Assembly (NCBI RefSeq): GCF_004010195.1
Contig: NC_057719.1
Coordinates: 22,824,193 to 22,875,180 of the forward strand
Reading direction: 5' to 3'
Source of the DNA: Chiloscyllium plagiosum
Taxonomy: Eukaryota
Length of the DNA stretch: 50,988 nt
Shown piece by piece: positions 1 through 50,988 of the stretch; position 1 is the stretch's first letter; each line of letters begins with the position of its first letter. A program made the position numbers and the translations under genes. The notes beneath the pieces are model-generated. The model did not search any database. It was not told where the DNA came from and was given only the letters and a program-made list of their open reading frames with translations.

Positions 1-599
1 GTGCTGACACTAGACCATGCCTGGTCTGTGGTTGCCACTTGGGTCAGTACAGCCTCAGCTATCTGGAGGAGTCCCCAGCACTATAGGGAGATGGTCAACA
101 TCCTTCTCCATGCCTTCACCAGGGTAACTTGACTGAAGCCTGCTGACAACCATACTAAGCTTGCTCTCTTTTGTATGTGGTAAACTGCAAGGGAAGACAC
201 CAGTAATATCAGCCAAGTATCTTCCGACTGAGATCAAAAATCAGAAAGAGACAAAGCAAGGCAATAAGAGGCAAGGATACTGTGAACATCTAGGTTGACT
301 GAGTGAGTAGAACCTGGAGATGCAGCCTGGCCTAGTCCATAAACTGGTTCATGTCGCTGAGCACAAAGTTCCTTTGCAACAGCATTACAATGCAAGTTAG
401 CTGTGCAGCACTGAAGTGCAGAAATGTCTTGTAAGTGGATGAGAAATGTGCCATGAGTGTTCATAGAGGTTGGAATTAATTTAATGTCGATGTCCATGGT
501 TGTGCAGTGCAGTGCATGTGGTTGGTGGTCACGGAGTGTGGCCTAAGATGTTGCTGCCTGAATACCAACTTGAATATCATTAGGAGCAAGCTGCAAGCT

Positions 600-1945
600 G
601 AATCTGCCACTGGAAAGGAAATAAATAACTTCCCAACAATAGCTGTAAATCAGGAATTGAAAGGGAGAAAGGAACTCAAAAAATTACAGCTACCAAGGAA
701 GTAGAACTGAGTAAATTGTTGGAATTGTGAGTTGACAAATCCCCAATTCCTGACATAGTGTCTTAAAAGAAGCAGCCAGTGAAATAGTTGATTCATTAGT
801 TTTAATTTTCCAAAAACTCATGAGATTCAGTGAAGGCACCTTTAAAGTGGAAAATAGCCAATGTACTTCCTTAATTCAAAAAGGGAGGGAGGCAGAAAAC
901 AAGAAGCCTCAAGCCAGTTATTGTATCTGTCATAGGGAAAATGTCAGCGGTTAGTATTAAACACATTATAACAGAGTACTTGGCTATGTTCCAAGCAATC
1001 AGGCAGAGTGAACATAGTTTTGTCAAAGGGGAATCATATTTAACTAATTAATTGGAGTTCTTTGAAAATGTAACATGTAGATAAAGGAGAACCAGCAAGT
1101 ATTTTGTATTTGGATTCTCAGAAGGCATTTGATAAGATGCCATATCAAATGTTTTTGCAGAAAATAAAAGCTCATGATATCAGGGGACCATATTGACATG
1201 ATAGAAGATTAGCTTGCTAACAGGAAGCAAAGAGTTGGAATACGGAGGAATCTCGATTATTCAGCATTTATTGACCGGAATTCAATTAACCAAATGAAAT
1301 ACTCCCCACCCATGTCCTTTGGATAATCGAGGTTCCTGTGTATGTGGGTCTTTTTCAGGCTGGCCAATGTTATAAGCAGTGAGGTACAGGAGTTAGTGCT
1401 GGGGTCTCAACTCTTTACAATTACACAAATAATTTAGATGAAGGAATCAAATGTAAATTTTCTGATGACAAAGTTAGATAGGAAGGTAAATTATGAAGAG
1501 AACATAAGGAGCATAAAAAGGGATATAGCTGGCTTAACTGTGTGGGCAAAGATCTGGAAAATTCCACAATGCAGAAAAGTGTGAAATAGTCTATTTTGGA
1601 AGAAAGAATATAAAAGAAGAAAATTATCTAAATGGAGAGAATTTACAGAGCTCTGAGATTCAGAGAAAACTAGCTGTCCTAGAATGGCAGAAAGTTGGTA
1701 TGCAGGTACAGCAAGTAATCAGGAAAGTTAATGGAGTATTAAGCTATATTGTGGGGGAAATTGAATGCAAGATTTGGGAGGTTTTGGTTCAGTTAAACAG
1801 AGCATTGGAGACACCACATCTGAAGTAATGTGTACAGTCCAGGTCACCATACATATGGAAAGAGGTTAATGCATTGGGAGCCGTTCAAGGAAGGTTACCG
1901 CCTGGAATGTATAAATTGCTTTATGAGAAAAGGCTGGACAGATGT
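600..1945 (+). mobile_element. Degraded CR1 LINE ORF2 (RT) fragment, interrupted by a MITE
   Basis: Decayed motifs: VDKSP (~731), WKIANV.PL.KKG (~848), KAFDKMP (~1121), then C-terminal RT-like sequence; many stops; boundaries approximate. Confidence 0.85.
1243..1340. mobile_element. 98-bp pogo/Tigger-like MITE
   Basis: TIRs CGGAGGAATCTCGATTAT / ATAATCGAGGTTCCTGTG; TA on both sides (1241-42, 1341-42); removal restores contiguous CR1 sequence. Confidence 0.85.
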
Positions 1946-2356
1946 TCAATGAAACATTGTTTACTTCAAAACTTTCGTGGGTAAAGATTTCACTCATTGA
2001 AGGAAACAATTTGCTCCCATTTCACATTGTGTCTCTCTGAACACAAGAAAGATTAGGCAGAATTCCAAATGTGACTTTAAGACATATTAGACTCCATTTC
2101 CACCATCACAAACGCTTCACAGGAAAGTATGTAATATTCCACATACTGAAAATTACTTCATCACTTCAAGGTGATGTCAGTGAAAACATTGTGATTATCA
2201 GCAACCAGGAAATGACATGATTAAAAAAAACGTCCAAATTCTGTGCATGGTTCTTTCATTGCAAATACATAACCAATCTTCCCTTTGTTAATGTGACAAC
2301 AACATGGAATTAACACATTTGTTTGTTTGCAAGTGGTGCCTATAATTAAAATGTCA

Positions 2357-2719
2357 GCGGTGGCTCAGTGGTAGTATTCTCACCTCTCTACGTTATCTCA
2401 AACATATAATACTGAGAATCACTGAGGGATTGCTGCACTCTTGGAGGTGGAGTTCTTCAAGTGAGACATTAAGCCAAAGCTCCAATTGGATCTTGGAAAA
2501 GGTTGAATTTAGAGAAGGACACAGATGGTTTCTTTATTATCCTGACCAATATTTATCCATCAACCTGTATAATTAACAACATGATTCTGATATTATCATA
2601 CTGCTGTTTGTGGTGCCTTGCTGCTCAATTTCCAACAATACAGTCATGATAACTTGAGAAAATATTTTGAGATGTTGTAAGCTGTGAAAAGTGCTATGTG
2701 AATGCAAATTTCTTCTTTA
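2357..2719 (+). mobile_element. Deu-domain tRNA-derived SINE (SacSINE1/AmnSINE-like), degraded
   Basis: Box A GTGGCTCAGTGGTAG; Deu-like core (CCTGACCAATATTTATCC...CTGCTGTTTGTGG); tail GTGAAAAGTGCTATGTGAATGCAAAT. Confidence 0.7.
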
Positions 2720-2777
2720 TCAAGCATTTATTCAATAGTTAAAGTTTCGACAATTTTCCATGACTTACTCACCCAAT

Positions 2778-2990
2778 GGGGATTGGTTAGCTCAATTGGC
2801 TGGATAACCACTTTACAATGCAGAGTGATGCCAGCAGTTCCTACACAGGCTGAGGTTACCATGAAGGACCCTTCTTCACAATCTTCCCCTCACTTAAGAT
2901 ATGGTGACCCTCAGGTTAAACAACTACCAGTTCTCTCTCTCTCTCTCTAATGAGAGAGAAGTCCTCTGGGAATATGGCAACTTTACCTTT
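2778..2990 (+). mobile_element. tRNA-derived SINE with (CT)n tract
   Basis: Box A TAGCTCAATTGG; body GCTGAGGTTACCATGAAGG...GGTGACCCTCAGGTTAAA; homologous copy at ~41435-41600. Confidence 0.65.
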
Positions 2991-4529
2991 TATTACCTAC
3001 TCACCATCACTCAGTGCAAGACCTCTTGGTATGTATAGTTGTACAGTATGTTGCCCTAGATTGTGATGAAATATAATCAAGTAGGCTGGGTAATGCATGG
3101 TTGCAGGAAACGATTCCTACGCCTGAAGATGAATTTCTGAGAAATGTCAGATATTAGACAAAGGACTTTATCTATTAAAATATCTAAAATAATTACGTCT
3201 TAGAAAAATTCCAGTGAGGAGGAAAGGAAGAGGAGGGAAACTAATTGTGGCTGGCAGTAAATAGCAGGAGACTTTAACACTAAGGATTAAAAGGTATAAT
3301 TTCAAGGGTTTTTATGACATTAGAGTAAATTCACCAAGTGAAACTCAGGCAATGGGCTCTATAGTCCCATTAAAACAATGCAAAGGCTGGATTTGATTTT
3401 GTTGTACCCATAATTATCAATTCATTCTGAGCAATATATTTTGCTGAGCATTACTTGCATAAGTAAAGAAAATGAATCTCAATATTTATATTGGTGCTCA
3501 AACTGCTCTCTCTCACTGTGTGGCAATTTGTTTTAATATTTTATGATACAGCCCTACTTCTGATGTTAACAAGTCTCTTTCACAGGATGAGATGTCTAGA
3601 AGAGTCAGCAGGTGATATTGTCACAGTTGGATTTTGACAGTCTCCTTAAGCATTACTGTCGAGCTGATTGAAGGTGAGAAATGGAAAGCAAACAGGGGTC
3701 AGGTTTTAGTTTCCCACAAAAGACTTCCAGCTGACACTGATAACTTTGTGATGGAGACTGTTGTTCGGAGAAAGAGCACTGAGAATCAGTCGGGCAGAGT
3801 TGACACTTGCTGACAGATGGCGGTTTGAGAGTAAGTCTGATTATTTTCATTTCTGTTCATGTGCACAGTCTTGAAGCAGAGCAATGAAAGGTGAGGAAAA
3901 AAATGTTTGAGGGATGTAGATTTCCTGATAAGTGGGTAATTATTTGTTACACACATGTATACATGGGATATAGTAATGACATGGGTTCAAGTTTGAGGTT
4001 CTCCCAAACGTTATTGTATATGGACAGTGAAAAATAGGCTTTTTTATACATCCAATTGAATTACATTTTCTTGATAAATGGATTTTCTACAGCTCTGACA
4101 TGATGTATTATTTTCTTAGTCCAAACGAGCAGACTACATACATCTAGCTTCATTTAGATTTTAATGTTTGTCTGAAAAGTTAATGCGAGCACAAGAACTG
4201 ACAGCAATAACCTAATAGCAATGTAGATCACCCATTCATACATGTCAGAAATCCTGCTATTTGCAAACATCATTTCTGACACTTGCAAAGTACATATTCA
4301 TTTCTTACACTGGAATCAGGTTGCACGGATGCGTGTTTCAAAAAGTGTATAGTAGATTGTGAATTCACTGAAAATTCTGCCTCTGGGCCAGATGAGAGTG
4401 GTTATAGTGTGGGTGGGTAATAATTAGGGGATTAAAAGGCTAATTCAGGCTGACATTTTCCATTCAGTCTACAGGTCTGATGACTAATAAGTGAGATCTC
4501 TGGATTTCAGGCAGTTTCAGAGAACCATC

Positions 4530-4572
4530 CAAAATGCCTGAGCTCAACTGAAGACACTGGCTACTCTGTAAA
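4530..4572 (+). repeat. 43-bp dispersed direct repeat, copy 1 (copy 2 at 5670-5712)
   Basis: CAAAATGCCTG[A/G]GCTCAACTGAAGACACTGGCTACTCTGTAAA, 1 mismatch. Confidence 0.95.
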
Positions 4573-5710
4573 AGGGGGTCCTCTTCCATAATGGTAGCCT
4601 GAAGGCCAATTTGTAATTTCAAATTATGAAAGTTGTACAGAAGCGACCTCAAAATGGAGTTTCCCATCCCACCTCACCCTCTTTTTCTCAGTCAATAGAA
4701 TAGTAGGCTCTTTCTGGGCTAGATGCCCCCCTATTAATTGGCCTTCTACGTTCAAAAGCCTGCTAGACAGTTAGTAATGGTCCAATTCAGGGGAGATCAC
4801 TACCTGGTGCTTGTTTCCATTATGGTGTGAGACGTGTTCTTAATTTGACCCCAATGACTTGGCTGAAGGGCAAACTCTACACCAGTTATATAGCTTTGGA
4901 GAGTATGATGAAGAAACATTGATGGATATGTTTAAAGCCAAACAAACTCAACTCAAACTGATAGTTTTCTTCCTCAATTTCAATAGCTACAAATTTCAAT
5001 TACTCATAACATATTAACAATAGGCTCCATCAGCACTAAGGCCTTGTTTTGAAGGAGGGGTTAGTATTACCAATGAGAGCATATAGGTTATGGGGATATG
5101 GAGGACAAGCTCATACTTTCAGAAAAACAAGTTGCCATTGGGAAACGATAGAAAGACAGTGGAAATTATGAAGGCTTGTCATAAACTGAATGAATTAAAT
5201 GCAGAATATTTATGAAGAGATACCATGAAATCTTACCTTCTCACAAAACGTAATGGCAGAAACATTAGCATCCATCTTCAGACTGAAGTGCCGAGTGGAT
5301 GATCCATCTCGGCCTTGTCCTGAGAACCCCAGTATCACAGATACTAGCCTTCAGTATATCTGATTCACCCTCTGTGCTATCAAGAAATGTCTGAAATCTC
5401 TGAATACTGAAAATTCTGGGGCCCTGACAGCATTACAGCAACAGTACTGAAGACTTATATTTCAGAATTAATTATGCTTCTAACTAACTACAACATTAAC
5501 ATCTACTCAGCAATATGGAAACTGTGCCAGAAATGCCATAAAATGCAGGACAAATTGAATTCAGCCAATTACTGTTCCACCAGATTACTTCCAATCATCA
5601 ACGAAGTGTTGGAAGGGATAATTAACAGTGTGATCAAGTGGCACTTACTCAACAATAACCAGAGTTAAACAAAATGCCTGGGCTCAACTGAAGACACTGG
5701 CTACTCTGTA

Positions 5711-6095
5711 AACAAAAACTACTGAAAACCTAAGCAGGTCTGACAGCATGTGTGAAGAGAAAGCTGAGCTGAAAATGTGTGGCTGGAAAAGCGTAGCAGG
5801 TCAGGCAGCATCCAAGGAACAGGAGAATCGACGTTTCGGGCATAAGCCTGAAGAAGGGCTTATGCCCGAAATGTCGATTCTCCTGTTCCTTGGATGCTGC
5901 CTGACCTGCTGCGCTTTTCCAGCAACACATTTTCAGCTCTGATCTCCAGCATCTGCAGTCCTCACTTTCTCCTCAACGAGAAAACTGAGTCAACATTTTG
6001 GGTCCAGCAACCCTTCAGATGGGACCCGAAACATTGACTCTCCACTGATGCTGCAAGGCCTGCTTCATTTTTTCCAGCAATTTCTGTTTTTTTTT
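5711..6095. mobile_element. Older PLE-terminus fold-back remnant hosting a nested PLE insertion
   Basis: Inverted arms AAACAAAAACTACTGAAA...GCAGGTCTGACAGCAT / ATGCTGCAAGGCCTGCT...CCAGCAATTTCTGTTTT; degenerate GACCCGAAACATTGAC motif. Confidence 0.6.
5769..5977. mobile_element. PLE fold-back insertion with hammerhead core
   Basis: ~82-bp inverted arms (5766-5847 / 5858-5939); TSD GAGAAA[G/A]CTGAG (5757-68, 5978-89); core CTGAAGA-AGGGCTTATGCCC-GAAATGTC at 5848-5875. Confidence 0.85.
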
Positions 6096-9000
6096 AAGAT
6101 CACTTTTGGCATCCATGATTTTTTTTTTAGAATCAGTGGGAACCAGGGGGTAACTCTCTGGTTGAAGTCATGTCTCACATAAAGGAAGGCGGAAGTCACT
6201 AACATTGCCAAGAATATTAATACAGAAGTTCCTCAAAGTAGTGTCCTAGGCCCAAATATCTTCATCACTGCTTCATCACTGATCTTCCCTACATCATAAA
6301 TGTAGCTGTGAGGATGTTCATTGATGATTACTAAATTTACAACACAATTTATGACTCCTCAGATAATTAGATAGCCTAATCTAAATCTAGCAAGACCTAA
6401 TAACATTCAAGTTTGGTGTGATAACTGGCATTTAATATTCAAATAATACAAGTTCCAATAAATAATTTAACCACCACCTCTAGGTGTTCAATGCTCTACC
6501 ATTTCTAATCACTGTCAACATCTTCAGGGATATTGACCAGAAACTAAACTGGACCAACTATATAAATAGTGTGGTTCTTAGAGCATGTCAGAGGTTGGCG
6601 ATTCTGCGCTGAGTAACACACTGCCAGTCGCCCCAGTGCCTGCCTACCATCTGTAAATCAGGAGTGTGATAAATTATTTTCCACTTGCCTGGATAAGTGC
6701 AGCTCCAACACCTTAAGAAGATTCACCTCCTCCAGACAAGGCAGCCCACTTAATTGGCACTATGTCCACTATATTCAACATTCACACATTGCACCACTGA
6801 TGCACAGTGGTAGCAGTTTACACCGTGTACAAGTTGCACTGCTGTAACTTACCAAGCCTCCTTGGACAGCACCTCCCAAGCTCTGCCACCGAGAAGGACA
6901 ACTAATGAGAACACTACCACCACCTGCAATTTCCCTTTCCAGCCACTCACCATTCTTTTAACATCATTGGGTTAAAATCCTGGTACTCACTCTCTAACAC
7001 CACTGTGCATGCACTTATAACCGAAGGACTGCAATTCAAGAAGGCAGTTCCCCATGACCTGTCCAAAGGCAATTAAGGAGGGGAATAAATGTTAACCCTG
7101 CCAGCAGTGCTTATCTCTTATGAAAAGCTTTTTAAAAGACTGAAATAAGTTCTTGAAAACTCCTGTCTTCAACAAAGTTTGATTTTGCCATTTAAATACA
7201 CTTCATAGGATAATTCAGGTTCAATAATCTTCACATTAGTTATTCGTTCCCTCACTTATTTTCAAAATCTGTTGGTGTGAATTGAAATAAGTGCCTCTGC
7301 TCTTCAACCCAAGTGTGCTTTACACCTTCAGCTCATGGCTATATCAATTTAGTCTTGCAATTTAGTCCTACTGTCTTTAGTCCCTCATCTAGTCAGATAT
7401 TTAGTTGAAAATCTTGTTTCTTTCTCCAATGTGACATGTTCCACATCAGTTCAGCTTCGACATATGTTACCTTGGCAGTTTGGAATAATGTTGGTTTTGC
7501 ATTTTTAGGTTGGCAGGTGCTTCCTCAGCTTATGCCATTTTATTTTAAAAATAAAACTCTCACACAAATAAAAACTTGATCAGATTATAATTCACTGTGA
7601 AGCAAGTCAGGCTCTGGTAATTGGTACTAAAGGGCATATTTGATTCAGTGGATGATTATGTTTTATTTCCTTAATCTCACCAGAGCTCCATTTGTGGAAG
7701 CTTCTGGAAAATAAAATATTATAGCTTGGAAATAGAAAAATGAACTAATTGAACATTTTTATTAAGCTTCTTTTCTTCTCTATTTTAATATAAGCAACAA
7801 CTGTTGTACAATATAAATGGTTTAACATTGCCGTTGAAACTATGATCAAATAATGGGGGAGGTCATGGACATGACATAATTGGGAACTCTCACAATGGAG
7901 TATGGTTTGATGACAAGGACGTTTTAAGGCCTGGACTCTTTTTTTAATCAAAAGAAGATATTCTACCAGCTGAAACTGGAAAGATGGAGAAAACATTGGA
8001 CCAGAATCCCGAGGACACTCATAACTAAAGAATCCATCTTGGATATGAAGTTAGCCACTTGACTGAGAGGAGTAGAACCTGTTGAGCTTAGCAATGGCAG
8101 GGAGAGCCACAGCAATAGGTTTGTGAGGCTCAAAAGCCATTGACAGGGGCAGAACAAGCGAATCTGTTCCTTTTGGCATTCACAGGCTCCACACACAGTC
8201 CTTACCATGACCAGGCTTTTACTGGCTGTTTCAGTATTGTGGAGTGAGGAGATCTCCCTGTCAGGTCCTGTTTGTGGCACCAATGACATCTTAAGCTTGT
8301 GACTTACTAATATCCTCAAGCCCTGGGGGCACACAGGTTCCTCATGCTGTTTTCGGGTAAGTGATGAGGATTAGAGACTGGGCCAGGGCATTCAGGAGTG
8401 CATTCAAATGGGGCATAATTCAAATACAAAATCTACAGGGAATCTCACATGTTGTTGGTCACCAGGGAGAATTCACATTACACAGGCATTTTGACATTGC
8501 TTCTTTCTGATGTATATTTTATTGAAAAGCCATTACAACGGTCCCACCTCCACCCATTTCATTCTCTGAGATATCTGTCACACACAAACGGGATTGAGAG
8601 CGAGGTTTAAGTCTTAATATCCTTTATTTTTCATTCAAAATCCTGGAAACCAGTGTGCACAAGCATCAGCTCCAGAAGTAATAATGTTTTCCAGATCAAA
8701 TTATTTGTGCAATTCTTCCTCGATTGAGGGCTTGGGCAAATGTAGTGTGCAGTAAATTGCTTAAAGGATTGATGACAATTAAATGAACTTTTATAAATAG
8801 AGAGTATTCTACACATTCTGGAAGTTTTACAAAAGATCCAAAAGAGAGCTCCAACCCTTTCGGAGCCTTTGCTGAGCTGAAGATGTTACTGTCAAAAAAC
8901 AAGAGAAAGGTATCCCCATTATGTAGGTGAGAGTGCAGCTGGCTGATGTTATCACTGGCTGTGCCAAGACCATGGATGAGGTTTACAGTAGGTGCCCTCT

Positions 9001-9429
9001 GCAGCAGATGACATGGTTCTGTATCTGTGTCTTGACTATCCCAGTTTCTAAGTGGACACAACAACAATGCCCAGCAAGAGCTGATGACGAAACGTTTACA
9101 AGACACATAGCAAGATATGAGCTCTGAAAATATCCTATCATTCCTGCTAAATCTCCATTGTCATGTTCATATTCTACTCCATTCAAACTATTCCAAGAGG
9201 AAATATCACACTAATATCTTCCTGATCATATGAAAAATATTTATGCATGCATTATTTTAAGAAAGGGATAAATATAACTGCCAGCTGAACTTGGAAATTG
9301 ATTCAATCTCAATTATATTTTTCATAAACATTAAGTATTGCATTTACCTTTTTAAATAAATCTGATTTTTTAACCATATGGTCTAATATTGATGTAATTT
9401 CAGAATGGATAGGAGATAACTATGTATAT

Positions 9430-10426
9430 AGAATCCCTACAGTATAGAAAGAGGCCATTTGGTACATTGACTGTGTAAAGACTATCCCACCCAGACCCCC
9501 ATTCTATTTACCATGGTTCACCCACCTTGCTTACACATTCCTGGACACTACAGAAAGTCCAGGTTCTAGATTAGAGTGGTGCTGGAAAAGCACAGCAGTT
9601 CAGGCAGCATCTGAGGAGCAGGAAAATGGATGTTTCAGGCAAAAGCCCTTCATCAGGAATGGCCTGCAGGGTGGAGAGATAACTGAGAGGAGGGTGGTGT
9701 TGGGAAGAAAGTAGCATAGAGTCCAATAGGTGAATGGGGGTAGGGATGGAGTTGATAGGTCAGGGAGGAGGGTGGGGGAAGGTAACAAAGAGTACAATGG
9801 GTGAGTGGGAGTGGGGAGGAAGGTGATAGGTCAGAAAGGAGGGTGGAGTTGTTAGGTGGAAAGGAAGATAAGCAGGTAGGACAAGTCATGGGGACAATGC
9901 TGAGCTGGAAGTTTGGAGCTGGGGTGAGGGGAAATGAGGAAACTGGTGAAGTCCACATTGATGCCCTGGGGCACTCCACCTCCTCTCTGACCTATCACCT
10001 CCATCCCCACCCCCATTCACCTATTGTACTCTATGCTACTTTCTCCCCAACCCCACCCTCCTCTCATTTATCTCTCCACCCTGCAGGCACTCTGTCTCTA
10101 TTCCTGATGAAGGGCTTTTGCCCGAAACATCGATTTTCCTGCTCCTCGGATGCTGCCTGAACTGCTGTGCTTTTCCAGCACCACTCTAACCTAGAATCTG
10201 GTTTCCAGCATCTGCAGCCCTTGTTTTTACCTAACTACAGAAAGTCCAATCTACCAAACCTACACATCTTTGGACTGTGGGAAGAAACTGAAGCACCTGT
10301 TAGAAACCCACGCAGACACAGGGACAACATGCAAACTCCACACAGACAAAGACCCAAGGCTGGAAATGAACCTGAGTCCTTAGTGCTATGAGTTAGCAGA
10401 GCTAACCATTGAGCCAGTGTGCTGCT
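9430..10426 (-). mobile_element. HE1-type tRNA-derived SINE, split by a PLE insertion
   Basis: Reverse-complement head (GCTAACCATTGAGCCA), body (ACATCTTTGGACTGTGGG, CATGCAAACTCCACACAGAC) and tail (AGAATCCCTACAG). Confidence 0.85.
9562..10233. mobile_element. PLE 3' ends in inverted arrangement, with two hammerhead cores
   Basis: 15-bp TSD ACTACAGAAAGTCCA (9547-61, 10234-48); minus arm encodes PQGINVDFTSFLIS (~9930-9970), resembling the PLE GIY-YIG C-terminus; cores at 10104-10131 (+) and ~9628-9656 (-). Confidence 0.88.
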
Positions 10427-10808
10427 CCCTCTATACTCATATTCTACATCATCCTTGATGTGTCAAACTGAATTTAAGGAGCTATTGTTCCTCACATGGC
10501 ACTCATTTCAGTTGCCAGCAGCAGGAAGAGCGGGAGCTTGGATCAGGAGCCTTTGTTGGGAAATGTGAGTCACTGGTTTAAAACTTTAAAAGCTTACCTC
10601 GAGCGTTGGCAGCTGTGCCTTGGAGAACAGAGGTTTCTGGGAAAGGAAGGACTTTTTTTTCACCTCAGCTATATAAGTGAGTGTTTTCTCAACTCGAGAC
10701 CCTACCCTGTAGGGTCCTCCACCCATCCAACTCCTCTAACCTTAAACACCAGGGACACATCAGAAAAGCTTCTATTTTTTCTACATTCTGATAAAGGAAC
10801 TAGCAGGG

Positions 10809-11177
10809 ATGGCAGCACAGGAAGAGGAATGTTCCTCCTGTATATTGGTTGAGGTGAGGGGTGCCATTAGTGTCCCATCAAAGTACATCTGCAGGAAGTG
10901 CACCCAACTCTTGCTCCTCCAAGACCGCACTGGGGAACTGCAGCGGGAACTAGATGAACTTCGGATCATTCGGAAGGCAGAGGCTGTAATAGAGAAGAGT
11001 TACAGGGAAGCAGTTACTCCTCAGTATGAAGAAAGCTGGGTAACTGTTAGAGGGGGGATAAAACAATCAGTGCAGGGATCACCTGTGGTTGTTCCCCTGA
11101 AAAACAAGTATACCGTTTTGGATATTGTTGGGGGGGAGCAACTTACCAGAGGCATGCAGCAGGGTGCAGGTTTCTGA
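10809..11177 (+). pseudogene. CR1 ORF1 N-terminal remnant (Cys motif + coiled coil)
   Basis: CSSC..x..CRKC, coiled coil ELQRELDELRIIRKAE, VPLKNKYTVL motif typical of CR1 ORF1. Confidence 0.8.
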
Positions 11178-11615
11178 CACAGAGTCTGTCCCTGTTGCAC
11201 AGAAGGGAAGGAGATGGTATGGCCTGAGGTTAAAAACAGGACAGGAGAAGTCACACTGCTGGGAGTTGTCTATAGGCCTCCGCAAAGTTCCAGGGATGTG
11301 AAGGAGTGGATTGGCACATTGGTTCTGGGCAGGAGTGAAAGCAACAGGGTGGTCATTATGGGGGACTTCTTAACCTCCCCAACATTGACTGGGAATGCTA
11401 ATACACAAGTACATTGGATGGATCAGTTTTTGCCCAATGTGTGCAGGAGGGTTTCCTGACACAGTATATTGAAGGGTTGACAAGAGAGAAACCACACTGG
11501 ATCTGGTATTCAGTCATGAGCCAGGCCAGGTGTTTAGTAGTTGGTGAGCATTTTGGAGAGAGTGACTACAATTTGGTTACGTTTAGTTTAGCGATAGACA
11601 GGGATAGATACGTGC

Positions 11616-12032
11616 TGAAAATGTGTTGCTGGAAAAGCGCAGCAGGTCAGGCAGCATCCAGAGAACAGGAGAATCGACATTTCGGGCATAAGCCCTTCTT
11701 CAGGAATGAGGAAAGTGTCAGAGGGAGGAAGAGAGCTTCTTCAAGGAAGGCATCCTTGTTGCTTTTCCAGCAACACATTTTCAGCTCTGATCTCAAGCAT
11801 CTGCAGACCTCACTTTCTCCTCAAAGATTTTAACCTACTGCGAATCCTCTTACAAGGATGCCTTCCTTGAAGAAGCTCTCTTCCTCCCTCTGACACTTTC
11901 CTCATTCCTGAAGAAGGGCTTATGTCCGAAACGTCGATTCTCCTGTTCCCTGCATGCTGCCTGACCTGCTGCGCTTTTCCAGCAACACATTTTCAGCTCT
12001 GATCTCCGCATCTGCAGACCTCACTTTCTCCT
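11616..12032. mobile_element. Non-autonomous mini-PLE: inverted arm + partial tandem ~210-bp hammerhead unit
   Basis: 17-bp TSD CAGGGATAG[A/G]TACGTGC (11599-11615, 12033-12049); direct repeat 11761-11822 / 11971-12033; core CTGAAGA...GAAACGTC at 11908-11935. Confidence 0.88.
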
Positions 12033-12045
12033 CAGGGATAGGTAC

Positions 12046-14093
12046 GTGCCACAGGTCAAGAGTTATCGACGAGGAAAGGGCAATTATAATGCGATTAGGC
12101 AAGACTTAGGAGGCATAGAATGGGCTAGCAAAATGCAGGGGATGGGGACAATCAAAATGTGGAGCTGGTTTAAGAAACAGGTATTGTGTGTCTTTGATAG
12201 ATATGTCCCTGCCAGGCAGGGAGGAAGTGATATGGTAAGGGAACCATGGTTTACTAAAGAAACTGTATCTCTTGTTAAGCAAAAGAGGGAGGTTTATGTG
12301 ATGTTGAGACAAGATGCTTCAGTTGAGGCAATGGAGAGTTACAGATTAGCTAGGAATAGAGAGTTAAGAAGAGCAACGAGGGGACATGAGCAGTCTTTAG
12401 CAGGTAGAATAAAGGAAAACCCTAAAGCTTTCTATAGATACATGAGGAATAAAAGGATGATGAGGGTAGGAATAGGGTCTGTCAAAGACAGAAGTGGGAA
12501 GTTGTGTGTGGACCCTGTGGAGACCAGAGAGGTTCTAAACAAATATTTCTTATCTGTTTTCACTCAGGAAAAGGAGAATATTGTAGAGGAGAAGAATGAG
12601 GTACGAGATATTAGACTAGAAAGGATCGAAGTTAGTTACAAACAGGTGTTATCAATTCTAGAAGGTGTGAAAGTAGACAAGTTCTCTGGGCCGGATTGAA
12701 TTTTTCTGAGAATTCCCTGGGAAACTAGAGAGGAGATAGCTGAGTCTTTGGCCTTGATCTTTAACTCGTCATTGTCTACAGGTTTGGTACCAGAGGACTG
12801 GAGGATTGCAAATGTTATGCCCTTGTTCAAGAAGGGCAGTAGAAATGACCCAGGTAATTATAGACCAGTGAGCCTTACTTCTGTTGTAGGAAAAAGTTTG
12901 GAAAGGACTATAAGAGATAGCATTTATAATCGTCTAACAAGCAACAATTTGATTGGAAATAGTCAACATGGATTCATCAAGGGCAGGTCATGTCTTACAA
13001 ATCTCTTTGAGTTTTTTGAGAAGGTCACCAAGCATGTGAATGAGGGTAGGGCAGTTGATGTGGTGTACATGGAACTCAGCAAAGCCTTTAATAAGGTACC
13101 AGATGGTAGGCTATGCGGAGGCATGGGATTGAAGATGATTTAGCAGCTTGAATTAGAAACTGGCTTTCTGTAAGAAGGCAACAAGTGGTAGTTGATGGAA
13201 AATATTTAGCCTGGAGTCTGGTTTCTAGTGGTGTGCCACAAGGATCTGTTTTGGGACAATTGCTGTTTGTCATTTTTCTAAACGAATTGGACGTAGGCAT
13301 AAGTGGATAGGTTAGTAGGTTTGCAGATGATACTAAAGTCAGTGGAGTGGTGGACAATGTGGAAGCATGTTGTAGGTTGCAGGGAGACTTGGATAAACTG
13401 CAGAATTGGGCTGAAAGGTGGCAAATGGAGTTCAATGCAGCTAAATGTGAGATGATTCACTTTAGGAAGAATAACAGGAAGGCAGAGTACTGGGTCAAAG
13501 GGAAGATTCTTGGTAGTGTGGATGTGCAGAGGGATCTTGGTTCCTACGTACATAGATCCCTGAAAGGTGCCACCCAGTTTGATAGTGCTGTCAAGAAGGC
13601 ATACAATGTGTTAGGTTTTATTGGTAGAGGGATTGAGTTCCAGAGCCATAATGCCATGCTGCAACTGTACAAGACACTAGTACAGCCTCACTTGGAGTAT
13701 TGTGTGCAGTTCTGGTCGCACCATTACAGGAAGGATGTCGAAGTGTTGGAAAAGGTGCAGAGGAGATTCACCAGGATGTTGCCTGGTCTGGAGCGAAAGT
13801 CTTGTGAGGAAAGGCTGAGAGACTTGGGTCTGTTCTCATTGGAGAAAAGAAGGCGAAGAGGGGATTTGATAGAGACATGCAAGATGATCAGAGCATTAGA
13901 TAGGGTGGACAGTGAGAGCATTTTTCCTAAGATAACGGCATCAGCTTGTACGTGGGGGCATAGCTACAAATTGAGGGGTGATAGATTTAAGACAGATGTC
14001 AGAGGCAGGTTCTTTACTCAGAGAGTGGTAAGGGCGTGGAATCCCCTGTCTGCCAATGTAGTTAACTCAGCCACATTAGGGGCATTTAAATAG
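12046..14093 (+). pseudogene. CR1 ORF2 reverse transcriptase, broken into several frames
   Basis: ORFs 12046-12699, 12748-13143 and 13347-14093 are consecutive CR1 ORF2 segments. Confidence 0.92.
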
Positions 14094-14600
14094 TCCTTGG
14101 ATCAGCATATGGATGATGATGGGATAGTGTAGGGGGATGGATTAGTTCACAGGTCGGCACAATATCGAGGGCCGAAGGGCCTGTTCTGTGTTGTATTGTT
14201 CTATGTTCCATGTTCTATGTTATTCCCTTCAGGTTCATTAGTGAATTGTAAAATTAAAATGACCTCTTTGGTGTGAAAGGCATTGCATCACTATCCTTTA
14301 TCAATAAATCCTTTGAACAGTTTTTGGTGGTTCTTCCACTTGAAGGAAAAGAGACAGGACCAACTGTACCTCCTTAAAACAATATATTGTTTCTTGATCA
14401 ATAAAATAGAAAAGGACAGAATTCCAGTCCATAATTGAAAGGGTTGTGAATAAAATAGTCACTTCACAAGTTTGTTCTGACCAGGTGAGATGGATGCACC
14501 CACTACCCTTTTTTCAGTCTCTGCAGTTGGTCACAACAAAGTGTTTATATCTTTTGTCATGAGGCTATACATCTTTCCAATTAAAATGACTGTAGCTGTA

Positions 14601-14958
14601 AGGGGAGGCAATGGCCTAGTGGTAATATTGTGAGATGGTTAATTGAGAAACTCAGCTAATGTTTTCGGGTAATGGGTTCAAATCCTGCCATGGCAGCTGA
14701 TGGAATATGAATTCAATAAAAATCTGGAATTAAGAGTTTTGTGATGACCATGAAACAATTGTTGATTATCAGAAAGACTGAACTGATTCGCAAATGTCCT
14801 TTAAGGAAGGAAACTACCATCCTTACCTCATCTGGCCGACACATGACCCCAGATCCACAGAAATATGGTTGACTCTTAACTGCCCTCTGGATAATTAGGG
14901 ACGGGTAATAAATGCTAGCCTATCCAGAGACATCCACATCCCATGAGTGAATTTAAAA
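14601..14958 (+). mobile_element. tRNA-derived SINE with LINE-shared 3' tail
   Basis: Box A TGGCCTAGTGG, box B GGTTCAAATCC; tail ATAATTAGGGACGGGTAATAAATGCTAGCC. Confidence 0.8.
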
Positions 14959-15008
14959 CAAACAGTTTTACTGTGAACCTTAAGGAAACAGACAAAAGGT
15001 TTTCTTGT

Positions 15009-15193
15009 GCCACATTAGGGCCATTTAAATAGTCCTTGGATCAGCATATGGATGATGATGGGATAGTGCAGGGGGATGGATTAGTTCACAGGTCAGCGCA
15101 ATATCGAGGGCCGAAAGGCCTGTTCTGTGTTGTATTGTTCTATGTTCCATGTTCTACGTTATTCCCTTCAGGTTTATTAGCGAATTGTAAAAT
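15009..15193 (+). repeat. 185-bp duplicate of 14070-14254 (CR1 3' end + ~34 bp flank)
   Basis: Near-identical from GCCACATTAGGG to GAATTGTAAAAT. Confidence 0.95.
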
Positions 15194-15397
15194 CCAAAAA
15201 AAAATTAAGACATGATGTCACGTAGCTGAACTTCATGCAGTCACTTGATCCCTCTTGCACACACAGGTACAAGCCTAAAATTGAACAAAAACATTAGCTG
15301 ATTAGAGCCCTTTGAATATCCATGAGGCATGAGGTTTTAACCAGTGAACCTGTGGCCATGGTTGATGTGTTGGTTTTTTGGATGCAGTCAGCACTAG

Positions 15398-15558
15398 AAG
15401 AAAGTGAGGATTGCAGATGCTGGAGATCAGAGTCAAGAGTGTGGTGCTAGAAAAGCACAGCCGATCAGACAGTATCCAAGGAGCAGGAGAAATGTCAGTT
15501 CTCCTGCTCTTTGGATGCTGCCTGACCTGTTATGCTTTTCCAGCACCACACTCTCAAC
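15398..15558. mobile_element. PLE fold-back insertion lacking the hammerhead core
   Basis: Inverted arms; 15-bp TSD TGCAGTCAGCA[C/T]TAG (15383-97, 15559-73). Confidence 0.85.
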
Positions 15559-16135
15559 TGCAGTCAGCATTAGCAAAAAATGTAGTTTTTTTAAGATTCT
15601 TAATTTTCTGAAGCTTGTTTTCCAGTCAATGTTTCCAACCAGAAACCTTTCTTCTTCGGAAGGAGGGAAGGACAGAGGGAGAGAATGAGGGAACCAACAT
15701 TCTCAGCCAATGCTCAATACTGTATCCTTAGTTCAATATTTCTCTATCTACCAGATAAAAGGTCCTTGAAACAGAAACTGTTTGTAAGTTCTGTGCCTGT
15801 GGAGGCTAATAATTGCCAAAGATGCTGCAACGCAAACTTGTGAAGATTATCCGAATGGTGTAAATCAAATTAGAGATAGGGCCTTGCACAATTCCTGTCA
15901 GTTGTGAGGGTAAGGGTTGCTGTGGTGTTGAACTCTGACTGACTGGATTGTAGCAAATGTTAATTTTAGCTGAGACTGCCATCAGTTTTATGTCAACCTG
16001 TATGGCCATTTTAAGTCAATGTTTTGGTTCCTTTTGAAAATAGTTTCTGTCCATGCAAATTTGCATGTACAAAATCAGCTGATGACGTGCAAGCACCAAA
16101 GCCTGAATTTGATTTTACCATGACAAGATGTATTT

Positions 16136-16231
16136 TGTGTGTGTGTGTATGTGTGCGTGTGTTTGTGTGTGGTGTGTATGTGTGGTGTGTGTGTGTGTGT
16201 GTGCATGTGCGCACATATGTGTGTGTGTGTA
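16136..16231. repeat. Imperfect (TG)n microsatellite
   Basis: Directly visible. Confidence 0.95.
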
Positions 16232-17180
16232 TACCATTTATCATCTTGACTCAGTGTTAGCATCTTTCCATCTGTCAAAGGTTGTGGAATTAATTTTACT
16301 GACACTTGTGAGGTTTATTTGAAGGTGGGGAGTTTGAGGAAATCACAAGGAGCCATGTCAGATCAGTTCCCCAACATGTTTCCACAACTGGGGCATTCTA
16401 CAGAAGGCAGGACTGTAACCAGAGGGGCTGCCTGTTTTCAGGCCAGAAGGATATTAAAATAACAGATAAGAAAGATAATCTGGGAATACAGTCACTGTTG
16501 CTGCCACTAGTTTTTTGTTCTGTATTTTTGTAATGAACTGAATTAAAATTCCCTGTCTGACATTATGTAATCTGGGCTCGTCTCCCTAGATCATTGGTCT
16601 GGGTGTCCAGATATTAAACCAATCACATAATTGGTATGTTACTGTATCCAGCTCTCAACTGGAACTTTTGAACTTTTCATTGGAACTGTGGTAGCTTGGC
16701 TTTGTTTCTGCAGAACTAAAAGATAATAGTAATGAGTATGTTAATCAGTTACATTTGTGGATTGAATTTAAAGAGTGTTATTTTATCCCAAAATAAATGT
16801 TACCAGTGGGTTATTGATAGAAACTGTATTGATGCCAATTCCTGATAGAATTGTTCAGATAATAGTGAAGTCTTTGAAAAATTGAAACCTGCTCGACAAA
16901 AAAATGCATCAAAGTCAAACTACGGCAGATAATTGCTGCAAGTGTTAACTTAAAATAAAATTAACAGTAAATGCTGGTAAAGCACAGCAAGTCAAAAAAA
17001 AAAATCCATGAAGAGAGAAACAGTTAATGCTTCAGGTCATTGATTTTTTATCAAACTGTTATCCTTTTTGAAATTTTAATTTCAAAGTCTTAGTTAGTTA
17101 CAATCTGCCAGCCCTGCAGGATGGTTTAGACAAGGGTAGAGGATGATTAAGTTATGAACTGTCTGTAACTTGATCCAAAC

Positions 17181-17985
17181 TGGCACTGTGGCTCAGTGGT
17201 TAGCACTGCTGCCTCACAGTGCCAGGGACCTGGGTTCAATTCTGCCCTCAGATGGCTGTTTGTACAAAGTTCTCCCCATGTCTGCATGGGTTTCTTTGAG
17301 GTTTCCACCCACAGTCCAGTAATATGCAGATATAGGTGGATTGGCCAAGCTAAATTGCCCATTGTGTCTAGGAATGTGTCAGCTAGGTGGGCTGGCTATG
17401 GTAATTGCACGATAAAGGGGGTGAGGTGAGTTTGGGTGGGATGCTCTTTGGAGGGTTCGTGTGGACTTAGAGTCATAGAGATGTACAGCATAGAAACAGA
17501 CCCTTCAGTCCAACCCATCCTTGCCGACCAGATATCCCAACCCAATTTAGTCCCACCTGCCAGCACGTGGTCCATATCCCTCCAAACCCTTCCTATTCAT
17601 ATACCCATCCAAATGCCTCTTAAATGTTGCAATTGTGCCAGCCTCCACCACTTCCTCTGGCAGCTCATTCCATACACGTACCAACCTTTGCGTGAAAAAG
17701 TTGCCCCTTCGGTTCTTTTATATCTTTCCCCTCTCACCCTAAACCTATGCCCTCTAGTTCTGGACTCACCGACCCCAGGGAAAAGACTTTGTCTATTTAT
17801 CCTATCCATGCCCCTCGTAACTTTGTAAACCTCTATAAGGTCCCCCCTCAGCCTCCGAGGCTCCAGGGAAAACAGCCCCAGCCTGTTCAGCCTCTCCCTG
17901 TAGCTTAGATCCTCCAACCCTGGCAACATCCTTGTAAATCTTTGATGAGCTGATGATCTGCGTCCATGATGTAGGGATTCTTATG
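17181..17985 (+). mobile_element. HE1-type SINE interrupted by a CR1 3' end
   Basis: GTGGCTCAGTGGTTAGCACTGCTGCCTCACAG head, box B GGTTCAATTC; tail TGTAGGGATTCTTATG resumes after ~17944. Confidence 0.85.
17469..17943 (-). mobile_element. 5'-truncated CR1 3' end
   Basis: ORF 17597-17929 MLPGLEDLSYRERLNRLGLFSLE..RLRGDLIEVYK; CTATGACTCT tail. Confidence 0.92.
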
Positions 17986-19246
17986 AATGCCCCAACTCCC
18001 AATATAACTCAGTATGCTTAGGGGCAAACAGGTAACCTGCTTTTGAGAGGTGGATCATTAATTTATTTAAGATAATGAGAGCATTAGATTCCAACCGACT
18101 TTTGCATTTAACAGCAGGAGTCTGGCTGCTCCAGGACTTGGGAAATTTGATAACTAAAGGATGAGGAGAAAAATAAGATTCAATGATTAAGTGTTTTACC
18201 AGTACTTTTTGTGAGATTGGAGGAAGAGGATTGTTTTTTCCATGGCTACCCATACTGAAGATCTTGATCCCCCAGGAGGGGTCTCTCGGTTCCACAATCG
18301 GTCAAATAATCAACAGGAATACTGTCTGCTTCAGCAAGATTTCATAGTTTATTATGATGCCTGGCAGCGTCTGTGTTCCTTGGAGAAATTGCGCAATTTC
18401 ATTTGGAACAAAGGCAATTTTAATTTTTTTCTTAAGAAATAGCACAGCCTTAATTACAGAGTAAATCCAATAAAGTGTAATAAAATGACATAATGGACAG
18501 CAGGTCCATGATATTTCCTGGAAAACAAAGTTATTTACTACAAATTATCTCTTCCCACCTGCATTTCAAGGTTAGCTGGGAAGGTTAGTAATGCCCTATC
18601 TAGCTTAGTTAATTCCATTGTTCTGCTTTATCTTTTGATTCAGTTATCTCAGCAGGCAGGAATGCAGCTTTTACCAGGGTGAGAAGACATTTTAAACATA
18701 GTGTTAATTTGCAACCTGAAGCCACTTTGTTATGTTACTTTACATTGAGAAGCCATTTTATGGTTAAGAAAAGCATGCATAAAATGGTTACTCCTGACAA
18801 CAGCTTAAATATAGATTTTAGTCTTCCAGTACCAACCCTGCCATAATTAACAATTGGCCAACAATCCTGCAACCCACCCTACCTCCTCAACCTCTCCAAC
18901 ACCATGATTTCCACATCAACCCCGTAAAATGTGACTACTCTGCAATGTCTTCCTCACTCCTCTCAGTTTCCTATTCTTCCCATGCATAATCACTTTCAGT
19001 GAAGTCTCTCAACTTGCCACAAATGAGTCTCCACTATTAAATTTGACATATCTGGTCTAAGATGTGAAATAAATTAATTTTGCTTAAGGGCTTTTCAATC
19101 CTCTCAAGGCAATATTTTACAGAAAAATGATTTCATTGGATGTGGGCATCACTGGTAATGCCAATCTTTGTTAATCATTCCTGATTTCCCTTGAACCAAG
19201 TAGCTTGCTAGGGAAGGAAGTGGAGGGGTTAGGTAGTGGTTAAGAG

Positions 19247-19840
19247 TATTGTGGATGAGATCAGACCTCCTCAGAATATTTTAAGAAGATCACCTAGATC
19301 CTAACTCTTTCTTACTTTAAAGGCCAGTGTAAAGTGCCTGTTCCAGAAGAAATGCGACTGGTCAAACCACTCGACATTAAGCAAAAGAAATTTATTCAAA
19401 CACTGTGTTAAAAATACAGCCAAAGAAGGAGGAATTCAGAATAATAAATACAGTAACTATTATGAATTAACTGTTCTATTGTAGTAACATCGGATCATCT
19501 CTTCCCTTGGCAAAAAATAGAAAATTCAGACACAGATTCTCACATGCAGTTCTCCAATCCAGGAGGGAAAAAAGCAATAAGAGAAAATTCAGAGACAGTA
19601 ATGGCCAGGAGACTTTCACTGAAGCTTCTATCTCTGCTGAGACCCAATCGCTTCTGATACTACTGAAGAAATCCAAAACACAGAAATCCTAATCTGTGAC
19701 AGCTGGCCACACCCATTCAGGCTTCTAAAAAAAGGCCTCACAAGCTGTTTATATTACTCCAGGCAGTTCTACACCTCTGCCATACAACTTCTCCTGAAAA
19801 AAAAGGACAAAATAACCATTAAAGCAACAGCATCGTCACA
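19247..19840 (-). mobile_element. Solo LTR (~594 bp, Gypsy-like 4-bp TSD)
   Basis: AGAG flanks (19243-46, 19841-44); TA(TG decayed?)...CA termini; AATAAA on minus at ~19391; interrupts a SINE cleanly. Confidence 0.7.
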
Positions 19841-20051
19841 AGAGTCAACAACATTAATGTCAGGCTGGAGACGTACGTAGGCCAGACTAGGTAGAGAAGG
19901 GAAATGTCTCTCCATAAAGGGCATTGGCGAACTAGGTGAGGTATTTTTGTGACAATTTATGATGGTTTCATCATCACCATTATTAGTCAAGTGTTTATTA
20001 CAGAATTATGAATTGAATTTAAATTTGACCAAATTTTGTGTTGAGATTTGA

Positions 20052-20811
20052 GGAGAAGGTGTGAGTAAAACTGAATGGCCTAACAGTGGATAAATCACCT
20101 AGACCAGATGGACTACACCCCAGAGGTCTAAGGGAGGGCACTGAAGAGATACTGGAGGCGTTAGTGGTGATCTTTCAGGAATCACTAGAATCAGAGAGGG
20201 TCCCTGAGTACTGGAAAATGGTTAAAATGACACCCATGTTTAAAAAGGGAGTAAGGCAAACGATGGACAGTTTCTGAATACTTCAAAGTGTATTGTAAAA
20301 TAGGGCAAAGTCAGCATGGGTCCATCAAAGGTGGTCCTGCCTGACAGGTCTGCTAGAATTCTTTGGGGAAGTAACGAGCAGGTTAGACTAAGGGCTGAGG
20401 GCTCAGATGGAGCTCAGAAGGATGCTAGGGATCTAATTGAAACATTCAGGACACTGAATGGCATGGATAGAGTAGATATTGGGAAGATGTTACTATTGGT
20501 AGAAGAGGCTAGGACCCGAGGGGCACAGCCTTAGAGTAAAGGGAAGACTTCTTAGAATGGAGATAAGGAGAAACTTCTTCAGCCAAAGAGTGGTGAATCT
20601 ATGGAATTCATTGCCACAGAAGGCTGTGGAGGCCAGGTCATTTAGTATACTTAAAACTGAGATAGATAGGTTGTTAAGTATCAAAGGATCAAGGGTTAAG
20701 GGGACAAAGCTGGAGAATGCATTTGAAAAGCCTATCAGCCATGATTGAATGGTGGAACTGACTCAACGGGCTGAATGGCCTAATATCTGCTCCAATGTTT
20801 TATGATCTTAT
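20052..20811 (+). mobile_element. Internally deleted CR1 fragment
   Basis: DKSPRPDGLHPR, then jumps to DLIETFR and RNFFSQRVVNLWNSLP; TCTTATGA tail. Confidence 0.85.
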
Positions 20812-21400
20812 GACTTGTCTCCAATGTCTGTAGCATATTAATCCAATGATATGGCTACCACACCACCATCTCCCCCATTGTTCTACATTATGATTTGATT
20901 TGATTCTTACCGTGTTAGCAATAATTACAATGAGATTTGGAAAAAGTATCATTTGCAATCTTGCCAGCCACTAAGATGGGGCTTTTGCAAAGATCTGTTG
21001 CACAAAGAAAATAACATTCAGTACAATCTTAAAACACATTTTGGTCTACATGCTGAGATGTAAGATGTTGATATTTTTCCAGTTATTCAAATCTAGTTTA
21101 ACTTGTTGCATTGCAGCATATCTTTTACTTTAAAATATTGTGACTGCCTTAGATCAGTGGTTGTAATTTTGCCACTGCATTAGTAGCCTGCCGGTTCCAG
21201 CCAAAGACGTTTTTTTTCACCAAAAATATAGCCTGTTTATAACATCTGAAAAAATACATTACAAAACATTTTGACTTTAAAACTACAGAAAGTGCAATAA
21301 AATTCAACTTGTTCCATTCTTTGTTGCTTTCACACTATTGTAATACTTTAGATTGTAATACATATAGCCTGAAGACAAAATATTTCAAATTGCAGGAATT

Positions 21401-21446
21401 CAATATTTATCTATACAGCAATATTTATCTATACATTTATCTATAC
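21401..21446. repeat. Short tandem repeat (ATTTATCTATAC x3)
   Basis: Directly visible. Confidence 0.8.
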
Positions 21447-22799
21447 CTCAAATAGATTTCAATTGTTTTGATATTCACTATGTACACACCTTGACAGGCA
21501 TACAATTTGAGGAGTTCTACAGAGCTTCCTGTATGTGGCTGAGCTCATACCCCAGTACAGAACAAAGCAAAATGCCAAAAAGTGTCTAAAATCTGTATAT
21601 CAGCCTACCATTAGTTCTTTCAGCTAAGTTAGCTTTTGGTGAAATCTTCTTCCAAACTTCCGTGTCAATATCTGCCTGTGATATTTACAACTGGCTGTCT
21701 ATGACATGCCGAGAACTCGTGTTTATGAATCCTAAAGTTGATTCTGACTTTAAGTTGCTTTTCGAAAACTTGGTAAATCTTGTTTGGCTCTTTGCAGTCA
21801 TCATTTGTAATGCTCGAGTATGTAATTCTTTTCAACCTATAATTCCTCAAAGAGAGACAGAGTTTTACAGGCTGTCTCTGTGCACCCATAATTTATTTGC
21901 TAATAAAGTGAAGATTCATTGTCTCTTTGAACAATTGAAGTCAGGTGCAGTGTCTCTGGAATGCAAGTCCATGTGCAAGTATTCTTCTTCTATTCTTCTA
22001 TCTGCTTTGCAATACTTCATTTTATTTCTGAGTTGGTTTTGTTTATCTTATCAGTTTCTTTGTTGTAGCTTTAAAAGTTATTACTTTCTTTCACTTCTTC
22101 CAGTTTTGGTTACAGCTTTGGAAATTGCAGGCTAATGCCTTTCGGTAGCATTTTTATCTTAAAAGTGAGAGTTTCAATATCATGCCCACCTGTTTTATCT
22201 TCACACATTTTCCAAGAGGCATGATGGTGGAACCAACTAACAACTGTTTACAGATAAACATTTTTGAGAAGACAAAACATTGTGTTTATGAGTTTTCTCC
22301 TTTTTCTTATAGTGAGAATCACCTGAGCAGGTTGGAGCTGTCCTTTAAAATCTGCTTTTTTCAAAACATCCAGATCAGCTGTGCCCTTCGTTTCTTTAAA
22401 GAGAGAATACTCACTGTTTCTTCTGTTCTGGTTGTTTCAGCAGTGTAGCCTTCAGCCTTTAACTCGAAATCTGAACAGGTAATGAATGATTAGTAGGACA
22501 AAAATGTTTCATGACTGACAGCTGAATGAGTGGAAGAGAGTAAGATGAAGATACTTTATACTACGGTGTTACATTTTGTCATGTTGCGTAGCTGTTTTAA
22601 AGGTATAGAATCTTTCTCAGATCTGTGCAATAATAAAACAACTCTTGATATAATATACATGAAAAGGCAGATAAAGCATCATTACGATAAAAGCAACTTA
22701 AACTAAAGGTGAAAGCTGGATGAGGGTGATGGGGCAGTTAAAATGAAAAGTAAGAGTACAATGAATATAAACAGCTGCAGGCCTCTCAAGTTTAATTGA

Positions 22800-23195
22800 C
22801 CATTCTGTGAGTCATGCCTTAAATCCGTTTTTCATCTGATCGTCATATTCTCTTCATATCCAAACATTTATTGATGTCAGCCTTGAGTAAATATTAGAAC
22901 ATTTGCAACTTCTCAGAGTGGAGAAGTCCAAAGATTTCTCACCTTGTGAGTCAAGAAATTTCTTCTTCTCTCAGTCCTGAATGGCTGACCCACTTTCCAG
23001 AGACTACGGACTCCAATTGTAGAGTCTTCAGTCATAAAAAACAGCCCACACCTGTTCATGCACTCTCAAAATTTTAGGCTTCAGTGAGATCACCTCTCAC
23101 CCTTCGAAACTCCCCATATAGTATACCCCTTTTACTCAATCTTCCAATATAATACAATGCTGCCATCCCATAAATTAATCTAATAAACCTCCTCT
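22800..23195 (-). mobile_element. Old CR1 3' fragment
   Basis: AAGAAATTTCTTCTTCTCTCAGTCCTGAATGG and GTGAGATCACCTCTC match reverse CR1 3' motifs. Confidence 0.65.
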
Positions 23196-24339
23196 ATGAC
23201 AAGAAGGAAAAATACCGCTCCAGTTACACTGCATTTCCATTGAATCCAAATATTAACATGTCATCTACAGTAGGTGACCTGGGAGTTTTCTTTAAATGTG
23301 AAGAACTTCAATTTTAGTTCAAGCTCTGCAATAAGATTCCTCATCACTGCCTATATGGTATGACCTGAGTATTCCCTATAAGTTAGCCTTTGGAACGTAT
23401 ACCACCAAGACTAGGTTCTGGTTAAGGCTTGAAGTATATGAACAACAATAATTAACACTGTTGTTAGATCTCTGGCTTACACATAGTCTGGTTCTATACT
23501 AAGTGATATTATGGCTATAGTCCATGACTGTTATACCATATGTGGCTGACTGATTGATATATACTGCATTGCTACTGAAGGTGAGGTGAGGATCTTTATA
23601 CTGGAATGTTACATGGCATGTTGTCATCTAATTGTCTCAAAGTACATTGCCTGTTGGGATCTAGACAATACAATAGTGACCAGAAAATAATGATTCCTTC
23701 TCCTGATGGGAAAGAGAGTATTGGCCAACTGAGACCAAGGCAGGTAACTTGTTAAACTTTAATTGTGATGAAAAATGTGTGAAATACATATGTTAATATC
23801 ATTTTTTGGAGCTTGCTCTTCAAACTTGAGACACGCGGTTGTTGGTTACTCTGCTGAAAATTCTAAAACAAAAGTAGAATCAGAGAATCTTTGCAGAATG
23901 TGATGTAATTTAGTGTGTGTCAGAAAGCAGGTGATTGCCAAGTCCCTACAGTGATAATAGAAGAGGGCTACTATTGTGGGTTTATTACAGGGAGTGTAAA
24001 CATTGAGGCCAAGTAAGCTTGCCTTTTGTTTGAGCAAACAAGGAAAAAACCCAGAGACTGAAAGTTTTTCAGACAGTTTTAGTGGAGGCTCAACTAAAAT
24101 CAGAAGCAAATGGACAGTGTAATTGTCCCAGATCCTGAATGATTGGAACGGTTGCGGTAAAAAGTGGCATGATTTAAAAAATGAGATTTTACATTAGAAA
24201 AATCTCCCAGTTTTGCACCCAAGGTTTGAACAACAGGATGAGAATCTCACTGCTGAGCAACAAGAAGCATCCCATTATTATATATTTGCACATCACTTAT
24301 TGGAAAATTGTTATTCTCCCATACGCTGGACAGAAACTA

Positions 24340-24530
24340 CAGAGGAACCTCAATTATCTGAACGAGATGGGCATGCACTATTTCGTTTTAAAGTCTGCTC
24401 CCTGTTCAGGAGACTGCAGCAGCACACAGCACATGAGCCCCTGCCCCCAATACCGCCCACGTCCAACACTGCCCCCACCCGCCACACAAAACCCCTCAAA
24501 CACCGCCCACCCACAACCCCAACCCAGTAA
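24340..24530 (-). mobile_element. Truncated copy of the long pogo/Tigger-like MITE
   Basis: TA + CAGAGGAACCTCAATTATCTGAACGAG; reverse-complement homology to ~35330-35557. Confidence 0.75.
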
Positions 24531-25929
24531 TCACTTGCTCCTCTGGTATCTTGGATAGCAGTCCCTAGTACCTCAGGGCATGACCCAATTGATAGCCTCC
24601 TGCCCCATCCACAGACATTGGCACTGAATACAAATCAGCCTTTTTGTATCATCATGGCACATCTCTGATCTACTCTTAATATAGTTCTCAATTTCAATTC
24701 TGTACTTTGGAGTGCACCTACACCTTTCATTATAATCCTATTGCCAAGCCACTTTGCATGCTGGGAGAGACACCCATCACATGCATTGAAGCAGGGTGCA
24801 TTCCAGGGCTCTTCACTTGGTTCCTGAGCGCTCACTCATTTGGTGCCTACTTGGATATTTACAGAATCATTGCCTTGCCTTTGTGCACTTTACTTCCTCA
24901 TTTTGAACTGTCAGGCTTACAGTAACACTGTTTTGCCTTGCCTTTTAGTGCAAACAGAAAAACCTGAGAGTTGGTCATGGCTTTTAGCTGTGATCAGTCA
25001 AGAGGATAGACATGTTGGTGTACAATATCATGCAGTATGAATGTCACAACTACAGCATGTGCCAGCAACTCACACAGCGAACACACTGTGCTTTAACCAA
25101 ACAACTATGTTTCTCACACTAAAGGGTGCAGTCCTCAGTAAAGTCAAGGAGGACTGTCATCAGTCAGGAGATCACATCACAGTCAGACAAGGGCAGCATC
25201 TGATCTCAGTCCTGGGATTTGGGCACAGTCACTCAGCCGCTTGAAGCAGTCAGGCACAGACGTTCTGCATCACTATGATACAGAGAGTGGCTACAATCAA
25301 TACAAAAGGTCCAGGGTAATCAGTCAAGGGATTAGTGGTATGTCAGTCACAGAGCTGCATAGATATAAGTCAGGGGTGAGGTCACTTGTCAGTCTGAACT
25401 AGCTTTCCAACTCATTCAGAAGTTCAGGCCAAGGGGGTCTGTTCATTGAAAGTCAAGCAGGTTATCAGAATGTGTTGGGATGCTGGGAAAGTTAATTGTG
25501 GGGTTTGGAGTTGGCATGTTAAGACTCAGGAGGGGGAACAATAGTTGTGACAAGAGGCAACTCAATGTGGAAGATGATTGGAGGATCTGGGTTACTGAAG
25601 AAGGAGGGGTCACTGGTGGCCACCACCATCCTGACTTCAACGGTGCATCACGATGGTTGGCATGTCGAAAGTGTAGGCTCAGGCGTCAAGGAGTAATGCT
25701 GAGATACGACAAGCTAAATAAAAGGGTCGGGTGTGAACCTTTGAAATCTCAGATGCAGTTGACAAGGAATGTCAGGAAGCAAGATTTTGGAGTCACCTCA
25801 ATTAACAGGCTGAGCCTGTGCCTTACAATGTGATGTGTGGCCTGTGTTAGCTCGCTTCAAATTGTAAATGTGCAATGGAAATAGAAAAAGCTTGTTGCTG
25901 CCATAACTACAGTGGTTGGAATAAAAGTT

Positions 25930-26697
25930 TCTTTTCTCTCTTGGCATTCACCTGGCAGAGAATCTCACCTGGTCCCTCAACACCAACTCCATAGACAAGA
26001 AAGCCCAGCAGCATCTCTACTTTCTGAATAGGTTGAGGAAAGCCCATCTCCCATGCCCCATCCTTACCATATTCTACAGAGGGTTCATTGAGAGTACCCT
26101 GAGCTGCTGCATCACTGCACGATTTGTAAATTGCACCATCTTGGATTGTAAGACCTACAGCGGATAATGAGGACAGCTGAGAAGATAATCGAGTCTCTCT
26201 TCCCTCCATTACAGGCATTTAAACCACACGCTGCATCCAAAAGGCTAACGGCATTGTGGATCACCCCACACATCCTTCATTCAAACTCTTCTCCATCCTG
26301 CCATCTGGTTGAAGATACCAGAACATTCTCTGGAATAGTTTCTTCCCCCAAGTCAACAGGCTCCTTAATACTGTATGATCACACTCTATTCCATTGCAAT
26401 TCTTGGATGACTTTTTGAATTGCTGCTAAAATCATGTTTTATTAATGGTTATTCATTATTACACTGTAATTTGTCCACCACTGTGCCTATTGCCTTGTCT
26501 TGTCAGGAATTACTGTGCTTCTTGCATGTTTTGCACTTCTCTATGCACTTTATGCTGCTCTGTGTATGACTATACTCTGGTATAGTCTGTGTGTTCATAA
26601 AGCACCTTGGTCTTGGAGGAACGCTGTCTCGTTTTTATTGTACCTTCTATATATGGTAGAAATGACAAATAAAATCACTCTACTCTCTCTCTCTACT
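25930..26697 (+). mobile_element. Rex1/Babar-clade LINE 3' fragment
   Basis: Translates LGIHLAENLTWSLNTNSIDKKAQQHLYFLNRLRKAHL...FYRGFIESTL, then RTAEKII; 3' end GAAATGACAAATAAA + simple-repeat tail. Confidence 0.8.
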
Positions 26698-26794
26698 TGT
26701 GAATGATGTGAGACCTTTCAAGAGGCAACTACACAGCACTTACACAGTACAGGTTAAATAAGGAGGTAATAATGGAATCCTCCATGGGAAAAGA

Positions 26795-26910
26795 GGACTG
26801 TTGACGTGCAGTGGTAGTGTCCCTACCTTTAAGCCAGGAGGTTAAGGTTCAGGGTTCACTTGCTCCAGAGGTGTGTAGTAACATATCTGAACAGGTTGAT
26901 TAAAAATAAC
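26795..26910 (+). mobile_element. Short tRNA-derived SINE
   Basis: GTGCAGTGGTAGTGTCCCTACC head, GGTTCA box B-like motif, A-rich end. Confidence 0.55.
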
Positions 26911-27367
26911 TATTAAAAATATCCACGTAAAACATATGCAGTGAGTATGTAAGGTACAAATCCTGACCAAGCAATTTTCACCTAGTCATTGTTCAACGCA
27001 AGTTGACCACCATCACATCTGAGAAACAGAAGTGATCACATGTTGTAATAAGCAAATCATCTTGTCATGCAGCTGTTTTCATCAATAGCAAACATCCATT
27101 ATTGTATAAGTCGTTTGTTAACATCAGCAACACATCTTAGAAGTCTGCATCAGGTACCTTGGAAACTTTTCCTCTTCATTTTCTTCCCATTACATGTTTG
27201 TGAAGCACTCTCCATGGCTGGCAGAGATTAACTGGGTGTATACAGTTAGGCTTTAACTGAAGGGTTGGTAGCGGAAATCCTAGAAGGTCCTGGCAGTCAT
27301 GTGTACTTCCACCTCTGGAAGGGGCAAGGTGGTGCCAAAGTAGTACCAGAAAGGGCATGGTGTATGA

Positions 27368-27566
27368 GGTAAAAACAATGACTGCAGATGCTGGAAACCA
27401 GATTCTGGATTAGTGGTGCTGGAAGAGCACAGCAGTTCAGACAGCATCCAAGGAGCTTCGAAATCGACGTTTCGGGCAAAAGCCCTTCATCAGGAATGAC
27501 ATTCTGATTCCTGATGAAGCGCTTTTCCCGAAATGTCGATGGTCCTGCTGCCCGGATGCTGTTTGA
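27368..27566. mobile_element. PLE-derived back-to-back double-hammerhead insertion (copy 1)
   Basis: Cores at 27466-27493 (-) and 27511-27537 (+); spacer GACATTCTG; TSD ATGGTGTATGA (27357-67, 27577-87). Confidence 0.85.
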
Positions 27567-28365
27567 ACAATGGTGGATGGTGTATGAACAATGAGGTGGG
27601 CAGATGAAAATGAGAACTCACAGATAGAAACTTTCCATGGGACTCCCTGAAGTTGATACTTATCTATATTTTTGGTAAAATTTTGTCCATAGTTTGTCCC
27701 TTAAAAAGAATGTGGTACAGTTCAGGGAAAACTCAATTGCCCTTGGTGTGAAATAGGAGTGTTTATTTAGAAATCAACAGTTTAGTAAAGAAATATGAAA
27801 GTACAAGCATTCTGCTTCATGAGTATTTGTGTAAGGGGTTTTTACAATTCACAGGACATAACTGAAGAGAAAGAGAGAAATCAAACTGCAAGATTTTACA
27901 TTGGTAGTTTCTGTGAATTTGAATATCTATAAAATGATAGTGTAGACAAGACTCTGTTTCGTTGTATATTTTGTGTTCTATAATTATATAAGTTGGTTTG
28001 GTTTTGTTTTACTTTTCATTTTTTTGTGCAATAAACATCTATTTTACTGAGAAAGAAAAGATATATGTAACTATGTTTCAGTGAATGACCACTCGATGAA
28101 ACCTTTTAAAAATCTCTTAATTCAGATTTCGTTCTGGGATTTAGGTTGTACAGTTGTTCAGATTGTTCCTATTGTGTCTTTAATATTGCCATCTGGGCCA
28201 AGAAGAGCACTCTTGGGAAGTCACACAGAAGCTTTAGGCTTCCCTTCATCCTCCCACACACCATTCCCCAATCTGTTCATTACTTTCAACTCCTCCCCAC
28301 ACCTGGCTGCTTCTCACACCTTTCTCAAAGCTGAGGAACTGGAGTAGGCCAGTCAGTCCCTCAAG

Positions 28366-28581
28366 GCGAAAGTGAGGACTGCGGATGCAGGAGATTAGGG
28401 TGAAGGGTGTGGTGCTGGAAAAGCACAGCAGGTCAGGCAGCATCCGGGCAGCAGGAACATTAACATTTCGGGAAAAGAGCTTCATCAGGAATCAGAATGT
28501 CATTCCTGATGAAGGTCTTTTGCCCGAAACATCAATTTTCCAGCTCCTCAGATGCTGCCTGACCTGCTGTGCTTTTCCAAA
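28366..28581. mobile_element. PLE-derived back-to-back double-hammerhead insertion (copy 2, core inverted), inside a CR1 3' tail remnant
   Basis: Spacer CAGAATGTC (28493-28501); TSD CAGTCCCT[C/G]AAG (28354-65, 28582-93). Confidence 0.85.
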
Positions 28582-28785
28582 CAGTCCCTGAAGCCTGTAC
28601 CACCATTCAATGAGACCATGGCTAATCTGCAGTCTAATTCCATACACTGACTACTGTATGGATCTCCAGATAAGTCCTCTTGCCTGCAACCTTCAGTTTG
28701 TGCCCTCCTCTCACATAATACACATGGCTGGCTTTGGGGATAATTGCTAATGTGGTGGAATGACCAATATTCTGGTAAAAATGGC

Positions 28786-28890
28786 TCGGGCAAAAGCTCT
28801 GATGAAGGGCTTTTGCCCAAAACGTTGATTTTTCCTGCTCCTCAGGTGCTGCCTGACCTGCTATGCTTTTCCAGCACCACACTCTCGACT
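28786..28890 (+). mobile_element. Short PLE terminus with mutated hammerhead core
   Basis: CTGATGAAGGGCTTTTGCCCAAAACGTTG followed by the family tail; tiny inverted piece TCGGGCAAAAGC in front. Confidence 0.8.
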
Positions 28891-29854
28891 AAAAATTGAT
28901 CTTAAAGATCCAAATTACTAGGATTCCACTTTTCCAGATTTCCCAAATACTCTGTGTACTTTGCTGCTTGCAAGTACTTTACTGATTCTATATTTAAGTT
29001 GAGGCCTTTTTATTAGGGATGTTGTAGAAACACAGATTTCCTCCATTTATATGTCTGACAAAGTAATAAAAACAATTTACAATTATAGCCCATGTAGTTA
29101 ACTATCACAGAGACCTTGGGATGAACAGTCTTCTTGAATTGTGCAAAATTCTTAGATTTATTGTTTCATATCGATAGATCATATTTTTGGAGATATAATT
29201 TATTGGGAACAAAAACCCAGACAAACTATATTGCTCTTACCCTGACAGTTGTAAAATGAATGTTCCATTAGTGGTTAGGATGTATAAACTACCCTGGATA
29301 GGCCAGAATCATGCTGCAAATAGAGGAAGTCAGTATGTTAAAGATTGCAGAATGGATTAATTCAACATATAGTCTGATTCTGAACTCCACACAGTCTATA
29401 ATTCTGTTATTCCAATTTGCTTATGTCTGAGACTGAGGCTGATAAAGATTGCAGGGCGTTTGTTTGTTGGCAAACATTAACTTTTATTTAACACAGTTAA
29501 TCGGAACTAAGTACACAACATTACTTTATACAAGGCTTCTCGTGAGAACCATTCAAGAATAGTCAAATAATTTTAAGTCATGTCCCTTCTGATACAGACT
29601 ATCTTTATTTATATGCTATATTAACCTTTTACACTACAAAGGAGGATAAGCCTATGTTTTATTTTTGACCAGCAGTGAATGCAATGTCATGTTTCAATGA
29701 CCTTGGTGGTGATGATGTTATCATTGGTGGCAGCATTTATTAGAAATATAGAATCTTCTCACTATGAAATAGGCTATATGCCTTTTTCTGAATCTCCTGA
29801 ATCGTTTTTGAAGTTAAAACATATGAAAGAACTGAAATCAACATGTTCATTGTA

Positions 29855-30087
29855 AAAGGTGAGAACTTTAGCAAACAATCCAGGTCTTTTTCAATAATTT
29901 CAGTTATATCACGCTGTAAACTTTTTGCTATAAGTTCTATGTCTTACAATCTTATACACCACAACAACCTGATGAAGGAGCAGAGTTCCGAAAGCTAGTT
30001 GGACTATTAAACCTGTTGGACTATAACCTGGTATTGTGTGATTTGTAACTTTGTACACCCCAGTCCAACACTGGCTCCTCCAAATAC
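29855..30087 (+). mobile_element. Terminus of a second PLE family
   Basis: Hammerhead core followed by AAACCTGTTGGACTATAACCTGGT...CAGTCCAACAC; 5' boundary uncertain. Confidence 0.7.
29965..30001 (+). ncRNA. Minimal type I hammerhead ribozyme motif
   Basis: Stem I CAAC/GTTG, core CTGATGA, stem II GGAGC/GTTCC, GAAA, palindromic AGCT, cleavage triplet CUA. Confidence 0.65.
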
Positions 30088-30692
30088 TGAATCTTTGAGA
30101 GAGCTATGCAACTAATTCCCCTCCTGTGCTCTTTTCTGCAAGCTCTGAAAATGTTCCTATTTAAAAATATATATCTAAATTCCTCTTCAAACTTACCATT
30201 AATCAGACTTTCACTGCCCAGTCCTATGGTTATACCATCATGCTGTATAAAAACATCTTCCATCTCTGTACAATGGTGCCTGTTTCTTTTGTTCATTGTC
30301 TTAAATCAGTACTATCTATGTTTTGACCTTCCTGATAATGGAAAGAGATTTTCCCTATCAAAACTTTTGTTATTTTGAGTAAAATGTTAAATCTCTACTA
30401 AACATTATTCCCCAATAGATTACAATCTATTCTCACCACTAAACTAATCCTTCCTAAAGTGTGGTGCACAGAATTTGACATAAGACTCAAGCTGGGTCCC
30501 AATCAGTGTTCCATAAAGTTTGTTAAATTCCTTGTGATTGGTTTCTGCACTTTTATTTATAAGGGCACATGGACCATAGATCCTTCTTTTCAATAGGAGG
30601 ATGGAACATAAATGGAATTTATTATGGATTGTCCAGTGCAAACCATTAGAGGACAATGGCGATAATTTTGACTTTGGCTTATAGAGTGAAAC

Positions 30693-30990
30693 AAAGGGGA
30701 GTCCAGAACTAGGGGGCATAGGTTTAGTATTAGAGAGGAAAAATTTAAAAGGGACCTCAGGGATAACTTTTTCACGCAGAGGATGGTACGAGTATGGAAT
30801 GAGCTGTGAGTGGAAGCTGGTACAATTACAACATTTAAAGGCATCTGGATGGGTATATGAATAGGAAGGGTTTCGAGGGATGTGGGCCAAGTGCTGGCAA
30901 ATGGGACTAGACTAGTTTAGGATATTGGTTGGCATGGATGAGTTTGACCGAAGGGACTGTTCCCCTGCTGTACATCTCTATGACTCTATA
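30693..30990 (+). mobile_element. CR1 3' end
   Basis: ESRTRGHRF-type coding remnant; CTCTATGACTCTA tail. Confidence 0.9.
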
Positions 30991-31127
30991 ATTAATATTG
31001 CTTCACTTCACAATGGATATCTATCCCATTGAAACAAAGAGAGTTATTGTAGGTGAAATCTTCCAAGCCTAAGGGTGGCAGGCTTGGATGTGTGAAATTA
31101 ATTTCATTAGGTGGGCTGGTAGAACGA

Positions 31128-31570
31128 TTTGAGCTATAGGGAGAGGCTGAACAAGCTTGGGCTGTTTTCCCTGGAACATCAGAGGCTGAGGGGTGACCAT
31201 ATAGCAGTTTACAAAATCATAAGGGGCATGGATAGGGTAAATAGATAAAGTCTTTTCCCTGGGATCGGGGAGTCCAGAACTAGAGGGCATAGGTTTAAGG
31301 TGAGAGGGGAAAGATATAAAAGAGACCTAAGGGGCAACTTTTTCACACAGAGGGTGGTATGTGTATGGAATGAGCTGCCAGAGGAAGTGGTGGAGGCTGG
31401 TACAATTGCGACATTTAAAAGGCATTTGGATGGGTATATGAATAGGAAGGGTTTGGAGGGATGTGGGCCAGGTGCTGGCAGGTGGGACTAGATTGGTTTG
31501 GGATGTCTGGTTGGCATGGACAGGTTGGACCGAAGGGTCTGTTTCCATGCTGTGCATCTCTATGACTCTA
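31128..31570 (+). mobile_element. CR1 3' end
   Basis: RGNFFTQRVVCVWNELPEEVVEAG; CTCTATGACTCTA tail. Confidence 0.92.
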
Positions 31571-31928
31571 CGACGTGTGAATAGTGCCACATTCCTGCTT
31601 TCACCCTAGTTAAGTTCTATGCTGAAGACACAGCTTCCATCCTCCCATACTGTTGCCAACTGAGGCACTTGGTCAATTAATGACTACTTATAGTCCTGTC
31701 CTGCTTCCGATTCATCAGCAGCTCACAGTTGGAACTTTTCTCATCCAATGTCCTAACTCTGACACAAGGTCTGTCAGCAGCCAATCAACTGCCTGATTGC
31801 TGGCAGGTCCAGTGGACTTTTTGAACCTCAGCAGATTTCTGTCCTGAAATCTCTGCTGTCAAAATTATCTCCAGCTTTAGTGAGCAGGAATCAGGTGTCA
31901 TCTGTTCAAATAAACTGCTGACACTCAC

Positions 31929-32081
31929 CATAGTTAGCAACATAGAGATCAGAAAGTACAGTATTGATTGTTTTGAAAATACAAACAAATGTATCAAATG
32001 TTGGTGACAAATCATATCATAATCTGAATCAGCCATGAAATAATTCTCAAGCATGATAGTGCTAAAAGTGTAAAGTTGATT
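31929..32081 (-). other. Candidate 153-bp internal exon of an unidentified gene
   Basis: Acceptor CCTGCTTTTGTCTTGTCTTGCAG, donor ATG|GTGAGT, open phase 0-0 frame of 51 codons; no homology recognised. Confidence 0.3.
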
Positions 32082-33308
32082 CTGCAAGACAAGACAAAAG
32101 CAGGTAATTTTACAGCACTATGCTGTTGGTGGGGAGTCTCACCCTGCAGCACTGCTTGAGTTTTGTGAGCATAAGAGCACCGAGGCACTGAGAATAACTG
32201 GACTAAAGCACCAGAACACTGAGACTAACTCTCCAACTACTTCATTATTCCAATACCCATAGCCCTGGAGTTGCAAAATTGTGCCGAATATGAAGCTGTG
32301 AAAGAAATTTGCAACTTAATGGTTAATTCATGGAAACAAAGTGAATTGTTTTATTACAGTGAAAGACAATCAGAGTCCCATGGATACAAGGTCATGCAAT
32401 TTTTACAGATCAAGCAATTACATTGACAGCAAAGGAAGGAACATTCTCAGTTTTCCTTTCACCAAGGCACTGAAGCTAAGTAGGGGCCCCTGATATTATT
32501 ATCCAATAATGATACAAAACTCCTCCTTATTTGGGTGTATAAGCTTTTAACTGAAACATTCAAATTTTATTATGATGCATAGTACGATCTTTTAAGTAAT
32601 ATGCTTAGTTCATGATGTATCAAAATGATTTATTGCAGAAAAGGTATTTTAACTGTTGGGGGCAGACTGATTCTGAAAACTCTGCAAATGTAAGGAAGGT
32701 GATTTTTATAACCACATATTCAGTGTGGGAAAAGGAGGTGGTAAATGTGATCTTTATTGATGACGTGTGTGCGTGTGTGTGAACAAACACACATCTATAT
32801 CGAGATATATTTATTTAAGTCTGATTCAAGCCTCCATCAAACTGCTCTCTATCTTTGTCCATATATAATCAGCAATCTTTGACCTACAGCACCATAAAGA
32901 TTCAGAAAATTGAAGTTTAAGGTTGATGAAAAGGTAAATGATATACCAGCAGTGTCAGCATAGTGTCCTGATAACTGGCTAATAACCAACATGCAGGATG
33001 TCTGATCCAGAGGTTCGATTGCTAACTCTATCTTTGCAGCTAAAGAAATTCAATTTAGCTTATAAATGAATGTCTCAGCATCCAAATTATTTTGAAAACC
33101 TGCCTGGATCATTAGCTCTCTACAAAGCGCAACTATCATCTATAATCAGTTTGGCCTATATGTCCAGAGCGGGACAAAAAAACAGTAAAGAGGAATTAAT
33201 ACCTGGAAATGAATGTTCTAGTCGCATGGGAGCTCTTTTCTGGGAGCTTTTATCAGAATGACAGGTGTGGCATTTGAGGTGAGATTAAATTGACTGGGCC
33301 TGTGTTCA

Positions 33309-33522
33309 GAGTCGAAAAAGTGTAGTGCTGGAAAAACACAGCAGGTCAAGCAGCATCTGAGGAGCAGAAGAATCGACGTTTTGGGCATATGCCCTTCATC
33401 AGGAAGAGCTTATGCCTGAAACGCGATTCTCTTGTTCCTTGGATGCTGCCTGACCTGCTGTGCTTTTCTAGTGCCACACATTTTGACTCTGATCTCCAGC
33501 ATCTGCAGTCCTCACTTTCTCT
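33309..33522. mobile_element. PLE fold-back insertion inside an old CR1 fragment (~33270-33870)
   Basis: 14-bp TSD TGGGCCT[G/A]TGTTCA (33295-308, 33523-36); inverted arms; mutated core on minus. Confidence 0.85.
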
Positions 33523-34103
33523 TGGGCCTATGTTCACTGGAGTTTAGAAGAATGAGAGGGGATCTTACTGAAATATATAAAGCTCTGATATGGCTGGACA
33601 GACTGGATGCAGGACTGGGGTCTGGAATGAGGAGTCATGGTATCAGGATGCGAGATAAACTATTTTGGGTTGAGATGAAGAGAAATGTCCTCATACTAAA
33701 GGAGTGAATGTGCCAAAGTCTCTACAACAGAAGGTTATAGAGGTAGACTCACTGAAGTTAAAGATGGAAAAGTATATGGCATTGAGGTAGAGGATCAGCC
33801 ATGATCATGTAGAATGGCAGAATGTTCCTGTTTAAGACTGAAAGGCCTACTCCTGCTCTATTTTCTAAATTTCTACATTTTCCATGTTTTCCTACTTTGG
33901 ATTGGCAACAAGGCACTTGACCCTAAATTGCCCTCTGATACCTCCAGGTTATATGTTAGTTGAATTATTGAAGACCAGTCACAGCTAAAAATGAATGGCT
34001 GAATAATATTGAGACTTCCAAGCTTATATTTGGGTGACAAACTTTGTGCAATAGGCTGGCAGCCCATCAGCTTTTCCTCCACTGTTGGATGGTTTGGAGC
34101 TGG

Positions 34104-34415
34104 GTCGAGAGTGTGGTGCTGGAAAAGCACAGCAGGTCAGGCAGCATCTGAGGAGCAGAAAGTGAGGTCTGCAGATGCTGGAGATCAGAGATGGAAATGT
34201 GTTGCTGGAAAAGCGCAGCAGGTCAGGCAGCATCTAGGGAACAGGAGAGTCGACATTTCGGGCATAAGCCCTTCATCAGGAAAGGACTGATGAAAGGCTT
34301 ATGCCCAAAACGTTGATTCTCCTGCTCCTCGGATGCAACCTGACCTGCTGTACTTTTCCAGCACCACACTCCCGATGACGATCTCCAGCCTCTATAGTCC
34401 AGACTTTCTCCTGAA
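34104..34415. mobile_element. Composite PLE fold-back (two minus arms + one plus arm)
   Basis: TSD TTGGAGCTGG (34094-103, 34416-25); intact-looking minus core ~34251-34279, mutated plus core ~34287-34315. Confidence 0.8.
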
Positions 34416-34644
34416 TTGGAGCTGGATTTGGATTGCGTTAAATTGTTGACAGAGATTTGATGATAGATGTGCAGTGGCTTTGTTATCCTCTCAATCATTC
34501 AATTTTTAAAGGGCAGACCAAACTGATCACTTCTGAACTGGTCTCAGTGGGTCTGTGCTAATACAGTATCAGTAATTCAGTTTGATTCTGACTGTAATAA
34601 AAGTATAATTGGGTCTACAATAAACCTTGAGAAAAGCACATGTA

Positions 34645-35557
34645 CAGAGGAACCTCGATTATCCGAATATCAATTATCCAAATATCAGATTATCTGAAGG
34701 GGATCTCAAGGTTTCAATAGAAACATTATGTCGAAGAGCCGTTTCAACCCTGATTACATCTTTTGTTTACAGGTACGATGATTATAAACGGACTTGGCTG
34801 ACTGAAATGCTGCCGCGAACAGTCTTGGACAGTCTCGGCACCATCTCCAAATGACTGACCTCTCGCTCTCTCTCTCTCTCCCCCCACACCTTCCCTGGAG
34901 TTCTAGAATATAGAACATAGAACATAGAAGAATACAGCGCAGTACAGGCCCTTTGGCCCTCGATGTTGCTCCGATCCAAGCCCACCTAACCTACACTAGC
35001 CCACTATCCTTCATATGCCTATCCAATGCCCGCTTAAATGCCCATAAAGAGGGAGAGTCCACCACTGCTACTGGCAGGGCATTCCATGAACTATACAGGG
35101 GTGAACCCTAAATCCTCCTTCCCCAGATATCTCTCCAACATTGTCCTGCACAGGGCAGAGGAGGAACCTGTCAAAAGGTTTGTGTGTGCGTGTGTGCGTG
35201 TGCTATTGGGAGACTTAGCCCAGAAAGGCAGCATCAGTCTTACTGTAGGCATACAGTCCGACTTCCCCAGGCCAGGATGGCCAGGGAGGGGGAGGGGGTG
35301 GGTGCAGTGTTGGATGGGGTTGGGGATGGACGGGGGACAGTGTTGGACTGGTTGGGCGAGGGGGCGGTGTTTGACAGTGAAGGCGGACGGTGTTGGGGGC
35401 GGGGGCTCACGCACAGTGTGCTTTTGCTTAATCTCCTGAATAAGGAGAAGACTCCACAGAAAACTCTGAGTCCCAGAGGAAATCAATCAACTGAATAATC
35501 AATTATCCGAGGAAAATAGTGCCCGCCTACCTCGTTCAGATAATCGAGGTTCCCCTG
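34645..35557. mobile_element. Long pogo/Tigger-like non-autonomous DNA transposon containing a CR1 tail
   Basis: TA + CAGAGGAACCTCGATTATC ... GATAATCGAGGTTCCCCTG; subterminal GATTATCCGAA-like repeats; nested minus CR1 3' end ~34904-35092. Confidence 0.85.
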
Positions 35558-35869
35558 TCCTGTAACTTTGCTATCGTGTCCTTGCTTCTCTTCCATTCTG
35601 CTTCTTTGTTCTTTTTTATTTTGTAATCAAATGTTTTCAGATGCATGATGAAAAATTAGATTTGTTCCCAATTTCACATCCCACAAAAGATGCTGATCTT
35701 TACCATATAAATGCAGAATTTATATCCAAAATCACTGTTTAGTGATGCAAAACTGACAGGTCTCTTGGTAATTCCTAAAATTCTGCTTTACAGACTTACA
35801 GCATTATTCATTGTTCTTACAAATTTACTGTGATTGTATAGTACCTTTCCATGAGTGAATGAGGCAGAG

Positions 35870-36545
35870 AGATAAGACTACAAGACAGAAAAGCAGAGGT
35901 AGACCATTCAGACCATCGAGCTTGCTCTGTCATTCAATAAGATCATGGCTGGTCTGATAATCCTCACCTCTGTTTTCCTGCCTTTTCCAATAATCTATGA
36001 TTCCCTTATTGATTAAATATTTGCTGATGTCAGCCTTGAATGCGCTTAACCACCCAGCTTTGAGAGCTCTCTGTGGTAAGAAAACTTCATAAATAAACGT
36101 CCCTCCAAGAGAAAAAAATTCCTCCTCAACTCTATCTTAAGTATAAGACCCCTTACTCAGAGATTATATCCTCTGTTCCTAGATTCTTCCACAAGAAGAA
36201 ACAACCTTTTGTAAATCTACCCTGTAAAGCCCCCCTAAGAATTTTATTTCAATAAGGTCTCTTCTCACTGTTCAATACTCCAGTGAGCAAAGGCACAACC
36301 TCCTCTACCTCTCCTCACAAGAGAATCTCGCTACTTCTGGAATCAACCTAGGGAACATTGTCTAGACCATTTCCAATGCGAATATGTTTTTCACTAAAGA
36401 AGTGGAAAAAACCTGTTCAGAGTATTCAAGCTGTGGTATGACTAATGCCTTGTATGGTTTTTCAAAACCTACCTATTTTGATATTCAATTCACTTTGAAA
36501 TAAAAGCCAACATTCCATTTGCTTTCCCTATTGCCTGCTGAACTT
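35870..36545 (-). mobile_element. CR1 3' fragment
   Basis: ATAAGAC tail, TCATTCAATAAGATCATGGCTG, reverse RT C-terminal motifs. Confidence 0.75.
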
Positions 36546-36789
36546 TTCTTATTTGGAATGATACTGACTTTAAAAGCAGTGAAATTTGGATTACCACAAA
36601 TTTCTTGTGTGCTAAGCTTTGAACCTGATTCCAATCGGTACATATCAGGAACGGACTCTTTCAATTTCTTGTTCATAATATTCTGAACTGATTGAAATTC
36701 CCATAGAAAATACTCACTTCCTCTTTTCCTCTCAGCTATTTAACAACCAAGGTCTTATTTCGAACAATTATATATTTTGATAATTAAAA

Positions 36790-37205
36790 TAATTGCATTT
36801 ATATAGGACCTTTCCCAACCTCAGAACATCCCAAAATGCTTTATAGTTATTGAAGTTCTTCCAGTGTCTGTTGCAATGTTAGAAATGTGACAGCAAAGTT
36901 GCACACAGCAAGCTCCCCAAAGCAACTTTGAGATGAATGATAAAGGGAGATCTCTTTCTGGTGTGCTTGAGGGACTAATATTAATTGTGATGTCAGGAAG
37001 ATTCACCTGCTGTTTTCATACTTTGCAACAGAATCTTTCAACCGCAAGAGAAAATGTACCTTGGCTTATGTTTTTTTTCCTAAAGCGCATCTTTCTTGAG
37101 TGTTGTGCTGAAGTATCAACATAATTTATGTCCTGAAATCTTTGATGAAACACTTGACCCCCAAAACCTGAACCTGAAATGTAAGGAGGCTGCAATGAGC
37201 TAATG
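36790..37205 (-). mobile_element. Deu-domain SINE remnant
   Basis: TTGCATTTATATAG...CATCCCAAAATGCTTTA...TTGCACACAGCAAGCTCCC is the reverse complement of the Deu core and tail. Confidence 0.65.
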
Positions 37206-37394
37206 CTAGTCCCTTGTCCTTTTCAGAACTTTTATTGTTTTTGTTATACATAATGATTTAACTTTTGGTTCTTTCTAGCAGAGCTAATTCATATCGTGCT
37301 TTGTGTTGTCTGTAAATTAATGGCCCTCACAATGTAAGCAAATGTATAATATTAATCAAATGATTGCCAATACTCAAATACATACAACCACAAC

Positions 37395-37556
37395 ATTTAA
37401 AAGACATCTGGATGGGTGTATGAACAGGAAGAATTCAGAGGGACATGGGCCAAGTGCTGGCAAATGTGACTAGATTAGGTTGGGATTTCTGGTCGTCATG
37501 GACGGGTTGAACGAAAAGGTTTGTTTCCATGCTGTACATCTCTATGACTCTATGAC
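37395..37556 (+). mobile_element. CR1 3' end
   Basis: CATTTAAAAGACATCTGGATGGG...CTCTATGACTCTATGA. Confidence 0.85.
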
Positions 37557-38079
37557 ATGTAGAATAGCACATTGTCAGGGGTATGTCTATATGGTACAGT
37601 AGCAGTGAGCTGACAGCCTCAGATGGATATCCATGATTGTTCTTGGGTTTCAGAAAGTTATCCTGCCTCTGAAAACACACATATGCACATAGTGTGTTCA
37701 AGGTGCTCATGAACTTGACATCCTACTTCTGAACGTAAAACTTATAATGCATGGATATTGAATGTCAGCTCATGTAGATTCACCTTATTGTCATGAACAT
37801 TCTTTCATGTGAAAACGTTCAAAATGACACTGACCCTGAAATTTCTGGAACTCTATTCTGTTGCCAGAGGTATCTCCTTTTACTTGATATGACTGAGAGA
37901 TTTATTTTCATATAAGGGACAGGTGTCAATGCCATGTAGTGTTCCCCATGCTGCCTGTTTTCCCTGTGGTGTTCACTATGGCTCAATGCCATCACTCTTG
38001 TGACTAACTTAGATAGCTGTGGATTTAAATCTCTTGAGAGATTTGAGTGCAATGTTAGTTATTCACTGCAACATGGAGG

Positions 38080-40210
38080 GTGTGCTATCTTTTGGAATGG
38101 AGGGCGGTGGTGAGAAATGAAGAGGAGTCTGGGAGAAACTAAGAAACAAAATGGAGGCTTCTGTTGAATACTGGAATAATAATTGCAATAGAATTCAGGA
38201 AGAGTATCTCAAAAGCAGGAGAGAGATTGGAATAAGGACGTCTAGATGAAGCGTAAGGCAAGGATGGAAGACTACACTAAACAAATTGAAAAATGTTCTT
38301 CAAACATTTTAAGAGGAAAAGATTTTTAAAGAATAGAGTCGGGCCGATAAGGAACACACAGGGTAAGCTCCTCTGCAAAGCAAAGGGCAGACCACACTTT
38401 GTTCTGTCTTTCCAAATTAGAAAGTGATGGCAATGGCCAGTTGAAATTGTGGGTGTTAGCTAACTGAGCTATACAGTGATAGATATAGAAAACGTGCTAA
38501 AATGGCAGGCAGGATTCTGTGTAGAGAAGTCATCAGGTCTGGATGGGATGCATTTTGGATTGCCGAGAGAGGTAAGGAAGCAAACTGTGGACTTATTGAC
38601 AGACGTTTTCCAGGCCTCTCTGAGCACAGGATGAGTCACAGGGGACTGGAGGATTGGAGCTTGACATCAGCACGGGAAAACTGATTGGGGCCATAAACAT
38701 GGGATAAGATAAATATATACTGAGAGAAAAATAATACTAGACGGTCAACATAGCTTTATCAGTAGCAGGTCATATCTGACAAATTTAATAGAGTTCTTTG
38801 ACATGGTGACATAGGCTGGGGATGAAGGTAGTGCTGCAGATGTTGTACATTTGGAAAGCATTTGATAGGGTGCCACATGGTAGGTTGGTTAGCAAATTAG
38901 AAATGCTTGGGACTGATGGGTCCATGATTAGAAGTTGGTGAAAAGATAAGAAACAGAGGGAAGGTATAGATGGGCATTTCTCAGACTTGACATGAATTGA
39001 AAGTGGTACTCCCCAGAGATTGGTGCTTGGACCTTTGTTTTCTTTATTTATATAAATGACGTGGAGATGGCAGTTGAAGACAAAATCTCTAAACTGCAGA
39101 TAATGCTGAGCTACGGAGAATAGTGAATTGTGTGGATGACACTGAATGACTTAAGAGGAATATTGTCGAAAAGTGTGGTACTGGAAAAGCACAGCAGGTC
39201 AGGCAGCATCCAAGGAGCAGGAGAACGATGTTTCAGGCATAAGCCCTTCAAAAGGAATATGGGGGTGGGGAGGTGCGTGGAGTGCTGGGGGGGAAGAGGG
39301 CTGAGAGATCATTTATCTCTCCTGCTCATTGGACGCTGCCTGACCTGCTGTGCTTTTCCAGCGCCATAAGTTTCGACTCTGATCTCCAGCATCTACACAC
39401 CTCACTTTCTCCTTAAGAGGACAAGTTGACTAAATGGGCAGACACCTGGCAAATGAAATTCAATGCAGAGAAAAGTGAGGTAATGCATTTTTGTAGGAGA
39501 AAAACCATGCATAGACAATATAGACTCAAATTTGAGGGGAGTACAGGAACAGAGGAGCCCTTGGGGTTCAATTGCAGAATTCTTTGAATGTAGCCAGGCA
39601 AGTTGAAACAATTGTTAAGGATAGGATCTTTGGGTTTATATATAGAAGCATAGAGTATTAAAGCAAGGAAGTGATGTTACATCTCTACAAGACCATATTT
39701 AGAGTATTGTGTTCAGTTGTGGGCACCTTATTTAAGGAAGGAAACTAAAACACTAGAGAATGTAGCAGAGATTTACTAGCATGATACCAGGAATGAGGAA
39801 TTTTAGATACAAGTAAAAATTATGAAATTGTGTTTATTCTCCTTGGAACAGAGAAAATTACGGTGTTCAAAATTATGAACAATCTTGACAGGGTAAAGGA
39901 AGATATTTGTTTCCACGAGTTGGGATGTCAGTCATTCGGGGTCACACTTTCAAGATTGCCAGGGGGGTCTGAAGTGAGATGAGGAGAAATTAATTTAAAC
40001 GGAGAGTTGTTAGGATTTGGAATGTATCGTCTGGGAAAATGGTGGAGACGGGTTCCATAAGAAGTTTCAAAAGAGAGCTGGATATATATTTGAAAACGGT
40101 GAATTTAGCGGGCTACGGAGATAGGGCTAGAGAATGGGACGAGCGGGTTAGCTCTTTCGGGAGCTGGTACAAACATGAGATTGAATGGCCTGCAAAATTC
40201 TATGATTCCA
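38080..40210 (+). mobile_element. Old CR1 ORF2 fragment
   Basis: Decayed QHSFISSRSYLTNLIEFF, KAFDRVPH, PQRLVLGP, LEYCVQLW motifs. Confidence 0.8.
39160..39411. mobile_element. PLE fold-back insertion
   Basis: TSD CTTAAGAGGA (39150-59, 39412-21); inverted arms. Confidence 0.8.
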
Positions 40211-40561
40211 TGAATGAAATTTTAAACTATGTGAGTGTCAAAGACTTCATGGCAGTCTGCAAAAAAGCGCAATGAACAAATAGAGGACCTTTCTTCGGCT
40301 CCAGCTATTGGGTGTAAACTGGCTTGAAGTCTCAACAGCCATTTTTGGATAAGAAGTTGCTCTTTATGAAGTATTTTATATGTATTTACCATGGCTGCAA
40401 GAAACATGGAGCTGGTAGAATTTCCAAGAGGAAACCATCTATTTCTTTTCTACTTGATTAAACATATTTGAAAAGATGCAAAGATACATAAGTGCATGTC
40501 CCAACCAATTGGAATAATTGGCTTTGTTATGAAAGTTTTGGCATCCAGAATCCTGGGTACT

Positions 40562-41345
40562 ATAAGACCATAAGACCATAAGACATAGGAGCCGAAGTAA
40601 GGCCATTCAGCCCATCGAGTCCACTCCGCCATTCAATCATGGCTGATGGGCATTTCAACCCCACTTACCTGCATTCTCCCCGTAGCCCTTAATTCCTTGT
40701 GACATCAAGAATTTATCAATTTCTGCCTTGAAGACATTTAGCGTCCCAGCCTCCACTGCACTCTACGGCAGTGAATTCCACAGGCCCACCACTCTCTGGC
40801 TGAAGAAATGTCTCCGCATTTCTGTTCTGAATTTATCCCCTCTAATTCTAAGGCTGTGTCCACGGGTCCTAGTCTCCTCGCCTAACGGAAACAATTTCCT
40901 AGCATCCACCCTCTCCAAGCCATGTATTATCTTGTAAGTTTCTATTAGATCTCCCCTTAATCTTCTAAACTCCAATGAATACAATCCCAGGATCCTCAGC
41001 CGTTCCTCATATGTTAGACCTACCATTCCAGGGATCATCCGTGTGAATCTCCGCTGGACACGCTCCAGTGCCAGTATGTCCTTCCTGAGGTGTGGGGATC
41101 AAAACTGGACACAGTACTCCAAATGGGGCCTAACCAGAGCTTTATAAAGTCTCATTAGCACAACGGTGCTTTTATATTCCAACCCTCTTGAGATAATTGA
41201 CAACATTGCATTCGCTTTCTTAATCACAGACTCAACCTGCATGTTTACCTTTAGAGAATCCTCAACTAGCACTCCCAGATCCCTCTGTACTTTGGCCTTA
41301 CGAATTTTCTCACCATTTAGAAAGTAGTCCATGCTTGTATTCTTT
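40562..41345 (-). mobile_element. Relatively young CR1 3' fragment
   Basis: ORFs 41099-41332 and 40763-41038 (RPHLEYCVQF; LGLYSLEFRRLRGDLIETYK); ATAAGACC repeat tail. Confidence 0.93.
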
Positions 41346-41434
41346 TTTCTATTTCACTCTTGCTAACTAGCATTAGTAGCACTCTTCCAGGCCTTAATAT
41401 TTAAGGACCACTATCTTCAGGAAAATCTCTTTTC

Positions 41435-41600
41435 TATAGCTCAATTGACTGCATGGCTGGTTTGTGATGCAAAGTGAGGCCAATAGAATGGGTTCAATTC
41501 CCACACTAGCTGAGGTTAACATGAAGAATTCTCCTTCTCAATTTCTCCCCTCACCTGAGTCTATGGCTTATTAGGATTATGGTGACATTATGTTTACCTT
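41435..41600 (+). mobile_element. SINE, same family as 2778-2990
   Basis: TAGCTCAATTG, GGTTCAATTCC, GCTGAGGTTAACATGAAG. Confidence 0.65.
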
Positions 41601-42347
41601 TTCTATTACACATACGGGACAGTAATGATCATTAAAGGAACATTGTCACGGAGAAGAGGGAGAGACGATTTGTTTTCTTTTTATTTCCCGGTCATCCTCT
41701 CAGAAGTGGCGCCATTGCAGGGCAAATGTTTGGATACTGACACCCAGAGTAGAATATGAAGGGACAGAATAAAGAAACATTTTAAAAAAAAAACAAGTAG
41801 AGTCAAAGGGGAAACAAACTCCAAAAGATACAATTAATGACTCTTAAATTCATGTTGAATTTGGAACAAAGTAAATGAATTAGCGCCATAAATAAATGGG
41901 TGCAATCTTATTGCCAATATCAAGGCATGGTTACAATGAGATCAAATTAAACATTGGCAAATTTGTGACTTTTCAAAAGGACAGACAGGAAGACATGGGT
42001 GGTGGTGTAGCTTTGTTAGAATGAGATGGAAATGCATATTAGCAAGAAAATAATCTTGAACCAGATGATGTCGAAGCAATATGGGCAGAACTAAGAAATA
42101 ACAATGGGAAGAAGATACTGGAGAGTGTAAACGATAGCCACCCTCCCCCACCCACCTTTTGCAATATCTATACTGCAGGTCAGAAAATAAATCAGGAGAA
42201 AGTGAGGATATAGGAAAGGCAATGTATGAATCATGAGTGAATTTAATCTTCATGTATACTGACACAATCAAATTGGCAGAGGTAGCAACAAGGAAAGATC
42301 CATTAAGAATTTTGAGAAACTTTTTCTGGAACAAATTGTTGCAAATC

Positions 42348-42543
42348 TGTAGTGATTGGCCAGGTGGAACTCATTGATGATGAGATTCTTGATTGAGGTT
42401 GCTACGTTCAGCCAATCAGGGAGCCTGGCTGATGGATATCAATAGAAGATTCAGGAGGTCTTTGAGCTGGCTGGTCACATCCTATATACAGTGCACATTA
42501 AATAAAGGGTGGCTTTGTGATTGGCCTCTGTGCAATCATTTCA
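42348..42543 (+). mobile_element. Short solo LTR (196 bp) in an old CR1 endonuclease remnant (~41870-42700)
   Basis: TG...CA termini, AATAAA at 42501, CCAAT motif, near-TSD AAATC/AGATC. Confidence 0.6.
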
Positions 42544-43392
42544 AGATCTAATCAGAGACCTTGTTAATTGTATTTGAAATTGCACATTAAGACAGGTTTA
42601 ATAAATCATCTCAGAGTAAAAGAAGCTCCTAGGAAGCATTGGCCATAATAATGTAGAATTTACATTCAGTATGAGAGGGTCCAATTTAAAATGACCCACA
42701 TCAAATAGGTTAAGATTGAAGCAAAGTAGAGTTTACTCCTTCAATTCAAACCCAGGGGAATGGCACATGACACACATTCACACATACACATGCATCTAAG
42801 AAATTAGGACAGAGTGAAAAGAAATGGGAGAGATTATTCAAAAGACAAAGATGTCAGAATTAGTTGATGTGAATCAGTGAATGTTGCAATCCAACCCAAT
42901 GAGGTATTTTCATTTGAATGTATACCGAAGTCTCCTTCACAGGAGGCCAAATGAGGTCAAATTTCTGGTGCCAGTGTATTAGTTATTTGGTGAAAGTTGG
43001 TTTGTTTCACAGGCAAAACACAGGTTCCTTTTGAAAAATCAAACTTGAGAGAGATTATAATCTGATACAGGTATCTACTGAAGCCTGGAGCTGCTGCCTC
43101 CTCTGGTGTTCTGATCAATTTGATGCATTAAATTCAAAGCTGTATAACATTTTCCTTATCTTCAAATTGATGATTGAACCATGTCCATTGGGTCTGTTTC
43201 TGCTGGAGGTAATGAACTCCAGGGACCACATTGGGGGTGGGGATGGGGGATGTGGTAGTGGGGAATAGAATAATAAACTCATTAATTTCTATGAAAGATC
43301 TGTGTAATCATAGTTTGTTTGTAAAATAGATTGATTCATTTGTAAAATTCTCAGAAACTTGTTAAAAGTTGCTGACTTGGTTGAAGGAAAAG

Positions 43393-43745
43393 GGGCAGCA
43401 TGGTGGCTCAGAGGTTAGCACTGCTGTCTCATAGCACCTACGTTTGATTCCTGCCTCATGCAACTATCTGTGTGGAGCTTGTACATTCTCCCTGTGTCTG
43501 TGTGGGTTTCCTCTGGGTCCTGCGGTTTCCTCCCACAGTCCAAAGATGTGCCGTATAAATGGAGTGGCCATGTTAACTTGCCTCATAGTGTCCAGGGATG
43601 TGCAGACTAGGTGGTTAGCCATGGGAAATGCAGGGTTACAGGGATAGGGAAAGGAGGTGAGGCTGGCTGGGTGGCTTGACGGAGGTCTGGCGTGAATTTG
43701 AAGGGCCAAATGGCCTGCGTCCATGCTGTAGGGATGCTATGATTA
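43393..43745 (+). mobile_element. HE1-type SINE
   Basis: GGTGGCTCAGAGGTTAGCACTGCTG head; TCCCACAGTCCAAAGATGTGC; TGTAGGGATGCTATG tail. Confidence 0.88.
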
Positions 43746-43979
43746 AAAAAAATAGCTTTAGTCATATGACTAGGACTTGGTTGAGACTCTCAAGTAACGG
43801 GATTATCATCAGAAACCATCGTCTTTTGTAGCAGAAAGCAATGGACTAATTTACATGAAATCAAGCTATAATGGTCTCCTTCATTCAGAACTGGCTGAGG
43901 TAAGCATCTCATATACTAGTCCTTGCTGTTGCTTTGGCTGGAGTGTTCATTTAATGAAAGGAGTGTCATATTCACCAAA

Positions 43980-44620
43980 TCATAGAGTCATAGAAATGTA
44001 CAGCAAAGAAACAGACACTTCAGACCAATTCATCCATGCCAACCAGTTATCCTAAATTAATGTAGTCTGATTTGCCAGCAGTCGGACCACATCAATCTAA
44101 ATCCTTTGTATTCATATACCCATCCAGATTCTATTTAAATATTGTAGTTGTACTAGCCTTCACTACTTCCTCTGGTAGCTCACTCCATACACACACCACC
44201 CTTTGCATGAAAATGTTGCCCCTCAAGTCCCTTTTAAATCTTTCCCCTCTCACACTAAACCAATGCTCTCTAATTCTGAACTCCCCCACCTCAGGGAAAA
44301 GACCTCGTCTATTTACCCACCATGCCCCTCAGGGTTTTATAAACCTCTATAAGGTCACCCCTCACCCTTCAATGCTCCAGTGAAAACAGCCCCAGCTTAT
44401 TCAGCCTCTCTCTATAAGTTAACCTGCAACCTTAGCGACATTATTGTAAATCTTTTCTGAACCCTTTCAAGTTCCACAATATCCTTCTTCTCAAAGGGAG
44501 ACCAGAATTGCATACAATATTCCAAAAGTGGCCTAACCAATATCCTGCACAGCCACAACATGATCGTCCAGCTTCTATACTTGATGCTCTGACCAATAAA
44601 GGAAAGCATACCAAATGCCA
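43980..44620 (-). mobile_element. CR1 3' fragment
   Basis: TCATAGAGTCATAGA tail; LVRPLLEYCMQFWSP. Confidence 0.88.
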
Positions 44621-45199
44621 GAAATGATATACAAGCTTTTGTCCTCTGGTTATTGCAAGTCAGAATATTCCAAAAATTGTAGTCAACTGGCATCATGTGA
44701 TCAAAGACATCCATGTGGTCAGTCCACAAAAGTGTCCATCTTTTAAGAAAGTTCAAGTAAGAGAACATATTTTTATACAAATCAAATTTGGATCTCCAAC
44801 CTCTGGCCATTACAATCATTGCAAAGGGTCACTTTATCATCCTCATCCTTCATCAATGTGATGGACCTTGAATGTTAACTGTGAAATCAAAACCCTTTAA
44901 AATTTGTACTTTCTTTGTCATGCCCAAGGGAAACCTTTCTAATCTGGTATGTAACATTGTGAGTACATATTGAAAGAGTTAGTCTCAATTGACAAGATAT
45001 TGTTGAAAACAGTTGGCGAAGCTTTCAATTTTGCACTCATTAGCTCAAAGACAGGAATGCTAAATTTCAAATGAAAAATATACCACAAAGGAGCAGGGTG
45101 CTATTCAGTTGGCAAATCCACACTGACTGGCTGAACTGTTGCCATGGAGAAAACAATGGGAGCTAATTTAAAAAAAAAGAATTAGGTGGCAAACCAAGT

Positions 45200-45680
45200 T
45201 TACTTAGTGGTTAGTATTACAGCCTCACAGCGCCAGGGACCTGGGTTTGATTCCAGCCTCAGCTACCTGCCTGTCTGGAGTTTTCACACTCTCCTGATGC
45301 CTATGCAGGTTTGTTTGCACAGTCCAAAGATGTGTAAGTTAGGTGGATTGGCCATGTTAAATTGCCCTACCCCCTCCTCCCATTTATTTCTCCACACCTG
45401 AGGCTCCCTACCTCATTCCTGATTTTCCTGCTCCTCGGATGCTGCCTGACATGCTGTGCTTTTCCAGCACTACTCTAATCTAGACTCTGATCTCCAGCAT
45501 CTGCAGTCGTCAGTTTTGCCATGTTAAACTGCCTCTTAGTGTTCAGGAATGTGCAGACTCGGTGGATTAGCCATGGGAAATGCAGTGTTAAAAGGGTGGG
45601 TCTGGGTGGAATGTTTTTTGGAGAATTAGTGCAGACTTAATGGGCTGAAGGGCCTGTTTCCACACTGTAGGGGATTCTAT
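45200..45680 (+). mobile_element. HE1-type SINE split by a PLE insertion
   Basis: AGTGGTTAG...GCCTCACAGCGCCAGGGACCTGGG head; CACACTGTAGGGATTCTAT tail. Confidence 0.85.
45367..45517 (+). mobile_element. PLE 3' end with hammerhead core deleted
   Basis: 16-bp TSD GCCATGTTAAA[T/C]TGCC (45351-66, 45518-33); CATTCCTGAT|TTTCCTGCTCC junction. Confidence 0.85.
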
Positions 45681-46984
45681 CCTTTTCTCAAGCATCTGGA
45701 CTTTGGGGCTTTGCATTGTGCCCGTTGTATCTTTACATGGAGCAGCCCCTTTGCATTATTCAAGATTATGATTGGCTTGTTAAAAATAATGGCAGTTTTT
45801 AAGTGTGGGAGCAAGTTTGAAACAAGTGTTTAATCAAATATGAGAATTTCGGGCAAAGCCAGGATTTGTTGCCCATATCCCTAGTTGCTCTTGAGAATTT
45901 AGTAGCGCTGTTTGAACCATTGCAGTTTGTCAGATACAGTGTTATTAGAAAGGGAACAGTTTCTGCCTGTTCTCGATAAATAGGTAGCTGCTAACTTCAA
46001 TTGAATCTTCAGTGAACTCATATCAGCCAGGAATTTCTGACGCGATCTCCCTGCTCCATCTTCTGAACTTCACCATAGACTGCCACTGTTCTGGAATAGA
46101 TAGAGCAGCAAAGCAAGTGTAGCTCTAAGTGACTTTCCCACCTACTTCACTGAGGCAAACGTAATGAAGTTGTTTTGGAATAACATTGCACTTAAATTAC
46201 AACAGTGCCAGATGCAAGTATAGAAGCAGCATTGTGATATAAGGGTTATGAAAGTCGTGCCACCAGTGTAAGAAAGTTCTTTCATATGGTTGCCACGAGA
46301 ATCATAAAAACAATGGACTGCAGTTTTTAGCCACTGGCAGCATAAATAATAAAGAACAGTGAAAACAGTTAATGTATTGCTGATCTATATGCATGTTTAA
46401 CTAGCTACAAATATGTTACAAATGTTTATTTTCACATTCTTATGCAATTATTTCACACGAGGTGAATTTGTCTGGATTGTCAATCTGAAAAATTTGGCAT
46501 GTGGGGATATCTTCATTGAAGAAAAAAGTACAGAAAAATAAAGAAATTAAACATTAAATCAATTGTGCCTTTGTGAGAAATTGACTTGCTCATCTCAAAG
46601 GAATTAAACATCAGCATCCATTTGTAAATACATTTCAGTTCAAACCTGTCTCTCTTCTAATTGATGTGGGCATACCAGTGACTCCAGGAGGATGATACTT
46701 CTCTGCCTTAGAGCAGTTTTAAAGCAAATCTCATGTCACACACTGTGGGCAACAAGCCCATTAAAATAGCTTTTGAATAATAAATTTTAAATTGAAATAA
46801 TCGGAAAGATCATTAAAGTTATAATTATATTGGCGATATTATTTAACCAACACATTATCTTCTGTGCGGAATTTGAAATCATTAACTCTTGCAATGATTG
46901 TGTTTTTATTAGAATAATTAGGCGGATAGCTTTATTATTCATGAGCAATGAGTTCACCACCACAACAACTGATATTCATTTAAC

Positions 46985-47350
46985 ATGCCTTTAGAATAAT
47001 AAAATGTCTCAAGGTGTGTTGAAGCAGTGTCATGAAACAATATTAAAGCCCGAGTTAATGCAGTTGAACACTGAGTACTTGAGGAGACTAGAGACAGGGA
47101 GGGGGGAGACCAGAGCAAGATTAGAAAACAAGAATGAGGGATCAAGGCATTTCTTAGCTGCAAGTCAATGTGGATCAGTGCTGAAAGATAAACAGAAAAT
47201 GATATGAGTTAGGACACAGGCAGCAGTGTTTTAGATGAGCTCAAGTTTCCAGTGAGTATAATGGAGAAGGTTAACTAAGAGTCCATTGGTTCAGGCAAGT
47301 CTGAATTTAGCAAAGGCATAAATCCCTCAAATGAGTTGCTGCAGATGTGA
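46985..47350 (-). mobile_element. Ancient L2-like LINE 3' remnant
   Basis: GGCAGCAGTGTTTTAGATGAGCTCAAG and AAGTCTGAATTTAGCAAAGGCAT resemble the reverse L2 RT C-terminus. Confidence 0.5.
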
Positions 47351-47736
47351 AGTTGAAGGAAACCGCGGGAATTTATAATACTGAACTGAAGTGGGAAATC
47401 CAGAACTTGGAATTACACAGCCAAATTTCCTGAGTACTTTCAAACACGTCCACCCACCTGTAACTGAATGCCTCATCTCAGCCACTCAGAGTCTAGGAGC
47501 ATTACAATATTTGTGACAGGTTTCCAATTTACTCATGGCATTATGAGTAACAGCATACATAAATCTGAATTACCTCACTCTCCACTTTGTCCAGGTTAAC
47601 TCAGCATAAATGTACACCTAATGTGTTGATCACTAACTCTGTGTCATTATTGGAACATCTGAAGTAAATACAATTCTGTTTGAAGTAAATGGATTGATCC
47701 TTCATTTTAAAAAAAAGGAAGAATTTGAGATGAGTA

Positions 47737-47912
47737 CAGAGGAGCCTTGATTGTCCGGCATTCAATTATCTGAATTTCGGACTATCTGGACATGATCACA
47801 AGGTCTCGATGCTTGGCTAAACTGTGTTATCCGGCATTCGATTATCTGAACATTAGATTGTCCGAACAGAGTACTTCCCGCCCATGTCGTTTGGATCATC
47901 AAGATTCGTCTG
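47737..47912. mobile_element. 176-bp pogo/Tigger-like MITE
   Basis: TA-CAGAGGAGCCTTGATTGTCC ... GGATCATCAAGATTCGTCTG-TA; internal GATTATCYGRA repeats. Confidence 0.82.
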
Positions 47913-48086
47913 TATATTGTTACAATCAGGTGAGGAAAGGTAAATCAGTTCTCTCGTTTCAACCACTTCAGCATTTTCAATTAGTGTTAAAAACCCTTCA
48001 GTGACACAAAGTTATATTTCTCTCCAGTTGAAAAAATACTCAACTAGCTCACCATAAATAATAAGAAGTCACTTGTGAGATTTAGA

Positions 48087-50250
48087 TTCATAGAGTCATA
48101 GAGATGTACAGCACAGAAACAAACCTTCAGTCCAACCCGTCCATACCGGCCAGATATCCCAACTCAATCTAGTCCCACCTGCCAGCATCTGGTCCATATC
48201 CCTCCAAACCCTTCCTATTCATATACCCATCCAGATGCCTTTTAAATGTTGCAATTGCACCAGCCTCCACCACTTCCTCTGGCAGGTCACTCCACACATG
48301 CACCACCCTGTGTGAGAAAAAGTTGCCCCTTAGGTCTCTTTTGTCTTTCCCCTGTCATCCTAAACCTATGCTCTTTAGTTCTAGACTCCCCCACCCCAGG
48401 GATAAGACCTTGTCTATTTATCTTATCCATGCCCCTCATGATTTTATAAACCTCTGTAAGGTCACTCCTCAGCCTTTGACGCTCCAGGGAAAACAGCCCC
48501 AGCCTATTCAACCTCTTCCTGCAGCTCAAATCCTCCAACCCTGGCAACATCCTTGTAAATCTTTCTGAACCCTTTCAAGTTTCACAACATCTTTCCAATA
48601 GGAAGGAGATCAGAATTGCATGCAATATTCCAATAGTGGCCTAACCAATATCCTGTACAGCTGCAACATTACCTTCCAACTCCTGTACTCAGTACTCTGA
48701 CCAATAAAGGAAAGCATACCAAACACCTTCTTCACTATCCTATCTACCTGCAACGAGACTTTCTAGGAGCTATGAACCTGCACTCCAAGGTCTCTTTGAT
48801 CAGCAACACTCCCTAGGACCTTACCATTAACTGTATAAGTCTTGCTAACATTTGCTTTCCCAAAATGAAGCACCGCACATTTATTGAAATTAAATTCCAT
48901 CTGCCACTTCTCAGCCCATTGGCTCATCTGATCAAGATTCCATTGTAATCCAAGGTAACCCTCTTCGCTGTCCACCACACCTCTAGTTTTGGTGTCATCT
49001 CCAAACTTACTAACTATACCTCTTATGCTCACATCCAAATCAGTAATATAAATAATGAAAAATAGTGGACCCAGCACCGATCCTTGTGGCACTCCACTGG
49101 TCACAGGCCTCCAATGTAAAAAAACAACCCTCCACTACCACTCTCTGTCTTCTACCTTTGAGTCAGTTCTGTATCCAAATGGCTCGTTCAACCTGTATTC
49201 CATGAGAGCTAACCTTGCTAATCAGTATCCCAAGGGGAATTTTGTCGAATGTCTTACTGAAGTCCATATAGCTCACAGCTACTGCTCTAAAAATTGAAGT
49301 TCTAAATTGAAGGAAGATCAACTTTGATGGTATTAGGCAAGAACTTTCAAAACCTGTTTGGGTGCCGATGTTTGCAGGTAGAAGGGAAGCCTTCAGAAAT
49401 GAGATTACGTGAGTCCAGAGACAGTATATTCCTGTTAGGGTGAAAGGAAAGGCTGGTAGGTATAGGGAATGCTGGATGCCCAAAGAAATTGAGGGTTTGA
49501 TTAAGAAAAAGAAGGAAGCATACGTCACGTATACACTGCAGAAATCAAGTGAATCCTTAGAAGAATATAAAGGCAGTAGGAGTGTACTTAAGAGGGAAAT
49601 CAGGAGGGCAAAAAGGGGACATGAGATAGCTTCAGCAAATAGAGTTAATGTGAATCCAAAGGGTTTTTACAAATACATTAAGGACAAAAGGGTAACTAGG
49701 GAGAGAGTAGGGTCCCTCAAAGATCAGCAAGGGGGCCTTTGTGTGGAGCTGCAGGAGATGGGCAAGATACGAAATTAGCATTTTACATCAGTGTTTACTG
49801 TGGAAAAGGACATGGAAGATATAGAATGTGGGGAAATTGATGGTGACATCTTGAAAAATATCCATATTACAGAGAAGGAAGTGCTGGATGTCTTGAAATG
49901 CATCAAGGTGGATAAATCCCCAGGACCTGATCAGGTGTACCCGAGAACTCTGTGGGAAGCTAAAGAAGTGATTGCTGGGCCTCTTGCTGAGATACTTGTC
50001 TCATCGATAGTCACAAGTGAGGTGCCGAAGACTGGAGGTTGGCTAACGTAGTGCCACTGTTTAAGAAGGGTGGTAAGGACAAGCCAGGCAACTATAGACC
50101 AGTGAGCCTGACGTCGATTATGGGCAATTTGTTGGAGGGAATCCTGAGGGACAGGATGTACATGTATCTGGAAAGGCAAGCACTGATTAGGGATAGTCAA
50201 CATGGCTTTGTGTGTGGGAAATCATGTCTCACAAACTTGATTGAGTTTTC
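48087..50250 (-). mobile_element. CR1 with 5' inversion (3' part minus 48087-49288; upstream part plus 49286-50250)
   Basis: Minus: SGVPQGSVLGP, GDDTK, tail. Plus: VDKSPGPD, NYRPVSLTS, SCLTNLIEF. Confidence 0.9.
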
Positions 50251-50251
50251 T

Positions 50252-50580
50252 TGAGTGAAAGAAAAGTGCAATTTTTTTTCCATGTTAACTCTGAAAAGCA
50301 ATAATAAAAATGGGATGTCATGTTACAGACACACACGGACACAAAGTTAAAGGGATAGTGTTCATAGAACATAGAACATAGAAAAATACAGCGCTGTACA
50401 GGCCCTTTGGCCCTCGTGAGTGAAAGACAAGTGCACCTCTCTTTCCACGTTAACTCTGACAAGCAATAATACAAATGGGATGTCATGTTACAGACACACA
50501 CAGACACAAAGTTAAAGGGATAGTGTTCATAGAACATAGAACATAGAAAAATACAGCGCTGTACAGGCCCTTTGGCCCTC
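50252..50580. repeat. Tandem duplication, 165-bp period
   Basis: 50252-50415 vs 50417-50580. Confidence 0.95.
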
Positions 50581-50988
50581 AATGTTGCGCCGATCCAAGC
50601 CCACCTAATCTACACTAGCCCACTATCCTCCATATGCCTATCCAATGCCCGTTTAAATGCCCATAAAGAGGGAGAGTCTACCACTGCTACTGGCAGGGCA
50701 TTCCATGAACTCACGACTCGCTGAGTAAAGAATCTACCCCTAACATCTGTCCTATACCTACCAACCCTTAATTTAAAGCTATGCCCCCTCGTAATAGCTG
50801 ACTCCATACAAGGAAAAAAGTTCTCATGGTCAACCTTATCTAAACTCCTAATCATCTTATACACCTCTATCAAGTCACCCCTAAACCTTCTTTTCTCCAA
50901 TGAAAACAACCCCAAGTGCCTCAGCCTTTCCTCATACGATCTTCCTACCATACCAGGCAACATCCCGGTAAACCTCCTCTGCACCCGT
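50528..50988 (-). mobile_element. Young CR1 3' end (runs off the window)
   Basis: ORF 50610-50984 RFFTQRVVSSWNALP; (CATAGAA)n tail. Confidence 0.93.

Follow-up and report, generated by a model that had tools for sequence, protein, structure and literature searches.

The question raised by this locus is whether an internal join, present in both arms of a palindromic insertion, already existed in the RNA from which the insertion was copied, and what kind of RNA that was. The original prediction had proposed a tiny non-coding retroelement, copied for more than one unit length from a circular or concatemeric, ribozyme-processed RNA. The insert occupies positions 11616-12033 (418 bp) of the window, i.e., of the whole 51-kb stretch of Chiloscyllium plagiosum DNA that was analysed, and lies between two target copies. 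From left to right it consists of an inverted arm, a truncated upstream repeat and a 211-nt unit, such that the direct part (11760-12033) amounts to about 1.3 copies of the unit. Individual features are listed in Table 1. The predicted tail (11761-11822), followed by a full unit (11823-12033) ending in the same tail, stands with corrections of 1-2 nt, and the predicted inverted arm with the same junction (11614-11758) is recovered as 11616-11759. The unit indeed contains one hammerhead core and no 100-aa ORF. Concerning the junction itself, the claim that both arms share it is correct, while its true position is 1-2 nt to the right of the proposed one.

Table 1: Features of the insert and of its host element, in window positions.
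Feature	Positions	Strand	Remark
Host CR1-type LINE, 5' part	10746..11599	+	decayed ORFs; frames 10746-11177 and 11402 onward
Left TSD	11600..11615	+	16 nt (17 with C11599)
Inverted arm	11616..11759	-	equals sense 11852-11995, crosses junction
5'-truncated upstream repeat	11760..11822	+	last 62-63 nt of terminal repeat including tail
Parent sequence downstream of tail	11823..11891	+	69 nt; from relatives' joints and depth
Extra G at head-to-tail join	11892..11892	+	in both arms
Start of terminal repeat	11893..11907	+	stubs usually start at A11904
Minimal type I hammerhead motif	11908..11939	+	core 11908-11935; read by hand
Remaining terminal repeat to short end	11940..11997	+	short end is putative second RT start
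One-sided tail, 36 nt	11998..12033	+	long end is putative first RT start
Right TSD	12034..12049	+	pairs with left TSD
Host CR1-type LINE, RT-bearing part	12050..14093	+	with stops; RVT_1

The two TSD copies (11599/11600-11615 and 12033/12034-12049) agree over 16-17 nt with one mismatch. GC at 11614-11615 fits both arm and target, the final CA of the 36-nt tail (to 12033) fits the target too, and 7/10 terminal bases of the left TSD can pair with element positions 11996-12005. That is, microhomology to the target is seen at both outer ends (7/10 and 5/7 bases), and none was found at the insert centre, where arm and upstream repeat meet. The arm differs from sense 11852-11995 by 4 mismatches in 144 nt (E 8e-68), and 11760/61-11822 repeats 11972/73-12033 over 61-63 nt with 97% identity (E 2e-24). 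Both halves agree at every position of the 64 nt surrounding the join (11852-11915), and all four arm differences are located further 3'; judged against the majority base of the relatives introduced below, two of them are private to each half. One change, C to T, affects the helix III palindrome of the arm's hammerhead. Arm, tail repeat and TSD show a similar decay of about 1.6% per copy, which fits a single insertion event. The host frame resumes 3' of the insert and becomes continuous once the insert and one TSD are removed. We take this host LINE to be of the CR1 type from its sequence likeness. Among its five frames, two matched anything in Pfam, with RVT_1 (PF00078) found at 12700-13140 (E 1.1e-9), while the frames 10746-11177 and 11402 onward gave no Pfam match.

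This layout is that of a textbook PLE insertion. EN+ PLE insertions are described as partial tandems with an adjacent inverted 5'-truncated copy, a one-sided tail of 30-40 bp and a TSD (PMC3846280; PMC8557442). Here we likewise find a TSD, an inverted arm, a truncated upstream repeat that makes the direct part a pseudo-LTR partial tandem, a body and a terminal repeat with a 36-nt tail, as well as a hand-read minimal hammerhead within the terminal repeat. The outer end of the arm is the short ('tail-less') end of the PLE family. An internally deleted PLE derivative of the same layout has been published for Adineta (PMC3846280, PMC8557442), where TSDs have 8-10 bp compared to 16-17 bp here. In contrast to EN+ PLEs, the body is reduced to 69 nt and one G, no RT or GIY-YIG sequence is present, and the inverted arm crosses the join and extends into the body. 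We found no published PLE insertion in the open literature whose inverted arm shares an internal join; the family tables of a 2026 preprint (bioRxiv 10.64898/2026.07.22.740005) may hold the unit. Other non-autonomous elements are comparable in part, e.g., R2 SIDEs, which keep a ribozyme and cis sequences and have a template-jump or recombination origin (PMC3414825), and Chlamys MRC1 with its head-to-tail copies (PMC8557442). Both are multi-copy lineages, however, whereas a single locus is seen here, and R2 further differs by its HDV-like ribozyme and its fixed rDNA site (PMC3414825).

For the origin of the unit we used contigs and reads from 4 of 24 listed sequencing runs (including X1 and X3), compared over 11823-12272. 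The search that yielded these runs listed no RNA run sharing the sequence. The best DNA runs share 0.38 of 107 words and are taken as relatives, i.e., as other species. In their contigs, parent sequence runs through T11891 and the other side starts at A11893, such that G11892 fits neither. Downstream of 11891, one X3 joint (depth 165) shows the parent going on as ACAAGG, a different parent sequence is found upstream of 11893 (49 X3 contigs, consensus agreement 0.64), and the tail continues into 11823 (joints 12033 to 11824 in X1 and X3, and 12031 to 11823). Contig depth over 11823..11891 reaches 3e5-1e6. Read from these joints, the unit corresponds to 210 uninterrupted nt of a very abundant PLE parent, with its end joined to its start via one G. 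The first of these bases lies 11 nt upstream of 11904, where stubs usually start, and the last one lies 69 nt beyond the tail. The identical unit sequence would result from a tandem duplication, from circularisation or from a deletion between two terminal repeats. Within the window, the join is restricted to the studied locus: the 20-nt junction word occurs exactly twice, once per arm (11710-11729 in the inverted one), where shuffles expect none, and the 5' part of the unit is found nowhere else.

An ATG frame of 11 codons starts at 11858 within the 69-nt piece, and the join supplies its stop; in the parent the frame reads on. It is probably the start of the PLE ORF. The predicted non-coding nature of the unit is supported. 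PLE coding sequence in the window consists of short remnants only, and two protein searches scored nothing at E<=10, i.e., neither the read-through 43-aa frame (4 candidates) nor a 41-aa coding remnant of a sister family (8 candidates) matched a PLE protein at that level. The predicted PLE origin is nevertheless supported by the architecture and the minimal hammerhead.

The extra G is a candidate cap-derived or untemplated base; for L1 and SVA, an untemplated 5' G was ascribed to cap copying (PMC3287187). Stub joints and loose ends in the relatives' contigs fall at 11904-11905. A11904 is part of TCATTCC, an initiator-like motif. A G directly precedes 11904 in 6/6 joints listed (among the best 12 of 107), where the window has C. 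Together with the initiator-like motif, this G is a possible cap signature of PLE transcription start, but it could instead be a subfamily base.

Whether the arm is an independent copy was assessed on the other PLE ends of the window, which holds about a dozen hammerhead-type end loci (5766-45525) and 24 matches of the hammerhead core pattern vs 5.9 expected. For 6/8 TSD-flanked head-to-head inserts (including the studied locus), the short arm ends at the equivalents of 11995-12002, the exceptions being an odd pair at 27367 and 28364. These ends were read by eye, only 9 nt of the TSD at 39165 are clear, and the count leaves out a nested insert (34102-34415) as well as unpaired copies at 28799 and 45421. 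At the long end, 10/10 other tailed copies stop at the equivalents of 12027-12034. The short end thus lies 36 nt inside the long end, and the difference is the PLE tail. This matches the in vitro finding that the tail lies between two RT starts, which are used on both target strands (PMC11167929).

In 4/5 other regular palindromes (9559, 39165, 33306, 15396) the 5' reach of the short arm exceeds that of the tailed copy by about 190, 90, 10 and 8 nt, i.e., these arms are not fold-backs of the tailed copy, although asymmetric deletion at the palindrome centres could mimic such independence. The two halves at 9559 are, moreover, unlike each other directly 5' of the hammerhead. In the simplest reading, a staggered cut provides two ends, each of which primes a separate cDNA, and these cDNAs are the arms of the palindrome. 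Given these independent arms and microhomology at the outer ends only, the simplest reading for the studied locus is that join and G were fixed in the template, and the join probably pre-existed in the template of both arms. The predicted presence of the short form in the RNA template gains support accordingly from the shared join and G and from the sister insertions. The studied arm itself lies wholly inside the direct copy; if it were a fold-back of the first cDNA, the shared join would be uninformative about the RNA template. An ORF run-on was considered as source of the arm and rejected.

The hammerhead motif at 11908-11939 comprises a CUGAAGA core, an unpaired A, a 4-bp helix II (one G-U), a GAAA and a loop-less palindromic helix III (ACGU). 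Its core nucleotides are intact, while helix I is weak (2 bp, U-U, 1 bp). It is the only sense hammerhead of the locus, the arm copy being on the opposite strand. The motif resembles the minimal hammerheads of metazoan PLEs in its core, in having an unpaired base ahead of helix II, in G10.1-C11.1, in a palindromic helix III devoid of a loop and in its dimer-only design; opposite-strand pairs 100-700 bp apart are also known for those hammerheads, and helix II has 4 bp here vs 7-8 in them, besides the short helix I here (PMC4209133). It could work only as a dimer. In our model of the 38-nt motif, computed without distal pairing, the double hammerhead (-5.1 kcal/mol) is opposed by a competing dimer of -16.5 kcal/mol. 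Positions 11931-11938 harbour two overlapping palindromes, namely ACGU of the active dimer and GUCGAU, which spans the cut site. The latter is favoured in co-folding and could hold the ribozyme off.

Self-pairing of the unit is no better than that of shuffled sequences, both for the linear (z -0.54, 55/200 shuffles as good) and the circular fold (z -0.15, 80/200). An Rfam search at E<=1 reported no hammerhead and 8 matches that are all hairpin-driven and below gathering score; among these, a MIR2118-like precursor was rejected, its signal being the pairing of the arm with the unit. Cleavage is predicted after C11935. Since the join lies 43 nt upstream of this cut site, the ribozyme did not make the join, and we rejected a cleavage-ligation scar for the same distance. 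Furthermore, with one hammerhead buried in a 144-bp hairpin, a plus-strand transcript cannot release a monomer; the locus, modelled this way, is probably dead.

These results bear on the comparison with animal non-LTR retrozymes (PMC7229834), which the unit resembles in being non-coding and short (211 nt), in its type I hammerhead, a GC content below 50% and a long TSD. Its length and its GC content of 0.49 are within the retrozyme range (150-450 bp, GC <50%). Li, Clavereau and Pollet (2026) propose an origin of retrozymes from the PLE terminal repeat and report families in one chondrichthyan with a mean of 363 bp (bioRxiv 10.64898/2026.07.22.740005), and our unit derives from a PLE terminal repeat as well. 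On the other hand, retrozymes are expected to show at least two tandem units each with a complete hammerhead, as does the 'active' class of that preprint, whereas the locus has 1.3 units and one sense hammerhead, and neither a 211-nt tandem array nor a run of at least two hammerhead units occurs in the 51-kb window. Instead of a canonical type I motif (6-bp helix I, loop-loop contacts) it has a minimal one, and the monomer pairs with itself no better than shuffles do, in contrast to retrozyme circles (PMC7229834). The inverted arm sets it apart, too. Lacking the two hammerhead units, the canonical motif and the self-pairing, it is not classed as a retrozyme; it may descend from, or lead to, one.

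Next to the abundance of the parent, the join is rare in the relatives' runs. Strict depth at 11892 is 164.5 (X1) and 74.7 (X3) vs 854,945 and 260,635 at 11852, and 50.3 and 29.6 of it, respectively, carry C, not G. A laxer count gives 4,432 (X1) and 3,547 (X3), where summed contig depth does not equal copy number. Since a joint present at a single locus in the relatives has a depth of about 30, the strict count leaves room for no more than a few loci with the join. Four records cross 11892 without the G (two X3 contigs, one of X15 and 1/2,208 reads of X21) and may be G-less versions of the join or flanks that fit by chance. The relative's RNA run is a poly(A) single-cell library, of which 2% was read. 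No orthologous locus was found among the relatives' pieces listed. An exact search of JGI metagenome contigs returned 0 hits for the junction word and 0 for an ORF-start word, which is uninformative for a vertebrate. As the best runs share only 0.38 of the words, a young species-specific family may still exist.

Given these observations, we favour, with about as much belief as doubt, that the insert is a second-generation copy of a non-autonomous, non-coding PLE derivative, made from a linear tandem transcript. At an earlier time and at another locus, the RT of a PLE would have reached the 5' terminus of its template at 11893 and incorporated one further nucleotide, visible as the G and perhaps added opposite the cap; by then switching to a site 69 nt beyond the tail, it would have created a head-to-tail genomic repeat of the 211-nt piece. 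A run-off of this kind, from a capped 5' end and with a short jump after it, is inferred by analogy to the R2 RT, which makes end-to-end template jumps (PMC3414825). The source locus would then have been transcribed as ordinary linear RNA bearing the join. Finally, a PLE RT/GIY-YIG protein acting in trans would have cut the CR1 site with a stagger of 16-17 nt, and each cut end would have primed its own cDNA, with 274 nt (1.3 units) from the long end and 144 nt from the short end, before both were joined head to head. While the resulting structure is observed, the enzymology of this step is modelled on Anolis Poseidon, where two internal RT starts bound the tail and both target strands are cut and extended in vitro (PMC11167929). 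The same system differs in that PAc starts without homology, whereas microhomology is found here at both outer ends, and the target is not AT-rich here (PMC11167929).

The identity of join and G in both arms and the arm's end at the recurrent short end argue for the second-generation copy. The hammerhead would be a passenger, with neither cleavage nor circle required, and unprocessed RNA is the main substrate of the Anolis PLE protein in vitro (PMC11167929). That protein requires RNA downstream of the RT start: it needs the first 172 nt of the ORF and starts at 111-118, i.e., 54-61 nt are needed downstream (PMC11167929), compared to 69 nt of kept sequence past the long end here. If the locus shares this need, a fixed join implies a template that was either circular or at least two full units long. 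This is the best argument for the 'concatemeric' part of the original prediction and favours a circle no more than a read-through transcript. Points against the second-generation copy are that no source locus or sister copy exists in the 51 kb, that the join is rare in relatives, that no PLE protein matched, that numbers are small and that a subfamily base could account for the G before 11904. Besides, the arm's position inside the direct copy leaves room for a fold-back here, and the literature offers self-priming as well as resolution of the tail by an endonuclease as alternatives (PMC3846280, PMC8557442).

Such a fold-back would imply a one-off jump during the first cDNA at this site, with the arm being a second-strand copy that was cut or ended at the short end. 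We consider this unlikely: the arm's position as well as the uniqueness of the join in the window and its rarity in relatives are in line with it, self-priming was proposed for PLE palindromes (PMC3846280) and the tail was formerly ascribed to endonuclease resolution (PMC8557442), but no base pairing is available to prime at 11852 and the arms of 4/5 sister palindromes are not copies of the tailed half. It is quite unlikely that a PLE protein dimer copied one short RNA twice, namely a linear, capped molecule of about 210 nt that started at 11893, extended 69 nt beyond the tail and may have been trimmed to the footprint of the protein, with each RT reaching the cap, adding a base and jumping end to end, such that the join arose in cDNA only. 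This would need no source locus, consistent with the rarity in relatives, and it suits a unit that is a continuous parent piece starting 11 nt from the usual 5' end, the extra G, a downstream part near the in vitro minimum, the predicted dimer with two RT starts (PMC11167929) and the known end-to-end jumps of R2 (PMC3414825). Yet both jumps would have to land on one and the same nucleotide and involve an identical added base, no pile-up of RNA ends is seen in the relative's poly(A) run, and no joint of the 11891-to-11904 type is among those listed.

The original prediction, i.e., a 211-nt retrozyme RNA that is cleaved by a dimeric hammerhead from a tandem array, circularised and copied for 1.3 rounds, appears decidedly improbable. 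The unit falls within the 170-400 nt of animal retrozymes with 49% GC and a long TSD (PMC7229834), its hammerhead core is intact, circular templates were proposed for PLEs (PMC4209133), retrozymes exist in one chondrichthyan (bioRxiv 10.64898/2026.07.22.740005), and the RT's need for downstream sequence would imply at least two full units or a circle (by extension from PMC11167929). A circular or ribozyme-processed RNA is disfavoured by the distance of 43 nt between join and cut, the unit's lack of self-pairing and the protein's preference for unprocessed RNA (PMC11167929), besides the minimal, non-canonical hammerhead with its more stable competing dimer and the missing 211-nt array in the window. 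In frog, 8/9 predicted dimers failed to cleave (bioRxiv 10.64898/2026.07.22.740005), and in the relative's RNA 1/2,208 reads covers 11892, without G, which is weak evidence given the poly(A) library of which 2% was read. Nor does copying of more than one unit length signal circular or concatemeric RNA; a partial tandem is the ordinary PLE layout (PMC8557442, PMC3846280), and we reject that more than one unit proves a circle. We regard it as highly improbable that gene conversion between the arms or a mis-assembly placed the join into the arm. The 64 identical nt around it, with differences only further 3', would agree with this, and assemblers struggle with palindromes (PMC8557442); the 4 differences in 144 nt (two private per half), the equal decay of TSD and tail, the clean TSD and the resuming host frame speak against it.

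The locus bears on how PLE tandem and inverted structures form and on how animal retrozymes arise from PLEs, for which the 2026 preprint gives kinship and no mechanism. A wider reading, which we put forward as doubtful, is that the locus records the birth of a retrozyme from a PLE. Run-off at a capped 5' end and a short jump would have produced a 211-nt minimal replicon (hammerhead, both RT starts and about 70 nt for protein binding) marked by a cap-derived G, which would have propagated as tandem or circular RNA in a low-copy species lineage; the shared join would show that the arms are two cDNAs from one staggered cut. PLE-derived retrozymes are already published, including one chondrichthyan, and the shared join rests on one locus. 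As a cheap natural marker, the join allows a genome-wide count to separate two cDNAs from RNA from a fold-back, and the unit predicts the minimal RNA required by the protein of this PLE family. If the join is unique, the locus is merely another complex PLE insertion among thousands.

Some further structures were observed in the window. The sister-family palindrome at 9559-10233 has a 15-nt TSD, and its arm shows a 71-nt tandem duplication, reaches the apparent end of a PLE ORF and is about 11 nt shorter than the other half directly 5' of the hammerhead. The head-to-head inserts 27367-27575 and 28364-28579 are separated by 1 kb, appear to have a TSD each and share their centre. They combine the same two subfamily arms (89% over 142 nt), with the subfamily of the tailed arm swapped between them, as if a ready-made two-family palindrome had been copied from RNA both ways or a template switch onto the neighbour had occurred. 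At 34102-34415, a young PLE end (34154-34282) lies within an older palindrome of another subfamily, with a short match at the tail. Finally, a LINE 3' end is duplicated at 14070-14254 and 15009-15193 (185 nt, 96%, 0.9 kb apart), and a 165-nt two-copy tandem at 50252-50580 has a 96% relative 15 kb away (34910-35092).
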